Part shown: positions 1-64,000 of the stretch, in pieces | Position numbering within the stretch: position 1 is the first letter of the stretch | Layout of the letters: every line of letters starts with the position of its first letter | Virus record (IMG/VR): IMGVR_UViG_3300028840_002691 | Coordinates: 41,095 to 105,094 of that record | Reading direction: 5' to 3' (one strand) | DNA from: a virus | Length of the DNA: 64,000 nucleotides | The notes under the pieces: model-generated | The model's input: only the letters and a program-made list of their open reading frames with translations | What the model was told of the DNA's origin: nothing | Databases searched by the model: none | Program-made: the position numbers and the translations under genes

Positions 1-536
1 GAGATGACGTTCACAATTTGGGCAGCGGCACTACTGGCTCTGCTACTTGTCGGGGTGCCGTTTGCGGTGTGGTTGGTATATGTGTTGGATGATGACAATG
101 ATCCAGGGCAGGTACACGGATTCGATTGTTGAGAATGTGCAGGGAAAAGAAAGGAGAACTGAAAGAGAGATGACACTACTGGAGTGGATAGCGGCAGGGG
201 ATGTGTTCTGGATGGCTTTCTGGCTGGGGTTTCTGCTGTAAAAGGAGAACAGATATGAGCTACGCCTGACTGAGGAAGGACAAAGAGAGAGAGAAGGCAG
301 GCCAGAAACAGAAGGAAGAACCGCAGTGACAAAGAGGGAAGGGGGCTAAGAGATAGTGCTAACACAATAGCAGTGGTAATGATAGCAGTGTGCTGCTCTG
401 GGGTATTATGGGGACACGCTGATGGCCCTGTTGGTGATGATTAGGTTGGGTTTGTTGTAGTGAGTAGAAATATAAAAGGGGATAGGGTAGAAATGAACTG
501 GGTTCTGGGTGCTGATATCTGTGGGCGGATCTGGCC

Positions 537-800
537 ATGACCCACACAGCCCAACCCCCACCCCTCAACCAGCAGGAAGAAGGGGAACCAAGAATGCCGA
601 CGAACACAGAAACAGAAGGTAAGGAGTCCAGGGTAGTGGTGGTGCCGGACATCAGGTGCTCAGAGTGCGGTGGGCAGTTGAGTTATAGTGCTGTGTTCCG
701 CAGAGGAGTCTGGACCCTGGAGGTGGACCCCTGCCAGCGCTGTGTTCAGAAGTCTTATAAAGAAGGTCAGGTGTCGTGGGGAGCGCCCTGGAATGGATAG
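537..800 (+). CDS. Small hypothetical protein with two CxxC motifs (zinc-ribbon-like)
   Basis: CSEC...CQRC; start uncertain (may be the internal ATG of MPTNTE). Confidence 0.5.
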   Translation: MTHTAQPPPLNQQEEGEPRMPTNTETEGKESRVVVVPDIRCSECGGQLSYSAVFRRGVWTLEVDPCQRCVQKSYKEGQVSWGAPWNG

Positions 801-1422
801 TCTGAGGTGTTTTGGTTGGGGGAGGCTTTGTGGTGGATCTGTGCGTTTGGTCTTGGTGTCTGTTTGCTGGTGCTGATGTGGGGAGAATGAGTGGGCACGG
901 GGTTGGGGGGCGGGGTGTTGGAAAACTTTTGACGGTCGGCGGGCCTGGGTGGGGGAGGTTGAATTTGCAGAATTTGAATTTTTTTGCTTAAACCCCAAAA
1001 ACTGAAAATATAATATAGGAATTTTTTTGACAGAAAAAGGGAGGACTCAAAAAGATGAAAACAACAGCCTCAGTATAGGGAGAGGGACTTGAGGACACGA
1101 TGACTACCTCCGAAAAACTCTACCTACTGCTCTGGTACCTGAACAGGGAACTGCGTCTCAGGGTTGCCGTATGGTGGTCTGAGTATCGGTGGGCTGTTGT
1201 GCTGGTGGTTCACTCTTTTTCTTTCTGTAGACTTTCTGCTTTTTCTCTATTCATAAACCTGCTGCCACAGAGTGGAGGTTGTGACACTATGAAAGAAGCG
1301 CTCAAAATCATTTTATCGGTTTTCGTGTTCATCATTCTTCTGCCGCTGTGGGTGGTGGTGTGGCTGCTGTTCAGCTACGACCTCCACTGGCACCTGACTA
1401 GGGAAGGAGGGCTGTACAGGAG

Positions 1423-1701
1423 ATGACCACCTGGCAGGACCTGGTCAACGGCACCTTTGAACTGAGCGGTGGGGCGTTCATACTGATGAGCATACTCAGA
1501 GTTTTGAAGGACAAAGCGGTGCATGGCGTCAACTGGGTGCACCCGGCGTTTTTCAGCGCCTGGGGCTTCTGGAACCTCTACTACTACCCGCACCTGGGCC
1601 AGTGGCTCAGCTTCTGGGGTGGAGCTGGAGTGGTCACCGCCAACACCGTGTGGGTCATTTTGCTGATTCGGTACAGGGGGAGGGAAAATGATGAGTATTG
1701 A
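1423..1701 (+). CDS. Small 3-TM membrane protein, PQ-loop/SemiSWEET-like
   Basis: Three hydrophobic segments with K..GV linker and W..Y pattern; overlaps neighbouring ORFs. Confidence 0.55.
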   Translation: MTTWQDLVNGTFELSGGAFILMSILRVLKDKAVHGVNWVHPAFFSAWGFWNLYYYPHLGQWLSFWGGAGVVTANTVWVILLIRYRGRENDEY

Positions 1702-1879
1702 AGAAGTCCTAGAACAAATGCGCTACATAGACTGCAAATACTACCAGAGCAATTTCCGAGATTTTGATGGTTGCCCAGGTTTAGACTATGCTGGGGATGA
1801 TGAGGACTGTGGTGACTGCCCCTACAGGCTGTTCAAAGTTCAATCAGCACCAGAAAGAGGGTCTGGGCGGCTGATGTGA
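1688..1879 (+). CDS. Small Cys-rich hypothetical protein
   Basis: C..C..CGDCP pattern; GGAGG upstream. Confidence 0.45.
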   Translation: MMSIEEVLEQMRYIDCKYYQSNFRDFDGCPGLDYAGDDEDCGDCPYRLFKVQSAPERGSGRLM

Positions 1880-1918
1880 TATTAGTGTAGTGATCTAGCA
1901 AGGATGACGGATTAGAAA

Positions 1919-2182
1919 ATGACCCCAGAAGAGCAACAGCTCATGGAGTTCATACGGGATGTGGTCACAGAGAACATCAAGCTCCACCTGCGCGAGATCG
2001 TGAAGCTCACCATCGAAAAAGGGGCCGAGGAAATGAGCAAAGCCGTGCACGAGAACTACACCGCACACCTGGAGAACCTGCTGGGCCGATTGGAGATGCT
2101 GGAGCTGCAGGTGCGCCAGCTCCAGAGCATCATCGACCAGGAGGCAAAAGAAGAGTTCCGGAGGTACTACAAGCTGCAATGA
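1919..2182 (+). CDS. Coiled-coil hypothetical protein coupled to terminase
   Basis: Stop overlaps the TerL start (ATGA); codon style similar to TerL. Confidence 0.6.
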
Positions 2183-3870
2183 GAGACAAACCCACAGACG
2201 AGCTAATAGGCTTTCTAATCAGCTATATGAAGAGGCCGCCCACCGATGCCCGTGACCGCAGCGTGCTCAACTCGGCCATCGGAGCATTTTACAGCCGTGA
2301 GGTCACCGCCGGAGAGCTGAAAGCCCTGTGGAACGCTTTCGGCGAGCACGGCATTTATCATTCTGATCTGTTGCACTTCTACATACGGGTGTTCCTGGGC
2401 TACGACATACCGCGCAAGAGGTTCTGCCGTCAGCACATTGCTCCCTTTACCTTCATAGAGCAGATGTTCTTTGAGCGAGTGAGGAACGCCATCGCCTTCG
2501 CCAATCGCACGGGGGGCAAGACCATCAACGTGGCCATTCTCAACCACCTGAACATGCGCTTCAAGCCGGAGTGCGAGATAGCCTCCGCGGGGGCCATTCA
2601 GGCGCAGGCCGACCGCATGTACGGGTACTTCCAGAGCTTCCACAAGGGGGAGCTGTTTGCCCCGCTGCTGGACGGCGACATGACCAAGAGTAGGAGCTTT
2701 TACCAGAACGGCTCAAAGATAGAGATCATCACGGGCAGCGTCAAGGGCCTAAACAGCCCCCATCCGCACAAGGCAATCATAGACGAGGTGGAGCTGATGG
2801 ACTGGGCCGTGCTGCAGGAGGGCCTGAGCATGACTATCAGCTCCAAAGACATCATGGCGCAGCAGATCTTCTGCTCCACCCGCAAGTACGAGCTGGGCAC
2901 CTTCCAGCGCTTATTAGACAAGGCCAAGAAGACCTCGGGTGAGCAGGGCTACGTCATATTCAAGTGGTGCATTTGGGAGATACTGGAGAAGTGCAGAAGG
3001 AAATGCAAAAAGGACCCGCGCTACGGCGACTGCCCCATTGAGCACGTCTGCCACGGCAGGGCGCACAAGTGTTCTGGTTTCTATGATCTTTCTGATTTCA
3101 TAGATAAGGTGCTCACACTGGACAAGGACACTCTGGACGCGCAGTGGTTCAACCGTAGACCATCAAGGAGTCTGCTGGTCTACGGCGACTACTGGAACAA
3201 GGCAGTGCACTTTATACCCCGCAGGCAGATCCAGGGCACGGTGGTGAAGATCGCTTCCTTGGACTTCGGCTCCAGCCCAGGGCACGACTTCGTGTTTCAG
3301 GTGTGGGAGGTGGACGTAAGCAAACTAAAGGCCCAGCTGGAGGAGCTGGGGCCTGGAGAGATACCCACCGCCAAGCCTGTGTTCTACCTCACTTACGAGT
3401 ACAGGGCCGGAGGCTCTCCGCTGGAGAACCATGCGCGGTGGATAAAGAGCTGTCCGTTTTGGGATGAGGACTTGATCATATTCGCCGACCCTTCGGCCAA
3501 GCAGCAGCGCCTGGACCTGGAGGCCACCTACGGCATCAGCACCTTTGAGGCCAACAACGCCGTGACCGCAGGCATAGACTCCGTGCGCAGCCACATGCAG
3601 ATCCGTGGCGACAATGAGACCTACTTCTACATCTTCAACGACTACCTGGACAAGACCGATAAGAAGCTCAAGGGCACGCATGAGGAGTTCGCCCTTTACC
3701 GATACAAGATAACCCCAGACGGCAGGCCTGATCCCGAGAAGCCCATGCAGGTGAACGATCACGGCATGGACGCCACTCGGTACGCCATAGCCAGCGCCGT
3801 GCCCTACTTTGTGGAGATGTTTACCCCAGTGTTTGAGGACATCGTTGAAGACGAGGAGTGGCCATTCTGA
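2179..3870 (+). CDS. terL: Terminase large subunit
   Basis: Walker A ANRTGGKT, Walker B IIDEVE, nuclease SLDFG, ADPSA and C-terminal [10 protein letters not shown]; upstream of portal. Confidence 0.93.
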
Positions 3871-4469
3871 TGAATGAAGAACTGAAAGCCGAGTGCGCAG
3901 AACTGATCCGAAAGTACCAGTGCTACAAATATGAGTCTTACAAGGTGAGGTGTAGGAATGCGTTGTTTGTAAAAATGCAGCCTTGGATGACAAAGTGGAT
4001 TAAGAAAATATGTGTCTCCTGGAATAAGCGCGAAACCAATGAGGAAGTGCTCTCTTTGAGTTGGGACGCCTTCTACTACTGTCTGGAAAACTACAAATGG
4101 GGTGGCAACAACATACCTGAACACTTTTACAAGTACACTCGCTATTGGATGCTCAACCACTACGCAGTGAAAGACACCGTGAGAGTACCGTTAGAGGAAT
4201 TTGAGGAAATAATGAAACTGGCCGAAGAGCCAGCAACTAGAGCTTTTTCAATCTTGGCCAAGCTGCATAGGCTAAAGTTGGCGGTTCCTGAGAAGTACAG
4301 AGTGATGTTGGATGATGCTCTCCTTTCTTTACATAATGAATCTGTTTATTCTAATAAAGGAAAGAAGTCAAAATGCCCAGGAGTTAGGAGTTCTGCGTAT
4401 TATGAAATAAAGGAGATTTTTAAAAGCATTATAACTACTTATGTATTAGGAATAAAGAAGACAAAATAG
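3870..4469 (+). CDS. Sigma70 region-2-like transcription factor (putative)
   Basis: EEVLSLSWDAFYYCLENY...FYKYTRYWMLNH resembles sigma region 2; ATG overlaps the TerL stop. Confidence 0.45.
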   Translation: MNEELKAECAELIRKYQCYKYESYKVRCRNALFVKMQPWMTKWIKKICVSWNKRETNEEVLSLSWDAFYYCLENYKWGGNNIPEHFYKYTRYWMLNHYAVKDTVRVPLEEFEEIMKLAEEPATRAFSILAKLHRLKLAVPEKYRVMLDDALLSLHNESVYSNKGKKSKCPGVRSSAYYEIKEIFKSIITTYVLGIKKTK

Positions 4470-4553
4470 GTAAACAGCGTTTTTTCTTTTATATTATCAA
4501 AAGAGGGTATTTCTTTTGGTATTTTTTTGTCCTAAGAGCAGGAAATGAAATAG

Positions 4554-6146
4554 ATGCTTAAAAACATAAAGGGATCACTCAAGCTCAGGCGTGCACAGAA
4601 GCAGCTTGAGCTGAAGCAAGCCGAGTACGCCACAAAGCAGTACGAGCTGGCTATTGAGCAAATTACCGAGGCCACCAACATAGTCCAGGACGAAGACCGC
4701 ATGTCTGGGTGGTTTGCCCACGGAGAGAGCGGCAACGTCGGCATGAGCGTCGAGGAGCACAGCGACATGCTCCAGAACGCCTACAGGCTCTACCACAACA
4801 ATCCGCACGCCAGGGCCGTGGTGCGCAACCTTTCCAAGTTCATTCTGGGCAAGGGGCCGAACGTCATCCCCGAGGACGACAACGAGAGCAACCGCAAGAA
4901 GGCCCAGGAAGCCTGGACAGAGTTCCGCAAACTCAACAAGTTCAACCGCAGGGAAAAGGAACTGGTCAACCGCCTGTTCAGGGACGGAGAGGTGTTTCTG
5001 CGCTGCTTTGAGGACACTGCGGAAGGTGCTGTGAAGATCCGCTTTATCAGAGCAGACCTTGTAGCCGAACCACGAGACAAGAAGAACGTTATAAAGAACG
5101 GCTCCTTTGGCATCGTCACGGACCCAGACGACATCGAGGAGGTGCTCGGCTACATACGCTGCGACCGTGAGGGCAACTACAAGGAGCGGCTGAAACCTGA
5201 GGAAGTGATCCACATAAAGATCTTCTGCGACTCCGACCAGAAGCGCGGCGTGTCGGTCTACAGGGTCTGTGCCAAGCGCCTGAAGCAGTACGAGGAGTGG
5301 CTTGAGGATCGAGTGGTGCTGAACAAGATACGCAGCGCCATAGCACTGGTCAGGCAGATAGACAGCTCCGCAGCAAAGGTCAAGGCCATAAGGGACGAGA
5401 GCCTCAGTGACCAGTACTCCACAGGCAAGCGCCGAGTGCGAACTCCGCATCGAGGCACTGTGATCACTGCCTCCAAGGGCATAGAGTACAAAATGCTCAC
5501 CCCGAACATCAACGCCAGCGACTCCGCAGATGATGGCAAGGCCATACTGCTAGCGGTGGCCGCTGCGGTAGGGTTTCCTGAGCAGATACTCACTGGAGAC
5601 TACTCTAACATCAATTACAGCTCCTCGCTGGTGGCGCAGAACCCGTTCGTGCGGGAGATAGAGGACTGGCAGGACTTCCTCAGCGACTTCTACACCGATA
5701 TGTATGAGCGGGTGATCAAGGCGAAAATCAAAGCAAACAAACTCCCCAACAACACCAAGGCTACATGCAAGGTCGAGTTCCCGCCGATGATACTGGCCGA
5801 GCTGGAGAAGCTGGCCAAGGCTTATGAGATAATGTTCAAGTACAAGATCATCAGCAAGAAGACCTGGCGCGGCAAACAGGGCCTGGATGATGAGGTAGAG
5901 AGCCAGAACATCGAGGATGAGGAAGGCGATGAGGTCTACGGACAGCCGCCAGCAGGACACCCGAACCAGTACCCAATGGGCAGGCCTGGACCTGGCGGGC
6001 AGTTTAACATGCCTTTGGCACCTATGAACCAACTCGGCAAAGCAGTTGTGCAACTTTGGGAGGCGTTTAGGAGGGAGGATTGGGACAAGGTGATAGAGAT
6101 AGGGGAGGAGCTGAAAGGGACTGCCAATGCGGAGACTAATGAGTGA
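4554..6146 (+). CDS. Portal protein
   Basis: 530 aa after TerL; NPHARAVV, RDGEVF, RGVS and GDYSNINYSS are lambda/HK97-type portal motifs. Confidence 0.9.
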   Translation: MLKNIKGSLKLRRAQKQLELKQAEYATKQYELAIEQITEATNIVQDEDRMSGWFAHGESGNVGMSVEEHSDMLQNAYRLYHNNPHARAVVRNLSKFILGKGPNVIPEDDNESNRKKAQEAWTEFRKLNKFNRREKELVNRLFRDGEVFLRCFEDTAEGAVKIRFIRADLVAEPRDKKNVIKNGSFGIVTDPDDIEEVLGYIRCDREGNYKERLKPEEVIHIKIFCDSDQKRGVSVYRVCAKRLKQYEEWLEDRVVLNKIRSAIALVRQIDSSAAKVKAIRDESLSDQYSTGKRRVRTPHRGTVITASKGIEYKMLTPNINASDSADDGKAILLAVAAAVGFPEQILTGDYSNINYSSSLVAQNPFVREIEDWQDFLSDFYTDMYERVIKAKIKANKLPNNTKATCKVEFPPMILAELEKLAKAYEIMFKYKIISKKTWRGKQGLDDEVESQNIEDEEGDEVYGQPPAGHPNQYPMGRPGPGGQFNMPLAPMNQLGKAVVQLWEAFRREDWDKVIEIGEELKGTANAETNE

Positions 6147-6223
6147 TGAAGCGATTGAGCTTCGTGCTGATGTTGAGAAGACTGCTGAAAGCTCTTTTCT
6201 GCCTACGGAGGGAAAGACCACCA

Positions 6224-6919
6224 ATGGCTGCTACTGAATACTGCCCAGATCCAACCTGTGCTATTGATTTTTGGGCTTCTAAGGGGATTGGTTGGTCGCA
6301 TGATGCTGCGAATAATGAGTTTGATTGTGATGGATCGATGCCAGGTTTTCCACCCGGTCTGACTACAACACTGAGTGTTTATAATCTTCCGACCGATGAT
6401 AGCAATGTAAATATTGGTGGTACGTTTAGGACAGAGTTTACAGTCAGGAATTATGTTTCTGGGACTATATGGTTTGAAATAGCAGCGGAGGACGGAACTG
6501 TTCGGTCAGCCAATGGCACTTATATTGAAGACATAACAGACCCTGGTGGTAGACGCTATGGTTTTTGGGGTATTACCGGAGATGGTGATTTTGTAGGCAG
6601 TATCACTAATATCCACATTCAACTTTACTCTGAACTGTACGGCTGTGACACGGAGTCAGATGTTGGTCGACTACGGTTGCTGACTGGGTTGTGTAGAGGC
6701 AGTGAGGTCGAACTCTTCACGAACGAGGAGCTGGAGCAGGTGCTTTCTATCAGTGATGATGATATTGATATGGCTGCTGCTGCAGTAATGGCCAGCAAGG
6801 CAGCCAGAAGGGCAGAAAGTACTTGCAGTTTGTCTTTGGGCAAGCAGGATCTTGACGTTGATAGGTGCACGTCAACAGAGCAAATGATAAAGACAAGGAA
6901 GCAGTTTTTTGATAAATGA
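6224..6919 (+). CDS. Beta-rich domain fused to a head-tail adaptor-like domain (paralog of 20926..21327)
   Basis: C-terminal half aligns by eye with 20926 (SDVGRLRLL/TDEGRLRIL; LSLGKQDLDVDR/LGLGKTDIYVDK); GGAGG before ATG 6224. Confidence 0.65.
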   Translation: MAATEYCPDPTCAIDFWASKGIGWSHDAANNEFDCDGSMPGFPPGLTTTLSVYNLPTDDSNVNIGGTFRTEFTVRNYVSGTIWFEIAAEDGTVRSANGTYIEDITDPGGRRYGFWGITGDGDFVGSITNIHIQLYSELYGCDTESDVGRLRLLTGLCRGSEVELFTNEELEQVLSISDDDIDMAAAAVMASKAARRAESTCSLSLGKQDLDVDRCTSTEQMIKTRKQFFDK

Positions 6920-7024
6920 ATCTGATGATTGTTGATGGGACGGAGACTTGTCTGGTGTGATACAGGGCTTTGGCTGAGCGGATGACAGGCACATATCCTA
7001 AAGTGTAAACAGAGAGGGGGAATA

Positions 7025-8353
7025 ATGAAACAACTCATACTCGCAATCGGGCTGGTGCTGGTGCTGGCGTGTTCGGCCAACTCAACAACATATTATGTTG
7101 ATGAAACACAAGCACTTGAGCAGGTTATAGCTAATCTTGTCTCTGGCGATCATGTGCTGTTTAAGCGTGGGGATAGATGGGCTGGGCAGGTTGAGGTTCC
7201 TTGCTCCAATCTTACATTCGGCTCTTATGGAGTAGGCCCAAAACCCATCATTGACGGTGAAAACAACATCAACTGGATATTCAAGATTGTTGATGTATCA
7301 GACATTACGATTGACGGCCTTGAGTTGATGAATGTTGATAGTCCCACTCAGTCTGGAAATCTTATCTATGTGGGTGCCTTTAAGTTTACTCGGTCTTCTA
7401 ACAATATTCACCTAAAGAACCTCACTCTTCATGGCGCTAAGACCCGTGGCATCGCTCTCATGGGTTACAGTGAAACAGATTATGCTGACGGCATAGTGAT
7501 TGAGAATTGCGAGATATACGATATCGGTGATTGGGGAGATACTGCCGCTGCTGATATTTGTATCATGCACCATGTCAGGGCGGTAACGATTAGAAATTGT
7601 CTGCTCTACGGGAACGCTCTTGATAGAGGCGTAGATGGTATAACATTTGATATGACACAGGCTTCTGGGCATCTGATTGAAAACAACCATATCTGGGGCC
7701 ATGAAGAAAACGAGCTGGACTTCAAGTGGGTATTTGAGGCTGGGAATGAGGGCAGGACACAGGTTGTCAACAACCATTTGAGCAACACTAAGAATACGAC
7801 AATAGTTATCCACCGTGGCTCAAACGGGATTGATTTTGTTGGTAATCGGCTTTCGGGAGCCAATCTTGGCGTTGCTATTATAAACCATGACAGTCCTGCC
7901 TACGAATACTGTGATGGTCAAGAGGGAGACATCTTGTTTGAGTGCAATATCGTCACCAACATGCTTCGCTCACCATTCTTTGACACTGGCCTGACGGCTG
8001 GTGGTAATAGGCTTTACAACAATATCTTTGCCAACAACGGTACCCAATACAATCCTACGTCTTGGTATGTGAATATCAACTCGCCTAACTGGACTGTTCG
8101 AGGCAATGCCTTTTACAAGAATGGTCAGGGAAGAGTGGATGCTGGCAAGATGGCTTATCAGGTATGGTGTAGAGTCGATGAGGGTTTAGTAATGTCAAAT
8201 AACCTGTACTGGCACCCGAACGAACAAACTGGACAAGGTGTGATTCGTCACAGTGGCGTAAGAACTTTGGCCTGGATGCAGGACAATACACCGTTCTGCG
8301 CTGGCTCTGTTGAGGCCAATCCCGCCTTTGTTGGTTGTGTTTTAGGAGAGTGA
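7025..8353 (+). CDS. Right-handed parallel beta-helix protein with signal peptide (polysaccharide lyase-like)
   Basis: MKQLILAIGLVLVLACSA-NSTTYYVD signal; GDHVLFKRGD..W, SYG.G.KPII; repeated I.I.N..I motifs. Confidence 0.8.
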   Translation: MKQLILAIGLVLVLACSANSTTYYVDETQALEQVIANLVSGDHVLFKRGDRWAGQVEVPCSNLTFGSYGVGPKPIIDGENNINWIFKIVDVSDITIDGLELMNVDSPTQSGNLIYVGAFKFTRSSNNIHLKNLTLHGAKTRGIALMGYSETDYADGIVIENCEIYDIGDWGDTAAADICIMHHVRAVTIRNCLLYGNALDRGVDGITFDMTQASGHLIENNHIWGHEENELDFKWVFEAGNEGRTQVVNNHLSNTKNTTIVIHRGSNGIDFVGNRLSGANLGVAIINHDSPAYEYCDGQEGDILFECNIVTNMLRSPFFDTGLTAGGNRLYNNIFANNGTQYNPTSWYVNINSPNWTVRGNAFYKNGQGRVDAGKMAYQVWCRVDEGLVMSNNLYWHPNEQTGQGVIRHSGVRTLAWMQDNTPFCAGSVEANPAFVGCVLGE

Positions 8354-8355
8354 AC

Positions 8356-9414
8356 ATGCTAAAGAAACTCGGTTTGATCTTACTATTGCTGCTCTTGCCA
8401 GCTTTTTGCTCTGCTGCTGATAAAACTGTTGGATCGGCTGGTGCGGACTACACACAGGTTGGAACGGCCCTTACGAGTCATGCTTTTATGCCTGGGGATA
8501 CAATTACGCTTATTACAGACGTAACTGAGGCGAATAAGTGTCTTTGGGGAAATATGGACGACGGGGCAGCCGGGGTCTACGTTACTCTCGATCTAAATAG
8601 TTACACTTGGGACATGACGGCAGCCGATGATTATATACTGGGACTGGCTGCTACAACCTACACAAGGATAAAAGGGCCTGGAACAGTTAAAACCACTGCC
8701 TCCACGAATGGCGCAATAGAAATAAGTGGGGGTAATAACATTATTATTGAAAACTGCACGATAGAGTACGTTGCTGGTGACTGGAGCGATTCCGGCATTA
8801 GGCTTCGGGCTTCTGCCGATACAACCACTATACAAAGAGTAATCTTTACTAGCCTGACTGCGGATAGTGGTGTTGGGGTGTTTGTAAGAGATGACTCAAA
8901 CAATACCACAGTTAAGTATTGTCTTTTCAATAATTGCTCCAGGGGTGTTTATTTCTACGACGTTGACGGAGTGAATCCCCCAACCGGTTTGTTTCTTTAC
9001 AACAATACACTTTACGATTATGATTTGGCTGGTCTTTGGATAGACGCCAACACGGATGCGTCTGAGGTTACTGCTCGGAATAATATTTTTTACGGCGACG
9101 GCTCCTGTAACGGCGTTGATGATGATGGAGCAAATGAAGCTGATCTCAACTACAATTGCTACTACAACAACGCGACTGATGTGGCTGGATCAAGCTCGGT
9201 TGGCGGAAACGGTTTAGCGAACACCGATCCACTTATGGTTGATCCCGCAAACGGCAACTACCGCTTGCAGGCGTTGTCACCGTGCAGGGATAATGGTGAC
9301 GCCACGCTAGGTTTAACCAGCGACATCACAGGCCGACTTGTGCCACTAGGCTCTGCTCCAGACATAGGAGCGTATGAGTACATGAAGCCGAGATGGTGGA
9401 GGTTCTGGAGATAA
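8356..9414 (+). CDS. Right-handed beta-helix protein with signal peptide and C-terminal DIGAYE motif
   Basis: MLKKLGLILLLLLLPAFCSA signal; YNNT, RNNIF, DPLMVDPANGNYRL..SPC.D.G, PDIGAYE. Confidence 0.8.
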   Translation: MLKKLGLILLLLLLPAFCSAADKTVGSAGADYTQVGTALTSHAFMPGDTITLITDVTEANKCLWGNMDDGAAGVYVTLDLNSYTWDMTAADDYILGLAATTYTRIKGPGTVKTTASTNGAIEISGGNNIIIENCTIEYVAGDWSDSGIRLRASADTTTIQRVIFTSLTADSGVGVFVRDDSNNTTVKYCLFNNCSRGVYFYDVDGVNPPTGLFLYNNTLYDYDLAGLWIDANTDASEVTARNNIFYGDGSCNGVDDDGANEADLNYNCYYNNATDVAGSSSVGGNGLANTDPLMVDPANGNYRLQALSPCRDNGDATLGLTSDITGRLVPLGSAPDIGAYEYMKPRWWRFWR

Positions 9415-9440
9415 ATGAATGCAAATAGGAGAACATAATC

Positions 9441-9764
9441 ATGGCTGTAACAGCAGTTTGCAACGCTAACGTTATTCACGTTACAAATCTCAATGCGGAT
9501 TGGGCCTGGTCTACGACCTTGCCAGCGAGAGGCAGTGGAATACGGGTAGAGAGCATACAGTTTAACCCGACTGCCGCCTCTGATAGGTGTGTTATGCTGG
9601 ATGGGGCCAGTGGTACCACCATAATGGATGTCACCTGCGCTGATACAACCGATTCCAGGGTGAAGTATTTCTATGGGCAGAAGTTGAGGCCTGTTTTTGA
9701 CTTCTCGCAGAGCGTTATCAGTGGCACTTCCACCGACGGTCACATTATCATCATGACGAGGTAA
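9441..9764 (+). CDS. Small beta-rich virion-associated protein
   Basis: AGGAG RBS; position in head module. Confidence 0.55.
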   Translation: MAVTAVCNANVIHVTNLNADWAWSTTLPARGSGIRVESIQFNPTAASDRCVMLDGASGTTIMDVTCADTTDSRVKYFYGQKLRPVFDFSQSVISGTSTDGHIIIMTR

Positions 9765-9794
9765 GGCAGCTGGTGATTCTGTTGAAAGGGCTAA

Positions 9795-10853
9795 ATGGCA
9801 AAGACAGCGAATGAGATCTTTAGGGACTGGCTCTTACGTCACTCACACTACTTGGGCAGGGTTGAAAATGGGGCAATCCGCGAGATGGTTGCTCCGTACC
9901 AGCGAGCGAGGCAGGAGATATATGACAGGCTGGCAGATCAAGCAAAATGGACAGGCAGGACACGAGAATGGAGAATAGCACGGCTCAATGCTCAGCTTGC
10001 GGAGGTGGAGGGTGCTCTGCAGGCTGCGGCGCTGGACTCGGCTGGCTCACTGCAGCAGACTCTGAGGGAGCTGGCCTATACGGAGGCCGACCTGCAGGCT
10101 GCGATGCTTGCTGGGCCATTTGGACGGGTGGGGGTGGATATCGTCAGCCTGCCCTATGCGCAAATAGAGCAGATACTGGACGAACCGTTGATATACCAAT
10201 ACAGGGGCATGACTCCAGCAGACAGTATGCTCTGGGGCAACAAGAAGGCTGTTGACGCTATGAGGCAGGAGCTGACACAGGCTGTTATTTCTGGGGAGGA
10301 TATGGCTAGGGCTTCTAAAAGACTTGTGAACCCACTGACTGCAACTATGAAAGGTGTTGCCTACGAACAAATAGCACGGAGGGCGACGATAATAGCACGC
10401 TCTGAGATAATGCACGTGAGTAACTCGGTGTCCAGAAGGGTCTTTAACGAGAACCAGGACGTCATGAAGGGCTGCATGTACACAGCCACTCTTGACAGGA
10501 GGACTTGTTTGATCTGCGCTTCTGACGATGGTCGGTTCTTTCCATACAAGGACGGCATCGATCACGAAGGTCCACTTTTGCCTAGGCATCCGCTGTGTCG
10601 GTGCTGTTACAGCCCCGTGACTAAATCCTGGACTGAACTCGGCGCAGACGCTAAAACTCAGACAGGCAAGGATTACTTCTCAGGCAAGAGGCCAGAGGTG
10701 ATCACCTACAGTGACTGGCTGAAGAAGCAGCCTGATGATGTGCTGAAGGAGATACTTGGGCCTGCAAGAATGAAGCTCTGGAAGGAAGGCAAGATCACTC
10801 TTTCCAAGATGGCTACTGACAAGAAAGTGATTGCTGTAAAGGATTTGAAATAA
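9795..10853 (+). CDS. Minor head/head morphogenesis protein (Mu gpF / SPP1 gp7 family)
   Basis: IARSE, ATLDRRTCLIC...DG, P.HPLCRC. Confidence 0.9.
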   Translation: MAKTANEIFRDWLLRHSHYLGRVENGAIREMVAPYQRARQEIYDRLADQAKWTGRTREWRIARLNAQLAEVEGALQAAALDSAGSLQQTLRELAYTEADLQAAMLAGPFGRVGVDIVSLPYAQIEQILDEPLIYQYRGMTPADSMLWGNKKAVDAMRQELTQAVISGEDMARASKRLVNPLTATMKGVAYEQIARRATIIARSEIMHVSNSVSRRVFNENQDVMKGCMYTATLDRRTCLICASDDGRFFPYKDGIDHEGPLLPRHPLCRCCYSPVTKSWTELGADAKTQTGKDYFSGKRPEVITYSDWLKKQPDDVLKEILGPARMKLWKEGKITLSKMATDKKVIAVKDLK

Positions 10854-10885
10854 TGCCAGTCCACACAGGAAAAGACAACAATTAA
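10853..10885 (+). pseudogene. 10-codon 5' stub (MPVHTGKDNN) resembling the start of gene 11781
   Basis: ATG overlaps the upstream TAA; similar to MPVEVGNDSR; its TAA abuts the endonuclease ATG. Confidence 0.55.
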
Positions 10886-11791
10886 ATGATTAAAAAGAAA
10901 AAATATCGTAAACTCAAAATGAGACTTTGCCAATGTGGATGCGGCCAAGCTTGCTATAATAGATTTGTCAAAGGTCATGCAAATAAAGGTAAAAAATTTT
11001 CCAAGCTACATAAAGATAGAATAGCTATCTCTCATAAGAAAAGATCCAAAGAAACAAGTAGACGTGTAAAAGCTCAATGGGAGGATGATAATTATAGAAG
11101 TAGAATTTGTAAATCTATGAGTATTTATGCTCAAAATAGATCTAATCACCATAAATTTAATTTACAAAAATCTATTTCGACAGAGGAATGTAAAAATAAA
11201 CAATCTATTGAGGCTAAAAGACGGTGGAAAGATCCTGATTATCGGAATAGAGTGTCTTTAGGGGTATCACAATCTGTTAAAAAAAATTGGGATGATAATC
11301 CTGACAGGAAAATTAAAACTAGCAGAAGGATGAAAGAACTGTGGGCTGATCCAGATAGTATTTATAATTCAGATTGGTTTCATAATATGAATTCTAAGAA
11401 AGTAACTAATTTGTATATTGAAGGTAAACTTTGCAAAGTTGGCAAAGGTAAATCAGGCTATTTCTTTTCCAAAAAGAACAATAAAAAACTTTGGTATAGA
11501 TCTTCTTACGAATTAATAGCTTATGAATTGTTAGAACAATTATCTAAAGTGAAAAGTTATGAAGTAGAACCATTTAGTATTCAATATGAATGGAAAAATT
11601 CAATCCATAGAACTATACCAGATATTTTGGTTACTTATATTGATAATAGTAAGGAATTAATTGAAGTTAAACCACGTTTTAAATTTGATATTAAGAAAGA
11701 ACAGATTAAATTAAATGCTATGAAAGAATATGCAGAAAATCAAGATTGGTCTTTTTCTATATGGTCTGAAAAGGAATTAGATGCCGGTTGA
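10886..11791 (+). mobile_element. Free-standing homing-type endonuclease (NUMOD3-like repeats plus TnsA-like PD-(D/E)XK domain)
   Basis: CQCGCG...GH, W.D..YR repeats, YRSSYE, YEVEP, IPD...IEVK; markedly AT-rich versus flanks. Confidence 0.8.
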
Positions 11792-12287
11792 GGTTGGTAA
11801 TGATAGTAGGGGATGTTTTGCAAGATGGGGTAATAGCGGGAAGAAGTACTACTACTCATGCGGCAACACAGCAGCCATGGACAAGGCCAAGCAAAAGGCT
11901 CATATACAGGGTGCAGCAATAGGAAAGGAAACAATGAAGGAAGCTGAACTCAAAGAAGCAGAACTTGAACTCACAGCGGAAGGCTATCTGGTTGAGGCCA
12001 CAAGGCCACAGGACAAGCCAGGTGGCTCCAGTGTGGGCAAGTACAAAGGGGTGAAGACATTTTGTGGGCCAGCCGGAGGAGCACCAAAGGGCAGCTTTCC
12101 GGTGAATACTCGTAAACGAGCGGTCGCGGCATTGGCCTATGCACGCAACGCTCCCAACCCAGCAGGCATAAAGGCTTGCGTCTGTAGGCACTATCCGGAT
12201 CTGCCTGCCTGCAAGAAGAAGGCAACGGCTAGTGAGAAACCTGATCTAATCGTGGAGGCAATAAGCAGAGGGAACTGGAATGGCTAA
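11781..12287 (+). CDS. Head-region hypothetical protein
   Basis: RWG.SGKKYYY and FCGP.G..SFPV....A.AAL.YA segments typical of phage head-module proteins. Confidence 0.65.
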   Translation: MPVEVGNDSRGCFARWGNSGKKYYYSCGNTAAMDKAKQKAHIQGAAIGKETMKEAELKEAELELTAEGYLVEATRPQDKPGGSSVGKYKGVKTFCGPAGGAPKGSFPVNTRKRAVAALAYARNAPNPAGIKACVCRHYPDLPACKKKATASEKPDLIVEAISRGNWNG

Positions 12288-12725
12288 GTGCTTATGCAGT
12301 TATGGTTGTGGTAGGGTTGGAAGATATTTGTTCAAGAATGGCAAATGGTGTTGTGAGAAAAATGCTGCACAGTGTCCAGTTTCACCGAGGAGCACCAACA
12401 TAAAATGAGAAAGGCATTTTCACTTAAACCGAACAAACCAGAAAGGAAGTTAAATCGGATCTTACAAAAAATGTTTCCAAATGAGTATAGATATGTTGGT
12501 GACTTCCAATTTTTTCTTGGTGGGAAGAACCCAGACTTTATGAATATAAACGGACAGAAAAAGTTGATTGAAGTTTTTGGCGATTATTGGCACAGAAATG
12601 ATAATCCTGAAGACAGGATAAATCATTTCAAAAAATATGGCTTTAGCACTTTGGTTATTTGGCAAAGAGAATTAGAGAATAAGGAACATTTGGTGAAAAC
12701 TTTAACTGAATTTCATAAGAGGTAA
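12280..12725 (+). mobile_element. Split Vsr/DUF559-like endonuclease (Cys-rich ORF 12280-12408 plus nuclease ORF 12405-12725)
   Basis: CSYGCG...GKWCC...CP in one frame; PNKPE, PDF, IEVFGDYWH, LVIWQ.E in another; ATGA overlap; AT-rich. Confidence 0.7.
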
Positions 12726-12730
12726 GGGGA

Positions 12731-14131
12731 ATGGATAAAAAAGTTTTACAAACAAGGGAGATGACTGAGGAAGTAGAAGCCCCTTTTTCTGCTGTAACTG
12801 AAGCAGGTATAGATACTGATAACCACATGCTTAGCGGTGTGTGTATTTTTGGGACTAAAAAGAGCAAAAACAATCGTATCTATACAAACAAAGCAGTAGA
12901 ATCTCTGGCTTCTCTTACAGAGGGAGCAAAATGTTATGTTGACCATCCTACACATGACGAGTTAAAGCAGCGGGACGGAACTCGTTCGATTAAGGACTGG
13001 ATCGGTGTGTTTGAATCTTCTAGAAGGCAGGGAGACAAAGTTTTTGCAAACCTTCGCTGTAGAGAAGCATATTTCGATCTCCTTAAGGACGTTGCGTTAC
13101 TCCAGCCTAAAGGCGTCGGAATGAGTATTAATGCTCGTGTAAAGGTTTTTGCTGATGAAAAGGGCATGGAAAGTGTTGAAGATATTGATTTTTTGAAGTC
13201 GGCAGATTTAGTTTCGTCAGCGGCCTGCACATCTTCTATCTGGGAGGGTCTACAAGAAAAAGTAGAAGAAGAGAACAATAAACCTGAACAAAGGGAACGT
13301 CTTGTCATTGTGCCCGAGGCAGTGGAGCGGAACGTTGAGTTGCTCTTCGTGCAGGAGGGCATCATACAGGACAAGTTGAACAATGACAAAATCAGAAGCG
13401 AGATAAACGATATCGCTTACACGGCCAACAGGCTCATAGAAAATATCGTTTACGACGAGAAGCTCTCAATCACTGACAAGAAGAAGAAGGTGATCGCAGT
13501 GTTTGACGACCTGAGCAAGGAAGTCAAGAAGAGGGTTTCTGGAATCAAGGAGTCTAAGGACTACTACGAAGAGGAGGATGAAGAGATGGATCTAAATAAA
13601 CTGAAGACTGAACATCAGGACCTTGTCGAGGCAATCATCGCTGAGTACAAGGAGACCGAAGAGGTCAAGAGCATGAAAGCTGATCTCTCCGAGGCCCAGG
13701 ATCAACTGAAGGCCAAGGACGAGACCATTGAAACACAAACCAAACAGATCGAGGAGCTCAAGAAAGAGAACACCGATCTGAAGACTCGTATGGACGAGAT
13801 TGAGCTTCAGGAGAAGGTCTCCGAGAAGAAAGATCTCATGAACCGCCTCATCAAGGAAGCACAGCTCAAGGACGAGTATGTGTCCGACATCTTCATGGCT
13901 AACCTTATGGCCCTGGAGGAGTACAAGAACGATGAGGAAGAGGCTGTTACGGTCGAAGAGCAGGCCAAGGCCATGATCACCGACCGCAAGCAGCTGGCCG
14001 AGAGCGGCTCCGGCAAGGTCAAGGGCTCAGGTGACGAATTCACAGAGGGGAACGAGGACGAAAAAGAGAAAGCCCAAAAGGTCACCGAGCAGGATGTGGA
14101 TGACTTTGCTGGCAAGATCAACAAACGCTAA
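12731..14131 (+). CDS. Prohead protease fused to scaffold
   Basis: SKNNRIY, VDHP, GMSIN, DLVSSAA protease motifs; acidic coiled-coil C-terminus. Confidence 0.85.
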   Translation: MDKKVLQTREMTEEVEAPFSAVTEAGIDTDNHMLSGVCIFGTKKSKNNRIYTNKAVESLASLTEGAKCYVDHPTHDELKQRDGTRSIKDWIGVFESSRRQGDKVFANLRCREAYFDLLKDVALLQPKGVGMSINARVKVFADEKGMESVEDIDFLKSADLVSSAACTSSIWEGLQEKVEEENNKPEQRERLVIVPEAVERNVELLFVQEGIIQDKLNNDKIRSEINDIAYTANRLIENIVYDEKLSITDKKKKVIAVFDDLSKEVKKRVSGIKESKDYYEEEDEEMDLNKLKTEHQDLVEAIIAEYKETEEVKSMKADLSEAQDQLKAKDETIETQTKQIEELKKENTDLKTRMDEIELQEKVSEKKDLMNRLIKEAQLKDEYVSDIFMANLMALEEYKNDEEEAVTVEEQAKAMITDRKQLAESGSGKVKGSGDEFTEGNEDEKEKAQKVTEQDVDDFAGKINKR

Positions 14132-14182
14132 ACCACACTGGATAGATACTCTCTTAATAGGGGATACTATCTCTGTTATTCG

Positions 14183-14215
14183 GTATCGTGGTTTAAGTGA
14201 TTCTATTCTAGGAGG
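14183..14215 (+). repeat. 33-nt exact direct repeat, copy 1 (GTATCGTGGTTTAAGTGATTCTATTCTAGGAGG)
   Basis: Identical to 14843-14875; ends in SD GGAGG. Confidence 0.95.
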
Positions 14216-14230
14216 TTGAAAGAAACGACT

Positions 14231-14797
14231 ATGTCAGGAAACAACAGACATCTCAGAGGAGATGTAAACGCTATCAAGATGCCCGTCCACGGCGCTACGG
14301 TTGTGGAGCCTGGGGATTTGCTGGTCTACGGTGGCGATACAAACATCTGGACCGCTCACAGCGACTCCAGGGCCGACTACTATGCGTATCCGGTCAGCGG
14401 CATCACCGGCTCAGCTGGTATGGGCGGCACGGGAACGCTTTGCATCGCTAAGAACCATTTCTGCGGCATTGCCCTGTCAGGTTCGAAGAGTGGCACCACA
14501 GAGGACATCACGGTGGCTCTTACGGGTACGTTCCGCTATCCGCTGCGCAACATACCAGGCAAGGACGGCTCCAAGACCTGCGGCACCACAGTGGGGCTGA
14601 AGGTATCGATGGTGACTCCGGCCTCCGTCACGGTGGCTGGGCCTTCGGACCAGGCTGTGTGCATCGCTACTCACAGCGGCACCAGTGCCTACATCGGCTA
14701 CTGCATTATGAACAGCAGCGGCGGTGGCACAAAGGGTGGTACCAGCTATGTGGACTTCGTGCTGAAGAGCAAGTGGGGTCTTGGGCTGGCTACCTAA
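14231..14797 (+). CDS. Capsid decoration/cement protein, paralog 1
   Basis: Between scaffold and MCP; MSGNNR..GD...K.PVHGATVVEPGDLL, F.G.A.SGS..GTT shared with paralog 2. Confidence 0.75.
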   Translation: MSGNNRHLRGDVNAIKMPVHGATVVEPGDLLVYGGDTNIWTAHSDSRADYYAYPVSGITGSAGMGGTGTLCIAKNHFCGIALSGSKSGTTEDITVALTGTFRYPLRNIPGKDGSKTCGTTVGLKVSMVTPASVTVAGPSDQAVCIATHSGTSAYIGYCIMNSSGGGTKGGTSYVDFVLKSKWGLGLAT

Positions 14798-14842
14798 GCA
14801 GTGAAGAATAGGTACTTAATAGGAGATGCTTTTTCTATTCAA

Positions 14843-14875
14843 GTATCGTGGTTTAAGTGATTCTATTCTAGGAGG
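14843..14875 (+). repeat. 33-nt exact direct repeat, copy 2
   Basis: Identical to 14183-14215. Confidence 0.95.
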
Positions 14876-14883
14876 AAAAGAAA

Positions 14884-15471
14884 ATGTCAGGAAACAACCG
14901 ATATCTCAAAGGAGATATCAATTCAATTAAGCTACCAGTCCACGGAGCCACTGTGGTGGAACCTGGTGACTTGCTTATATTGGGAGCTACTACGGAGACC
15001 CAACAGCACCGTAAAGCAGAGGGTGTGGCTGATTACTATGCGTATCCGTTCAGCGGTGTCACCCGTGAAACTGGTGAGGGAGTCATCCGACTCTGTAAGA
15101 ACTGGTTCATCGGTGTGGCGATGAGCGGCTCGGCAAGTGGCACTACCAATGAGGTTACAGTGGCCACTTCGGGCATGTTCCGCTATCCGCTGCGTAACAT
15201 TACTGCCAAAGAGGGTGCTTTGACCTGCGGCACAACGGTTGGCTACATAGTCAGTGCTGCTACGCCTACGGCTTCCACAACGAGTGGCTGTTCGGCGCAG
15301 GCGGTAATGATCCAAGGCCATGGCGGGGCGTCGGCTGCTGTTGATGGTGGTTCTACTGCCTTCTTAGGCTACTGTGTGATCACCAAGCCAGCAGGCACCA
15401 AGACTGGCGGCGCAAGCTATGTGGACTTCACTATCAGGACCAAGTACGGGCCTGGAGGACTGGTAACGTAA
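14884..15471 (+). CDS. Capsid decoration/cement protein, paralog 2
   Basis: Obvious similarity to 14231 protein (FRYPLRNI, TCGTTVG, GYC, SYVDF). Confidence 0.75.
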   Translation: MSGNNRYLKGDINSIKLPVHGATVVEPGDLLILGATTETQQHRKAEGVADYYAYPFSGVTRETGEGVIRLCKNWFIGVAMSGSASGTTNEVTVATSGMFRYPLRNITAKEGALTCGTTVGYIVSAATPTASTTSGCSAQAVMIQGHGGASAAVDGGSTAFLGYCVITKPAGTKTGGASYVDFTIRTKYGPGGLVT

Positions 15472-15475
15472 GAAG

Positions 15476-15994
15476 ATGGCTAATGTTCAACGCTGGGACC
15501 ACGGAGCAAAGCATGTAATTCACGTCACTGTGAAAAGTGGCACCACCGTGGAGACGGGGGACTTGATGTTCCTGGATGACACTGACGGTCTGCGTGAGGA
15601 GGGCGCTTCCACAGCAGACTTCAGCGCTTACCCTATGGAGCACCTGAGGCCGTCGGCAACTCTCAGCACAAACAAAGGCTACCTGGAAACGCGCTTTCTG
15701 GGTGTGGCATTGACCGACAAAGACGGTGGCACCAACAAGCCGCAGGAGGCAATGGCTATCGCCACGGGAGGTATTTTTGAGTTTGACCTCAAGCCAGCAA
15801 GAACTGTGAAGGTGGGTTACTATGCTGGGCCGTCGGGTACGACGAGCGGGTCAAACATGTTCAACCAGAAGATGATGGTTGAAGCAGAAGCAAATAAAGC
15901 CCACTGTTATGGATATTTCGTTGAGTACAAGACCCATGCCCAATCGGCTTTGGTCGAAATAAAAACGCAACATGGGGATGGGATGATATCGTAA
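15476..15994 (+). CDS. Capsid decoration/cement protein, paralog 3 (more diverged)
   Basis: GTTVETGDL, AD..AYP, FLGVA, ATGGIFEF correspond to motifs of paralogs 1 and 2. Confidence 0.7.
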   Translation: MANVQRWDHGAKHVIHVTVKSGTTVETGDLMFLDDTDGLREEGASTADFSAYPMEHLRPSATLSTNKGYLETRFLGVALTDKDGGTNKPQEAMAIATGGIFEFDLKPARTVKVGYYAGPSGTTSGSNMFNQKMMVEAEANKAHCYGYFVEYKTHAQSALVEIKTQHGDGMIS

Positions 15995-16012
15995 CAAGGA
16001 GGGTATAGAACA

Positions 16013-17089
16013 ATGGCACTAAATCCTACAGGTTCTCCGATCAAGGAGCTTGTGGAATCGAAAGGGGCGCAAGGTGCTCAGGAAGTGATCCGCGAGGGTC
16101 TGAAGCAGAAGAAGTTCCAGCCGGAGCACTTCTCACTTCAAGAGATCTGGGAAGCCACCTGCGGGCCTGTGAGTCAAATACAGGAGCAAGTGGTTGCGGA
16201 CTCCTTTCCGAAGATCACCGGAGAGCTTATCAACGCAAAGATCATCGCTGGCTACGACAGCGTGGCGATGATTGGCGACCAGCTCTGCACCACGGTTCCA
16301 AGCAAGCTGAAGACCGAGACCGTAGCAGGCTTTACGGATGCTGAGGTTCCGGACTTCATTCCTGAAGCCGGAGAGTACAACGACTCCACAGTGACAGAGA
16401 AATACGTCACCATGCGCAATAAAAAGTATGGGAAGTTGATCTCCATCACCGAGGAGATGATCCTCTTCGATCAGTCTGGTCAGGTGATGACCAGAGCGCA
16501 GAGGATCGGCGAGAAGGCAGCGCAGTACAGAGAGAAGACCATAGTGGAGGGCGTTCAGGACATCAACAGCTCAGTCTGGAACCCATCCGGCGTGGCTACG
16601 GCTTTCTACAGCGCCACCAACGGCAACCTCGCCACCAGCAACGCTTTCAATGAAGGCGGGCTGGAAGCCGTGCGCAAGCTGATGCAGCAGATGAAGGACG
16701 ACTCCGAGCACAGCGACAGCAACGACTACATCCTCATCAACGAGGCCAACATGATCCTGTTGGTTCCTGTGGATCTGGAGCTTGAGGCGTGGCAGATGGT
16801 TAACTCTACTCTGACGCCCGAGTCGGCTGAGAATGCGTCCAACTTTTTCCGTGGGCGGTATCGGGTGCTGACCAGTCCTTACGTCACAAACCAAAGCGCC
16901 ACCACGTGGTTCCTGGGCGACTTTAGGCAGGACTTCTGGTGGAGCGAGGTATGGCCGCTGCAGACATTTTCACGCGCGGCTGGCAACAGCGACGAGTTCA
17001 AGCGAGACATCAAGAGCATGCACAAGGTCCGCTACTATGGCACGATCGGTGCCGTGGACGTAAGGCATAGCTTCAAATCTACTGCTTAA
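16013..17089 (+). CDS. Major capsid protein (Mu gpT-like, HK97 fold)
   Basis: PEAGEY, KKYGKLISITEEMILFD, LLVP..LE, W.L.D; position and AGGAGG RBS. Confidence 0.92.
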   Translation: MALNPTGSPIKELVESKGAQGAQEVIREGLKQKKFQPEHFSLQEIWEATCGPVSQIQEQVVADSFPKITGELINAKIIAGYDSVAMIGDQLCTTVPSKLKTETVAGFTDAEVPDFIPEAGEYNDSTVTEKYVTMRNKKYGKLISITEEMILFDQSGQVMTRAQRIGEKAAQYREKTIVEGVQDINSSVWNPSGVATAFYSATNGNLATSNAFNEGGLEAVRKLMQQMKDDSEHSDSNDYILINEANMILLVPVDLELEAWQMVNSTLTPESAENASNFFRGRYRVLTSPYVTNQSATTWFLGDFRQDFWWSEVWPLQTFSRAAGNSDEFKRDIKSMHKVRYYGTIGAVDVRHSFKSTA

Positions 17090-17240
17090 TCTCGTGTAGC
17101 TGTGTGTTACACGTAGGCAAGAGAGATAGGGAGGAGTTTTGTAGCCGGAACTTCACTCTGTGCGGCTGGGCTTCTTCTCCTTCCTAGTCTTTCTTTACAG
17201 CAATTAGAAGAAGACAACATAGCACGAGGAGGACTATATT

Positions 17241-17753
17241 ATGGCTAGACGAGGACCAGGACGAGGATCTCGCATGGGCAAGGGTGTGCTTTCGGGCAGC
17301 ACTCTGGCTGTGCACCCGTCCGGCGTAACGATAGACAAACAGGGTATCGAGTATACTGCTGGTGTTGTTGTAACTCCAACTGAACTTGGTTACTTGGATG
17401 GGCAGGCGGGGTATGGGCTTGCTTATACTTCAGCAGCAGGGTACAGAATTGCCTATGGACTGACGGACTTCGCAGGCAGCGGCAAGCCTCTTGAAGGCAC
17501 CCTGTCCGTGAGCAACGTGCTGTCCGTAGACACAGGGCTGACAACGGTGTTGGGTTTTTGGCCTAGCATTTATGATGCCACTTCTGACATGCACAAGCTG
17601 TCGGCAAGTGCATTTCTGACCTGGCAGAAGAACCTGACCACGACTTCAGAGGTGACGGTGATCTCTTTGATTGATGCTGGTGCGGCAGGCACAACGCCGT
17701 ACTTCTTGTTCAATAAGGGAGTTTCCTGTTCGTGGATCGCTTTCGGCACATAA
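17241..17753 (+). CDS. Virion structural protein, paralog A (head fibre/decoration-like)
   Basis: Near-duplicate of 17772; TELGYLDG motif; C-terminal WIAFGT. Confidence 0.75.
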   Translation: MARRGPGRGSRMGKGVLSGSTLAVHPSGVTIDKQGIEYTAGVVVTPTELGYLDGQAGYGLAYTSAAGYRIAYGLTDFAGSGKPLEGTLSVSNVLSVDTGLTTVLGFWPSIYDATSDMHKLSASAFLTWQKNLTTTSEVTVISLIDAGAAGTTPYFLFNKGVSCSWIAFGT

Positions 17754-17771
17754 TACAAGGAGGACTACATT

Positions 17772-18299
17772 ATGGCGAGTACATGGAGAAGAGGCCCTGG
17801 ACGTGGATCACGTATGGGCAAAGGTGTGCTTTCGGGCAGCACTCTCGCTGTGGTGCCTTCGGGTGTTACGATCGACAAACAGGGCATTGAGTATTCAGCA
17901 GGCACGTTCATAACACCTACTGAAATCGGATATCTAGACGGTCAGGCTGGCTACGGGGTCGCCTACACCACTGCGGCAGGGTACAGAGTGGCCTATGGGT
18001 TGACAGATGTGGCTAACAGCGGTGTAAGCCAGGGCACTGGCTCTGTGAGCAGTATTCTGGAAGTGGCCACTGGGTTGACAACGGTGCTTGGCTTTTGGGG
18101 TAGTGTTTACGATGCCACTTCAGATATGCACAAGTCATCTGTTAGCATATACCTGGATTGGCAGAAGAACGCGACATACACTTCCAGGGTGACTGTGGTG
18201 ACCGCTGTAGAGGCTGCTGCAGCTGGTACTGGTGGTGCAACTCCGTACAATTTGTTCAACACAGGGGTGTCACTGTCTTGGCTGGCTTTTGGGACATAA
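17772..18299 (+). CDS. Virion structural protein, paralog B
   Basis: Near-duplicate of 17241, including the RBS region AGGAGGACTAYATTATGGC. Confidence 0.75.
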   Translation: MASTWRRGPGRGSRMGKGVLSGSTLAVVPSGVTIDKQGIEYSAGTFITPTEIGYLDGQAGYGVAYTTAAGYRVAYGLTDVANSGVSQGTGSVSSILEVATGLTTVLGFWGSVYDATSDMHKSSVSIYLDWQKNATYTSRVTVVTAVEAAAAGTGGATPYNLFNTGVSLSWLAFGT

Positions 18300-18307
18300 A
18301 CCACAGC

Positions 18308-18345
18308 GCAGAGAACCACAGTCTGTGCACACTGTGGTTCTCTGC
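18308..18345 (+). terminator. 15-bp perfect hairpin, probable terminator or processing site
   Basis: GCAGAGAACCACAGT-8nt-ACTGTGGTTCTCTGC; weak U tail. Confidence 0.6.
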
Positions 18346-18394
18346 TTAATATATATCTGAACTGCTGGTTGCATGTTTTTGAAGGGGGGCAAAA

Positions 18395-20479
18395 TTGGAA
18401 TGGGTACTTGCTTGTTTTACACTGACGCTGATAGCAGCACCTCTGGTGTTTGCTCCGTTGAAGTTTATTGATGGCTACATATTACCACAGCTGGCAGTGC
18501 ACGCCATTGGGTTGGGGGTTGCCTTTGTGGGCATGGTGCAGTTGGGAGTGTTCCCACTGAGCTTGCTGTCATTGCTGGTATGTCTTTACTTTGTCTATAT
18601 GGTTATGACTACTTTCTGGTCTACAGCTACTCACGCCTCTTTACGGGATCTGCCTCTCGTGTTCAACGGGTTGGCTGCCTTTCTTGTGGCCTCTGTGCTC
18701 TTCCGCAGTAGCGCGCTGAACATGGTCACGGTTTCCTTGGGTGTTTTCTTTGTTAGCACTATCACTTGTATTTACTGCATTGGGCAGCGGTTGCGTATTG
18801 ATCCTGTGTTCAAGGAGCGGCTGGTGTCAGCGGCGGTGGACTTCAAAGGCTTGCCCAGACAGAGGATACCCAAGTGGTTCAGGAACAAGAACTTTATTGA
18901 CTCCAGACCGATAGGCACGATAGGCAATACGAATTTTGTCTCAGGTTACTTGGGCTCTACTGTACCGTTCTTGGTTTTTTTGTCTGTGGAGGTGTCGCCG
19001 TGGTTCCTGTTGAGCATTCTGTTGGTTGTGGTCACTGTAACTATGGCCGAATGCAGGGCGGCGCTGCTGGGCATGTTTTGTAGTGGTCTGGTATTTCTGC
19101 TGATTGCCTCAAGGGCAGGGCTGGTGATTGACTTTGTGGTGTGGTTGTTTTCTTTTGAGTTGGTGCGACTGCTTTCTGTAATCGGTGCAGTGTATGTGCT
19201 GTTGTTTCTTGTGGATGCGATATGCAGGCTGCACAAGGGAGGAGTGTTCAGGATGTTGAACGCAGAGACTCCTCTCACCTCGGAGTTGTCAGTGGAGAGC
19301 GAGGACCAGGAGGACCTTGTGGCTCACTTGCGGTACAGGTTCCGCTATTGGAAGGCGGCGTGGGAGTTGCTGAAGCAGAAACCGTTGCAGGGTTTTGGGC
19401 TCAGGACGTTTAGGAAAGAAGTATATCAAGCACAAGCAACTTTACACAACAGGGACGGCAAGTTCTTAGGTCTTGGCTACCAGACTCCACAGCCCAGGGA
19501 GTGCCACAATGACTATGTGGAGAACTTTGTTGAAGGTGGGTTGGTCGGTGGGTTGATGTTTCTGGCTATACTTGCGGTTGTGTTTTACAATGCCTGGGTC
19601 TACTTGTCTTCGGTGGTTGCGGTAGACTTCTTGCTGGTGGCTGGAGTGCTGTCTGGTTTCCTCTGCCTGCTTGTGGTGGCGTTCTTCTTTTTCCCGTTCA
19701 GGCTACCAGCATCAGCGGTGCTGTTCTGGGTTGGGCTGGCGTTGCTGGACTCCATGACTACCGATGTAGCAATAGTGACATTTGAGTCGAACATCTTTCT
19801 GACTCTGCTGGTGGCTGGTGTGTTGGCTGCGCTGTTGTGGGAGGGGAGCATAAAGCCGAACGCAGCGAACTTCTACTTCAACAAGTACAGCTTCTCACGT
19901 GACATGATGCTGCGGGAGAAGTTTCTGATAAAGGCGACGGACTTCTCGCCTAGAGAAACGATATTCAGAACTCATGCTGCGGTAAACTACTCGGAGACAG
20001 TGCCGTCGTTTGCCGAAAAGCATGCCAATGTGATGAGCTACTTCTATGACGGCATGACTCCGGCTTGGATGATGTTCTACAATGTGGCTATGGTGAAGGC
20101 AGCCAATGGTAAGTTTGAAGAGGCCATAGAATATTTGAACCATTCACTTTACTACTTTCCGAGGTTTAAGCCCGCCTTGCAGTTCATGCAGATGATCTGG
20201 GCTGAAGCAAAGATGCCAGAAAGGAGGATCTTGATGAAGAGGATGACTAAGGAGGGCCTGCTTGCTATCAAGCTGCATCGCACGGAGGCCGAAAAGCACA
20301 ACATGGCGATAGAGAACATCATCTTGCAGGAGAAGGTGAAATCGAACATACCGATAGAGTGGTCCTTTGACCTGAAGGAGGGTGTATTTCTGACTCCTAC
20401 TGAAGCAGAAAACCTACGTAGAGAGAGACAGAAAGAAATGGGCGGAGGATTGAGTCTGGTACCTGGAACAAATGCTTAG
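18395..20479 (+). CDS. O-antigen ligase / O-oligosaccharyltransferase-like (Wzy_C) polytopic membrane protein with C-terminal TPR
   Basis: About 12 hydrophobic segments; GTIGNTN, CRAALLG, R..YW..A......PL.GFG, (C)HNDY.E..VEGG.VG; TPR-like YNVAMV....G.FEEA. Confidence 0.85.
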   Translation: MEWVLACFTLTLIAAPLVFAPLKFIDGYILPQLAVHAIGLGVAFVGMVQLGVFPLSLLSLLVCLYFVYMVMTTFWSTATHASLRDLPLVFNGLAAFLVASVLFRSSALNMVTVSLGVFFVSTITCIYCIGQRLRIDPVFKERLVSAAVDFKGLPRQRIPKWFRNKNFIDSRPIGTIGNTNFVSGYLGSTVPFLVFLSVEVSPWFLLSILLVVVTVTMAECRAALLGMFCSGLVFLLIASRAGLVIDFVVWLFSFELVRLLSVIGAVYVLLFLVDAICRLHKGGVFRMLNAETPLTSELSVESEDQEDLVAHLRYRFRYWKAAWELLKQKPLQGFGLRTFRKEVYQAQATLHNRDGKFLGLGYQTPQPRECHNDYVENFVEGGLVGGLMFLAILAVVFYNAWVYLSSVVAVDFLLVAGVLSGFLCLLVVAFFFFPFRLPASAVLFWVGLALLDSMTTDVAIVTFESNIFLTLLVAGVLAALLWEGSIKPNAANFYFNKYSFSRDMMLREKFLIKATDFSPRETIFRTHAAVNYSETVPSFAEKHANVMSYFYDGMTPAWMMFYNVAMVKAANGKFEEAIEYLNHSLYYFPRFKPALQFMQMIWAEAKMPERRILMKRMTKEGLLAIKLHRTEAEKHNMAIENIILQEKVKSNIPIEWSFDLKEGVFLTPTEAENLRRERQKEMGGGLSLVPGTNA

Positions 20480-20506
20480 AAAGAGAAAGGAAGGAGACAC
20501 GAGAAA

Positions 20507-20929
20507 ATGACCTTGATGGATGATTTGAGAGAAAAGGCAGCCAAGGGAACAAAAATCACTTCCGAAGAGCTGGAAGAGGCCCGCAAGGAGATGGCAATAG
20601 GCAATGCGGCTGACGCTAAGGAGGAGAAAGAAGAAAACCAGAAAGAGGAGCAAAAACCTGAGAAGGCACCACCTCCTCCTGAGCCAGAACCCGAGAAGCC
20701 TATAGTGTTTTCCTTTGACGAGTTTGTGCAGAAGAACTTAGGCACATTTAACAGGGTTACACGTTCCGTGTGGAGGAGCAACGTCACGCTGCTGGCTAAT
20801 ATGTTCCTCTCCATAGAGATAAGAAATGAGTTGAAGGCTATCAGACGTCTTTTGGAAGTAAAGCAAACCACAAAGCCAGAAGAATTAGCAACAGGAAAGG
20901 AGAAGCCAAAAAGGAAACCTAAAAAATGA
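20507..20929 (+). CDS. Charged hypothetical protein
   Basis: AGGAG RBS; coupled to the next gene. Confidence 0.6.
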   Translation: MTLMDDLREKAAKGTKITSEELEEARKEMAIGNAADAKEEKEENQKEEQKPEKAPPPPEPEPEKPIVFSFDEFVQKNLGTFNRVTRSVWRSNVTLLANMFLSIEIRNELKAIRRLLEVKQTTKPEELATGKEKPKRKPKK

Positions 20930-21327
20930 GCTATACTCATTCACCAGAGACCGACGAGGGGCGTCTCCGTATACTTTTATATGACGTAGTACCAAGCGGA
21001 ACCAGCGCAGCTATAGGCTCAAACTACCACTTTGAGGACGCCGATCTGTCTGCCCTGCTGGATATGAACAGTGACGACCTTTGGGCTAGTGCTGCTGATG
21101 GATGCCGAGCTATGGCTGCAAAGCTCGCTGACGAGGCCATAGCCTTGGGACTTGGAAAGACAGACATCTACGTAGACAAGAGAAAGAAGCCGGACTTTTA
21201 CCTAAAACTGGCAGCAGAGTACCAGGAACGTTCCTACACTGACGTTGACGAGTACATTGACTCAATAAACTACGGCGTGAGCTACACGGGATTTGACGAT
21301 ACAGAGTACTTTGGTGACTACGAATAA
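20926..21327 (+). CDS. Head-tail adaptor
   Basis: GRLR.L..D...F.D..L pattern; size and position. Confidence 0.7.
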   Translation: MSYTHSPETDEGRLRILLYDVVPSGTSAAIGSNYHFEDADLSALLDMNSDDLWASAADGCRAMAAKLADEAIALGLGKTDIYVDKRKKPDFYLKLAAEYQERSYTDVDEYIDSINYGVSYTGFDDTEYFGDYE

Positions 21328-21737
21328 TGTCGATACTGACTTCTCAGGAGATAGCGGACATCACAAGCGACATACATGAGATAGTGACTGATGTCGAGCT
21401 GAGCACCAGGATCACTTACAGGCTGGCTGGGGTGACAGCGGAGACCTCCTACGATCCGACCACTCAAGCCATACCGAGCATGTTTTCGACCAGCTCCGTG
21501 AGCGCGTTCAAGGGCACTTACAGCCTGGACGAGGCTGCCCAGTCAGGCGGACTGATAGAGTATGGGGATGTGAAGTTCATCGTAATGCGCTCTCATGTCA
21601 CTGGTATTTTGGGCACAATAGACCAGGTGTTCGAGAGCGGCAGCAGCGTGCAGAGCGGCACCACATACCAGGTAGTTGGTTCGCTGAGCTATGATCCGTT
21701 GAAGATCTGCTACTTCATACATTGCAGGGCGGTATGA
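21327..21737 (+). CDS. Head closure protein
   Basis: YDPTT, G.IE.GD pattern; position. Confidence 0.65.
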   Translation: MSILTSQEIADITSDIHEIVTDVELSTRITYRLAGVTAETSYDPTTQAIPSMFSTSSVSAFKGTYSLDEAAQSGGLIEYGDVKFIVMRSHVTGILGTIDQVFESGSSVQSGTTYQVVGSLSYDPLKICYFIHCRAV

Positions 21738-22216
21738 AAGTTACCATTGATGTTGAGACGGAAAAGTTTAACAGGAAACTGAAAAAGTTTTTGAAGAACA
21801 GCAATGTTGAGGTAGGAAAAGGAGTAAGAAAAGCAGCTTTGGATTTGCTCTTTATGATTCATAGGCCAAAACCTCACGGCACTCATCCGGTCGAGACCGG
21901 TAGAGCGAGAGGCGCTTGGGCAGCATCGATGGAGGGTCTTGGTGGCAGGTTCAATTACCATAAAGGAGTAGATCCATCAAGAGATCAAGTAGCCATGGGG
22001 AGAAAAGAAGGCGGCTTCGTAAACAAACTCAAGAACAAGTACTTCAAATATGTGGAGCTTATAAATGGCTGCCCATACATCATATATCTTGAATACGGAC
22101 ATAGCAAGAGCGCCCCTGCTGGAATGGTCAGGATATCTTTACGCGAGATGCGGGGTATGAAAATCACCGACAAGTACTTCAAGCCAGTTTTTCTGAAGGA
22201 GTGGAATAAACTGTAA
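21734..22216 (+). CDS. Neck/tail completion protein (HK97 gp10-like)
   Basis: PVETGRARGAW, PYIIYLEYGHSK.APAGMVR. Confidence 0.85.
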   Translation: MKVTIDVETEKFNRKLKKFLKNSNVEVGKGVRKAALDLLFMIHRPKPHGTHPVETGRARGAWAASMEGLGGRFNYHKGVDPSRDQVAMGRKEGGFVNKLKNKYFKYVELINGCPYIIYLEYGHSKSAPAGMVRISLREMRGMKITDKYFKPVFLKEWNKL

Positions 22217-22707
22217 TGGCACTGGACATACTGGCAGAACGAGCAAACGTAAAGCGCAGCCTTGAGAGCTACTTTCATGGTATCTTTGGTCCCTCCGGCA
22301 AGGACTTCTACGTGGACTACGAGGGCGTGCCGTTTGAGACGAAAGAGAAGCGTGAGTGGCTGCAGCCACGAGTGATGGACTTCAGCGGCGAGTTCCTGCG
22401 ACAAGGCTCCGCAACACAGTACGCCACCAATGTGAACATGATGTTCAATGTGAATATACTGGTTACAAAAAGCGGCACCACAATAGCCGACAGACACTAC
22501 GTGCTCAGGGACAAAGTCGTAGAGCATTTTAAGATAGGGCAGACCATAAACATACGCAACTGGACCAGCGGCACCACTCCGCTGGCGATTTTAGGCAAGA
22601 TGAAAGTGAGGCAGCTGATAACCGACCGCCCAATCGAGGATGAGCATTTTCTGCAGTACTCACTAACGTGGGAACTTGATTGGTTAGATTTAACAACTAA
22701 TCCATAA
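22216..22707 (+). CDS. Tail terminator-like protein
   Basis: Size and position between neck and tail-tube genes. Confidence 0.6.
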   Translation: MALDILAERANVKRSLESYFHGIFGPSGKDFYVDYEGVPFETKEKREWLQPRVMDFSGEFLRQGSATQYATNVNMMFNVNILVTKSGTTIADRHYVLRDKVVEHFKIGQTINIRNWTSGTTPLAILGKMKVRQLITDRPIEDEHFLQYSLTWELDWLDLTTNP

Positions 22708-22722
22708 GGGAGATGTAATAAA

Positions 22723-22926
22723 ATGATAGAGCAAAGTGAACTCGTAAACCTACTGGCAGGCAACTCTGGCTTTTCGACAAAGCGCTGTGTGAAGACAGCC
22801 CAGACAATGCTGGCTCCACTCAACAAACTGATCGATGAGAAGCTTGCTAAGAAGAAGAGGATAGTAAAGAAGACAAGGACAGAGGACATCACCGAACCAC
22901 TCAGTGAAGTGAAGAAACAAGAGTAG
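22723..22926 (+). CDS. Small basic hypothetical protein
   Basis: GGAG RBS; in operon. Confidence 0.45.
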   Translation: MIEQSELVNLLAGNSGFSTKRCVKTAQTMLAPLNKLIDEKLAKKKRIVKKTRTEDITEPLSEVKKQE

Positions 22927-22951
22927 CATAAACACAGGGGAGGGAAGAAAA

Positions 22952-23578
22952 ATGCTTTTTCAAGGACGAGATGGAGAACTAAGGATATATGAGCACGGTA
23001 CCAGCGGTGCCACATATTATCTAAAACTCCTATTCTGTGATATGAATATGACTTGCCCGATCGGCAGGCCGCAGAGGGAGGAGATGCTGGTTTTCAACAG
23101 AACCAGGTACGATTCCAATGCCCACATGATTACTGGCGGAGATGAGATGGCTTATGGCCCAATACCTACGTCGTTCAGCTGCAGGATTGCTGACACCGAC
23201 GCCAACCAGAACATCTTCTGGTGGCTGGGTAGCGGGGCTACTTCTCTAGCAAAACGCCATGTGCGCGTGGCTGCTGGGAGCACTGTTACCATTCAGAGCA
23301 GGAAAGGGAAATCCGCTGGTATTCACGGCAATACGCTGCCGGATTTTGTGGGCAGTGGCACCAGCAAGTTTGCCTTTCTGGTGCAGGTAAGGTGGGACGG
23401 CAGCACAGACTTCGGCATTTCTATGGACGAGGTATGGTTCCCGCCGCAGGATCAGTCAATAACTGAGGCTGAAGACAGCCTCACTCTGAACATGACTGGA
23501 CATATTTTTGGCGGTGTTTCCAGGATTACTGGTTTCACTGGCGGCACAAATAACTTCGGTGTAACCGTTTGCGCATAA
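22952..23578 (+). CDS. Tail tube protein, paralog 1 (putative)
   Basis: Position before chaperone and TMP; MLFQGRDGELR start typical of tube proteins. Confidence 0.7.
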   Translation: MLFQGRDGELRIYEHGTSGATYYLKLLFCDMNMTCPIGRPQREEMLVFNRTRYDSNAHMITGGDEMAYGPIPTSFSCRIADTDANQNIFWWLGSGATSLAKRHVRVAAGSTVTIQSRKGKSAGIHGNTLPDFVGSGTSKFAFLVQVRWDGSTDFGISMDEVWFPPQDQSITEAEDSLTLNMTGHIFGGVSRITGFTGGTNNFGVTVCA

Positions 23579-23608
23579 ACAGACTGTATGTAGAGGGGGG
23601 ATGTAGAG

Positions 23609-24214
23609 ATGATTTTTCAAGGACGTGATGGCGAAATGAGACTCATAGAATATGGGGACAGTGCTGGCACCACTTATTACCTGTCCATATTGTTTCATGA
23701 TATGAATCTCTCTTGCCCAATAGGAAGACCACAAAGAGACGAGACTCTGGTTCTAAATAGGACTAGGTTTGACTCCCATGCAACTACGCTTCTCGGAGAT
23801 GATTATACTAGGTATGGTCCGCTGCCGATTAGTTTCACTTGCCGTCTGGATGATAAGATGTACACAAAGAAGCTGATAGACATAATGGCTGGCACTACGG
23901 TTGGAGCTAACTTTCAGGTCGGCGGCGTCACTAGCATTTACAGCACAAAGGGACACACAGATGACTGGGGAGGCTCTGGCAGCAGTCTGCCGTCGTTTGT
24001 TCAGTCTGGAAAGAAGCTCGCTGTCAATGTTGAGGTTCTTTGGGACGGCACGCAGGACATGGGAATCAGGATGGCTGAGGTGCACTTTCCTCCTAACCAG
24101 CAGACGATAACTGAGTCCGAGGATGGTTTAGCTCTCAACTGCAACGGTGAGATATACGGAGGAGTGAGCAGGATAACAGCGTTTGACGCACGTTCAGGAC
24201 TAACAGCAATGTAG
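23609..24214 (+). CDS. Tail tube protein, paralog 2 (putative)
   Basis: Shares FQGRDGE, CPIGRPQR, WDG, FPP..Q.ITE.ED and GGVSRIT with paralog 1. Confidence 0.7.
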   Translation: MIFQGRDGEMRLIEYGDSAGTTYYLSILFHDMNLSCPIGRPQRDETLVLNRTRFDSHATTLLGDDYTRYGPLPISFTCRLDDKMYTKKLIDIMAGTTVGANFQVGGVTSIYSTKGHTDDWGGSGSSLPSFVQSGKKLAVNVEVLWDGTQDMGIRMAEVHFPPNQQTITESEDGLALNCNGEIYGGVSRITAFDARSGLTAM

Positions 24215-24251
24215 TAAGTGAAGCAGCACAAAGAAAGGGGGAGTTTTTACC

Positions 24252-25039
24252 ATGACTGATGATTATGATGAAGGAAAAGAAGTACATGAGCCGCAGAAGA
24301 TCAAGACCATACGCTTGAAGGAGATCAAACGCGGTGAGGATCTGTTCCGCAGTTCAGGCATAAGCAAGATAAAGGTGACGAAAGACAGCGAAGTCATGAT
24401 TGTGGAGATACCTATCCAGTCCACAGGAGTGGCGGAGCTCATAGACACCTTCAACAAGGACAGGCCTAAGCCTCCGTCGAAGGACAGAAAGATAGAACCT
24501 GATTCGGAGATCGGCAAAGACCTTGGTATCACAAAAACCAGATGGATGAAGATTCCTGACGTTACCGATGAAGGCTACCTGGAGGAAAAGGAGAAGTTTG
24601 AGTCAGACCTTGGCACCGCTATTGTGCTGAAGGGCTTGGCTCTGGACATCGTTGACGAGGAAGGCAACCTGATAGAAGAGGAAAAGAAGAAGATAAACAC
24701 TCTGCGTGATATGGGTATGAGCGGCGACCAGTTCACGCAAGTAGTAAACGACATCACCAACCTCACCAAGTGGACCGAGGAGGAAGAGCGCCGTTTTTTC
24801 GGATAGAGATGGGTCTGGTCGATAAGCCCAAGTATGACTTGATGACCCATCTGGAAACTGAAATGTTCATTTGCTCAGAGTATTTACACTGTACACACAC
24901 TGAATTTGAGAAGCTACCTAGGACAGAGAAATTGAAGTGGTTTTTGTTTCTGGAGATGAAGAGCAGGCGTGAGAAACATGAGGAGCTTAAGCGTCAGGAC
25001 CTACAAGTAGCACATCAGAGTAAACCTTATAGGGAGTAG
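24252..25039 (+). CDS. Tail assembly chaperone G (24252-24806) with -1 frameshift extension GT to 25039
   Basis: Slippery T TTT TTC at 24794-24800 just before TAG; -1 frame open to 25039; directly before TMP. Confidence 0.85.
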
Positions 25040-25045
25040 TAGACT

Positions 25046-28000
25046 TTGGCTACTGAAGATCTAAAAGTAAGAATCGGTGCAGATGTCAGAGGCTTCAATG
25101 CAGCTCTGGCTCAAGTGCAGAATAAAACTAAGGCATTTGCTACTGGGGCTTCAAGGTCTTTTGACAGTTTGAAAAACTCTGTCTTGTCTGTAAAGACTGC
25201 CGTTATTGCTCTCGCTGGTGCTTACGCTACTGTGAAGGTAGCCCAACAGATAAAAGAATCTGCTCTGCTTGCTGCCAGATACGAAACTCTTGGTATAGTG
25301 ATGGAAACCGTAGGGAAGAATGTCGGCTACACTGCTGACGAGATGCATCGTTTCGCAAAGGGAGTTGAAGCCCAAGGCATCACTATGAATGCTTCTAGGC
25401 TCATAGTGACTCGCCTTGCTCAAGCGCAGTTAGATCTCAGTCAGTCTACAAGATTAGCCCGTATTGCTCAGGATGCCGCTGTCATTGGCATGATCAACTC
25501 CACAGAAGCCTTTGAGAGGATGATTCATGGCATCATCTCCGGTAATGTGCTCATACTAAGAAATATAGGTATCCAAGTTCAGTTTGAAGAAGCGTATAAG
25601 AAAGGAGCAAAGGCATTAGGCAAGACCACAGAAGAACTTACGGCTGTGGAGAAAACACAGCTACGAATGAACGAGGTGATGAAGGCTGGAGAGAATATAG
25701 CAGGCACCTATGTAAATGCTATGGAGACTGTTGGCAAAAAATGGACTTCATTCGTGAGGTATGTGGAGAACTTTTGGACTAAATTTGGAAGTATTTTTAA
25801 TGAATCATTTGGACTGATTGTTGATACAGCAACCCTTTTCATGAAGAACCTTAATAAGTCTATTGATGATATGGGTAAGTCAGGCGAGCTGGAGAAGTGG
25901 GCTCACAGGACCACTCTGGCTATTTTGTCCTTTGTTCAGGAATCTATAAAAGCGCTGAAGTTTTTGGGCGATGCAATAGTATCTCTTATCTTTTCCTGGT
26001 CAAAGTGGGTAGAGTTTGTAAACAAAGGAGCTGCAATAACACTCAGAGCATACGCTTCTATAACAGAAGCCTATGCAAAGTTAGTCAAACTCATTGCTTA
26101 CGCCACTGGGAACATGACTCTGTTAGGGCATGCACAAGATGCCCTTGTTGGAGTTGAGAAAATCAGAAGTTGGGCTGACACCTATGAAGGAATTGGAGAA
26201 CTATACGCAAAGCAGGCAGAAGACGCCTGGGCAGCTTATGGCGACATCATAAATGCACTGGACTCTGCAGAAGACAAGGTAAAAGAACTCTATAAAGAGG
26301 CTTCAGATCGAGCATGGTTAAATAAACAATCTGCTGCTTGGGAAGCTTATTCTTCTGTAGTAGAAAACACGGTGAAGAAGATAGAAAATGAGGTAAATAA
26401 AATTGATCCGCTGTTTGATCCTGTGGAAAGAGCAAAACAATGGAAAGATCTCATTGAAAGAATGAAGCAAATGGCCCAGGCCGAAGCTCCATCATTAGGC
26501 ATAGTAACAGAAGAAGAAGCAAAGAAAGAGCTTGAACTAAATGAAAAGCTTATCAAGGAAAGGCTAGAAGCTCAGAAAGAAGCAAACGATAAACTCCTCA
26601 AAGAGCAAGAGCACTTCTACGAGAGAATGCATGATGCCACAGCTGACTGGACTTATGAGATTCTGGATGGACAAATAAGATCCTGGGGTGATGCCTGGAG
26701 CAAGATAATGGACATAGTGAAGCATGCCATCGCCGAGATGGTGGCTTACGCTATAGCCAGGCCAATAGTAGTCCCTATTGTGGCTTCAATGATGGGAGCA
26801 GCAGGCCTAGGTGGACTTGTTCCAAGCGGCGTTGGTGGGGCTGTACAAACAGCAGGTCTTCTTGGTACTGCAGGAAAGTACATTTCCAAAGTTCCAGGTA
26901 TGAGTTGGCTTGCTGGTGGTTTAGGTGGAGTTTCACAGTTTCTTTCTTCCCCGATATTGACTACTTCTGTTGCTCCTGGTCTTGCAGGAGCAGCTGCACC
27001 TGGCATTGCTGGTTGGGGCGCTGCGAGCTGGGGCAGTGTTCTTGGGGCTGGTGGTCTTGGCTATTTGGGAGCTGATTTACTTTTTGGTGGCAAGGGACAG
27101 TCTGCATTAGGTGGCGGGCTTGGTGCAGCACTTGGCATGTTCAGTCCTCTTGGGCCTCTGGGAGCAGTAATCGGAGGACTTGGTGGTGGTTTTCTTGGAT
27201 CGCTGTTTGGTGCAGAAAAACCTCATAAGTTCAGAGCACAGTACGGTTTCGATCCTCTTGGGAATATAACAGGTAGCACCTGGGGACGTGGCTCTTATCC
27301 TTCTCTTTACACAGGGGTACAGCAACAGCTCCAAGCCACCTACGGCGGGCAGATGCAGCAGGTACAGAGCTACATAGACGTCATAAGGCAGATGTCCGGC
27401 AGGCGTGGAGGCGCTGGCGTAGATCTGCCTTCTATCATTCTGCGCACTAGGGACTTTGAGAACGCGGGCAAACAGGCTGTAGAAAAGATGGGAAAGGCCA
27501 TGGAGAAGTATATGGTTGATGTGGCCAAGGATATGGGCTTTGCCACAGTGGAGGCTTTTGTAGAGTACGCTCAGAAGATGGAGGAGAGGGCACAGGCATC
27601 TGCAGCTTTAATAGGTAGTGCATTCGCGGATATCGTGGAGACAGGTGATTGGGGCAGTTTCATACGGCAGATGAAGAACAGTCTCTACACCAATGTAAAG
27701 GAAGCAGTGATAGCCTCCTTTATGGAATCGGCGGCCTTTAGAACAGCCCTAGCTCCATTCTACCAGGCGTTGGAAAGAGGGTTGGGGGGCAAGAAGTTCA
27801 GCGAGCAGCGTTTCTGGCGCTATATGACACCTGCTTTGGAAGATTTGGATAAGATGCTCGGCACGTTGCAGCCAATGTTCAATCAGGTGAATCAGTTGCT
27901 CATCGGGGTCTCGCAGGCCATGCCATACCAGAGTGGTGGGTATGTGCCTTCTAAACGCTTCGCTATATTGCACCCGTCAGAAGGCGTGCTGAACAAGATG

Positions 28001-28207
28001 GCCACAGAGTCGGTGGGGGGTAGAGAGGGCATAAGGGCTTTGAACCAGGGCACGGTGGCTCCTACCTCAATACAGATGCAGAGTATGCCAATACGGGTTT
28101 CTGTAGAATTGGATGGCGATGTGATAGGGGAGAAACTGGTGGATGCGGCCAGGGACGGACGCTGGAAGTACGGCAGCGTCAGACGACGAGGTGTGGTGAG
28201 CTTATGA
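25046..28207 (+). CDS. Tape measure protein
   Basis: 1053 aa, Ala-rich helical, L.VRIGAD start, Gly-rich hydrophobic tract, GG.V...A.LH..E.VL near C-terminus. Confidence 0.92.
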   Translation: MATEDLKVRIGADVRGFNAALAQVQNKTKAFATGASRSFDSLKNSVLSVKTAVIALAGAYATVKVAQQIKESALLAARYETLGIVMETVGKNVGYTADEMHRFAKGVEAQGITMNASRLIVTRLAQAQLDLSQSTRLARIAQDAAVIGMINSTEAFERMIHGIISGNVLILRNIGIQVQFEEAYKKGAKALGKTTEELTAVEKTQLRMNEVMKAGENIAGTYVNAMETVGKKWTSFVRYVENFWTKFGSIFNESFGLIVDTATLFMKNLNKSIDDMGKSGELEKWAHRTTLAILSFVQESIKALKFLGDAIVSLIFSWSKWVEFVNKGAAITLRAYASITEAYAKLVKLIAYATGNMTLLGHAQDALVGVEKIRSWADTYEGIGELYAKQAEDAWAAYGDIINALDSAEDKVKELYKEASDRAWLNKQSAAWEAYSSVVENTVKKIENEVNKIDPLFDPVERAKQWKDLIERMKQMAQAEAPSLGIVTEEEAKKELELNEKLIKERLEAQKEANDKLLKEQEHFYERMHDATADWTYEILDGQIRSWGDAWSKIMDIVKHAIAEMVAYAIARPIVVPIVASMMGAAGLGGLVPSGVGGAVQTAGLLGTAGKYISKVPGMSWLAGGLGGVSQFLSSPILTTSVAPGLAGAAAPGIAGWGAASWGSVLGAGGLGYLGADLLFGGKGQSALGGGLGAALGMFSPLGPLGAVIGGLGGGFLGSLFGAEKPHKFRAQYGFDPLGNITGSTWGRGSYPSLYTGVQQQLQATYGGQMQQVQSYIDVIRQMSGRRGGAGVDLPSIILRTRDFENAGKQAVEKMGKAMEKYMVDVAKDMGFATVEAFVEYAQKMEERAQASAALIGSAFADIVETGDWGSFIRQMKNSLYTNVKEAVIASFMESAAFRTALAPFYQALERGLGGKKFSEQRFWRYMTPALEDLDKMLGTLQPMFNQVNQLLIGVSQAMPYQSGGYVPSKRFAILHPSEGVLNKMATESVGGREGIRALNQGTVAPTSIQMQSMPIRVSVELDGDVIGEKLVDAARDGRWKYGSVRRRGVVSL

Positions 28208-29943
28208 CCAACTGCATATTCATGTACAACAACCTGATTGATGATTCTGGTGCCTCGATTACTCCTAGCAGTGCAGTAAGCACCTTCCCTATTGGCAATT
28301 TACAGAATCCTTTCCGCACGAAGGTAGCTAGGGTTTCTGGAGTGGCTGAGTGGTACGGCACCAATCTTGTAGCTGATGGTGGTATGGAAGAGCTTGGTGG
28401 ATGGGACCAATATGGCACTCCGGCAAATGAACAGAGAACAGCTACTGAGTATTATGAGGGCAGTTACAGTTGGTACTTTGAGTCCAATGGAGCCAATGAC
28501 GGGGTGAGCAACGTTACAGCTTGGACACAAACTACTGGGAAAACTTATCTTTGTAGTGGTTATGTTCTTCCGGATAGTGGTACTACGGTAAATGTGAAAG
28601 TTTTGCGTGGTGATGGCGCAGCAGCAGCGTACGATGTCCAACACACGGACTTAACGCAGAGTGCTTGGAACCACATTGAGTTTGTTTATACAGATATCAG
28701 TGGTGGGGCTGCTGCCGAGATAGCTTTCTATGACGGCGACGGAGACACTGGCGACTGGTACGTGGACAAGGTTCAAGTATTTGAAGGGTTGGTTACTAAT
28801 GGTGGCTTTGAGATCGGTGGTACGGGGGATAACTTTAATGGCGGTGCCGAGGTGGACGATGGCACTAGTGACACTTTTACTGGTTGGACGAATGTTAGCG
28901 TCAATGATGGTGCTGGGGACAAGATTGAGGCAACTGCCACAAAAAAGACACAAAGTTACGCTGTGAAATTGACAAGAACAACGCAGACAACTTATATGTA
29001 TCAGTATATATCTGTAACAGCAGGAAGGGTTTACAAGTTGTCATTCTGGGCTCGCGGTGATGGGGCAAATGCTGGCGAATATAGGCTGTACGATGTCCAA
29101 AATGCAGCTTGGATAATCTCTACTACTTCTACGGGAGTTTCTGGAGCTACTTATACAGAGGTGACTGTAGTATTTACAGTTCCTTCTGGATGCACTCAGG
29201 TTAGTATCCATTTGCGTTCGACTTCTGTTGCTGGGACAGCTTACTTTGACTGCGTTCACGTGCAGGAGGTTATTACAGGGTATATAACATTTGATTTAGG
29301 CTCGCATGGGTTGACAGACATCGATTGTGTTGCCTTAGCAAATTATAGTTGGGGCAGTAATCCTGGACGCGTGACTCTTGAACATAATACGTCTGCACAG
29401 AATACTTCTTGGTGCAATCCGGAAACAACTGCTGATCTCACTTGGGCGCTACGGCCAACAGCCAACGGCAACGAGGCTTGTATAGTTAGTCAATTCACTG
29501 ATACTAGTGATCAGTATTTCCGTCTGGTTTTTAGTGATGGTGCAAGTACTTCGGTCTACAATTCAGATATCGGTAGGATTTATATAGGACCAAGTTTTAC
29601 TCCTACACTCGACTATGAGCATAGTGGTTATGAGCTGGACTTCAATGACCCATCTATGCTCAGCCAGACACCAGACGGTCAAAAACACCTTGATGAGCTT
29701 ACAGCTTACAGGTATGTCAAGTTCAACTTCAAAGTCACCACGCAAGCGCAACTGGAGTCGTTCCAGAAGATGTGGAACGAAGTGCGAATGCGCAAGAACC
29801 TCTTCGTTGCTTTCGACTACGACAACGAGGCCAATGAGATGACTATTTACGGGATGTTTGTTACTCCGATGCGCACTTTTCACTCAGATCCAGAATGGCC
29901 TGATTTGAGAAGGGTTTACTTAGAATTTGAGGAGGCTCGATAA
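28204..29943 (+). CDS. Distal tail (Dit-like) protein with two inserted carbohydrate-binding-like modules
   Basis: After TMP; NLVADGGME and LVTNGGFE module starts, Y.LSFWARG, YFD.V; C-terminal IGRIYIG and LEFEE. Confidence 0.7.
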   Translation: MTNCIFMYNNLIDDSGASITPSSAVSTFPIGNLQNPFRTKVARVSGVAEWYGTNLVADGGMEELGGWDQYGTPANEQRTATEYYEGSYSWYFESNGANDGVSNVTAWTQTTGKTYLCSGYVLPDSGTTVNVKVLRGDGAAAAYDVQHTDLTQSAWNHIEFVYTDISGGAAAEIAFYDGDGDTGDWYVDKVQVFEGLVTNGGFEIGGTGDNFNGGAEVDDGTSDTFTGWTNVSVNDGAGDKIEATATKKTQSYAVKLTRTTQTTYMYQYISVTAGRVYKLSFWARGDGANAGEYRLYDVQNAAWIISTTSTGVSGATYTEVTVVFTVPSGCTQVSIHLRSTSVAGTAYFDCVHVQEVITGYITFDLGSHGLTDIDCVALANYSWGSNPGRVTLEHNTSAQNTSWCNPETTADLTWALRPTANGNEACIVSQFTDTSDQYFRLVFSDGASTSVYNSDIGRIYIGPSFTPTLDYEHSGYELDFNDPSMLSQTPDGQKHLDELTAYRYVKFNFKVTTQAQLESFQKMWNEVRMRKNLFVAFDYDNEANEMTIYGMFVTPMRTFHSDPEWPDLRRVYLEFEEAR

Positions 29944-31913
29944 TGGCAGACGCCTACATATATGGGGCTATAGAGTTTACGGGTGGCGGTCGCAGCTCAC
30001 TGGACAATATAGACGGTAATGACTTGCAAGAGAATGATGCTGCATTCGTAATAAAAGACGGCTTCTTTTATGCATATAGACTCAATGCTTCCTCAGCGGC
30101 TTCTGAAAGTGTACCTCATGTAATTTCACCAGATGTAAATGCTGGGGATAAGCGTTGGGAACTGCAGTCGGGGAATCTCGCTTACCTGATTGATCCGACA
30201 GAATCTGACCAGGGAGCAGCAGGCAACGGACGCACATTGAAGGACATTGCTAATTCTGTTGGCACTTCGAAGCATGTGGAAGTTTGGTTCACGAATGTGG
30301 GTGGGGCAACAGGTAATACTACACCATACTATCTCGATACGTCTTTAGACCTCTCATCGTATACCAATATGCATTTCCGTTTCATGTCTGGGGCTTACTT
30401 GGACCAGGTGACAGGGGATGAGGTTTTAACTGTTCCTTCCCCACAGCACATTATAGCCCTACCTGTTACAAAAATTGCAGACGGCAATATGCTCGCCTTT
30501 GCTGCCGGTGGTACTGCTTACCCTGAATGGCTAGGTGTCGACAGTACCAGTGGTGAAACAGCAATTAACGCAATAATAGCAAGGCTCTTTGCTGCTGGTG
30601 GTGGAATTTGCCACCTCCAACCGAAGACCTACACTATAGACGGGAAGATCATCGTATACGAAGACGTAATTCTACAGGGAGTGTTGAACAACTACGGTGG
30701 AGCAGCACATATAACAGGCACAATGATAACCCTCGCAGACTCATCAGACTGCGACATGGTGCAGACAACCCTATCTGCTGCGACCTACCATAATGGTGGC
30801 ATCAGGCAGGTAGCATTTGATGGTAACTCGGCAAACCAGGCAAGTGGTAAAGGGCTTGTTGATGACGCAAAGAACGTGGTCTTTGAGGATGTGTTTGTAG
30901 TTGACTGTAAGGAGGAAGGCATAAATGAGTCTGGTGGATTTGCCAGCTTCACCAGGGTGCACTCCATAAACAACACAGAGGAGAACATTTCTATTGGTGG
31001 TGCTGATTGTAACTTTACTGACTGTGAGTTTCAAAATCCAGACATAGGAGATTCTGGAACCTATGCTAATATTTATCTCAACGGCACTCATAACAGGTTC
31101 TTAAATTGCAGGATTGGATCAAGCAATTCTACAAGTACGCATGGGGTACACATTCAGGCTGCAGCTTATTATAATGATTTTACGGGTTGTGAGTTTAGGT
31201 TCTCTGAAGAATGGGGTATTAAAGATGAGGGCGGGGCAACTTCTATTACTGGATGCACATTCCAAAATAATAAAAGTGGAGGAATACAGGTTCTTGCCAA
31301 CAGTGTGTCAATTACAGGTGGTGAGATCAGGTGTGATAGTGCCACTAAAGCCACTGTAGAACTTGGGTCGGCTGGCACACAGGTAGATTATATAAACATC
31401 GTCGGTGTTGCAGAACTAAACGGATATGTCCAGTGTGTTAATGTTGGAAGCCATATTGTCATTCAAACAGACAAAACCAACAATACTCTTGAGATTGATA
31501 ATTCAAATGTTGCCACATCGGGGTTGGGAGAGGACACACTACAGGCCAAGGGTATCGAAGCAAAGTATATGGGTGATACTTCCGGCATTCGCATAACTGC
31601 CGCAGGAACCATATCTGGTGCAAACGATACCAAGACAATTAGGCTCTATTTTGGCGCTACAAGCGTTACGGTAATATCAGCAGCTGCGGGAGATGAGACA
31701 GATTGGAGAATAGTTGCGGATATTTGGAATACAGCCACTAATGCACAGAGATGGTCGTGGACGGGTGTAGAATCTGACGGCACAATCACATCCGGTTATG
31801 ATACTTCAGCCATAGATACTACCGCCGCTGTTACGTTAAAACTTTCTGGGGAGTGCGCTAATGTTAATGATACAATCACGCAAACAATGTGGGTAGTAGA
31901 ATCTATTAGATAA
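29943..31913 (+). CDS. Tail spike/fibre with pectate-lyase-like beta-helix
   Basis: PEW.G, AIN.......GGG..L..K.Y, DGN..NQ and repeated F..C.F motifs. Confidence 0.75.
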   Translation: MADAYIYGAIEFTGGGRSSLDNIDGNDLQENDAAFVIKDGFFYAYRLNASSAASESVPHVISPDVNAGDKRWELQSGNLAYLIDPTESDQGAAGNGRTLKDIANSVGTSKHVEVWFTNVGGATGNTTPYYLDTSLDLSSYTNMHFRFMSGAYLDQVTGDEVLTVPSPQHIIALPVTKIADGNMLAFAAGGTAYPEWLGVDSTSGETAINAIIARLFAAGGGICHLQPKTYTIDGKIIVYEDVILQGVLNNYGGAAHITGTMITLADSSDCDMVQTTLSAATYHNGGIRQVAFDGNSANQASGKGLVDDAKNVVFEDVFVVDCKEEGINESGGFASFTRVHSINNTEENISIGGADCNFTDCEFQNPDIGDSGTYANIYLNGTHNRFLNCRIGSSNSTSTHGVHIQAAAYYNDFTGCEFRFSEEWGIKDEGGATSITGCTFQNNKSGGIQVLANSVSITGGEIRCDSATKATVELGSAGTQVDYINIVGVAELNGYVQCVNVGSHIVIQTDKTNNTLEIDNSNVATSGLGEDTLQAKGIEAKYMGDTSGIRITAAGTISGANDTKTIRLYFGATSVTVISAAAGDETDWRIVADIWNTATNAQRWSWTGVESDGTITSGYDTSAIDTTAAVTLKLSGECANVNDTITQTMWVVESIR

Positions 31914-31934
31914 AAGTGTAAAAGAAAAGAAGGA

Positions 31935-33926
31935 ATGGCGGCATATTTCAAATATACATCAGGAACGTTCTTCAGAGACACTGCAGGAGTGGCTTGGAGC
32001 CACAGGTGGGATCCTACGAGCTACTTTACTGATTTCAAAGACGAGGTAACTAGCGAAAAGGTATTTCTGGCCGAGATACAAGTGGCTGAGAAGGTCACTG
32101 GCTGGACACAGTACCCAGCGTCTTCTGCTTACTACAAGAGCTACCTGAATGAAACCATCACACTGGCCGACGAGAACAGCTCCACAGAAACCGTAAGAAA
32201 AGAAGTAGTGGCTGTTGAAGAGGACGGTACTGCATTGACAGAAAAAAGCAGCGTGGCGAATGTTGTAGCCAACGCAGGCAGTTTCTACCACGACACTGAC
32301 GCTGGTACCTTGTACGTGCATACCTCTGGCAGCGATACTCCTGATGACCACACGATAATTGCGTACTTCTGGTTGTACTTCGGCACAAAGGGCATAGAGC
32401 TGAACGGCAAGTTTTACGAGCCCTACATCCACGAACGTGGTATTCCAACCCTGAAGCAGCGCAACGCCAACATCCACTGGGGCATATCAGAGATCAGTAG
32501 CGGCAACCTGGTGCTCATAAACAACCGTGGGTACTTTGATCAGATTTCTAGGAAATTCATTTGGCGCAACAAGAAAGTCAAGCTGCTTCTGGGTGGTAAT
32601 GATTTAGCCTACGGAGAGTACGAGACTCTATTCACTGGGATCATAGTGGATAAGGTATTTACCCGCAGGGAAGTCACCTTGAGGCTGAAATCTACTGCTT
32701 TTAGGCTGTTGGAAAGTATACCTACAACCTTTTTCGACACGACCACTTATCCAAATATGGACCCGAACAAAGCTGGTTGGGCCATGCCCATCTACTACGG
32801 CAACTACGACTCCAGGATAAGCCCCATCGTCACCTGCGTAGACAACCCAGGAGTGAATCAGTACATTTTTAGGGTGGCAGTGCATTCACTGAAGTCGATA
32901 AGTGGTGCGTCGATTTCTTACAGTGGCAGCTCAACTTTTAATACTATCGCTATGGACAGCTACAGCGAGTCCGACGCCACGGTGCAGTTGACTGCTGCTG
33001 GCTATGTGAATGGTTACTCAAAGGTCAGGGTGGCTTTCGAGGGCAAGGCAGACGCCTCAGGCAACCTGATAGAGAGCGGAGTTAGCATTGTTGAGGATTT
33101 GCTCACTAGTTATTGTGGCTACTCTTCGGCAGATATAGATGCTACTTCCTCCACTTGCTCAGCTGCCATAGCCGAGTTCAACCTCAATGTACCAATAGAA
33201 GCAGAAGTACAGGCACTGGCAGTGATAGAGAGGGTTTGTGTCAGCGAGCTGGCTTACTTCGACGAGGATGGTGATGGTCAGTTGCGGTACAGGGTGTGGG
33301 AGCCTACGATAACTCCCAGCGCCCCGAAAGTTGACGATATTGATTTTCTGGAGCCTACTCCAGTGATCCAGGATGACAGCGAGTGGCTGTTCTACAAAGT
33401 GCGGATAGGACACTCATACAGGTGCTGGTCTGGTGGCTGGATCTACGATGACTACTACAACGCTGACAGCCAGTACAAGTACGGCATAGACGACGAGCTG
33501 ACGGTGAACACATATCTCAGGAGCAGTAACGACGGAGACACCCTGGCAAGAAGAATGACTATTCTCACCAGAGACCCTTCGCCTATTTTAACAGGTCGGT
33601 TCAAAACTCCTATCATAAACAGACTGCTTGGAGATAAATTACAAATCACTTTGGACAGGGCTCCGTACGAGACCGCCGGGGGCTATGATGATAGGGTGTT
33701 TGAGATCTTCGGCTCCGAGCTGTCCTTCTTCCCACTGGAGCACAAGATACAGGCCCGAGACCTAGTGGACTATGGCAAGGGACAGGGCTTCTGGATGGCT
33801 ACAGGTTCGCCTACTTACGGTGCTTGCACCCAGCAGCAAAGGGACAACAGTGGCTTCTGGTGCGACACTAGTGGCTATGCAGAAACTGCAGACAAAGACT
33901 CACTGGACAAATCACGGTGGTGGTAA
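31935..33926 (+). CDS. Tail tip/hub protein
   Basis: Position; F.G.I, P.YYG, LGD patterns. Confidence 0.6.
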   Translation: MAAYFKYTSGTFFRDTAGVAWSHRWDPTSYFTDFKDEVTSEKVFLAEIQVAEKVTGWTQYPASSAYYKSYLNETITLADENSSTETVRKEVVAVEEDGTALTEKSSVANVVANAGSFYHDTDAGTLYVHTSGSDTPDDHTIIAYFWLYFGTKGIELNGKFYEPYIHERGIPTLKQRNANIHWGISEISSGNLVLINNRGYFDQISRKFIWRNKKVKLLLGGNDLAYGEYETLFTGIIVDKVFTRREVTLRLKSTAFRLLESIPTTFFDTTTYPNMDPNKAGWAMPIYYGNYDSRISPIVTCVDNPGVNQYIFRVAVHSLKSISGASISYSGSSTFNTIAMDSYSESDATVQLTAAGYVNGYSKVRVAFEGKADASGNLIESGVSIVEDLLTSYCGYSSADIDATSSTCSAAIAEFNLNVPIEAEVQALAVIERVCVSELAYFDEDGDGQLRYRVWEPTITPSAPKVDDIDFLEPTPVIQDDSEWLFYKVRIGHSYRCWSGGWIYDDYYNADSQYKYGIDDELTVNTYLRSSNDGDTLARRMTILTRDPSPILTGRFKTPIINRLLGDKLQITLDRAPYETAGGYDDRVFEIFGSELSFFPLEHKIQARDLVDYGKGQGFWMATGSPTYGACTQQQRDNSGFWCDTSGYAETADKDSLDKSRWW

Positions 33927-34241
33927 ATGGGTAACGAGAAATTGACGCCTATAAACAAGATAAACCTGAACGGCAAGACCATAAAGAAGGTTTTCTTTGC
34001 CCACATTTCTGGTGGCGACAAGATGTACATCGTATTCACAGATGCCACCGTTCTGGTGATGCCAGTGCACAGAACGTGCCCTGTGCAGGCTGGCAGGTTT
34101 GAAGACTTCCTGGAAGACCGTGAAGAGGTGGTCAACCAGATGAGAGTGGAGATGCAGGTGTTCTGCACCGAGCATCAAAAGATTATAGATTTCTTGACAA
34201 AGGAAGTGGACAATGGCTTGGACGGCAAGCAATCTGGTTAG
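33927..34241 (+). CDS. Hypothetical protein
   Basis: Abuts the previous gene; LNGKTIKKV. Confidence 0.55.
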   Translation: MGNEKLTPINKINLNGKTIKKVFFAHISGGDKMYIVFTDATVLVMPVHRTCPVQAGRFEDFLEDREEVVNQMRVEMQVFCTEHQKIIDFLTKEVDNGLDGKQSG

Positions 34242-34911
34242 CGTCAGCGATGCCACAGAGAAGGACCACTACGACAAGCTCTGGGACAATGCCGATTACC
34301 TGAAAGATGCCCGTGACGACACCGACGAGGACTCTTACGCTGCCTTTGTGGCTGACGATCACTACAAAGTGCAGATAAACAGCAAGGACGCGGCGTGCTT
34401 TAAAACCACAGGAGTCTCTCTTGGCTGGCACATAAACTCGGCAGACTTGTTTGATCTCTCACAGTACGGCATGACGCTTCATACCACCACTAAGGTCTAC
34501 TCACACCTGACTCCGGACACTCCACAGGCCATCGCCAGTGACGAATGGACGCTGGTGCAGTTCAACTCTGAAGCCAGTGGGTATGATAACTTGAGCGAGT
34601 ACAACACAGGCACTTACACCTGGACCTGTTCTGAGGCTGGCTACTACCTGTTTACGTCTTATCTGGGGATAAAGGACGCAGACGATGCCATTGGCTATGG
34701 GGTGGCTTTCAAGAACAGCGCAGTGACAAAGGCAGCAGCAATGCAGGTCTCTGGAGCTACAGACTCAAGGATAGCCGTTGGGGTGAATTGCATTCTGTCT
34801 GTGGCTGCAGGGGTAACAATACAGACTTACTGTTACTGTGGTGGCACTGGAGACAAGAACATCCTCTCCGGAGTGACGGAAACTTACTTTATGGTACACA
34901 GGTTATCTTGA
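34213..34911 (+). CDS. Short tail fibre/receptor-binding protein with C1q-like C-terminus, paralog 1
   Basis: MAWT start; YD....Y....YT.TC..AGYY.F. Confidence 0.7.
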   Translation: MAWTASNLVSVSDATEKDHYDKLWDNADYLKDARDDTDEDSYAAFVADDHYKVQINSKDAACFKTTGVSLGWHINSADLFDLSQYGMTLHTTTKVYSHLTPDTPQAIASDEWTLVQFNSEASGYDNLSEYNTGTYTWTCSEAGYYLFTSYLGIKDADDAIGYGVAFKNSAVTKAAAMQVSGATDSRIAVGVNCILSVAAGVTIQTYCYCGGTGDKNILSGVTETYFMVHRLS

Positions 34912-34912
34912 C

Positions 34913-35623
34913 ATGGCTTGGACTACAGCAAACCCAGTGAGCATAGGCGCTCCGACCAGGAAGTCTCAGTACGACAAGCTCTGGGACAATGTTCAGTACC
35001 TGAAGGACGTTAGGGACGATAGCGATGATGATTCCTACGTGTCCTTCCCTAATGATGATCAGAGGAAACTGCTGATAGCTTCCACGGATGATTGGTGCTT
35101 CACTACTACTGGTGTTTCTTTAGGATACCAACTGCCTGCACCAGACGCCACTGTGTTCAGTTTGTCTCAGTATGGGATGACTTTGAGGACCAGCAGGATA
35201 AGTGCTTATGACACGGCAGATTACCCTGGTGGAGCATCTTTCATTGAGGTTGATTTTGACAGTGAACATTTCGATACTCTTAGTGAGTATGATACTACAC
35301 CTTGCGAGTTCACTTCTAGTGAGGCTGGGTATTATCTTTGTATTTGTCAGAACACTTTGAGGGGCTATGAAGCAGTGGACGGTCTCAAGATTGCTTCTTG
35401 TATTTATAGGGGGCTTCCGCATCACGAAGCGTATTATACTAATGTGTGCTCAATTGGAGCTACTGGGGTTACTTGTTCAGTGTCTGTTATGGCGGTCATT
35501 TATTTGTCTGCTGCTTCTGCAGATTGGTGCGGAGGTGTGTCACATTCAGCAGGAATGGGTGTAAGCTTGGATTTTGTTGGTCAGGATGAGTGGAGTTTTT
35601 TTCAGATGCATAGACTTTCCTAA
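34913..35623 (+). CDS. Short tail fibre/receptor-binding protein with C1q-like C-terminus, paralog 2
   Basis: Shares YDKLWDN..YLKD.RDD, CF.TTGVSLG, LSQYGMTL, SEAGYYL and HRLS end with paralog 1. Confidence 0.7.
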   Translation: MAWTTANPVSIGAPTRKSQYDKLWDNVQYLKDVRDDSDDDSYVSFPNDDQRKLLIASTDDWCFTTTGVSLGYQLPAPDATVFSLSQYGMTLRTSRISAYDTADYPGGASFIEVDFDSEHFDTLSEYDTTPCEFTSSEAGYYLCICQNTLRGYEAVDGLKIASCIYRGLPHHEAYYTNVCSIGATGVTCSVSVMAVIYLSAASADWCGGVSHSAGMGVSLDFVGQDEWSFFQMHRLS

Positions 35624-35637
35624 GGAGACTGTAAGAC

Positions 35638-35856
35638 ATGGGGATCATAAATATAACATTGACGGCAGAGGAGGAGAAGGCTTTGACCTGGCGATATGGC
35701 AGCGCTGCAGCCTGGGCGCAGAGCTACCTGAAACACCTGGCAGGACAGGCGATAAACTCCTTCGTAGAGGAGTTCAGTGATTATCAGGCTCGTAAGAAGA
35801 CAGCGGAAGAAAAAGATACGATAGTCAGCAACACCACAGTTGATAAAAAAATATAA
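35638..35856 (+). CDS. Small tail-associated hypothetical protein
   Basis: AGGAG RBS; follows fibre genes. Confidence 0.55.
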   Translation: MGIINITLTAEEEKALTWRYGSAAAWAQSYLKHLAGQAINSFVEEFSDYQARKKTAEEKDTIVSNTTVDKKI

Positions 35857-35870
35857 AATGGAGACTCTTT

Positions 35871-36260
35871 ATGGATGTGAACATTGCTCAAGTTGCTATT
35901 TCTGCTATCGGAGTTGTTGTGGCTGCTGGAGTTTCTGGAGTTCTAGTCAGGTTTATTCTGGCTGGACACGCAACACAGATCGCAAAATTGGAAGACTTCA
36001 AGGGGAAGGTAAAGATGCCAAATGTCGGAGAGAGCATGTGTGACGCACGGCACGGTAAGCACGAGGAAATGTGTACTGAACGGCGTGACCAGATCGAGAG
36101 AGGCATAAAATTTCTGTTCGACGAGCACAAAACGCTAATTTCAGAAATAAAGAGAGACCACGACGTGGTGACCATAGTCAGGACCAAGCTTGACAGCTTT
36201 AACAAGAGGTTTGACGGCATAGACAGAAAGCTAGATAAGCTGAACAACAAAGATGCCTAA
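35871..36260 (+). CDS. Single-TM coiled-coil protein (holin/antiholin-like)
   Basis: N-terminal TM segment, coiled coil; start of lysis region. Confidence 0.5.
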   Translation: MDVNIAQVAISAIGVVVAAGVSGVLVRFILAGHATQIAKLEDFKGKVKMPNVGESMCDARHGKHEEMCTERRDQIERGIKFLFDEHKTLISEIKRDHDVVTIVRTKLDSFNKRFDGIDRKLDKLNNKDA

Positions 36261-36465
36261 ACGTAAAGATCCAGACTTCACCGTAGACCAGATTGAGCAC
36301 CTGCGGCACATGTGCCTAAACGAGCTGGTGGTGGACTTCAGCCAGTGCAAGTGCTTCCACGAGTGTTGTCTGCTGAATGCCTTTGAGGCCAGAATGAAGA
36401 AGAAACTGGACGATCTGATGAAGGCGGCAAAGAAGTATGAGCGAACTAAGAGAGAAACAAAATAG
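36253..36465 (+). CDS. Small Cys-rich hypothetical protein
   Basis: C....C..C....C pattern; overlaps neighbours. Confidence 0.5.
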   Translation: MPKRKDPDFTVDQIEHLRHMCLNELVVDFSQCKCFHECCLLNAFEARMKKKLDDLMKAAKKYERTKRETK

Positions 36466-36757
36466 ATTCGCCAGGATGTATGCACAGCTAATATTGTATG
36501 CTCAGGAGCTTGGCTATACGCTGGCGCTGGCGGACTGATACCGCAGTCCGCGTATGGAGCCGTGGTACGGCAACCCAAACTCCTGTCACAAGATAAAACT
36601 GGCTGGTGATCTGGACATATTCAAAGGTGAAGAGTATTTGACCAAAACTGCCGATCATGAACCTCTAGGCAAATTCTGGGAGTCAATGGGTGGCTCTTGG
36701 GGCGGACGGTTCAATGACGGCGATCACTATTCAGTTTCCTACAAAGGAAGGAGGTAA
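36437..36757 (+). CDS. Endolysin, peptidase M15 family, with in-frame TGA at 36536-36538
   Basis: MSELREKQNRFARMYAQLILYAQELGYTLALAD*YRSPR...NSCHKIKLAGD...WGGRFNDGDHYS; SxH-x6-D and DxxH zinc motifs. Confidence 0.85.
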
Positions 36758-36763
36758 AGAGAG

Positions 36764-37198
36764 ATGAGAAAACTTTCCGTATTGGCAATTGCAGCCTGCT
36801 TTTTGCTCACAGCTTGTGCAGGCATTGGCATCAACTTACAGCCAGAGGCCACAGACGTAGCCATGGAAGTGGTGGCGTTTACATTCGGGTACAAGGGTGT
36901 GGAGAAGTACCCCTCGGATTTTCAAGAAGCTGGGGTAATAGCCCGAGAGGGCTTAGAACTTCTGGAGGCAGACGAGCTCACCTTGAACGAGCTGGTAGAG
37001 AACCTGCGGGAAAAGGTGGTGCAGGAAGTCACGGAAGACCCGCTGCTCCAGTACCAGGTGAAGAAGCTGCTCAGCCTGGTGGAAGTGGACATCGACGCCG
37101 AGAACCCGATAGACATCCCAGGCGACAAGGACGAGCTGGTGAAGAAGATGCTCGCTGCGTTTGCCGAGGGCGTGGAGGCGCAGACCGTTGTCCAGTAG
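36764..37198 (+). CDS. Lipoprotein in lysis cassette
   Basis: Signal peptide with lipobox LTAC. Confidence 0.75.
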   Translation: MRKLSVLAIAACFLLTACAGIGINLQPEATDVAMEVVAFTFGYKGVEKYPSDFQEAGVIAREGLELLEADELTLNELVENLREKVVQEVTEDPLLQYQVKKLLSLVEVDIDAENPIDIPGDKDELVKKMLAAFAEGVEAQTVVQ

Positions 37199-37703
37199 CC
37201 CCTATACGGACGCTGTCAGAGAGGAGATTAAAACAGGAGACTGCATACAGTGGCAGTCTAACAGCATACTAGGAAAATTGATACGGATTTTCAGTCCGCA
37301 GATCAATCACTCCTCTCTGGCACTTCGCTTGGACTACAAGGGGTTGGAGGACAGGCGCTTTCTGCTAGAGGCGCTGGAGATGGGCATAGACATGAACCTG
37401 CTCTCGATGCGTCTGGACGACTACGACGGCAAGGCCTGGTGGTACAAGTTGCACAGCAAGTTCGACAGTCTGCGTGAGCACATTGGCGCTTGGGCACTGA
37501 AGCGTGTGGGCACACCGTACGACTACGGCAGCCTGTTCAAGAACATGATGGGCAGAGTGTCTGCGGATGCCAACAAGTTCTTCTGCTCCGAGTATGTGTA
37601 CCTCTGCTACTTGGAGCACCGCATTGTGCCGCGCATGAAGGCACCGAGACCAGGTGACCTAATACACCTCCCGATATGGGAGCGGATAGAAAGGATACGC
37701 TGA
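37188..37703 (+). CDS. Permuted NlpC/P60 (YiiX/YebB-like) papain-fold enzyme
   Basis: TGD, NHS, GTPYD, FCSEYV, PGDL; TTG start after GGAGG. Confidence 0.85.
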   Translation: MSSSPYTDAVREEIKTGDCIQWQSNSILGKLIRIFSPQINHSSLALRLDYKGLEDRRFLLEALEMGIDMNLLSMRLDDYDGKAWWYKLHSKFDSLREHIGAWALKRVGTPYDYGSLFKNMMGRVSADANKFFCSEYVYLCYLEHRIVPRMKAPRPGDLIHLPIWERIERIR

Positions 37704-37704
37704 T

Positions 37705-37917
37705 ATGAAAGGATGGAAGACAAAACTGGGAGCGATTTTCGTGGCTGTGGGCGGCGCTTGCCTGGCTGGAGCCAAGGTGATACCGGACCCAGTCGTTGCA
37801 CCGTGGCTCACGTTCGTGGGCGTGGTGCTGACTACTATGGGCGGCGGCACTGCAGCCTGGGGCTTAGGGCACAAGATTGAGAAGGCAACCACCAATAACC
37901 AACCAAAGAAGGAGTGA
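37705..37917 (+). CDS. Two-TM holin-like protein
   Basis: MKGWKT start, two TM segments, GLGHKIEK charged tail. Confidence 0.65.
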   Translation: MKGWKTKLGAIFVAVGGACLAGAKVIPDPVVAPWLTFVGVVLTTMGGGTAAWGLGHKIEKATTNNQPKKE

Positions 37918-38055
37918 AAACTAAGTTGAGGGAAGGGATGTACTGGGCACTGTTTGTGCTGTCACTGTTGGCGCTTGCTGCTGCTGGCGAACTTGTGCTG
38001 TTTGCATTGGGAGGGGGTTCGCTGCTTCTGCTCCTTTCTCTTGGCTTGAAGGACA

Positions 38056-38361
38056 GTGGTGATGAGACACAGAGAGCTAGAGAAGCTGTACGTGGGAGCG
38101 TTCCTGATGGCGGACGTGGAGCTGGACATGGCAACGGAGACAATAATGTCAGGGGTGATGAGCACTGAAAGTGGTGGATCGTATGTGCGTTCCACCATCG
38201 AGCACGACGAGCACGCACTGCCCGCGCTGATTGAGTTCTGCGACTACATTTCTTCCGAGAAGCAGTTGAGTTGGAGGCTGTTGCTGTTTGACGAGAACGG
38301 CATAACGGAGCTGGACAAGAACGTGTACCGTGGGATGACTTTCTCCACAGAGTTCCACTGA
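38056..38361 (+). CDS. Hypothetical protein
   Basis: Coding-like codon usage; start uncertain. Confidence 0.55.
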   Translation: MVMRHRELEKLYVGAFLMADVELDMATETIMSGVMSTESGGSYVRSTIEHDEHALPALIEFCDYISSEKQLSWRLLLFDENGITELDKNVYRGMTFSTEFH

Positions 38362-38406
38362 GCGTACTCCGGTTCCACTGGTGTTCACCCTAGGCTGTGA
38401 GGAACC

Positions 38407-39375
38407 ATGACTGATGAAAAGAAGTGGATCTACGCAAGAGAAGCTGCAAAAGTACTTGACTATAAGGACACGGCGTCCGTAAGCCGACTGGCTGCCAAGA
38501 ACAATGTGCGCACCAGAAAAGGCAAGCGCAGCTGGACGCTCTACCACAAGGGAGACCTGGAAAAGGCAAGAGAGAAATCAGAACTGCAATGTGTTCCGTA
38601 CAAGAACCTCTACACTCCACCAGAGTACAACACGTTCCCGAGGCTGAAAGGGGACTGGATGGTGATCGCGGACTGTCACTGTCCGCTGGTGGACTGGGCA
38701 CTCTGGGAGGAGAGCCTGCGGGTGCGGGACAAACTGAAGCTGAAGAACTTGGTGCTGGCCGGAGACACTCTGAACTGCACGGCTTTCAGTCGCTTCTATG
38801 AGATAGTGCGAATACCGTGGGAGGTCGAAAAGGAGTCAGCAGCGGAGTTGATCTGCGCTGCCTGCAAGGAGTACGACAAGGTGGTGATGCTGACAGCGAA
38901 CCACGAGCTGCGCTACCTGCGGCGGCTGTGGATAGACTACTCGGAGCGCGTGCTCAAGGAAGGGCAAATGCTTGACGTGTGGCAGCAGGTGACGGCCAAC
39001 GTAGAGAAGGAGTACAAGAGTCGGCTGAGGATAACCATCTTCCCGTACTGCGTGATAAACGAGAAACCTGGTCCTGGATGGCGGATAATACACCCGAGCG
39101 CCTACAGAAAGATCCCACTGTCGCTGGGTCGGGAGATGGCGGCGCTGCACTACCAGAACATCATCACCACCCACGCACACATGAGCGCCTGGAGCTATGC
39201 GCCGAACACTGAGCTGCAGTTGATAGACTGCGGAGTGTTTGCCAACCCGAAGACCTTCAGCTACAAGAACCTGCGCGTGACCGCGCATTTTCTCTGGTCG
39301 GAATCGTTTGTAGCCATAAAGGACAACGCAGGCTACCTGTTCAGGAAAGGAGACAAGTGGGCGGCAGTGTTATGA
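38407..39375 (+). CDS. Calcineurin-like metallophosphoesterase with N-terminal HTH
   Basis: DCH, GD, ANHE, H, HAH motifs; AREAAKVL at N-terminus. Confidence 0.85.
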   Translation: MTDEKKWIYAREAAKVLDYKDTASVSRLAAKNNVRTRKGKRSWTLYHKGDLEKAREKSELQCVPYKNLYTPPEYNTFPRLKGDWMVIADCHCPLVDWALWEESLRVRDKLKLKNLVLAGDTLNCTAFSRFYEIVRIPWEVEKESAAELICAACKEYDKVVMLTANHELRYLRRLWIDYSERVLKEGQMLDVWQQVTANVEKEYKSRLRITIFPYCVINEKPGPGWRIIHPSAYRKIPLSLGREMAALHYQNIITTHAHMSAWSYAPNTELQLIDCGVFANPKTFSYKNLRVTAHFLWSESFVAIKDNAGYLFRKGDKWAAVL

Positions 39376-39674
39376 CAAAGCAACAGGCGAACAATGTCCT
39401 CAAGGCTGCTTACAGGGACTTGAGAACGGGCGACATCACTGTGGTGTTCAAGAAGTTCAAGCGGGACGCTGGGCGCATTATGTTCGACGAGTCGCTGATA
39501 CTGCTGAATCCGAAGCGCGACATCTTGGCCACCTTTTTGCATGAGTACGGTCACCACCGCAACCCACAGGCCAATGAGAAGACCATCAAGGCTTGGGAGA
39601 AGGAGATCGTGAACCACCTCTCAGAGAGGCAATATCGTAATCTTTTCAAGCTGTTGGCTGCCGTTCTGCGGTGA
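39372..39674 (+). CDS. Small HExxH metallopeptidase-like protein
   Basis: TFLHEYGH...E. Confidence 0.65.
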   Translation: MTKQQANNVLKAAYRDLRTGDITVVFKKFKRDAGRIMFDESLILLNPKRDILATFLHEYGHHRNPQANEKTIKAWEKEIVNHLSERQYRNLFKLLAAVLR

Positions 39675-39733
39675 GCCTTCAACCGCCCACCGGAGTTTTT
39701 CTGCCTCCTTTCCCTCCGGTGGGCAAAAAAAAT

Positions 39734-39762
39734 TTTGGAAATCCGGATTTTTAGTGTATAAT
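39734..39762 (+). promoter_or_regulatory. Putative promoter (TTTGGA-17-TATAAT) with A-tract
   Basis: Shares features with promoters at 44279, 51569 and 61620; start of replication module. Confidence 0.6.
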
Positions 39763-40254
39763 GGTATTGAAAGGAAAAAATAAATTGAAAGCCACAGTGA
39801 AAGGCATCGCTGGGCGCTACAGATGGATCGACGACACACGGCTGTCCACTCCGCTGAAGCAGCTCAAGGCGCAAATACTAAAAGAACAGAAGAAAGACAA
39901 GTCGAATGGCTAACACAAGGGTCATGAAGATCGCAGTTTCAGCTTAGGCAGTCGCTGCCGTGGGAGTTGGGCATCCTGTCCTTCTCACTTGTGTCCACGG
40001 CACGCTGCCTATTACATTTCTCATTCTACCGATGGCAAAACAGTTTCCGCTATGGCGCGTTGATATTTCTTGGTACGGGGAGTGGCATCGTTTCTGGACC
40101 CATGCCAAGACCGACACCAGCGCCACCTGGCACGCCGCCGCAAAGCTGGCCAGGATGCTGGGCTGGAACGTGGGCGCTGTGTTCGTGCGGCTGGAAGCCG
40201 ACCGTGGACCTGTGCGCTGTGAGTGCCGTCTGTGGGCTGAGAGGAGGGAGAAAG

Positions 40255-41184
40255 ATGGGCAATCTGTTGCAGTTCAGAGTGAAAAGGAACAAGAAATACT
40301 CGACAGTGAACCTCTCATGCGTAGAGGACAAGACGCTAAGTTGGAAGGCCAAGGGGCTGCACCTGTATCTGATGTCCAGACCACCGAACTGGCAGGTGCA
40401 CACGTCGGAGCTGCAGAGCCGGTCCACAGACGGCCTAGGCAGCTTGCGTTCTGGTCTGAAGGAACTGCTGGAGAAACGGTACATATACCGCGCAGTGGAA
40501 AGAAACACTGAAGGCCGCACCTCCATAAAGCGGTGGATGTACCTGGTGTTCGAGAAACCGACGCAGAAAGCCGAGGCCGAAGAAAACCTTCCAGAAGGCT
40601 ATTTCTTATTTATCAAAAACTTAAAAGTTAAAAACGAAACCCATACTAATAATCAGAGTACTAAGGATAAACAGGATACTAAGGATAATGGTTCATTTTC
40701 TAACGAAAATGAAGCACTCCGTGCAAAACCGAGAAAACCTTCTTCTTCTGTAAAGCCGAGGAAGGTACCACGACCTGCCCAGAGTGTAGACCCACCTGCA
40801 AAAAAGAACAACAAACCCACTCCTGAAAACGTACGCCGCTGGAACAATGAGAAGGAGCTGACCACGACCCTGGCCAACGCCTATGCCAGCATCGTGCTCG
40901 GCAAGAAGCGGTATAGGTTCAACCACAACGGAAAGGAGAAGGCGAAGTGTCGTGCTGCGGCGTTGAAGCTCAAGACCTGCCTGGACATAAATGACAACCA
41001 GTTCTACGGATTCGACTTCAAGAGCCTGGCCAAGGTCTTCGTCCGAGGCATGAAGCACTTCTCCGAGAAGAGCGGCATGGAGCTGACCCTGGGCACACTG
41101 AACAGCAACTGGTGGCAGCAGGAGGCTTTCTGCAAGTACATGCGCAGACAGTTCGGTGACTTCAAGATACCAGAGGATTTCTGA
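40255..41184 (+). CDS. Replication initiator-like protein (N-terminal wHTH)
   Basis: N....D..LSWKAKGL..YL.S.P..W...L.EL....YI.R; upstream of DnaB-like helicase. Confidence 0.75.
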   Translation: MGNLLQFRVKRNKKYSTVNLSCVEDKTLSWKAKGLHLYLMSRPPNWQVHTSELQSRSTDGLGSLRSGLKELLEKRYIYRAVERNTEGRTSIKRWMYLVFEKPTQKAEAEENLPEGYFLFIKNLKVKNETHTNNQSTKDKQDTKDNGSFSNENEALRAKPRKPSSSVKPRKVPRPAQSVDPPAKKNNKPTPENVRRWNNEKELTTTLANAYASIVLGKKRYRFNHNGKEKAKCRAAALKLKTCLDINDNQFYGFDFKSLAKVFVRGMKHFSEKSGMELTLGTLNSNWWQQEAFCKYMRRQFGDFKIPEDF

Positions 41185-42653
41185 TGCCGGAACGGAAGAA
41201 GATAGACTATTCCATGGCGCTGAGCTCGCTGCCCAGCCTGGACGAGGCCTACGGGCAGTACTTTACGGATGCGCTGATGCTGCTGTGTATAACGGACACA
41301 CGGTTCCTGAAGATGGCCCGAAACGTGTTCCCTGCCGAGTTCGCCACTGGCCGCACCCAGCAGGCCATGCTCCGAGTCTGGTATGACTACTGGGACAAGT
41401 TCTCTACGGCTCCAGGCGACGACTACGAGATGGAGCTGAACTCAGCCCTGAACAGCAGGAAACTCACGGAGCAGGAGTACGCCCAGGCCATCGAGTACTG
41501 TACGCGGTTGGCGGAGACCGTGGACGTGAGCAACCCCGAGGCCATACTGGACAAGCTCGGGGAGTTCGCCTTGCAGCGTAGGTGGCTGGCCGCTGGGATC
41601 GCGTTCGTGCACAAGGTGCGGAGCGCAGACCTTGAGGGCGGAAGGAGCCTGATATACGAGTATCTGCGGGAGGGCACTAGCACTGTGCTGGACAGCGGGG
41701 TGGACATCTTCAGCGAGGAGAGCATCTCCAATAGGGCTATGAGGAGGGCTTTCAGCAAGCCGAATCTGATGCGCCTGATGATCGGTCCATTCGACAAGGC
41801 TGGCATAGGGCTCAACCGTGGGTGGTTGGTGCTGGGGGCCGCGCCCGAGAAATACGGCAAGACCTGGATGGGCATCCACGTGGCCAAGGTGGCACTGCTG
41901 CAGGGGCTGCGGGTGCTGTTCTGCTCCCATGGTGACTTGAGCACCGATGAGATGGAGGACCGTTTTGACCAGTGCTTTAGTGGGAGCTTCCACTGGCGCA
42001 AGAAACCCCAGCGCAGGTACGAGACGAAGTGGTTCGACAGTGACGGGGAGCTGCGGATCTCGACGGTAAAGGTCAACTCCATAGAGGACATAAAGGTCAT
42101 AAAGCACGGAGTCAGCGTGATGAGTGGCTTCGGGGGCAAGTTGCGGGTTAAGTGGTGGCCGATGAACGCTTGCACCATTGGGATGATGGACGCCTACCTG
42201 GACCACCTCGCCGTGAACGAGGGCTTCTACCCGGACGTGATCATAAACGACTACGCTGAGATCATGAAGCTCAGCTCCCAGGAGCGCTCAGGCGTGAACC
42301 TGATCTACGAGGACCACAAGAGGATGGCTGGAGAACGGAAAGCTGTGGTGATGACATTTTCTCAAGTGAACAAGAAGGCCTACACGAAGAAGTGGATCAC
42401 GATGGGTGATTTTGCCGAGGACAAGCGCAAGGCAGCGCACTGCGACCTGGCCTTCGCGCTGTGCATCACGCCGGAGGAGGAGAGGCAGAAGCTGGCGCGG
42501 ATGGTGATGTTCGTGGACAGGCATTTCGGCTTGAGGGGCTACTGCGCCGAGATGATACAGGACTACGCGATAGGGCAGTTCTGTAAATCAGCTCGCAAGG
42601 TGAAAAGGATAGAGGAAGAGAAGAAGGATGATAGTGAAGCCACTGAGTCCTAG
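41184..42653 (+). CDS. DnaB-like replicative helicase
   Basis: APEKYGKT, PDVIINDY, TFSQ, AED..K....D. Confidence 0.85.
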   Translation: MPERKKIDYSMALSSLPSLDEAYGQYFTDALMLLCITDTRFLKMARNVFPAEFATGRTQQAMLRVWYDYWDKFSTAPGDDYEMELNSALNSRKLTEQEYAQAIEYCTRLAETVDVSNPEAILDKLGEFALQRRWLAAGIAFVHKVRSADLEGGRSLIYEYLREGTSTVLDSGVDIFSEESISNRAMRRAFSKPNLMRLMIGPFDKAGIGLNRGWLVLGAAPEKYGKTWMGIHVAKVALLQGLRVLFCSHGDLSTDEMEDRFDQCFSGSFHWRKKPQRRYETKWFDSDGELRISTVKVNSIEDIKVIKHGVSVMSGFGGKLRVKWWPMNACTIGMMDAYLDHLAVNEGFYPDVIINDYAEIMKLSSQERSGVNLIYEDHKRMAGERKAVVMTFSQVNKKAYTKKWITMGDFAEDKRKAAHCDLAFALCITPEEERQKLARMVMFVDRHFGLRGYCAEMIQDYAIGQFCKSARKVKRIEEEKKDDSEATES

Positions 42654-44019
42654 AGCCAGAAGGCATCCGTTGAAGGTGAAGCAGCTGAACCACAGCTACA
42701 GCAGGCTGTTCAGCTACGAGGACTATGAGCGCGTAAAGGACCACCTGAGCTACTGGAAGGTATTCTGGAGGAATGGGAAGAGGGAGTACAGGCAGTGGAG
42801 GATGGTGTACAAGAACTCGCTAAAGTTCGCTACTGGACTGATTCCGTACCTGGAGGAAGTATTCAAGGTGGACGTGGTGAACGGGCTGAATGGATTGGGA
42901 GTGAAGAAGCAGATGCCGGAGCTTGAGGGCATCACCTTTTTCAGGGACCAGGTGCAGGTGTTCGAGAGGGCAAGGGAACAGAAGAGGGGAGTGATAAAGG
43001 CTCCGACAGGGAGCGGCAAGACGGTGGTGGGCGCAGGGCTCATAGACATGTACCAGCCAGCGAAGTGTTTGTTTCTAGTGCATACGCTGGACCTGCTGCA
43101 CCAAACGAGGCAGGAGTTTGAGAGACTGTTACAAGAGGACATCGGGCTCATTGGTGATGGCAACTTCGGCTGGCAGCGGGTGACTGTGGCCACCATGCAG
43201 ACTCTGAAGGACGTGCTGCTGCAGAAGGAGGGCGTGGACATGGTGATCTGCGACGAGTGCCACCACTGTCCAAGTCCTACCTATAGAAAGATACTCAATA
43301 GGCTCACGGGATGCAGCGTTCGGTATGGGCTGAGTGCCACACCTAGAAAGGACACCGAGGGCAAGCTCTGGACCCACGCTCTGCTGGGAGGGCGGATAGC
43401 CGATATCAGTACGGAGGAGCTGATAAGACGGGGTCGGCTGTCCACTCCTACTGTGGAGTTTAGGAAGGTGCCGTTCAACTTCGACATCGCACAGCTAAAT
43501 GAATACCGTGACGCTTACAACCAGGGCATAGTTTACTACGATGTGAGGAACCGGATGATATGGGAGGCGGCGAAGGAGCTGGAACGGAAGGGCACGGTGC
43601 TGGTCACGGTGAAGGAGGTGCGGCAGGGCGAGGAGCTGCAGAAGCTGGGTGTGGGTGTGTTTGTGCAGGGCAGCACAAAGACAGAAACTAGGGAAAGAAT
43701 AAAGACAGCGCTGAAGAACAAAAAGGTTAAGACGGTGATTTGCTCTCCGGTGTGGGATGAGGGCGTTGACGTGCCCAGCCTTGATGCCGTGATTGTGGCC
43801 GGAGGTGGGCTTTCGGAGATAAAGGCTCTGCAGAAGGTTGGCAGGGCGTTGAGGAGAACCAAGGACAAGAGCACGGTGAAGGTTGTGGACTTCCTAGACC
43901 TGCAGCACGGGTGGTTAAGGAAGCATTCTAGGGAAAGACGAAAGGTCTACGCGGCCGAGGGCTGGGAGGTCGGAGGTGTGCCCGTGGAGCAGTTTGATGG
44001 AAGGAGGATGAGGAGATAA
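42628..44019 (+). CDS. SF2 DExH helicase (UvsW-like)
   Basis: APTGSGKT, DECHH, LSATP, EGVDVP, QKVGRALR. Confidence 0.92.
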   Translation: MIVKPLSPRARRHPLKVKQLNHSYSRLFSYEDYERVKDHLSYWKVFWRNGKREYRQWRMVYKNSLKFATGLIPYLEEVFKVDVVNGLNGLGVKKQMPELEGITFFRDQVQVFERAREQKRGVIKAPTGSGKTVVGAGLIDMYQPAKCLFLVHTLDLLHQTRQEFERLLQEDIGLIGDGNFGWQRVTVATMQTLKDVLLQKEGVDMVICDECHHCPSPTYRKILNRLTGCSVRYGLSATPRKDTEGKLWTHALLGGRIADISTEELIRRGRLSTPTVEFRKVPFNFDIAQLNEYRDAYNQGIVYYDVRNRMIWEAAKELERKGTVLVTVKEVRQGEELQKLGVGVFVQGSTKTETRERIKTALKNKKVKTVICSPVWDEGVDVPSLDAVIVAGGGLSEIKALQKVGRALRRTKDKSTVKVVDFLDLQHGWLRKHSRERRKVYAAEGWEVGGVPVEQFDGRRMRR

Positions 44020-44045
44020 AAACTGAAGGAGGAGGTATTTGCATT

Positions 44046-44270
44046 ATGGCAGTAGCGGTAAAGAGTCTGTACAGCGCCATGCCGGAGGAGGACCGTGCGG
44101 AGTGGGGAGTGCTGCAAGGGCAGCTGTTTAAGAGTCCTCCGGTGTGCGCCGAGGGCTGGGGCGCTGAGGACTGGAACGCCTGGTACGCCCAGCAGTCGAG
44201 GATCAGAGGGATGACCGATGACATTGAGTATAGGTACGGGGTGGTTGCAATAAAAAATGAGGGATTTTGA
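44046..44270 (+). CDS. Hypothetical protein
   Basis: GGAGGAGG RBS. Confidence 0.55.
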   Translation: MAVAVKSLYSAMPEEDRAEWGVLQGQLFKSPPVCAEGWGAEDWNAWYAQQSRIRGMTDDIEYRYGVVAIKNEGF

Positions 44271-44278
44271 AAAAAAAT

Positions 44279-44307
44279 TTGTGAAATCAGAAAAAGTATG
44301 GTATACT
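44279..44307 (+). promoter_or_regulatory. Putative promoter (TTGTGA-17-TATACT, extended -10)
   Basis: A-tract upstream; TATGGTATACT. Confidence 0.65.
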
Positions 44308-44465
44308 GAAATAAAGGAGGTTAAGAAAACCGGACACAATGAAGGCTAACACCACGGCATACAGACAAAATCTTAAGAGAGCTCCAGAGTGGTTAATGTT
44401 TCTTGTCCGGTTTCATTGGCTGCCTGGGGCTTTCTTATTTTCTGAGAATGAAAGGAGAGTGGGCT

Positions 44466-45683
44466 ATGGAAAGAAGATTGGCAGTTGTTAGAAAAGGTGA
44501 AGAGGCTGTGATCCCTGTAATTGAGATTCCTAAGAAGCAAGAGTTATGGGCTGTTTCTGATCTTAGGCCAGATGAAAACCAAGCGCCAAGGAAAATGCCC
44601 CCAGAGAAGTTGAAGAGTCTTGGTGAGAGTTTGTTACAGAGACAAAAACACCCACTACAGGTTCTTCCAGATGGGATGATAGTAACAGGTGAGCGTCGTT
44701 GGAGAGCTGCCAAACTGGTCGGGATCAAAAGTTTGTGGTGTGTTGTTCTGGATGACTTACTTCAGTATGAAGGAGAGAAGCTCAAATCTGAGATTCGTTC
44801 TGAACAGGCTAGTGAGAACTGGCATCGTGGTGAAGAAGCTGGCGTTAAGTTGTCTGTTTATTTTGCTGAGATGTTCAAAGCCCAACAGCTTTACTACCGT
44901 ACCCGCACAAACGAAGAGCTGCTGGAGGAGGCTAGAGGTGCTGGTGTCGTACTTTTTTCAAAAAAAGTACGAAGGGGACAAGATGAAACTCGTTGGCTCA
45001 CCAGAATGCGGAAGGAAAATAGCTATTATAGCCTCATAGCCCACAAGTTCAGCATAATGGACAAGAGCGGGAAGCCGATGGCAACTGCTGTGAGGAAGAA
45101 CATTTTGTTCAAGGATAGAACATCTGAGAAGGTGTATTCTAAGGCTGAAGACACATCTGTATCGCAGATTGAGGGAACATTAGGAAGTGAGGATTATTCT
45201 GATTGTCAGCTGAAGCAAATTGCAAAGGTGCAGGATGAGATTTGTTCTGACAGCAAGTTTTATGGTTCTGGTATTATGGTCAGGACTGTCATGCGGGCTA
45301 TAAAGAATGATGAATCTGATGAGGTAATTGAAAAAGTAAAGAAGGAGGTACGGAAGGGCAAGTACAAGAGTTCTGATCTTAACAAGGTTGAAGATCAGGA
45401 TGCTTTGATTGCTGCTGTCAAAGAAGAGGTTGAGGGAAAGAAGAAAGAAGAAACTTTTGATGAGTATTTGAAAAAGGTTTCTAATGCTGCTGATGGGCTT
45501 ATTAACAAGTTGGGCATGCTTCTGGAACAGGTGAAGGAGAGTCCAGAGAGTGCCCAAATTATACTTGAAAACTGGGAGGTGATGGAGTCTCTGCTTTTAT
45601 TGATCTCTACGATGCGTGAGGTGTTTGCGATTTCTGCTGTCAGTCAGAGGATGAAGAAGAACAATGTGAAACTCATGACCTAA
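44466..45683 (+). CDS. ParB N-terminal domain protein
   Basis: P..NQ.PRK, L..S, P..V, GERRWRAA, ENWHR; AGGAG RBS. Confidence 0.8.
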   Translation: MERRLAVVRKGEEAVIPVIEIPKKQELWAVSDLRPDENQAPRKMPPEKLKSLGESLLQRQKHPLQVLPDGMIVTGERRWRAAKLVGIKSLWCVVLDDLLQYEGEKLKSEIRSEQASENWHRGEEAGVKLSVYFAEMFKAQQLYYRTRTNEELLEEARGAGVVLFSKKVRRGQDETRWLTRMRKENSYYSLIAHKFSIMDKSGKPMATAVRKNILFKDRTSEKVYSKAEDTSVSQIEGTLGSEDYSDCQLKQIAKVQDEICSDSKFYGSGIMVRTVMRAIKNDESDEVIEKVKKEVRKGKYKSSDLNKVEDQDALIAAVKEEVEGKKKEETFDEYLKKVSNAADGLINKLGMLLEQVKESPESAQIILENWEVMESLLLLISTMREVFAISAVSQRMKKNNVKLMT

Positions 45684-45698
45684 AGAAAGGAGGTTACT

Positions 45699-46277
45699 AT
45701 GGGAGGTATTTATAGACTGAGAGAAAAGAGGTTGTGTGAGTATTGGAAGAGTAGCTTTATGAATGGGAACCATCGTATTAACAAAAAGAAAACTGCCCAA
45801 ATTGTTTTTGCTACTGATGCTCCTACAAGAAAAGAGGTAGATTATGCTAATGGCATTATTAAGTGTGCTGCTAAGACTAGGTTTGAGGTCGAGTACGGTC
45901 TTACTTTGACTAGGTCTAGTAAGAGAAAGGGTGGATATAGAGTCTGCCAAAGTAATGGGGAGGTTGCAGTAGAGAGGCGTAGCCGCAAGCGCCGTGTTCT
46001 TACTTCTCTTGCAGCCTTAAAAAGGATTCATCCGTGTATAGATGAGAAGGTACTTCTTCCAGAAGAGAAGATAGTACATAATGAATACAGTAATGTTATC
46101 GACGGTGTGCGGCTTTCTATAGCACATGGTTTTGGAAGAATAGAAGATCAACTGTATGAGCTTGAGGATAAGAAAGAAAGAATTGATTACGATAATGAGG
46201 AAGATACTTATGTGTACAAAGGAAGACGTTTTCCTTACAATAAGGATTTTCTTGCTAAGAAGTATGCTAGCAAGTAA
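45699..46277 (+). CDS. Basic hypothetical protein
   Basis: AGGAGG RBS. Confidence 0.65.
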   Translation: MGGIYRLREKRLCEYWKSSFMNGNHRINKKKTAQIVFATDAPTRKEVDYANGIIKCAAKTRFEVEYGLTLTRSSKRKGGYRVCQSNGEVAVERRSRKRRVLTSLAALKRIHPCIDEKVLLPEEKIVHNEYSNVIDGVRLSIAHGFGRIEDQLYELEDKKERIDYDNEEDTYVYKGRRFPYNKDFLAKKYASK

Positions 46278-46410
46278 TTGATTTTTAGTTGGACTAAATA
46301 GAGGAGTAGGGTGGCGACTGGCTGCTCCTGTCCAACTAGATTCTCCTAAGAGGGCTGTGGAGGTTACTAAGGGCATCTGGCGCAGTTCTCTTAGGGGAGA
46401 ATTACATTTT

Positions 46411-47346
46411 ATGAACCTAGAAGCCTACCTACAAGAACAGCTCGGATACCTACCAAAGCCGTCAGGCAGAGAGGGCAATCGTTTTTACAGATGCGAGTGC
46501 GTTGACTGCAACTACGACGGCGACATAAGCCGTCAGCTCTGGATTAGGGCAGACGGACCAAGGCGGGGAAATTTTGGTTGCTGGCGTTGTGAGTCCCACG
46601 GGAATTTTGTGGGTTTGATCGCCCACCTGGAGCAGATCCCATACGGCAGGGCAAGGAAGAAGGCAGAACTCTACGAGAGCATCTACGGCGACGACATAGA
46701 CGAGGAATGCAGAAAGCTACTTGACAACCAGCCCAAACATGCCCACCAGGAGCCCTCAGACGCTGCTGAGAGGGACTTCATTCTAAGCTCGGTTGAATAC
46801 CTTAGACCAAAGACAAAAGCCTTCAGATATCTTCTGAGCAGGGGATTCACTGAAAAAGACATAGAGGACTGGGATCTCAAGTGGTGTACGGCGGGGAGAC
46901 TAAAGGACAGGATAGTGGTGCCGGTGAGAGATCCGAGTGGAAGATACATAAGGGCATGGCAGGGCAGGACCATTAGCAAGTACGGCAAGCCTCCGTACCT
47001 GGCAACCTCAGAGCAGGAGGGCACGAACATAAAGCACCTGGTGCTGAACGTACACAGGGCGCAGGAGCCGTTGGTGCTGGTGGAGGGGCTGATGGACGCC
47101 ATGGCCGTAGGAGCCCGAAATTCGCTTTGTTTTCTGGGCAAGGGTATTTCCCCGCAGCAGCTTGAGATCGTCCGTTCTCTGGGCGCTAAGGAGGTTCTAG
47201 TGGTATTAGACGGTGATGTCCTTGATGACGACGTGCTGGGTGAGCTGCGGTGCTTCTGCGACGCCAGGGCCGTGAGGCTGCCGTATGGGGAAGATCCAGC
47301 CAGTCTTGGTAGAAAAAAGTTTTGGGAAATAGTGAAAAAACATTAA
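46411..47346 (+). CDS. DNA primase (zinc finger plus TOPRIM)
   Basis: C..C / CWRC, YL.SRG, RIVVP, GR, LVEGLMDA, LDGD, DP. Confidence 0.9.
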   Translation: MNLEAYLQEQLGYLPKPSGREGNRFYRCECVDCNYDGDISRQLWIRADGPRRGNFGCWRCESHGNFVGLIAHLEQIPYGRARKKAELYESIYGDDIDEECRKLLDNQPKHAHQEPSDAAERDFILSSVEYLRPKTKAFRYLLSRGFTEKDIEDWDLKWCTAGRLKDRIVVPVRDPSGRYIRAWQGRTISKYGKPPYLATSEQEGTNIKHLVLNVHRAQEPLVLVEGLMDAMAVGARNSLCFLGKGISPQQLEIVRSLGAKEVLVVLDGDVLDDDVLGELRCFCDARAVRLPYGEDPASLGRKKFWEIVKKH

Positions 47347-47563
47347 AGGTTTCCACAAAAAATGCCGATAATATAAATAAGGGATGAGAAAGAAAACCAA
47401 CACAAGAAAGGAGATCGAGAAAATGAGAGAACTGACGGGGGGCGTAACGGCAGAGGAAAAGCGGGCACTGTGGAGCCTTTTGGATGAGGAGCCTGAAGAC
47501 GAGCCGGAACTGATGGACGTTTATACTGATATTTGGTATGAGGTCTAGTGGGGGCCGCTTGTA

Positions 47564-48721
47564 ATGGATTGTGTTGATACTGATTTGACTTATTCTATTC
47601 GTGGAAAGCGTTATTATTATAGTGATGCTTATCTTAAGAGAAAGGGTTTGCTTGAGCGAAAGGCAGAGGTTGAAAAGCAAGAGTTACTTATAAGGAATAG
47701 GAGGTTAGCTGGAAGAGAAGAGAAAAAAAGGAAGAAAAGAGAGCAGTCTGAAGTAAAGGAAAGACTGAAATTGATCAAAGAAGAAGAGAGGCAGGAAAAG
47801 AAACAGAAACAAGTTGAATTGAGAAAAAGACGGAAGTTACTAAAATGGGAAGAAAGGCGTAGTAAAAAGAAGGAAAGAAGAGTACCTGAGAAGTTAGGTA
47901 GGGATGATCTCTTTTGTTTTTTTGGTTGTGGTAGAAAGGCTAAGTATTTATTTGGTTCTGGAAATGTTTGCTGTGAGGTTCATCATAAAAAATGTCCAGC
48001 CGTTAATGATCTGATGAAGGAGGTGGTTAGAAAGAAAAAGCGGTATTTGAAGTTGAAATGGGGAGATGATTTTAACAAGATATATCATAACTATTTGTGG
48101 TGGCAAAGATATCCGGATAATTACAACCCGAAATTTGAGCTTAATGAAAAGCAGGACTGGTGGAAGTTAGAGGAATCTTTAAGAGAAGATGATGTTGTTT
48201 GTTGTGAGGAATGTGGTACTTATTATAGTTCTACTTATGATCAATGTCCTTTTTGTGGTGATGGTATAGGAAATAGGATGTTTTTTCGTAGTAATGGTGA
48301 TCCTAGAATACATTGGAATACATTATGTGGAACGTTATTTTCTGGGTACTCAGAAAGTTTCTTTTTATCGTTAGTTGCGTTTGTGTCTCCTTCTTCTGGC
48401 GATAGTTATTGTCATGTTTGGGAAGACGATGGGTATAAACAGTATATTTTTGAACGCGATGGGTACGAGTGTATAAACCCTCTTTGTAGAAAGAATGATG
48501 GAAGTAGAAAGCTTGTTAGGCATCATATAAACTATGATAAGTTTGATTGTTCTTATAAGAATATAGCTACGGTCTGTTTGAGTTGTAATTCTAGGGCAAA
48601 TGGGAATCGTGATCTTTGGCAGGCGTACTATCAAATGGTGATGAGAAGGCTTTACGGTTATAGTTATGATAGCCCTTTGAAACTTGATTATGATGGTTTT
48701 ATGACTTTGTTGGAAAGTTGA
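47564..48721 (+). mobile_element. HNH homing endonuclease-like protein
   Basis: ERDGYEC...C, HHINYDK, N....C..CN..AN; C.FGCG...CC...CP module; AT-rich. Confidence 0.8.
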
Positions 48722-48950
48722 AAGTGACAAAAAATGTCAACATTTTGACAAAAATTTACCTATATATTTTAACGTGTTAAGGTGCCTTTTTTGCAAAGTC
48801 TTTAGCCTGTAAGGTTTTTCCAATGCCAAAAAATGTCAATGAAAAGCATCTTTTTGACACAAGGTAGACTGATTTTCATAGGTTTGGTTGTTTTAAAAAC
48901 GTAATAAAACTGACTGTTTAAAATTTTTTTAAGTTTTTTGACTTTTTAGC

Positions 48951-48979
48951 TTGACATTGGTACGGTTTTTTCATATGAT
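48951..48979 (+). promoter_or_regulatory. Sigma70-type promoter TTGACA-17-TATGAT
   Basis: Perfect -35, 17-nt spacer, near-consensus -10. Confidence 0.75.
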
Positions 48980-49046
48980 ATGGGTAACAGGATCAAGAAA
49001 GGCCAGGTGGAAGATGGCTGAAATCCTAAAAACAAACAGAATGCTT

Positions 49047-49118
49047 AGAGCCCAGTTGCCACCCAGAGACTGCCTCAGTCTCTGTCTTCCAAGAATGGCG
49101 GCTGGGCTCTTTTTCTTT
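49047..49118 (+). terminator. Large branched hairpin with U tract in a leader (attenuator-like)
   Basis: AGAGCCCAGTTGCCA/TGGCGGCTGGGCTCT stem, inner AGAGACTG/CAGTCTCT stem, TTTTCTTT tail. Confidence 0.7.
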
Positions 49119-49287
49119 GAAAGGGGTGATCTTGCAATGAAGTCGTGGTTTGAGCACCGCTTCAACCCGCTGCACATCATGTGTCGGCTGGTGGAGTTGG
49201 GAATGGACAGGGCAAGGGCACGTTGGCTTTCAATGCGTTACGAGAAATGGTACGATAAAGTCTGCTACTGGGAGGTGAGCTAAAGAG

Positions 49288-49524
49288 ATGAGATTCGCAG
49301 AGATACCAGAACGCATTGAGTTTGAGTGCATAGACAACACGCTCATGTGCTACTCCTGCGACCACCGACTGGCCACCCATTTTTGCAAGGTGGACAGCAC
49401 GCTGAAGGTGCCGCTATGCGCAGAGTGCATGAACCTGGACGAGGTGGAGCTGAGGTTTCGGCTGGGCGTTATGAAGAAGCCCAATCTATTGATGATGGAC
49501 TGTAGCGAGCTGCTTGTGGTTTAG
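49288..49524 (+). CDS. Small zinc-finger-like protein
   Basis: CYSC....ATHFC.......LCAEC; GAGGTG RBS. Confidence 0.6.
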   Translation: MRFAEIPERIEFECIDNTLMCYSCDHRLATHFCKVDSTLKVPLCAECMNLDEVELRFRLGVMKKPNLLMMDCSELLVV

Positions 49525-49609
49525 CTTTTGACTCTGCCCATCTGTTCTGGGGGCAGGTGGGTGGACTTGAGAGGCTAAATCCAAAAGAGAAAGAGAGGTG
49601 AACTAAGAG

Positions 49610-49852
49610 ATGAAAACCATTTTATCAATCTTCCTCATCTGTGGCTTTTTCTTGGCTGGGGGCTTCGCCAAGTACGACGGCCACGGCAAGGACAACTACA
49701 CAGTCTACGACGACAAGGGCAACCAGACGGGGAGGATCAGAAAGAACCACATCAATGGGGACTTTTACCTGTACGACAACAAGGGCAAGGTCAAGGGACG
49801 TATTCACTGGAACCCAGTCGTGAACAGGTATGAAATTGAGAAAGGAGAGTGA
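49610..49852 (+). CDS. Small secreted-type beta protein
   Basis: Signal-like N-terminus; two YD..G...GRI repeats. Confidence 0.65.
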   Translation: MKTILSIFLICGFFLAGGFAKYDGHGKDNYTVYDDKGNQTGRIRKNHINGDFYLYDNKGKVKGRIHWNPVVNRYEIEKGE

Positions 49853-49858
49853 TCTTAA

Positions 49859-50797
49859 ATGAGGAAGAAATATGTATTGTTAAAGGATGATACCAAAACT
49901 GTTTTTGGAAAGACGTTGTTTAGGATTAAGGAGTATGTTTCATTCGGGGATGTTGGGGAAGGTGATATTGGTGGCTATGTAGAGAAAGAAGAAAATTTGA
50001 GTCATTATGGAGATGCTTGGGTGTCTGGAGATGCTCAGGTGTATGGAAATGCTCGGGTGTATGGAAATGCTCAGGTGTCTGGAGATGCTCAGGTGTATGG
50101 AAATGCTCAGGTGTCTGGAGATGCTCAGGTGTATGGAGATGCTCAGGTGTATGGAGATGCTCAGGTGTCTGGAGATGCTTGGGTGTCTGGAGATGCTCAG
50201 GTGTCTGGAGATGCTCAGGTGTATGGAGATGCTTGGGTGTATGGAAATGCTCGGGTGTATGGAGATGCTCAGGTGTCTGGAGATGCTCGGGTGTCTGGAG
50301 ATGCTCAGGTGTCTGGAGATGCTCAGGTGTCTGGAGATGCTCAGGTGTATGGAGATGCTTGGGTGTATGGAAATGCTCAGGTGTCTGGAGATGCTCAGGT
50401 GTATGGAGATGCTCAGGTGTCTGGAGATGCTCGGGTGTATGGAAATGCTCAGGTGTCTGGAGATGCTTGGGTGTATGGAGATGCTTGGGTGTATGGAGAT
50501 GCTCGGGTGTATGGAAATGCTCGGGTGTATGGAAATGCTCGGGTGTCTGGAGATGCTTGGGTGTATGGAGATGCTCGGGTGGAAGGAGTAGTTTTGAATC
50601 TCCTTGGTGCTTGTTGCTTTTCTGTGACTGCTTATGGAAAGTATTTGCAGATAGGATGCAAACTGCATACGTTCGCCGAATGGAAAAGATTATTGAAAAC
50701 AAACGGCTTAAAAGAAAAGTTTGATCTGTCAGAAAAGGAGTTTCAGGCTTGCGTTGCTGCTGGAGAATACTGTGAAAAGGTGCTGAAAGCGAGGTGA
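49859..50797 (+). CDS. Left-handed beta-helix hexapeptide repeat protein
   Basis: LFRI......G..GG.VE...NL N-terminus, 32 G[DN]A[QRW]V[SY] repeats, IGC......W C-terminus. Confidence 0.9.
50009..50584 (+). repeat. 18-bp coding tandem repeat, 32 units (GGA RAT GCT YRG GTG TMT)
   Basis: Directly visible. Confidence 0.97.
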
Positions 50798-50900
50798 TCT
50801 AGTATGTCAATAAGTCCGTTTTGGAGCTGGATGCTGATTGCGGCCATAGTGTGTGTGGCTGCGGTGGTTACAGAATGGGTAAAGTGAGGTGATCTGAATC

Positions 50901-51206
50901 ATGTCTAAAAAGAGGAAGAAGCCGGTAAGACATCCAGAGGCACTCTCAACAGAGGAGGTGGTAAGGAAGGTCGAGAACTACGTAGACCCAGCCGAGGCCA
51001 GAAGCATGGGGGGCTACGTCTGGTGCAAGAAGAACGGGGAAAGGAGGCCGAGGCAGATACCAGTTTGTTCTTGCTTGGGCAGGGAGGCTAACGGTTGCAA
51101 GTACCTGAACAGGGCCAGCGCCAGTCCGTGCCGACCGCTGCTGGAGTTGATGTACTCCAGGGGCAGGGCCTGCAGGCTGCGGGCTAAGGTCTGGTGTGTG
51201 TTCTGA
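50901..51206 (+). CDS. Cys-rich hypothetical protein
   Basis: GAGGTGATC RBS. Confidence 0.55.
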   Translation: MSKKRKKPVRHPEALSTEEVVRKVENYVDPAEARSMGGYVWCKKNGERRPRQIPVCSCLGREANGCKYLNRASASPCRPLLELMYSRGRACRLRAKVWCVF

Positions 51207-51222
51207 GAGGGGGTGGTGAGCT

Positions 51223-52203
51223 TTGGTAGGGCAGCTGCTACCTTTGGAATCTGATTCTAGTTTGCTTGGAACTGCTGATGTGATGCAGATGATTCCAAGG
51301 CGAACGACGGTTGATGACATTAGGGAAGAGTATCGAGATGAGGAGTTCTACTTCGACTTCGAGAGGAAGCTCAGCTATGGGGCGTGCTTCGTGGTGGAGC
51401 TTTTCATAGATCCGATAGAGGATGTTTTGTCTACTTTCCCTAATCTGGAATTAAAGTATGGTACCAATGGAAGTGGACTAACCCTTTTAGATGCCAAGAG
51501 ATTCTTGAGAAAATCCCTTGGCTGGAAACATGAAAAGATAGAAAAAACGGTTAGAGAGATAAAAATTTTTTTGAAATCCAGAAATCTATGGTATGCTAAT
51601 AATAAAAAGGAGGTAACACAAATGGCTAAGAGAAAGAGTACGGCAAAGGCAACGAAGAAAAAGGCAGTGGCTAAGAAGGCTGTAGCACCGAAGATCCCAG
51701 AGGGTTTGGAAAGAGTAGCCAAGGCACTTAATGTCAAGCTCACTGGGTCTGATGGGAATGAACATCGTGATCAACTTCTTGATGTCGTGTATAAGATGGA
51801 TGAGGATGAGTACGAGAAGCTACCTCAATATGTGCATGATTGGGCTACGGCTGCTGATGCGGTGAGGAAGTCGATGGACAAGGAAGCTGCTGATGCTGGG
51901 GAGAAGAAGGTTACCAAGGCTAAAGGCAAGAAGAAAAAGGCGGTTCAGAAGAAGAACATGAAGGAGGCCGCTGTATCTCCAAATGGCAATCCTTTCAAAC
52001 AGGGTTCTAAGTACGCTTTTGTTTTCGATTGTCTTTCTAAGAAGCCTCATACGATTGAGGATCTTTCGAAGATTCTAACAAAGAAATATGGTGAGAAAAC
52101 GGGAAAGAAAGGCAATGTCAGCGTGTATGTGAAAACGATTGGGACCAAGACTGGAAGACTTACTGGCGATTCGAAGGAAGGATTTCAGATTGCAGCATCT
52201 TAG
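51223..52203 (+). CDS. Hypothetical protein; internal start at 51622 gives a Lys/Ala-rich DNA-binding-like protein
   Basis: Internal promoter and AGGAGG before in-frame ATG 51622; MAKRKSTAKATKKKAVAKK; NPFKQGSK wHTH-like end. Confidence 0.7.
   Translation: MVGQLLPLESDSSLLGTADVMQMIPRRTTVDDIREEYRDEEFYFDFERKLSYGACFVVELFIDPIEDVLSTFPNLELKYGTNGSGLTLLDAKRFLRKSLGWKHEKIEKTVREIKIFLKSRNLWYANNKKEVTQMAKRKSTAKATKKKAVAKKAVAPKIPEGLERVAKALNVKLTGSDGNEHRDQLLDVVYKMDEDEYEKLPQYVHDWATAADAVRKSMDKEAADAGEKKVTKAKGKKKKAVQKKNMKEAAVSPNGNPFKQGSKYAFVFDCLSKKPHTIEDLSKILTKKYGEKTGKKGNVSVYVKTIGTKTGRLTGDSKEGFQIAAS
51569..51597 (+). promoter_or_regulatory. Putative promoter (TTTTGA-17-TATGCT, extended -10) inside an ORF
   Basis: Matches the 44279 and 61620 motif. 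Confidence 0.65.
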
Positions 52204-52225
52204 TCATCATCAACTATTATCATTT

Positions 52226-52272
52226 GCCCAGGTGTATCAACCCATTGCGGTGAGATATGCCTGGGCTTTTTT
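52226..52272 (+). terminator. Intrinsic terminator
   Basis: GCCCAGGTGTATC/GATATGCCTGGGC stem plus T6. Confidence 0.8.
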
Positions 52273-52283
52273 GTGGAGTTTTT

Positions 52284-52565
52284 ATGATTAGGACAGAAGA
52301 CCTGGCTAAGAAATTCTTTGAAGTAAGCAAGGAGTTACAGCAGCTTTTTGCTAAGAAAAACTTTGACTATGGCAATGATCAGATCAAAGCTTTTGGTGAC
52401 TTTGGTATTCTTGTTCGTTCTTATGATAAGATTCAGAGGTTGAAAAACATTTATCAAAAGAAGGAGCTATCAGTCCCTGAAGAGACGATTGACGACACGT
52501 GGAGGGATCTTGCTGTTTATGCTATTATGGCTGTCATGTATCGGAACGGGGAGTGGGAGAAGTAG
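52284..52565 (+). CDS. DUF1599 / nucleotide-modification-associated domain 1 protein
   Basis: KKNFDYG, R..DK..RL.N, E...DT..DLAVYAI. Confidence 0.85.
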   Translation: MIRTEDLAKKFFEVSKELQQLFAKKNFDYGNDQIKAFGDFGILVRSYDKIQRLKNIYQKKELSVPEETIDDTWRDLAVYAIMAVMYRNGEWEK

Positions 52566-53906
52566 ATGTGCGGGTTGAACTTCTGTACGATTGATCCTGA
52601 GACTTATATCCCTTTGATGAATGAAAAGATATCTTATAGGGGTATTCGTTCTAATTGGTATGTCTATGATGATCTTGGGTTTGGTCATGTTAGACTCCCA
52701 ATACAAGGCGTCGATGAAAAATACGATCAGCCGTTTGAGTATAAGAACTGGATCATTCTTTATGTTGGAGAGATATTCAACTATAAGAAGATAGACCCGA
52801 CTGCGAATAGTGATATTGAAGTATTGGCCAAGTCTTGGGATCTGTATGGTGAAGGATGCTTTCATCTGTTTGATGGTTTTTGGTCAGTTGTAGTTTATGA
52901 TAAACAGACAGGCGAGACTCATGTCTTTACAGATTTTCTTGCTAAGAAGCCGCTTTATATCCACAAGTACACGAGTTCTGTTTCTTCTGAGATAAAGTCC
53001 CTTTGTCCTTTTAATGGGTATAAGTATTGGCAGGACGAGTACTATTTTTCTTGTGTCAATAAATGGGGCTATTGCCTTAATGAGCATACTTTTATTTCTT
53101 CTGTTCGTAAGATTCCTCCTTGTACTCATCTTGTGATAAAGAACATGAAAGTGGTTTCCGAAAAGAGATACATGGGCATTTCTCCTAGAAAGATTCACCT
53201 AAGAGAAAAGATAGAAACTGCTGTCTATAATAGATTGGTTTCTGATATTCCTATCTCACTTGTATGTTCTGGTGGGTTGGATTCGTCTATTATTTATAAA
53301 TTGGTAGAGAAGAAGACGCATGATTTTACTATCTTTCATATTGATAACAAGGAGGGTGAATATCTTAACTATCTGAAGATTCCTGGTGATATTAATGTTG
53401 TGATGCTTTCGTTGGATCAGTTTGATTTGAATGAAGTGCTTTACTATAATGAGGGACCAGTTGATCTAGGTTCTGTGTTTCCTCAATATGAAATGGCCAG
53501 TGCTATTGCTGGTACCGGGTTGAGCGTCGCTCTTTCTGGTGATGGTGCTGATGAGTTGTTTGGTGGATATACTAGGATATCTGATTATGATTCTCAGTGG
53601 TCTGATGTATTTGAGGAGTTGGTTTATTATCATTTGCCGAGACTTGATAAGTTAATGATGGCTAAGACAATCGAACTGCGCTGTCCTTATCTTTCTGAAC
53701 CTGTGATTGCTGGGGCGCTTTCACTTCCTTATAAAGACAGGATGAAAAAGAAAATCTTGAAAGAAATGTTTTCTGATATTCTTCCAAAACAGATTATTGA
53801 AAGGGACAAGGTAGCTTTGAAGAGTAAAATGGTTTTGGAAGGTGGGTTGGAATGGCGATATTATCTTGTTAACAAATTCAGAGCGGAGGTATTTAATGAA
53901 TATTGA
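52566..53906 (+). CDS. Asparagine synthetase B-like glutamine amidotransferase
   Basis: N-terminal MCG, RG, GHVRL.I, GEIFN, SGGLDSS, SGDGADELFGGY, ELRCPYL. Confidence 0.92.
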   Translation: MCGLNFCTIDPETYIPLMNEKISYRGIRSNWYVYDDLGFGHVRLPIQGVDEKYDQPFEYKNWIILYVGEIFNYKKIDPTANSDIEVLAKSWDLYGEGCFHLFDGFWSVVVYDKQTGETHVFTDFLAKKPLYIHKYTSSVSSEIKSLCPFNGYKYWQDEYYFSCVNKWGYCLNEHTFISSVRKIPPCTHLVIKNMKVVSEKRYMGISPRKIHLREKIETAVYNRLVSDIPISLVCSGGLDSSIIYKLVEKKTHDFTIFHIDNKEGEYLNYLKIPGDINVVMLSLDQFDLNEVLYYNEGPVDLGSVFPQYEMASAIAGTGLSVALSGDGADELFGGYTRISDYDSQWSDVFEELVYYHLPRLDKLMMAKTIELRCPYLSEPVIAGALSLPYKDRMKKKILKEMFSDILPKQIIERDKVALKSKMVLEGGLEWRYYLVNKFRAEVFNEY

Positions 53907-54318
53907 TGACGCTGGGAGTGTTGTGGTACCGGAGCATGAAGATGATATGCTTAGATTGGTTTTTGCTAGACAGAGGGAGCTGATGGAGAAGTATCATCCG
54001 ATTGAGAAAGAAAAGGGATTATTGCAGGATGAAAATATTCCTGTGAATATTGATTCTCATCTTGGACAAGCTAGGTTAAAAGACTTTGCCTGGCGTGTTA
54101 CTGAAGAGATCGGTGAGGCGATGAATTGTTTGAAAAATAAACCTTGGAAACAGACTCAGATGCAGACAGATGTCCATCATTATTTAGAAGAGATTGTTGA
54201 TGCCTTTCATTTCTTTATAGAACTTTGTATTCTTTCGGGGATGTCTGCTGAAGATCTTTTCACTTTTTACTTCAAGAAGAGTGAGGTCAATAAGTTTAGA
54301 CAGCGGTCAAACTACTGA
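53896..54318 (+). CDS. All-alpha (dimeric dUTPase/MazG-like) dNTP pyrophosphatase
   Basis: EEIGEA, KPWK, EEIVDAFHF, K...N..RQ...Y. Confidence 0.85.
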   Translation: MNIDDAGSVVVPEHEDDMLRLVFARQRELMEKYHPIEKEKGLLQDENIPVNIDSHLGQARLKDFAWRVTEEIGEAMNCLKNKPWKQTQMQTDVHHYLEEIVDAFHFFIELCILSGMSAEDLFTFYFKKSEVNKFRQRSNY

Positions 54319-54833
54319 TGCGATCACTGAAACTTATAGAAAGATGTGTTCATAATTGCAGGAGGTGTGGTGATACCTTTGGCAACTCTGCCTGTGGTTT
54401 TGGCAAAGATGATAAGCCTTATGTCTTTTTTATAGGGACGAATCCGTGGGTTAAAGATCATGCTTTTGAGGATGGCAAGGGAATTTCTATTTTGAAAAGA
54501 AATCTGGCTGAATGGAAGTTTGATGATTTTTACTTTTGTAATATAGTAAAATGCCAAATGCCTTGGAATGGGAACCCGAGACAAGAACAGATCGATAACT
54601 GTAGGTCCTATTTGCTTGAACAAATAGAGGTTGTTAGACCAGGAATGCTGGTGTTTTTTGGTAAACAGGTTTCTGAATCGTTTGGTCTTCGATTTCTTCC
54701 TTGGACTTTTGAGAATTTTGGTGAACGCGATGTCCTTATCGTCCCGCACTTTTCATCTATTTTATATGGTGGGACAATTGAGGATATCAAAAGATACTAT
54801 AGAAGATTGAAGGAGGATTTGGATATTGACTAA
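54318..54833 (+). CDS. Family-4-like uracil-DNA glycosylase fold protein with divergent motifs
   Basis: CRRC, FIGTNP, NIVKC, P....I.NC..YL.EQI....P, PHFS. Confidence 0.8.
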   Translation: MRSLKLIERCVHNCRRCGDTFGNSACGFGKDDKPYVFFIGTNPWVKDHAFEDGKGISILKRNLAEWKFDDFYFCNIVKCQMPWNGNPRQEQIDNCRSYLLEQIEVVRPGMLVFFGKQVSESFGLRFLPWTFENFGERDVLIVPHFSSILYGGTIEDIKRYYRRLKEDLDID

Positions 54834-56068
54834 ACCCAGGGCACTTGGTGTTACATGTGGGATTGGAAGTATGTTGATTGGTGCCAGACAAGCTGGGTTT
54901 GATATTGTTGGCAATATTGAGTGGAGAAAATACTACCATACTGGAACGTTTGAATATAATTTCCCTGGTGCTTTTATGGTAAAGGAGCTGTCTGCTCTAT
55001 CGCCAAGGATAATTCGCTCTTTAAGGGGGATTGACTTGGTGATGGGGCATCCCTGACTGTGGTAACTATAGTATTCTTTTATCGAGTGGGGGGCATAACA
55101 AAAAGGAACTGATGGAGAAGAGAAAACATCCCTCGGATATTCCTTTGTTTATCAAACTTGTTTCTATTCTTAAACCCAGATTTTTTGTTATGGATAATCT
55201 TCCAGGAGCCATCTGTGCTGTTGGGCCAGATTTTTGGTCTTCTAATCTTTCTTCTTATGATATTTTTTTTGAGTGGGTTAGCAATTATCATTATGGTAAC
55301 TTACAGATTAGGAGAAACAGGCTGTTTATTATTGGTTGTCTTAGGGGCGAAAGTTTTACTTTTGTTCCTGGGGAGAAAGAATTATTCTTGTCTATGAAAG
55401 AGATCTTATCAGACCTTCTACCAGTTTCTTCGTATGGTAGATTTCCGAATCATAGCAAGTTAGACATGAAAGAGAGAGTTGGTGTTGGAAAGAGGATGAA
55501 TTTTTCTGGTTGTTATGATTATCGTTCTTTTGTGGGTTTTGATACGCTATTGGAAAGTGGTGAATGGTCTGATGTCCGAAGATATTTTTCTGCTGTCCCA
55601 GAAGGACATGTGATGACTTATATAAATAAGGAGGGACGGGTAGCAAGAAGAGCTGGTACTAGTAAACCATATTGGAGTGGTCATTCTCATGTTATTGATG
55701 GATCAAGTCCCAGTATACATCCAAAAAAGAATCTTCCTTTTACGATAAGAGAAAGGGCTCGTATTCAGGGCTGTCCGGATGATTTTGTTTTTATCGGTGA
55801 GAAGCTTAATAGTAAGGGAGAATGGGGTTTTTATAAGAATAGTAATCTAATTAAGCAAACCGGTAAGTTTATGCCTGTCCAATTTTGCAGGTATATCTCT
55901 GAGCAGATTATGGCTTATATGAAGGGTAGAAAATTCAAGTGTTCTGGAAGGCGGTTGATAAAAGAGAATCAATCTATCAGCGAGGCTAAGAAATGGTATT
56001 GTGAAAACGTTGGTTACTCTAATCAAAAACTAGCTTGTAAGTATTGCTGGCTAGATTGTGGGAGGTGA
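54826..56068 (+). CDS. Divergent C5-cytosine methyltransferase-like protein joined by a +1 frameshift at CCC-TGA (55051-55056)
   Basis: Motif I TCGIGS and AGF...IE in ORF 54826-55056; +1 frame gives GHP-DCGNYS and continues into ORF 55112-56068 (MDNL, QIRRNRLFIIG, RERARIQG.PDDF, QTGK.MPV). Confidence 0.85.
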
Positions 56069-56073
56069 GCTAA

Positions 56074-56481
56074 ATGAAAGTAGAGGTTTTGTTCAATGGT
56101 ACTAAGATTACTTATGTTAGAATTGGTGATTTCTTCTATGATCTTCTTTTCTTGCTAGATGATCTTTCACCGTTGGATGCTCTTAGGAGTAACTTTAATT
56201 CTATTTTTGATCTTTTGTCTGAGTTTGGTTCGGTTGCTAATTCTTCTTCTATTGAATCTGCTGATAAAAGATCGATTTCTTCTATGTTGCATCAGGTTAA
56301 GAATCTTCGGGATCTTTTGAAGAAGGATCATGATCGTGAGTATTTAGTTAAGTTGAAATATGATTTGGCTTTGAAGTTGAAAGGGTTAGGATATCTGCCG
56401 GGTTTTAGTACCTGGACACCTATTGAGAAAGGTGCTTGCTGGTTCAATCCAGAAAGGAGAAGAATAACGAATGAGAATTGA
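56074..56481 (+). CDS. Hypothetical protein
   Basis: GGAGGTG RBS; in operon. Confidence 0.65.
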   Translation: MKVEVLFNGTKITYVRIGDFFYDLLFLLDDLSPLDALRSNFNSIFDLLSEFGSVANSSSIESADKRSISSMLHQVKNLRDLLKKDHDREYLVKLKYDLALKLKGLGYLPGFSTWTPIEKGACWFNPERRRITNEN

Positions 56482-57349
56482 GGATGCTAAATTTGAAATA
56501 GTTAACAAAAAATCTGGGAAAAGGTTGCCCAGAGACTATCATTGTTCTTGTTCTTTTTGCAAGGGTGGATATTCTGGAATGTTGATAAGGAGTGATGGTA
56601 GTAAATATAGCCGTCGTGTTCGTTCTTACTATTATGATGAAGGGGAGAGAGTTCATCCAGCAAAAACTCCTCTTCATTTGGCTCGCTATTGTGTACAAAC
56701 TTATACTGAATCGGGGGATTGGGTTTTTGATCCGACTATTGGTGCGGGAACTACTGCAGTAGAAGCTTTAAATTTTGATAGGAATGTTGTTGGGATAGAA
56801 CTTTGTTATTATGATAATGTTTTATTGAATATAAGAAAAAATTGTCGTGATGGTAAAAGATATAAAATCTTTCATGGCGATGCTATCGATTGTGGTAAAT
56901 TTCTAAAGAAAGCGGGGAGAAAGTTTAGATTGATTATTAACAATCCACCTTATTCTGCTGATACTATTGTTCAATGGGGATTTACTGGTAGTGGTAAGGA
57001 GGTAAGATATGAAACAGGTGAATCTGGAAATCTTGCCTTTAAAAGAGAGAATGATGAGTATTATAAATTTATTAGGGATATCTATCAAGAAGCCTGTAAG
57101 CATTTACTTTTTGGGGGGTATTTTGTAGTTGGTGTTAAGGATATGATGAGACAGAAGAAGCCCTATTTACTTCATTTCTATCTTGGAAAAATACTGGAAG
57201 AGTTTTTATCGTTTAAAGAAATGATTCTTCTTCCTCATTATCCCCCGACGTTGTTTATGAATACTTATAGAAAAAGGTATCCAGAGGTTGAGAAGATACC
57301 TTTATATCAAACTATTTTGGTTTTTAGAAAGGAGAAGAATAGCAAATGA
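56471..57349 (+). CDS. N4-C/N6-A amino-methyltransferase
   Basis: HPAKTP, DPTIGAGTT, NPPY. Confidence 0.88.
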   Translation: MRIEDAKFEIVNKKSGKRLPRDYHCSCSFCKGGYSGMLIRSDGSKYSRRVRSYYYDEGERVHPAKTPLHLARYCVQTYTESGDWVFDPTIGAGTTAVEALNFDRNVVGIELCYYDNVLLNIRKNCRDGKRYKIFHGDAIDCGKFLKKAGRKFRLIINNPPYSADTIVQWGFTGSGKEVRYETGESGNLAFKRENDEYYKFIRDIYQEACKHLLFGGYFVVGVKDMMRQKKPYLLHFYLGKILEEFLSFKEMILLPHYPPTLFMNTYRKRYPEVEKIPLYQTILVFRKEKNSK

Positions 57350-58047
57350 GGATTTATAATGATCCTGTAGAGATGGTCAAGGAGGTTGAAAGAGATCTTT
57401 TTGAAATGGGTCTTCGTGTTGATTGTCATACTGTACAGGACAAGAATGTGGAAGGCGACTCGGATTATCAGAACCTTGAACTGTTTGGTTATACTTATCG
57501 ATTGACTTCTTTTACTTCTCAAAAACTTTCTGAGATGATTGCTTATATGAAAGGGAATGAAGAGTGGGCAAAACATGAATTAGTTGACCGTTTGTCGCCG
57601 GAGTATATCAATCCAGGTAAAGCATATAAGAAGTGGGAAAAGGTTTGGAAACCATTTTTAAGAGATGGGACTTTTTCTTATACTTATAACCAAAGGATTA
57701 GGGATCAACTTCCCTGTGTAATTCAAGAACTGAAAAAGAGGCCAAATAGCAGGCAGGCAATTATTACGGTTTATGACAAACATCTTGACATGAATAATTG
57801 GGGTGGGCTTGATCGTGTATGCTGTTCTCTTTACTATCAACTGTTCTATCGATCTGGTAAATTGAATATGATCTATTCTATGAGAAGTTGTGATTTTCTT
57901 ACTCACTTTGTTCATGATGTTTATTTTGCTATTGGTATTCTTAGATATGTGGCTAAGGAGTTGGACTGGGATGTTGGTTTCTTTATTCATTTTCTTGGCT
58001 CATTGCATGCGTTTAGGAAGGATATGGAAGGGAGGGGGATATTTTAA
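57346..58047 (+). CDS. Thymidylate-synthase-family enzyme, dCMP-specific type (hydroxymethylase/methylase-like)
   Basis: SRQA, catalytic C in VCCSLYYQ, MRSCD...HD, GSLH. Confidence 0.88.
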   Translation: MRIYNDPVEMVKEVERDLFEMGLRVDCHTVQDKNVEGDSDYQNLELFGYTYRLTSFTSQKLSEMIAYMKGNEEWAKHELVDRLSPEYINPGKAYKKWEKVWKPFLRDGTFSYTYNQRIRDQLPCVIQELKKRPNSRQAIITVYDKHLDMNNWGGLDRVCCSLYYQLFYRSGKLNMIYSMRSCDFLTHFVHDVYFAIGILRYVAKELDWDVGFFIHFLGSLHAFRKDMEGRGIF

Positions 58048-58072
58048 TCTTATATCTAATTATCCAAAATAG

Positions 58073-58717
58073 ATGAAGAGGAGGCGAGATTTTATGGGAA
58101 ATAGAGAACATTGTCGGTTTGAATTTATCTCTAAAAGTGAGGAGAGAAAGGGGAATAAGAGTAAAAATAAACTGTGGGGTTTTATTTATGCTGTTTGTAT
58201 TTGTAATAAGGGTAGTCGGGTTTTGGAAATTAAGATCGGTAGGACGATTAAGGAGTTGTATCATTATATCTCTTCTAACTATGGAGGTTCTGTTTCTTTA
58301 ATCTATTATCTAATGATTCCTGTTGGTAATGTTGAGATGTGTGAGAAGTGGATAATAAATAGTGAATATATGAAGGAATATCCTGGTTCTACTAATGAAC
58401 GTTTTAATTTATCTGTTATGTGTATTTTACCCCAGATATTTTCTCAGGCTTTTACTTTATTTGGTTGTACAAATGGGATTGACAGAAGTTCTTATTCTGG
58501 GGATCGTTGGGGAAAACAGGGGTTACCGACTCATTCTGAGATTGTGAGTTATATCGTATCTAAGACGGGGGAGTGGCTTACTATTAAGGGTGTTTGTTCT
58601 TTTTTTGGTATTATTAGAAAGAAGAATAAAGATCATGCGTCTAGATATAATACCGTTTCTAGACGTCTTTTGGATATTTGTGGTAAAAACGTTGATGGTA
58701 AATATCTAGTTCCTTAG
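58073..58717 (+). CDS. Hypothetical protein, weak T5orf172/GIY-YIG-like features
   Basis: GFIY...KIGRT...E.....E.F; AT-rich; start uncertain. Confidence 0.4.
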   Translation: MKRRRDFMGNREHCRFEFISKSEERKGNKSKNKLWGFIYAVCICNKGSRVLEIKIGRTIKELYHYISSNYGGSVSLIYYLMIPVGNVEMCEKWIINSEYMKEYPGSTNERFNLSVMCILPQIFSQAFTLFGCTNGIDRSSYSGDRWGKQGLPTHSEIVSYIVSKTGEWLTIKGVCSFFGIIRKKNKDHASRYNTVSRRLLDICGKNVDGKYLVP

Positions 58718-58720
58718 AAG

Positions 58721-59167
58721 ATGATAAATAGAGTATCTCTCGATAAAATCTTTATGGAGACAGCAAAACTATTTGCTGAAAGATCTACGTGCCTTCGGCC
58801 TAAAGAGATGAAGGGTAAGGTCGGTGCCGTAATCGTTCAGGATAATAGAATTGTCTCTACCGGATATACTGGTTCTGCTTCTGGTGATTCCCATTGTATT
58901 GATGTTGGTTGTGAGATTGATTCTAATACCGGAGGTTGTATAAGAACATTGCATTCAGAGACCAATGCTATAGCTTTTGCTGCTAGGAGTGGTATCAAGT
59001 TAGAGAATGCTGAGATGTTTGTTACTTTAAGTCCGTGTCTGGACTGTGCTAAGTTACTCGTTGCTTGTGGATTCAAAAGGGTTGTTTACTTGATAGAGTA
59101 CAGGGATGAAAGAGGAATCAAATATCTGAAAGATCATGGTGTGATTTGTGAGCGATATAGAGACTGA
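58721..59167 (+). CDS. dCMP deaminase
   Basis: RSTC, VGAVIV, HSE.NA, LSPCLDC. Confidence 0.92.
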   Translation: MINRVSLDKIFMETAKLFAERSTCLRPKEMKGKVGAVIVQDNRIVSTGYTGSASGDSHCIDVGCEIDSNTGGCIRTLHSETNAIAFAARSGIKLENAEMFVTLSPCLDCAKLLVACGFKRVVYLIEYRDERGIKYLKDHGVICERYRD

Positions 59168-61625
59168 TAAGAATTGTGGTAAATGCGGACAGTATAGAAA
59201 GGTAAGAAGTCCTAATATCCCTTGTGATGGTTATGGGAAGAAAGGTGTTCTTGCTGTTGGACAAAGTCCCGGAGTTGTTGAAGATAGAAAAGGAGAAAAT
59301 TTTGTTGGCAGCAGTGGCGATCTTGTTACTGATGTCATGCGTACTTATGGATTGGAGTTTAAACGAGATTTCTATGTTGCCAATGCTTTTAGGTGTAAGC
59401 CTTCTGGTAAGAACTTTTTGATGTATCAGAAGTGCTGTCACCATAGACTTGTTGGTGATATTAAAAGATTGAAACCGTGGTTGATTGTTGCTTTTGGAAA
59501 GGAGGCTATACAATCTGTCTTTGGGATCTTTCATCCGATTACTACTAAACAGTTTCAAGATCTTTTGATTCCACGTGTTGAGTATGGTTGCTGGGTATAT
59601 TGTACTTATCATCCTGCTTGGGTGATCAGGAATGAAAGGGACAACAAAGATCTTTTCATTGATGCTGTTGGCCGTATAGCAGAGTTGATTGAGGATTCGG
59701 AGGAAGAGGGGCTTGAGTTCGAGTGGAGGCATAGGACTGATTGGCAGCTTGATAATGTGGAGACTGTTACTGATTTTGACAAAGCCGTTGAATATCTGAG
59801 ATCGTTAAGGCAGGTTGAGAAGTTTGCTTTTGACTGGGAGAACTATCCATTAAGGCCTTTTTCAAATGACTCCAGAGTGTTATGTGTTGGTCTTGCTGTT
59901 GATGGTGATCATGGTAAGTGTATCCCACTGGATAAGATCCCTGTACCTAAGAGGGAAGTTTATTGGAGCCCACGGCAAAGAAGGATAATTGGACAAGAAC
60001 TGAAGGAGACTTTACAGACAGAAGGACCATTAAAGATAGCTCATAATATACAGCATGAAATGTTGTGGACAAAGTTCATCGGAGCTGAATTGGCGAGACC
60101 GTGGACTTGTACTATGGTCCGGCAGCATTTAAGATGGGAAAAGTCCGGTGCTGGAAAGAATGGTTGGTACGGGCCGAAGTCGTTAAAGTTCCAGATGTTT
60201 GCTAGGCGTGGTTTGTGGCCTTATGATGAACATTTGAAACCTCCCAATATGAACTATGGGCTACTTAATGACAAGGATTTGTTTGACTATAATGCTTGTG
60301 ATGCTAAGTTCACTTACTGGCTTTATGATGAACAAGAACGAGAGAATTATCGTGGTATCGGCGTTGCTGAGAGAATACACATTGAATACGGCTGTAAAGC
60401 CATGGCCGAGATGACTTGGAATGGCGTCGAAGTTGATAAGAAAGTTGTTTCTTCTTTGTCTGGCGAATGGCAGGATCAGTTAAAAGAAGTTAAGAGTGAA
60501 CTGATCAATTGTTCTTATGGGAGGAAATGGAAGAAGAAATATAAAACAGAGATTGATCTGAATAGTGGCAAACAGGTTGGTGAAATGCTTTTTGAGATAC
60601 AGAAGCTTCCTGGAGGTAAGAAAACGCCGAAGAGTGGACAATGGAAAACTACTGAGGATATCATTCAAGATCTCATTAAGAAAGGATATGAATGGCCTAA
60701 GAACTGGTTGAGATATAAGAAACTTGAAAAGGCTGTCGGTACTTTTCTTAAAGGATATCTTGAAGATCAACTTCATGATGATGGTAAACTTCATCCTTCG
60801 TTTGGTCTTGGAGTTGCTGAGACATATCGGGGTCAATCTGATAGTCCTAATATGCAGAATTTCCCAAATAGGGAAGCACTGGTTGGAAGGGAGATCAGGA
60901 AGGCTATCTATGCTCCTAGAGGGTGGGAGATTGGCGAGTTTGATTATAGTCAACATGAGGTTCGTGTGCTTGCAATGTTATCTAAGGATAAAGTTCTTAT
61001 TGATAATATTGTAAGTGGGCATGATTTTCATGAGGACTATGCTGCCAAGATAATGGAGAAACCGGCTAGTAAGTTAACTACGAGAGAAAGGGATGAAGGG
61101 GGTAAAAGGATTTTTGTTTTTCCTATTTTCTATGGTTCTGGTTGGAGGAGTATCTATGAGGACTTGGTTGCTAACGGTTTTAAAGTAAGGGAAAAAAATG
61201 TAAAGCATGTTTACTATGCTTTTAAAGAGAAGTATTCGGGGGTGACAGCATTTCAAAAGAAGCTTGCTGAGTTCTTTAGAGATAATGCTTATGTTGAAAC
61301 ACCTTTGGGATATAGACGGAGGGAACCAATGACTTATACGGCTTTGGTTAATTTTCCCGTCCAGAATGTTGCCTTTGCTTTACTTCTTTATGCTGCTGCC
61401 AAGACGATGGATGCTATTAAGGATCAGGAAATGAAGGCAAAGGGGATATTTCAAATACATGATTCGGCTGGATTTATTTATCCTAAAAATGAAAGACGGC
61501 AGCTTTTTGATCTTGTTCTTGATAATTTTTTGGAGTTCCCCTGGAAGTTTACGGAAACTGTACCACTTAAGGTCGGTGCTAAAGTTGGGAAGAATTGGCT
61601 CGAGATGAGGAAAATAAATTTATGA
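59148..61625 (+). CDS. Family A DNA polymerase with N-terminal UDG-like domain and 3'-5' exonuclease
   Basis: CGKC, GQSPG..ED..G..FVG.SG, YHPA; FDWE, HN, YNACDA; PNMQN.P, DYSQHEVR, K...VFP.FYG, NFPVQ, QIHDS. Confidence 0.93.
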   Translation: MSDIETDKNCGKCGQYRKVRSPNIPCDGYGKKGVLAVGQSPGVVEDRKGENFVGSSGDLVTDVMRTYGLEFKRDFYVANAFRCKPSGKNFLMYQKCCHHRLVGDIKRLKPWLIVAFGKEAIQSVFGIFHPITTKQFQDLLIPRVEYGCWVYCTYHPAWVIRNERDNKDLFIDAVGRIAELIEDSEEEGLEFEWRHRTDWQLDNVETVTDFDKAVEYLRSLRQVEKFAFDWENYPLRPFSNDSRVLCVGLAVDGDHGKCIPLDKIPVPKREVYWSPRQRRIIGQELKETLQTEGPLKIAHNIQHEMLWTKFIGAELARPWTCTMVRQHLRWEKSGAGKNGWYGPKSLKFQMFARRGLWPYDEHLKPPNMNYGLLNDKDLFDYNACDAKFTYWLYDEQERENYRGIGVAERIHIEYGCKAMAEMTWNGVEVDKKVVSSLSGEWQDQLKEVKSELINCSYGRKWKKKYKTEIDLNSGKQVGEMLFEIQKLPGGKKTPKSGQWKTTEDIIQDLIKKGYEWPKNWLRYKKLEKAVGTFLKGYLEDQLHDDGKLHPSFGLGVAETYRGQSDSPNMQNFPNREALVGREIRKAIYAPRGWEIGEFDYSQHEVRVLAMLSKDKVLIDNIVSGHDFHEDYAAKIMEKPASKLTTRERDEGGKRIFVFPIFYGSGWRSIYEDLVANGFKVREKNVKHVYYAFKEKYSGVTAFQKKLAEFFRDNAYVETPLGYRRREPMTYTALVNFPVQNVAFALLLYAAAKTMDAIKDQEMKAKGIFQIHDSAGFIYPKNERRQLFDLVLDNFLEFPWKFTETVPLKVGAKVGKNWLEMRKINL

Positions 61626-61648
61626 GATTGAAAAACGTATGGTATGAT
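61620..61648 (+). promoter_or_regulatory. Putative promoter (TTATGA-17-TATGAT, extended -10)
   Basis: Matches 44279 and 51569; followed by AATAAAGGAGG. Confidence 0.65.
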
Positions 61649-61668
61649 GAAAATAAAGGAGGCAGAAA

Positions 61669-62295
61669 GTGGTAAAACGGAAAACCAAAAAACAGCAAGA
61701 TGATGTTGAATTTCCACAGTACGTTTCGGTATGCGAGAGCTGCGGGGAGACTTATCATTTCCCACTGGAGGACGAGCACATAGACCTGTGTAACAAGTGC
61801 GTAGAGAAGGACTACCGCGAGGAGCTGGCACTGAACAGGTTCAGCCTGGAGGAGCACGCCGAGACCCAGCCACAGAAGCTGGAGAAGTGGTACGCGGCAC
61901 TGGTAGAGATGAAGGACATCTACTACGGTGTAGAGCAAGATTTGAAGTCCGTGAAGGCTCGGCTGGACGGCGACATAAGGCTGTGCGAGTCTGCTGATCT
62001 TGAGGACTTGTATGGCATACAGAAGCTGACGGAGGGGGCGATAACCAGCGCCATAGAGCGCCATGCAGACTACCTGCAAGCTACTAGGCTACAGCGGCTG
62101 GCGTGGAGGAGGAGGGAGATTCTGAGCTCTGCTGTAGATGCTTTCAGGGATAGGAGCAGTATGATAAAGGTGCTGAAGGATCTGTTCGTAAGCCAATACT
62201 TTGACCGTACAGAGGGGGTGGTGAGCAGAAAAAGGGAAGAGACTATAGGCAAGGACATCAGAGTACCTAGAAGAAAGAAAGGAGGCAACGACTAA
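61669..62295 (+). CDS. UvsY-like recombination mediator with N-terminal zinc ribbon (putative)
   Basis: CESC..CNKC; L......QP, KLTE.AI...I, AF..R..M; adjacent to SSB and RecA-like genes. Confidence 0.55.
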   Translation: MVKRKTKKQQDDVEFPQYVSVCESCGETYHFPLEDEHIDLCNKCVEKDYREELALNRFSLEEHAETQPQKLEKWYAALVEMKDIYYGVEQDLKSVKARLDGDIRLCESADLEDLYGIQKLTEGAITSAIERHADYLQATRLQRLAWRRREILSSAVDAFRDRSSMIKVLKDLFVSQYFDRTEGVVSRKREETIGKDIRVPRRKKGGND

Positions 62296-62296
62296 G

Positions 62297-63397
62297 ATGC
62301 CAAAACCAAGAAAGAAAGAAGTAGCACCAAAGAAAAAGACCGGAAGGGGTGAGCGCAGGCACATACCGAAACCAAGTGACGAGGCCGTGAAGAAGGGCGG
62401 CATGAGTGGAGGCTGGAAGGGCTGGGTCAAGAGCGACTTCCAGGACCGGATGTTCAAGCCTAAGGAGGGTACCAACAGGGTGCGGTTCCTGGCCTGGGCT
62501 GACGGTAGGTACTGGGGGCTGCAGATTCGTGAGCACAGGAACGTGGGACCGAAGAACAGCGCCTACCTCTGCATGCAGAGTGAGATCAGGGATGGCTTGA
62601 CGCTTTATGACGACCTGAAGGACCTTGTGGACAGTGATGAGGTAAGCGACAAGTGCCCGATTTGTGAGGACATCTATCGGCTGATGCGTGAGGGCACCAC
62701 AGGCAAGGAGATCAAGCAGAAGGGCTTGTGGCCCACGTCTAGGACCGTGTACCTTCTTGTGGACAGGGACGAGGAGGAGAAGGGAGTACAGATTTGGACT
62801 GCTCCCTACTGGCAGATTGACGAGGAGTTAAGAGGACTGGTGATTGATCCGCAGACCGGAAGACCACTGCCGATGACCGACCCTGATGAGGGATTTGACT
62901 TCTACTTCGACATGGAGATCGAGAAGACTTCGGCTGGCGACTTCCCACGGTACAAGAAGTGCCAGGTGGCTAGGAACAGCAGCAAACTGGACATCGAGTT
63001 CTATGATCAGGTGTTTGATCTCAGAGAGGCGCTGGTGATACCTAGCTACAACGAGATCGCTGACGAGTACCTCGGCGACCAGGAAGAGGAAGAAGTAGAG
63101 GCCGAGGAAGAGGAGCACGACGACACTCGTGATGCTCCTTGGGAAAAGGATGAACAGGAGGAAGAAGAGTCTGAAGAGGAAACCGAAGAGGAGGAAGAGC
63201 AGGAGGACGACACCGGAGAGCTGGACTGCGAGGACGAGCCCTGCTTCGGCGACGTGGAGGAGTGGAATCGTTATGCAGATTGTTCTACTACTTGTCCTTG
63301 TCGTGAGGAGTGTGAGGCTGAGGTCAAGAGAAAGCAGGCTGCTAAGGCGAAGAAACCTAAAAAACCTTTAAAACCCAAGAAGCCTACGAGGAAATAG
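62297..63397 (+). CDS. Single-stranded DNA-binding protein (gp32-like)
   Basis: G.NRVRFL, H, CPICE, DPDEG.DF, acidic tail. Confidence 0.75.
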   Translation: MPKPRKKEVAPKKKTGRGERRHIPKPSDEAVKKGGMSGGWKGWVKSDFQDRMFKPKEGTNRVRFLAWADGRYWGLQIREHRNVGPKNSAYLCMQSEIRDGLTLYDDLKDLVDSDEVSDKCPICEDIYRLMREGTTGKEIKQKGLWPTSRTVYLLVDRDEEEKGVQIWTAPYWQIDEELRGLVIDPQTGRPLPMTDPDEGFDFYFDMEIEKTSAGDFPRYKKCQVARNSSKLDIEFYDQVFDLREALVIPSYNEIADEYLGDQEEEEVEAEEEEHDDTRDAPWEKDEQEEEESEEETEEEEEQEDDTGELDCEDEPCFGDVEEWNRYADCSTTCPCREECEAEVKRKQAAKAKKPKKPLKPKKPTRK

Positions 63398-63449
63398 TGA
63401 ATATAGTTGGTGTTTTGTGTAGTTATGGATGTGGTAGATAGGTGAGTAA

Positions 63450-64000
63450 ATGGCGGACCCATCAAAGATAAAGCCCACCCGCAAGCCCAGGCGGATGTTG
63501 GAGCCTGGACCCAGTGACGTGCAGCACTTTCTGAGCACGGGCTCCACTCTGCTGGACCTCTGTATCAGCGGGCTTGTAGATCCCAGTGGCCGAGGAGGGA
63601 TCCCCGTGGGCAGGTACACAGAGATATTCGGTCCGGAGGCCAGCGGTAAGAGCTACATCAGTGGTGAGTTACTAAGGAGTGCGCAGGACTTGGGGTGGGA
63701 GCGGCACCTGGTGGACACAGAGAGGAGCTTTGAGTTCGACAGGGCTGTTGATACTTTTGATCTTGAAGTTGATGACGGTAAGTTTCATTACTATCCAAGT
63801 GAAAGGGAAGCAGACATTGATGCCGTTGAAGACATTATCGGTGTGTATAAGGTTGGCACAAGTAGGGTTGCTAGGAAGGGTTTGATAAATAAGATTGCAG
63901 AAAGGATGGATGGTAAGAATCCTGGTGTAGCTATTGTTGATAGTATTGCGGCACTTACTAGCAGGATGGAGAAGGACGGTTCTGACAAGCGTGGGCAGAG
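63450..64000 (+). CDS. RecA/UvsX-like recombinase (truncated by window end; absent from ORF track)
   Basis: STGSTLLD..I.G....GGIPVGRYTEIFGPEASGKS, DTE, IVDSIAAL. Confidence 0.92.
   Translation, partial: MADPSKIKPTRKPRRMLEPGPSDVQHFLSTGSTLLDLCISGLVDPSGRGGIPVGRYTEIFGPEASGKSYISGELLRSAQDLGWERHLVDTERSFEFDRAVDTFDLEVDDGKFHYYPSEREADIDAVEDIIGVYKVGTSRVARKGLINKIAERMDGKNPGVAIVDSIAALTSRMEKDGSDKRGQ

Follow-up and report, generated by a model that had tools for sequence, protein, structure and literature searches.

Which reaction does a relative of asparagine synthetase carry out within a phage operon of nucleotide-modification genes? The question arises from a 64,000-nucleotide stretch of DNA (hereafter the window) from an uncultured 105-kb phage, for which a sequence-only reading had proposed a cytosine-hypermodification pathway combining a dCMP-type thymidylate synthase (TS) homologue with an AsnB-like amidotransferase. 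Modified bases in phage DNA determine how restriction, CRISPR and other defences turn out, and tools such as 5hmC chemistry and the Z base derive from them. In T4, the route from dC to 5hmdC is made up of the gp56 dCTPase/dUTPase, the gp42 dCMP hydroxymethylase, the gp1 dNMP kinase and the Cd dCMP deaminase. The interpretation towards which we lean is that the operon would encode a T4-type pre-replicative cytosine-replacement pathway with an extra tailoring step. The T4-like logic put forward earlier does hold, pyrophosphatase, TS homologue and dCMP deaminase all being found in the operon.

The nine genes already named in this tightly coupled operon are all recovered with Pfam and PHROGs on the + strand (52257-61625). 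Neighbouring genes abut or share 1-20 nt and the widest gap is 25 nt; two ORFs that had been left unmentioned must be added. The first gene (52257-52565) encodes a small helical DUF1599/Nmad1 protein (PF07659, 1.4e-06; phrog_1485, 1.7e-18). It abuts the gene of the AsnB-like glutamine amidotransferase/PP-loop adenylating enzyme (52566-53906), a compact protein of 446 aa (Pfam Asn_synthase, 8.7e-34; GATase_6/7), and its slot is occupied in relatives by DUF1599, DUF6378 or a thymidylate-kinase-like P-loop kinase. An all-alpha (dimeric dUTPase/MazG-like) dNTP pyrophosphatase follows (53896-54318; dUTPase_2 PF08761, 1.6e-10; phrog_12184, 1.4e-37). Its ORF (53842-54318) begins with the GTG at 53842, and the ATG at 53896, located after a GGAGG, is the likelier start. 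The family-4-like UDG homologue (54318-54833; PF03167, 1.1e-13) has atypical motifs, GTNPW and HFS, and matches NF040953 at 1.5e-15, far under the cut-off of that model. After the C5-methyltransferase-like gene (54826-56068) come a 135-aa ORF (56074-56481), devoid of Pfam, PHROG or NCBIfam match and matched by tblastn in just 2 of the 81 related loci, and an N6/N4 amino-methyltransferase with an NPPY motif (56471-57349; PF01555, 1.6e-18), which in relatives is either a separate gene or fused with the C5-methyltransferase-like gene. Between the TS homologue (57346-58047; PF00303, 2e-14) and a ComEB-like dCMP deaminase (58721-59167; PF00383, 1.2e-22; TIGR02571, 3.6e-37) lies a 214-aa ORF (58073-58717), also without family match in Pfam, PHROG or NCBIfam. 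It may be an inserted gene, since tblastn finds no match to it in any of the 81 related loci. Finally, a PolA fusion (59148-61625; PF00476, 2.8e-62) carries an N-terminal UDG-like domain (PF03167, 5.6e-18; motifs GQSPG and HPA) and a 3'-5' exonuclease domain (PF01612, 2e-04). Glycosyltransferases and kinases had been supposed possibly to lie outside the window. Glycosyltransferases are indeed encoded there, within a ~29-kb nonulosonate/sulfated-glycan cluster, but no nucleotide kinase is found anywhere in the genome with kinase profiles made from relatives.

In dozens of viral contigs, the operon genes are found again as a group near the AsnB-like gene. This linkage is far beyond chance, even if the phages counted are related to one another and do not represent independent events. 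A gene-neighbourhood search, which had been suggested as a check, bears out the association: the TS clade is present in all 14 AsnB-carrying viral records with a completeness of 90% or more, and it lies within 10 kb of the AsnB-like gene in 31/36 non-T4-like loci. Only 15 of the 80 TS-clade loci carry the AsnB-like gene, which is therefore an optional add-on; for the same reason, the TS product must function without the AsnB-like enzyme. The pyrophosphatase and the dCMP deaminase are found in 67 and 52 of these 80 loci, respectively. Directly upstream of the AsnB-like gene, 47 of 79 loci have a thymidylate-kinase-like P-loop gene (phrog_761, 6.9e-17), and in relatives the two genes overlap.

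The AsnB-like protein starts with MCGL and contains the PP-loop motif SGGLDSS. Its AlphaFold model (pLDDT 94.5) has E. coli AsnB and human ASNS as best fold matches, and these are also its top sequence matches. It retains the glutaminase nucleophile Cys2, the SGGLDS motif and a Lys aligned with K449 in the ATP site of AsnB. Such features would suit ordinary auxiliary metabolism, where an asparagine synthetase raises the asparagine supply of the host and merely happens to be located among nucleotide genes. We consider this very improbable. The protein scores under the NCBIfam equivalog cut-off (TIGR01536, 213.8 vs. 267.1) and under that of PRK09431 (150.6 vs. 499). Moreover, three residues of AsnB which we take to be those of beta-aspartyl-AMP formation are changed across the whole family: E348 to Asp, the Arg of TTIRAS to Gly and D384 to His. 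The compact family is represented in 436 viral contigs, cellular genomes hold no relative above 33% identity, and the family is, by this comparison, virus-only. The constant company of the TS clade in complete genomes also argues against a role in asparagine supply. The sequence thus supports the earlier claim that this is something other than an ordinary asparagine synthetase. In the glutaminase oxyanion site, Asn74 is replaced by Val here and is retained in some relatives.

Which acceptor would then be used? Carboxylates are the groups adenylated by each of the fold neighbours (AsnB, TsnB9, beta-lactam synthetase and carbapenam synthetase) and, to our knowledge, by every characterised enzyme of the AsnB fold. 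Hence, conversion of a carboxylate to a carboxamide is the most likely step. The alternative is that the enzyme adenylates a ring carbonyl of dTMP, of a 5-substituted dUMP or of dUMP, yielding the matching cytosine nucleotide. GMP synthetase aminates XMP in a comparable way, the PP-loop enzymes GuaA, TilS and ThiI adenylate ring carbonyls, and both a dCMP deaminase and a kinase resembling thymidylate kinase belong to the module. However, besides departing from the carboxylate rule, ring amination would create a futile cycle with the deaminase, and, with a TS homologue that is itself cytosine-type, no U-to-C step is needed; we regard ring amination as unlikely. As for the size of the substrate, the overlap of the thymidylate-kinase-like gene with the AsnB-like gene in relatives favours a mononucleotide over DNA.

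The TS homologue belongs to a distinct clade. Its active-site residues (E. coli ThyA numbering) are Cys146, Asp177, Arg143, Ser/Thr147, His173, Gln127 and Phe209, the first three being conserved in 28/28 clade members. The Asp at the position of ThyA N177 marks it as a putative cytosine-specific enzyme, in agreement with the dCMP-type assignment of the sequence-only reading. Its AlphaFold model (pLDDT 92.9) has as top folds the dCMP hydroxylase of phage HY126, MilA, ThyA and T4 dCH, so that its closest structural neighbours are C5 modifiers of cytosine nucleotides. In ThyA, L143 lies less than 6 Å from C5, and the identity of the residue at this position tracks the product (Lee, 2026, PMC13326640). 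Methylases have Leu, T4-type hydroxymethylases have Asp or Glu, and the present clade has Arg in 28/28 members instead of the acidic hydroxymethylase signature. The D169N change diagnostic for 5-hydroxy-dCMP synthases (Lee, 2026, PMC13326640) does not occur either, all clade members keeping Asp169. From these differences, the enzyme would put on dCMP a C5 substituent other than methyl, hydroxymethyl or hydroxyl, and the Arg143 enzymes may form a fourth active-site class among cytosine-type TS homologues. In T4-like jumbo phages that have the TS and AsnB-like pair, the divergent TS is not the thymidylate source, because a normal ThyA is also carried. The clade appears widespread, since relatives of this TS family are encoded in more than 585 viral contigs. 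It is also carried by the cultured Clostridium perfringens phages CPD4, CP3 and CPAS-15, which are devoid of the amidotransferase; they make the first step of the pathway immediately accessible.

A second candidate partner of the AsnB-like enzyme is the product of the C5-methyltransferase-like gene (PF00145). The gene had been listed as an ordinary bystander; it is present, but a 1-nt (+1) shift at 55050-55060 splits it at the catalytic Cys motif (GHP/DCGNYS). The two resulting ORFs cover PF00145 positions 7-67 and 94-322, and each piece matches the profile of a special family, "HP[D/E]CG ... QxGK", whose 22 examined relatives are all intact and show the same motifs. At the position of the motif-X Asn (HhaI N304), 22/22 family members have a Lys (QxGK), a site filled in CmoX by the carboxylate-binding Arg and in the engineered M.MpeI N374K by Lys; this position is what makes the enzyme a candidate. 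The family Lys is analogous to the CmoX Arg in charge and position, and the family shares the Asn-to-Lys change by which an engineered enzyme came to accept carboxy-SAM.

These observations raise an explanation at the DNA level: the methyltransferase-like enzyme would add a carboxyl-bearing group to DNA cytosine (for example, carboxymethyl from host carboxy-SAM), the AsnB-like enzyme would amidate it, giving in this example 5-carbamoylmethylcytosine, and the TS set would be a separate pathway. A precedent exists, which tempers the earlier suggestion that the chemistry may be new. Indeed, in Synechococcus phage S-B43, the CmoA/CmoX/CmoY system makes 5-carboxymethylcytosine and its glycine amide, the AsnB homologue CmoY amidating the former on DNA, and putative glutamine-dependent ligases clustered beside CmoX have been described (Yang et al., 2025, PMC12783734). 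A cluster of this kind occurs in the Streptomyces phage TurkishDelight. In the present set, the methyltransferase family lies at most three genes from the AsnB-like gene in 21/36 non-T4-like loci, and it is found in 10 of the 15 TS loci with the AsnB-like gene vs. 10 of the 65 without. However, four complete AsnB-carrying genomes are devoid of any C5-methyltransferase, the gene is frameshifted in the window, and motif IV reads HPDCG here and HP[D/E]CG in relatives instead of SPPC. The kinase overlap points to a nucleotide substrate. CmoA (TIGR00740) is absent from the genome and from 14/14 complete relatives, with no match above cut-off in 36 relatives, whereas 4257 CmoA sequences were counted across the contigs of 5615 CmoX sequences (Yang et al., 2025, PMC12783734); nonetheless, the cofactor might come from a CmoA of the host. 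Overall, we hold this DNA-level route to be possible but rather improbable.

We thus return to pre-replicative replacement with amidation. The pyrophosphatase and dCMP deaminase homologues could drain canonical dC nucleotides, feeding dCMP and dUMP. The TS homologue would then modify dCMP at C5, and the AsnB-like enzyme would adenylate the substituent and swap the activated oxygen for glutamine-derived ammonia. The product would be a cytosine whose C5 side chain bears an amide or, less likely, an amine. A dedicated family-A polymerase comes after the nucleotide-modification genes. The AsnB-like step would be optional, most phages of the TS clade being devoid of its gene. Several points count against this scheme: we know of no carboxylate-bearing group installed by an enzyme of the TS fold, the genome has no dedicated kinase, Asn74 is replaced by Val in the glutaminase oxyanion site, and a C5-methyltransferase-like gene stands beside a pathway that would already fill C5. 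A more specific version, which we offer tentatively, is that the Arg143 TS installs a carboxylate-bearing C5 group, the C5 carbanion being carboxylated directly or, alternatively, an amino acid capturing the exocyclic methylene. Its amidation would yield an undescribed base such as 5-carboxamido-dC or an amidated aminoacyl-methyl-dC, and a similar carboxyl handle would be placed on DNA by the Lys-type methyltransferase homologue. If true, the TS fold would gain a new chemistry, and CmoX/CmoY would be joined by another "carboxyl handle" route, one acting at the level of nucleotides. The Arg143 TS class, the virus-only AsnB-fold amidotransferase that always accompanies it and the Lys-type methyltransferase family each lend themselves to direct testing.

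The locus can finally be set against four known systems. Its all-alpha pyrophosphatase, its dCMP deaminase, its TS-fold enzyme (Cys146, Asp177) and the phage polymerase that comes after them all have parallels in T4, as does, in relatives only, a dNMP-kinase-like gene. In contrast to gp42, the TS homologue has Arg rather than Asp/Glu at 143 and also differs at 127, 173 and 209; T4 has no counterpart of the AsnB-like amidotransferase, and a DNA glucosyltransferase is not recognised in the present operon. The flavin-dependent 5-hydroxy-dCMP synthases (RB69 gp48, DLP3 gp80, HY126 AfhB; PDB 9iqc/9iqu) are the best PDB sequence and fold matches of the TS homologue. They too are short TS homologues (~234 aa) with Asp177 and act on dCMP (PMC13326640), but they have Asn at 169 and Glu at 143. 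The AsnB-like protein agrees with E. coli AsnB and human ASNS in its two-domain fold, its Ntn Cys, its PP-loop and its Lys aligned with K449. The phage protein is ~100 residues shorter, variable at Asn74, altered at E348, TTIRAS and D384, under the family cut-off, virus-only and linked to nucleotide genes. As to CmoA/CmoX/CmoY, the differences lie in CmoA, in motif IV, in Lys vs. Arg and in the universal partner, which is here the TS homologue instead of the methyltransferase; the TurkishDelight glutamine-type ligase is ~22.5% identical to the AsnB-like protein. In both systems, an AsnB-homologous AMP-forming ligase adjoins a C5-methyltransferase homologue whose residue at HhaI N304 is cationic, a gene with a ParB domain lies in the vicinity (here 44403-45683), and a carboxylate on cytosine C5 is predicted to become an amide.

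The modification operon lies on the + strand at window positions 52257-61625, and Pfam and PHROGs searches recovered there all nine genes named in the sequence-only reading. These encode DUF1599, the AsnB-like protein (52566-53906), a dUTPase_2-type pyrophosphatase, a uracil-DNA glycosylase (UDG) homologue, a C5-methyltransferase homologue, an N6/N4 methyltransferase, the thymidylate synthase (TS) homologue (57346-58047), a dCMP deaminase, and a UDG-exonuclease-PolA fusion. Neighboring genes abut or overlap, so that the tight coupling described earlier also holds, and two ORFs without family match (56074-56481 and 58073-58717) had been missed. For the pyrophosphatase, ATG 53896, preceded by GGAGG, is the probable start. 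The operon contains the components of a dC-replacement pathway like that of T4, and its TS is of cytosine type. Both UDG-like domains carry atypical family-4 motifs (GTNPW and HFS at 54318-54833, GQSPG and HPA at 59148-59750). A ParB_N-domain protein is encoded upstream of the operon (44403-45683). ParB dependence has been reported for a subclass of phage T-dioxygenases.

The window covers bases 41095-105094 of an IMG/VR virus record that is 105,094 bp long and rated 93% complete. About 18 nt (TGACAAGCGTGGGCAGAG) are common to both record ends, and the genome is therefore circular or terminally redundant; the last ORF of the window (63450-63998, RecA-like) crosses the junction into genome positions 1-568. 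The GC content of the operon (0.36-0.39) is below that of the structural genes (0.45-0.56) and of the rest of the genome. GC skew is strongly positive on the coding strand across 42000-64000 (+0.26 to +0.37). Promoter and terminator scans gave hits at chance level only.

The TS homologue was aligned with E. coli ThyA, T4 gp42, and 28 members of its clade (E. coli ThyA numbering). Catalytic Cys146, Arg166, Ser167, Asp169, Tyr94, and His207 are retained, except that Ser167 is replaced by Ala in two members, and residue 177 is Asp, the dCMP marker, throughout. Within this conserved framework, the clade has Arg143 in all 28 members, together with Ser or Thr at 147, His or Phe at 173, Gln127, and Phe209. 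In the TS family, Leu143 marks methyl products, Asp or Glu143 hydroxymethyl products, and D169N 5-hydroxyl products; positions 143, 147, 173, and 177 are among the twelve residues within 6 Å of C5 (Lee et al., 2026, PMC13326640). The signature thus places the clade outside all three known product classes. The structure model is confident (pLDDT 92.9), and its nearest folds are the dCMP 5-hydroxylase of phage HY126, MilA, ThyA, and T4 dCH. The HY126 enzyme (PDB 9iqu/9iqc), initially considered as a dCMP methylase, is a flavin-dependent dCMP 5-hydroxylase and was dropped as such; its active-site signature is unlike that of the window TS. The closest cultured relatives, at 37.7% identity, are from the C. 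perfringens phages CPD4, CP3, and CPAS-15, all devoid of the AsnB-like gene. CPD4 TS shows the clade signature at 127, 143, 147, 173, and 177, with Tyr kept at 209.

The AsnB-like protein has an N-terminal MCGL, an SGGLDSS motif, and the Lys aligned with K449 of E. coli AsnB. The folds closest to its model are those of E. coli AsnB and human ASNS, with TsnB9, beta-lactam synthetase, and carbapenam synthetase next, and carboxylate adenylation is common to all of these enzymes. The TS would yield a novel type of C5-substituted dCMP, and the AsnB-like enzyme, using ATP and glutamine, would exchange an oxygen function of the C5 substituent for a nitrogen function, with carboxylate to carboxamide as the likeliest conversion. 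Amination of the ring itself by the AsnB-like enzyme is ranked lower. Plain asparagine synthesis, with the closest sequence and fold matches and the intact glutaminase Cys and PP-loop on its side, is also ranked lower; the AsnB equivalog score is 213.8, below the cut-off of 267.1, and family-wide changes convert E348 to Asp, the Arg of TTIRAS to Gly, and D384 to His, Asn74 being variable. The family, of about 450 residues and 35-60% identity, is found on 436 IMG/VR contigs and in many metagenome proteins. No relative above 25% identity was found in cultured phages, and a cellular search with one genome per species (185,579 species) gave no match above 33% identity.

Gene neighborhoods were compared at 80 IMG/VR loci after custom ORF calling and clustering. 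The order conserved in 36 non-T4-like loci is a thymidylate-kinase-like P-loop protein or DUF1599/DUF6378, the AsnB-like gene, dUTPase_2 or a MazG-like protein, a methyltransferase, TS, and dCMP deaminase, sometimes followed by PolA; TS lies within 10 kb of the AsnB-like gene in 31 of them. The kinase found in relatives is absent from this genome. In 43 T4-like loci, with a gp23 capsid gene nearby, a kinase and AsnB-like pair stands amid unknown genes. About 42 T4-like viral contigs (L026-L082) retain this pair beside the capsid gene, followed by the conserved clusters c4, c5, c20, c6, c7, c9, and c10, for which no Pfam, PHROG, or profile match was obtained. Profile-profile comparison of the flanking unknowns (c4, c5, c20, c22, and others) with TS, deaminase, pyrophosphatase, and DUF1599 gave no match, the sole link in these flanking genes being between two kinase clusters; Pfam and PHROGs had no hit for these unknowns either. 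The same divergent TS is encoded elsewhere in two complete T4-like jumbo genomes and in a third record (63% complete); normal ThyA is present in both of the records checked among these three. Co-occurrence of the module genes in relatives was borne out in one direction: all 14 AsnB-carrying genomes at least 90% complete (whole records) encode a TS of this clade, whereas among 80 loci selected by their TS of the clade only 15 have the AsnB-like gene, these counts coming from related phages and not from independent events. The same 80 loci hold the pyrophosphatase in 67 cases, the deaminase in 52, the kinase in 39, and the special methyltransferase in 20. The cytosine-replacement set is thus widespread, with the AsnB-like gene as an optional addition to it.

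The C5-methyltransferase gene is split by a 1-nt shift at 55050-55060, between GHP and DCGNYS, and a +1 shift at CCC-TGA-C is required to read through; 22 of 22 relatives are intact there. The split may reflect an assembly error, decay to a pseudogene, or programmed frameshifting. Apparent in-frame stops in four related matches were discarded, only the terminal stop having been read through. Motif IV of the family is HP[D/E]CG and motif X is QxGK, with Lys at the HhaI N304 position in all 22 members, the same Asn-to-Lys change as in the engineered M.MpeI N374K. Arg143 and the motif-X Lys, cationic gains in both C5-functionalizing enzymes, fit the installation of an anionic group, as circumstantial evidence.

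The earlier suggestion that glycosyltransferases might lie outside the window was correct. A nonulosonate/sulfated-glycan cluster of about 29 kb (genome 8.4-37 kb; L003 and L004, the pieces of this record outside the window) encodes NeuB, two cytidylyltransferases (CMP-sugar synthetases), three epimerases, DegT, WbqC, a PIG-L deacetylase, GT2, GT4, and GT28-like glycosyltransferases, and three sulfotransferases. As a source of DNA sugars this cluster was set aside, being over 10 kb away from the operon and outside the conserved module; no glycosyltransferase is among the annotated recurrent neighbor families. Also outside the window, a PurZ-like adenylosuccinate-synthetase homologue (genome 37912-38946; L004:17912-18946) has GSEGKG vs. 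GDEGKG in PurA. It scores 255 bits with NF038379 (PurZ; cut-off 300), and its top PDB hits comprise a PurA-like enzyme (7vf6) as well as PurA from archaea and PurZ from phage. Adenine, too, may be altered in this phage.

In the literature searched, we found no description of a pairing between an AsnB-like enzyme and a TS homologue, or of the Arg143 clade, and nothing relevant on DUF1599, on AsnB with TS in phages, or on aminomethyl- or carbamoyl-cytosine. That an AsnB-type ligase can act on a cytosine C5 handle is, as a general idea, already published. In phage S-B43, carboxy-SAM is made by CmoA, and CmoX, a C5-methyltransferase homologue with an SPPC motif and Arg at the HhaI N304 position, yields 5-carboxymethylcytosine, to which glycine is ligated by CmoY, an AsnB homologue; ParBc proteins are common companions of CmoX-type enzymes (Yang et al., 2025, PMC12783734). 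That study also noted a further ligase cluster that has a glutamine-hydrolyzing domain, its assay not being achieved (PMC12783734); Streptomyces phage TurkishDelight has a ligase cluster of this type. The motif-X Lys of the module methyltransferases speaks for a carboxyl handle. Amidation at the DNA level of a methyltransferase product, as this parallel would have it, is ranked lower than amidation of the TS product. CmoA was found neither in this genome nor in the relatives examined, the module methyltransferase differs from CmoX as published, and any C5-methyltransferase is missing from four complete genomes that carry the AsnB-like gene. Therefore, the TS homologue, and not the methyltransferase, is the universal partner of the AsnB-like enzyme.

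What the first reader, a model, noticed from the sequence alone, without database searches (positions are those of the whole stretch)
55038..55060. prfB-like +1 frameshift signal immediately before the predicted catalytic Cys of the C5-MTase
The sequence reads ATG GGG CAT CCC TGA C, closely mirroring the RF2 autoregulatory site AGG GGG TAT CTT TGA C. It has a G-rich SD-like element 3 nt upstream, a codon whose tRNA can re-pair in +1 (CCC to CCT, both Pro) and the weak stop context UGA-C. The +1 frame restores G-H-P-D-C-G-N-Y-S and is open to 56068, so full-length enzyme requires the shift. Inference: MTase dosage is limited by, or tied to, RF2 availability. A single extra C from sequencing error or recent mutation would look identical.
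Basis: partly seen in the sequence, partly recalled or inferred. Interest (0 to 1): 0.78.

Follow-up and report, generated by a model that had tools for sequence, protein, structure and literature searches.

The report
Conserved +1 frameshift in phage methylase
A phage gene for a DNA cytosine-methylase-like enzyme is broken by one extra base just before its catalytic cysteine, at a sequence (CCC-UGA) where ribosomes are known to slip forward; the same break recurs in distant relatives, so it is most likely a built-in throttle on enzyme production, not an error.

Summary
ORF1 (54826-55056, 76 aa) ends ATG GGG CAT CCC TGA. The +1 frame is open only from 55043 and runs to 56068. In-frame homologues read GH-P-[E/D]-CG-x-[F/Y]-S across this point, so the frame change must lie inside CCCT (55051-55054).

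It is very unlikely to be a sequencing error. A contig from another sample and study spans the site with no differences.

It is not a private mutation. A homologue that is 38-57% identical (L062) has CAT CCC TGA G at the same codon, with PECGSYS following in +1. Eleven further 90%-identity clusters of N-terminal ORFs (17 distinct sequences counting the window's) end exactly at ...GHP. Seven of them form a pure clade with 52-86% pairwise identity. DNA is in hand only for the window and L062.

Best reading (about 0.7): an evolutionarily retained CCC_UGA "shifty stop" +1 ribosomal frameshift. This signal is known from Listeria phage tail genes and E. coli pheL, but I found no report of it in a DNA-modification enzyme.

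The prfB-like details are weak. The G-run is not conserved (GGA in L062), the base after UGA differs (C versus G), and no downstream RNA structure stands out. The proposed link to RF2 is untested.

Inteins occupy the same catalytic-Cys site in many homologues.

The parts
54810..54817 (+). Shine-Dalgarno sequence (AAGGAGGA) for ORF1, 8 nt before the TTG start
   Evidence: It shows that the host system uses SD-led initiation. The next gene (ATG 56074) also has GGGAGGTGA upstream.
54826..55056 (+). ORF1: N-terminal 76 aa of the C5-MTase-like enzyme (motif I, GIGSM, through ...MGHP), ending at UGA
   Evidence: (PF00145 profile positions 7-67). The identical ORF is on record from JGI, ENA and Logan assemblies.
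55044..55047 (+). GGGG run 3 nt upstream of the shift codon. It is a possible weak SD-like stimulator and is not conserved in L062.
   Evidence: GGG is the rarest Gly codon in this phage (19%) and among in-frame relatives (3 of 27). This is suggestive only.
55048..55050 (+). CAT (His), the codon immediately 5' of the shift codon, presumably in the E site at the moment of the shift; identical in L062
   Evidence: In-frame relatives use CAT 21 times and CAC 10 times.
55051..55057 (+). Shift site CCC_UGA_C. Peptidyl-tRNA-Pro on CCC re-pairs with CCU (55052-54), and the next codon read is GAC (55055-57).
   Evidence: Literature on CCC_UGA: PMC3082878 and PMC5009743.
55055..56068 (+). ORF2 in the +1 frame: 337 aa carrying the catalytic Cys (55058-60), DNL (in place of ENV), QxRxxR, the TIRERARIQGCPDDF motif and a Cys-rich C-terminus
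   Evidence: PF00145 profile positions 94-322, 40 bits; 333 homologues; 117 of 129 family-conserved positions kept.
55112..56068 (+). The 318-aa ORF that gene callers annotate (P0003). It starts after the catalytic Cys and so could not carry out Cys-dependent catalysis on its own.

Best explanation
The CCC_UGA at 55051-55056 is a genuine feature of this phage's DNA that has been retained in evolution. It sits inside the Pro codon of motif IV (GH-P-[D/E]-CG) of a divergent C5-cytosine-methyltransferase-like gene.

Most ribosomes probably terminate at the UGA and release a 76-aa N-terminal fragment. A minority slip instead. While the UGA waits for RF2, and release after a C-terminal Pro is slow, peptidyl-tRNA-Pro slips from CCC to CCU. 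The ribosome then reads GAC-TGT... in the +1 frame and makes the 413-aa enzyme with the consensus GHPDCGNYS active-site loop.

The likely effect is to hold the enzyme at a small fraction of ORF1 translation. In E. coli, bare CCC_UGA gives roughly 2% or less, and more in favourable contexts.

Shown here: the sequence, its presence in a second sample, the exact restoration of the family consensus, and the recurrence and conservation of the break in relatives. Inferred: that ribosomes actually shift, the efficiency, and any dependence on RF2.
For: 1. Anatomy. The overlap is 14 nt, and homologues place the frame change within CCCT with no residue gained or lost.

2. Not an error. The X5 contig, from a different sample and study, spans 55007-55165 with 0 differences and 0 gaps. 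The X1/X2 contigs are identical to the window at about 9x depth. ORF1 is on record from JGI, ENA and Logan contigs of 13,671, 13,639 and 105,094 bp.

3. Same site in a distant homologue. L062 (JACKQG010002505.1) reads GGA CAT CCC TGA G, with PECGSYS... continuing in +1 for 335 codons. Its N part is 57% and its C part 38% identical to the window's. It lies in a syntenic AsnB-like / MazG-like / TS-like module.

4. Recurrence. A profile search for short proteins found 11 further 90%-identity clusters ending exactly at ...GHP, out of 43 short hits. Counting the window's own there are 17 distinct sequences, from JGI, ENA, Logan and NCBI.

5. Conservation. Seven of these clusters (52-86% pairwise identity, including the DNA-verified L062 ORF) form a pure clade. 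The other four lineages each sit next to in-frame genes, and the tree needs at least 5 state changes.

6. No decay. The window's joined protein keeps 117 of 129 family-conserved positions, against an in-frame mean of 122.5 (sd 5.3).

7. Not a mutational hot spot. A T8 run at 55263-70 in the same gene is intact, and in-frame relatives use all four Pro codons.

8. UGA is an ordinary stop in this phage: 22 of 56 long ORFs end with it.

9. CCC_UGA is an established +1 shift-prone 'shifty stop', used by Listeria phage tsh genes (PMC3082878 and PMC5009743).
Against: DNA is in hand for only two of the broken genes, the window and L062. For the other GHP-ending ORFs the +1 continuation is inferred. 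The metagenome pattern scan that should match such junctions recovered only L062, and I cannot tell whether the other contigs are in that collection.

No relative closer than about 56% identity exists, so conservation of the site in this phage's own lineage is untested.

All 47 gene copies examined in IMG/VR loci are in frame (45 uninterrupted, 2 with an intein), so the broken form is a small minority of the family.

No conserved stimulator was found. The G-run is not shared with L062, and the RNA downstream folds no better than shuffled sequence (z about -0.1).

L062's joined protein is the most divergent in the set, keeping 98 of 129 conserved positions. This could reflect relaxed constraint.

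There are no expression or protein data.
Confidence: 0.7

Rival explanations
1. A recent inactivating 1-nt insertion: the gene is a young pseudogene in this phage lineage. The extra C in CCT GAC automatically creates CCC TGA, so the resemblance to a recoding signal would be a by-product of the P-D coding sequence.
For: An insertion of C into CCT GAN always yields CCC TGA. The GG of the G-run is forced by the conserved Gly codon. All 47 gene copies in the IMG/VR loci examined are in frame. No conserved stimulatory element was found. The phage carries a second DNA methylase (N6_N4_Mtase), so loss of this one might be tolerated.
Against: The same break at the same codon occurs in L062. At least 11 other clusters of ORFs end at GHP, including a pure, diverged clade of 7. 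Random inactivation would scatter along the gene and would favour the T8 run at 55263-70. Both halves are otherwise intact and typically conserved. The allele is present in more than one sample.
Confidence: 0.15
2. A two-piece enzyme. The 76-aa N fragment and a separately initiated C fragment assemble non-covalently, as in split C5-MTases such as M.AquI, with no frameshifting.
For: In L062 the +1 frame has a TTG four codons upstream of the Cys, giving an ORF that begins MDIPECG....
Against: In the window the +1 frame has no ATG, GTG or TTG between its upstream stop (55040-42) and the Cys codon. The first start is ATG 55112, after the Cys. No SD precedes any candidate start. The L062 TTG is simply what TTT GGA reads as in the +1 frame. 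A split inside the catalytic loop, with Pro shared between the two frames, is not how known split MTases are cut.
Confidence: 0.07
3. A sequencing or assembly artefact: one spurious C in a short homopolymer.
For: Only contigs, not raw reads, could be inspected.
Against: X5, from another sample and study, has an identical 159-nt contig across the site. Several assemblies carry the same ORF1. An unrelated assembly of a divergent homologue shows the same CCC TGA.
Confidence: 0.02

Closest known systems
CCC_UGA 'shifty stop' +1 frameshifting (Listeria phage A118/A500/PSA tsh tail genes; E. coli pheL; rare antizyme variants)
   Same: The core signal is identical: CCC in the P site can re-pair with CCU in +1, and a slow UGA sits in the A site after a C-terminal Pro. 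As in the Listeria phages, the setting is a phage gene. As in pheL, no 3' RNA structure is needed (PMC3082878 and PMC5009743).
   Different: In the Listeria phages the shift adds a C-terminal extension to a structural protein, so two useful products are made. Here the shift lies inside the catalytic loop of an enzyme, and the non-shifted product is a 76-aa fragment with no evident function. The gene family (C5-MTase-like) is new for this signal. I found no report of it.
prfB (RF2) autoregulatory +1 frameshift, CUU_UGA_C with an internal Shine-Dalgarno sequence
   Same: It is a +1 shift at a UGA stop that is needed to make the full-length protein. In the window a G-rich element lies 3 nt upstream and a C follows the UGA.
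   Different: The shift codon is CCC, not CUU. The SD-like element is only GGGG and is absent from L062 (GGA). The base after UGA is G in L062. The product is not a release factor, so there is no autoregulatory loop. Dependence on RF2 is only the general property of any UGA shifty stop.
'Savior indel' with low-level compensatory frameshifting (for example herpesvirus thymidine kinase G-run mutants, reviewed in PMC5009743)
   Same: A 1-nt indel cuts expression to the small fraction rescued by ribosomal slippage, and that lower level is what selection favours.
   Different: Those cases are recent mutants selected under drug pressure. Here the state is kept across a clade with down to 52% identity and recurs in at least 5 lineages.
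Phage C5-MTase-like DNA hypermodification enzymes paired with an asparagine-synthetase-like ligase (CmoX/CmoY of Synechococcus phage S-B43, PMC12783734)
   Same: A C5-MTase homologue sits next to an AsnB-like enzyme in a phage nucleotide-modification module.
   Different: No CmoA (Cx-SAM synthase) is present in this genome. The best PDB matches by sequence are M.HaeIII and other ordinary C5-MTases. No frameshift or intein is mentioned in that paper. The chemistry of this family is unknown.

Membership tests
CCC_UGA shifty-stop +1 programmed frameshift | The P-site codon CCC can re-pair in +1 (CCU), and it is followed directly by an in-frame UGA | tested here: met
   (window). (L062).
CCC_UGA shifty-stop +1 programmed frameshift | The +1 ORF encodes the conserved continuation of the same protein, joined without gain or loss of residues | tested here: met
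   The joined reading GHP|DCGNYS equals the family consensus. PF00145 N-terminal and C-terminal profile positions are split between the two frames.
CCC_UGA shifty-stop +1 programmed frameshift | The site is conserved among diverged homologues | tested here: met
   DNA-verified in L062. Eleven more clusters of ORFs end at GHP, and 7 of them form a pure clade. The DNA of those others was not seen, so the test is met at DNA level for two genes and at ORF level for the rest.
CCC_UGA shifty-stop +1 programmed frameshift | The frameshift product is actually made (reporter assay, western blot or junction peptide) | not testable with these tools
   No RNA or protein data are available.
prfB-type frameshift cassette | An internal Shine-Dalgarno sequence lies 3 nt 5' of the shift codon and is conserved | tested here: not met
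   The window has GGGG at the right spacing. L062 has only GGA. The G's are codon-forced (Gly).
prfB-type frameshift cassette | Poor termination context UGA-C | tested here: inconclusive
   C follows UGA in the window and G follows it in L062.
prfB-type frameshift cassette | The product is RF2 and closes an autoregulatory loop | tested here: not met
   The product is a PF00145 methylase-like protein.
DNA C5-cytosine methyltransferase (Pfam PF00145) | Profile match above the curated cut-off | tested here: met
   The C part scores 40.1 bits against a cut-off of 22. The N part scores 19 bits, below the cut-off on its own. The in-frame homologue P0004 scores 74.8 bits over profile positions 2-322. 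The family profile matches M.HaeIII at 4e-18.
DNA C5-cytosine methyltransferase (Pfam PF00145) | Canonical catalytic motifs: Pro-Cys (PCQ) in motif IV and ENV in motif VI | tested here: not met
   The whole family has [E/D]-C-G in place of P-C-Q, and DNL in place of ENV. The Cys is kept, but the chemistry may differ from plain methylation.

The most novel reading that the evidence does not exclude
The one-base insertion at motif IV may be a repeatedly selected device, not just tolerated leakiness. It arose or was kept in at least 5 lineages of this phage enzyme family, at exactly the codons where inteins home in many other members. It could (a) throttle a DNA-modifying enzyme to catalytic amounts and tie its synthesis to the host's UGA-termination capacity, and/or (b) disrupt the recognition site of the intein homing endonucleases, protecting the gene against invasion while CCC_UGA slippage keeps it expressed.
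Probability: 0.15. Interest if true: 0.85.

Novelty: new member of a known kind. Interest (0 to 1): 0.62.

Why it matters
Well-supported programmed +1 frameshifts in bacteria and phages are few: prfB, some phage tail genes, and a handful of others.

This case would add an enzyme family in which the shift lies inside the catalytic loop, is conserved across a diverged clade, and seems to have arisen several times. That makes it a natural system for asking why low-efficiency recoding is selected.

It also has a practical consequence. Gene callers split these genes into a 72-88-aa 'methylase' fragment and a Cys-less 318-340-aa ORF, so their activity, and the DNA-modification status of these phages, would be mis-predicted.

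Finally, frameshift sites and inteins share the same few codons. This points to a conflict over that site that could be tested.

Tried and rejected
- The contigs encoding P0009 and the other GHP-ending ORFs could therefore not be fetched.

- **Scans that found no further broken gene.**
  - IMG/VR (three patterns for the broken junction): 0 hits.
  - Genome collection (P0127 query): nothing.
  - Genome collection (junction pattern): 24 chance hits, none an MTase.
  - Metagenome collection (junction pattern): 76 hits, of which only L062 is a homologue.

- **Other searches with no match.** blastn of the region and tblastn of P0147 against GenBank phages found nothing. Relatives of a virus record cannot be drawn.

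- **Sequencing runs.** No RNA holder was listed, so nothing can be said on expression. X1 and X2 appear to be one data set filed twice. X3 does not cover the site.

- **Alternative genetic code** (TGA as a sense codon): rejected. The window is 88% coding on the + strand under code 11, and 22 of 56 long ORFs end in TGA. Even if TGA were read through, the 0 frame stops 3 codons later at TAA.

- **Selenocysteine at the TGA:** rejected for the same reason.

- **Phage suppressor or Pro tRNA:** the genome has no tRNA genes.

- **Downstream stimulatory RNA structure:** none stands out.

- **Transcriptional slippage and phase variation:** a 3-nt C run is too short, and the T8 run in the same gene is intact.

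- **CmoA/CmoX/CmoY system:** no CmoA is present.

Full report
**1. The observation**

The window at 55042-55057 reads ATG GGG CAT CCC TGA C. ORF1 starts at TTG 54826, 8 nt after an AAGGAGGA Shine-Dalgarno sequence, and overlaps the stop of the upstream UDG-like gene. It ends at the TGA at 55054-56 after 76 codons (...DLVMGHP).

The +1 frame carries a TGA at 55040-42 and is then open from 55043 to 56068. It reads P-D-C-G-N-Y-S across the site. Its first ATG (55112) lies after the Cys codon (55058-60). The 318-aa ORF that gene callers report (P0003) therefore lacks the catalytic Cys.

Pfam PF00145 (C5 DNA methylase) matches ORF1 over profile positions 7-67 and the +1 ORF over positions 94-322. 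One methylase-like gene is therefore divided between two frames exactly at motif IV.

**2. Where the frame change must be**

A search with the C part found 333 homologues of 380-550 aa; the best is 51% identical by BLASTP to the C part alone (56% over the joined sequence). In 111 of the 120 listed, motif IV reads GH-P-[E/D]-C-G-x-[F/Y]-S in a single frame.

The window's joined reading, ...IDLVMGHP|DCGNYS..., reproduces this with no residue gained or lost. His comes from the 0 frame and Asp from the +1 frame, so the extra base lies within CCCT (55051-54).

**3. Not a sequencing artefact**

- Contigs of runs X1 and X2 are identical to the window. They have the same lengths and so probably represent one data set filed twice.
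- A 159-nt contig of X5, from another sample and study, covers 55007-55165 with no difference and no gap.
- ORF1 is on record from JGI, ENA and Logan contigs of 13,671, 13,639 and 105,094 bp.
- Only contigs, not raw reads, could be inspected.

**4. Relatives**

*In-frame relatives.* The 47 gene copies examined in loci fetched from IMG/VR are all in frame. Of these, 45 are uninterrupted and 2 carry an in-frame intein at the Cys (L037, L050).

*Short ORFs ending at the same residue.* A search for short proteins like ORF1 returned P0127 (72 aa, NCBI MBC8183254.1), which ends at ...AFGHP.

*DNA of a second broken gene.* A degenerate pattern for the broken junction, scanned over the metagenome collection, gave 76 hits. 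Only one is a homologue: L062 (JACKQG010002505.1), which encodes P0127.
- Its DNA reads GGA CAT CCC TGA G.
- P-E-C-G-S-Y-S follows in +1, and the +1 reading stays open for 335 codons from the Glu codon after the shift site; the listed ORF from an upstream TTG is 339 aa.
- Its N part is 57% and its C part 38% identical to the window's.
- It sits in the same kind of module: AsnB-like, MazG-like, TS-like and dCMP-deaminase-like genes.

*More ORFs ending at GHP.* A profile of 20 N parts (A2) then found 43 short proteins. Eleven further 90%-identity clusters end exactly at ...GHP. With cluster members and the window's own ORF, this gives 17 distinct sequences from JGI, ENA, Logan and NCBI assemblies. 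The other short hits end at scattered positions, as contig-end fragments would.

*Phylogenetic pattern.* The GHP-ending ORFs are 37-86% identical to each other. On a tree of about 200 N parts:
- seven of them, including the DNA-verified P0127, form a pure clade;
- the other four lineages (the window, P0141/P0143, P0138, P0144) each sit beside in-frame genes;
- at least 5 changes of state are needed.

*Full-length tree.* The window and L062 fall in one 7-tip subclade of 119 tips, with in-frame genes between them.

**5. Why this points to a retained recoding site and not to decay**

- Random inactivation would scatter along a 1.2-kb gene and would favour long homopolymers. The T8 run at 55263-70 is intact. 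A CC-to-CCC change is no hot spot.
- In-frame relatives use all four Pro codons here (CCG 9, CCT 7, CCC 7, CCA 5). Both DNA-verified broken genes have the shift-prone CCC.
- The break persists across a clade that has diverged to 52% identity, while motif I, NIEWR-YY and GHP stay conserved.
- The window's joined protein keeps 117 of 129 family-conserved positions, against an in-frame mean of 122.5 (sd 5.3).
- L062 keeps only 98 of 129. It is the most divergent sequence in the set, although its ORF is uninterrupted and its motifs are intact. This is a caveat.

**6. Mechanism**

CCC_UGA is described as 'especially +1 shift-prone'. It is used for Listeria phage tsh genes. In E. coli it generally gives no more than 2%, but it reaches 15% in pheL through 5' nascent-peptide effects (PMC3082878 and PMC5009743).

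In this phage UGA is an ordinary stop: 22 of 56 long ORFs end with it. The phage has no tRNA genes. CCC is its rarest Pro codon, at 11%.

The inferred events are these. Peptidyl-tRNA-Pro sits on CCC with UGA in the A site. RF2 release after Pro is slow. The tRNA re-pairs with CCU, and GAC (GAG in L062) is read next.

I found no conserved stimulator:
- The GGGG run 3 nt upstream matches prfB spacing, but L062 has GGA there.
- The base after UGA is C in the window and G in L062.
- The downstream RNA folds no better than shuffled sequence (z about -0.1).

The prfB analogy is therefore only partial, and the efficiency is unknown. Dependence on RF2 follows from the general properties of a UGA shifty stop and was not tested.

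**7. Rivals**

- *A young pseudogene* (0.15) is compatible with the window alone but not with sections 4 and 5.
- *A two-piece enzyme* (0.07) fails in the window, because no start codon precedes the Cys in the +1 frame. The TTG in L062 is simply what TTT GGA reads as in +1.
- *A sequencing or assembly error* (0.02) is contradicted by section 3 and by L062.
- *TGA recoding or selenocysteine* is excluded, because the 0 frame stops again 3 codons later.
- *An intron or other insertion* at this site remains possible for the GHP-ending ORFs whose DNA I could not fetch.

**8. Context and comparison**

The family is a divergent branch of the C5-MTases. It has [E/D]-C-G in place of P-C-Q and DNL in place of ENV. 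Its best solved relative by sequence is M.HaeIII.

The gene lies in a nucleotide-modification operon: AsnB-like amidotransferase, dUTPase_2/MazG-like, UDG-like, this gene, an N6_N4 methylase and a thymidylate-synthase-like gene. The AsnB-like gene and this gene are also neighbours in L062 and L050.

This recalls CmoX/CmoY (PMC12783734), but no CmoA is present. The enzyme's chemistry is unknown.

Literature searches for frameshifting in DNA methyltransferase genes found only phase-variable type III enzymes and general reviews. I therefore know of no description of this site.

**9. Verdict**

- It is a new member of a known kind of recoding signal, in a new gene family, conserved in one clade and apparently recurrent.
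- Interest is 0.62.
- The scan had not reported this frameshift on other DNA.

Noticed in passing
P0172-P0176, P0187, P0194, P0200, P0216, P0218, P0128; L037:2112-3001; L050:3225-3606: Many homologues carry an intein inserted exactly at the catalytic Cys of motif IV (GHPEC|F...VGD-VLTH...). This is two codons from the frameshift site, so these few codons are a hot spot for interruptions in this family.
   Followed up: partly
window 36437-36757 (TGA at 36536-38): A small M15-peptidase-like (endolysin-type) gene has one in-frame TGA (..LAD*YRSP.., GAC TGA T). Pfam Peptidase_M15_4 matches the part after the stop weakly (E = 0.00028, below the cut-off). This is a second gene in the phage whose full product would need a non-standard event at UGA.
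   Followed up: partly
window 52566-58047; L062:1574-6196; L050:1599-3606: An AsnB-like amidotransferase and this MTase-like gene are neighbours in three very different phage contigs. In the window and L062 they also lie with MazG/dUTPase_2-like and thymidylate-synthase-like genes. This is probably an uncharacterised cytosine hypermodification module. No CmoA is present in this genome.
   Followed up: partly
L011:1409-3936; L016:1553-3933 (same contig as L040): Some phage contigs carry two tandem paralogues of this MTase-like family, both in frame.
   Followed up: no
P0009 (386 aa, JGI/Logan, 12,565-bp contig): This homologue's called ORF begins just after motif IV (MNPYRGDDPSDIPLF...), like the window's 318-aa ORF. 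It may be another interrupted gene with a different junction. Its DNA could not be fetched.
   Followed up: no
window 55263-55270: A T8 homopolymer lies inside the +1 ORF (..D I F F E..) and is intact. It serves as an internal control against the idea that slippage mutation explains the break.
   Followed up: yes
runs X1 and X2: A 'sediment metagenome 2018' run and a 'seawater metagenome 2021' run yield contigs of identical length (5,915 and 57,050) and near-identical depth. They look like one data set filed under two records.
   Followed up: no
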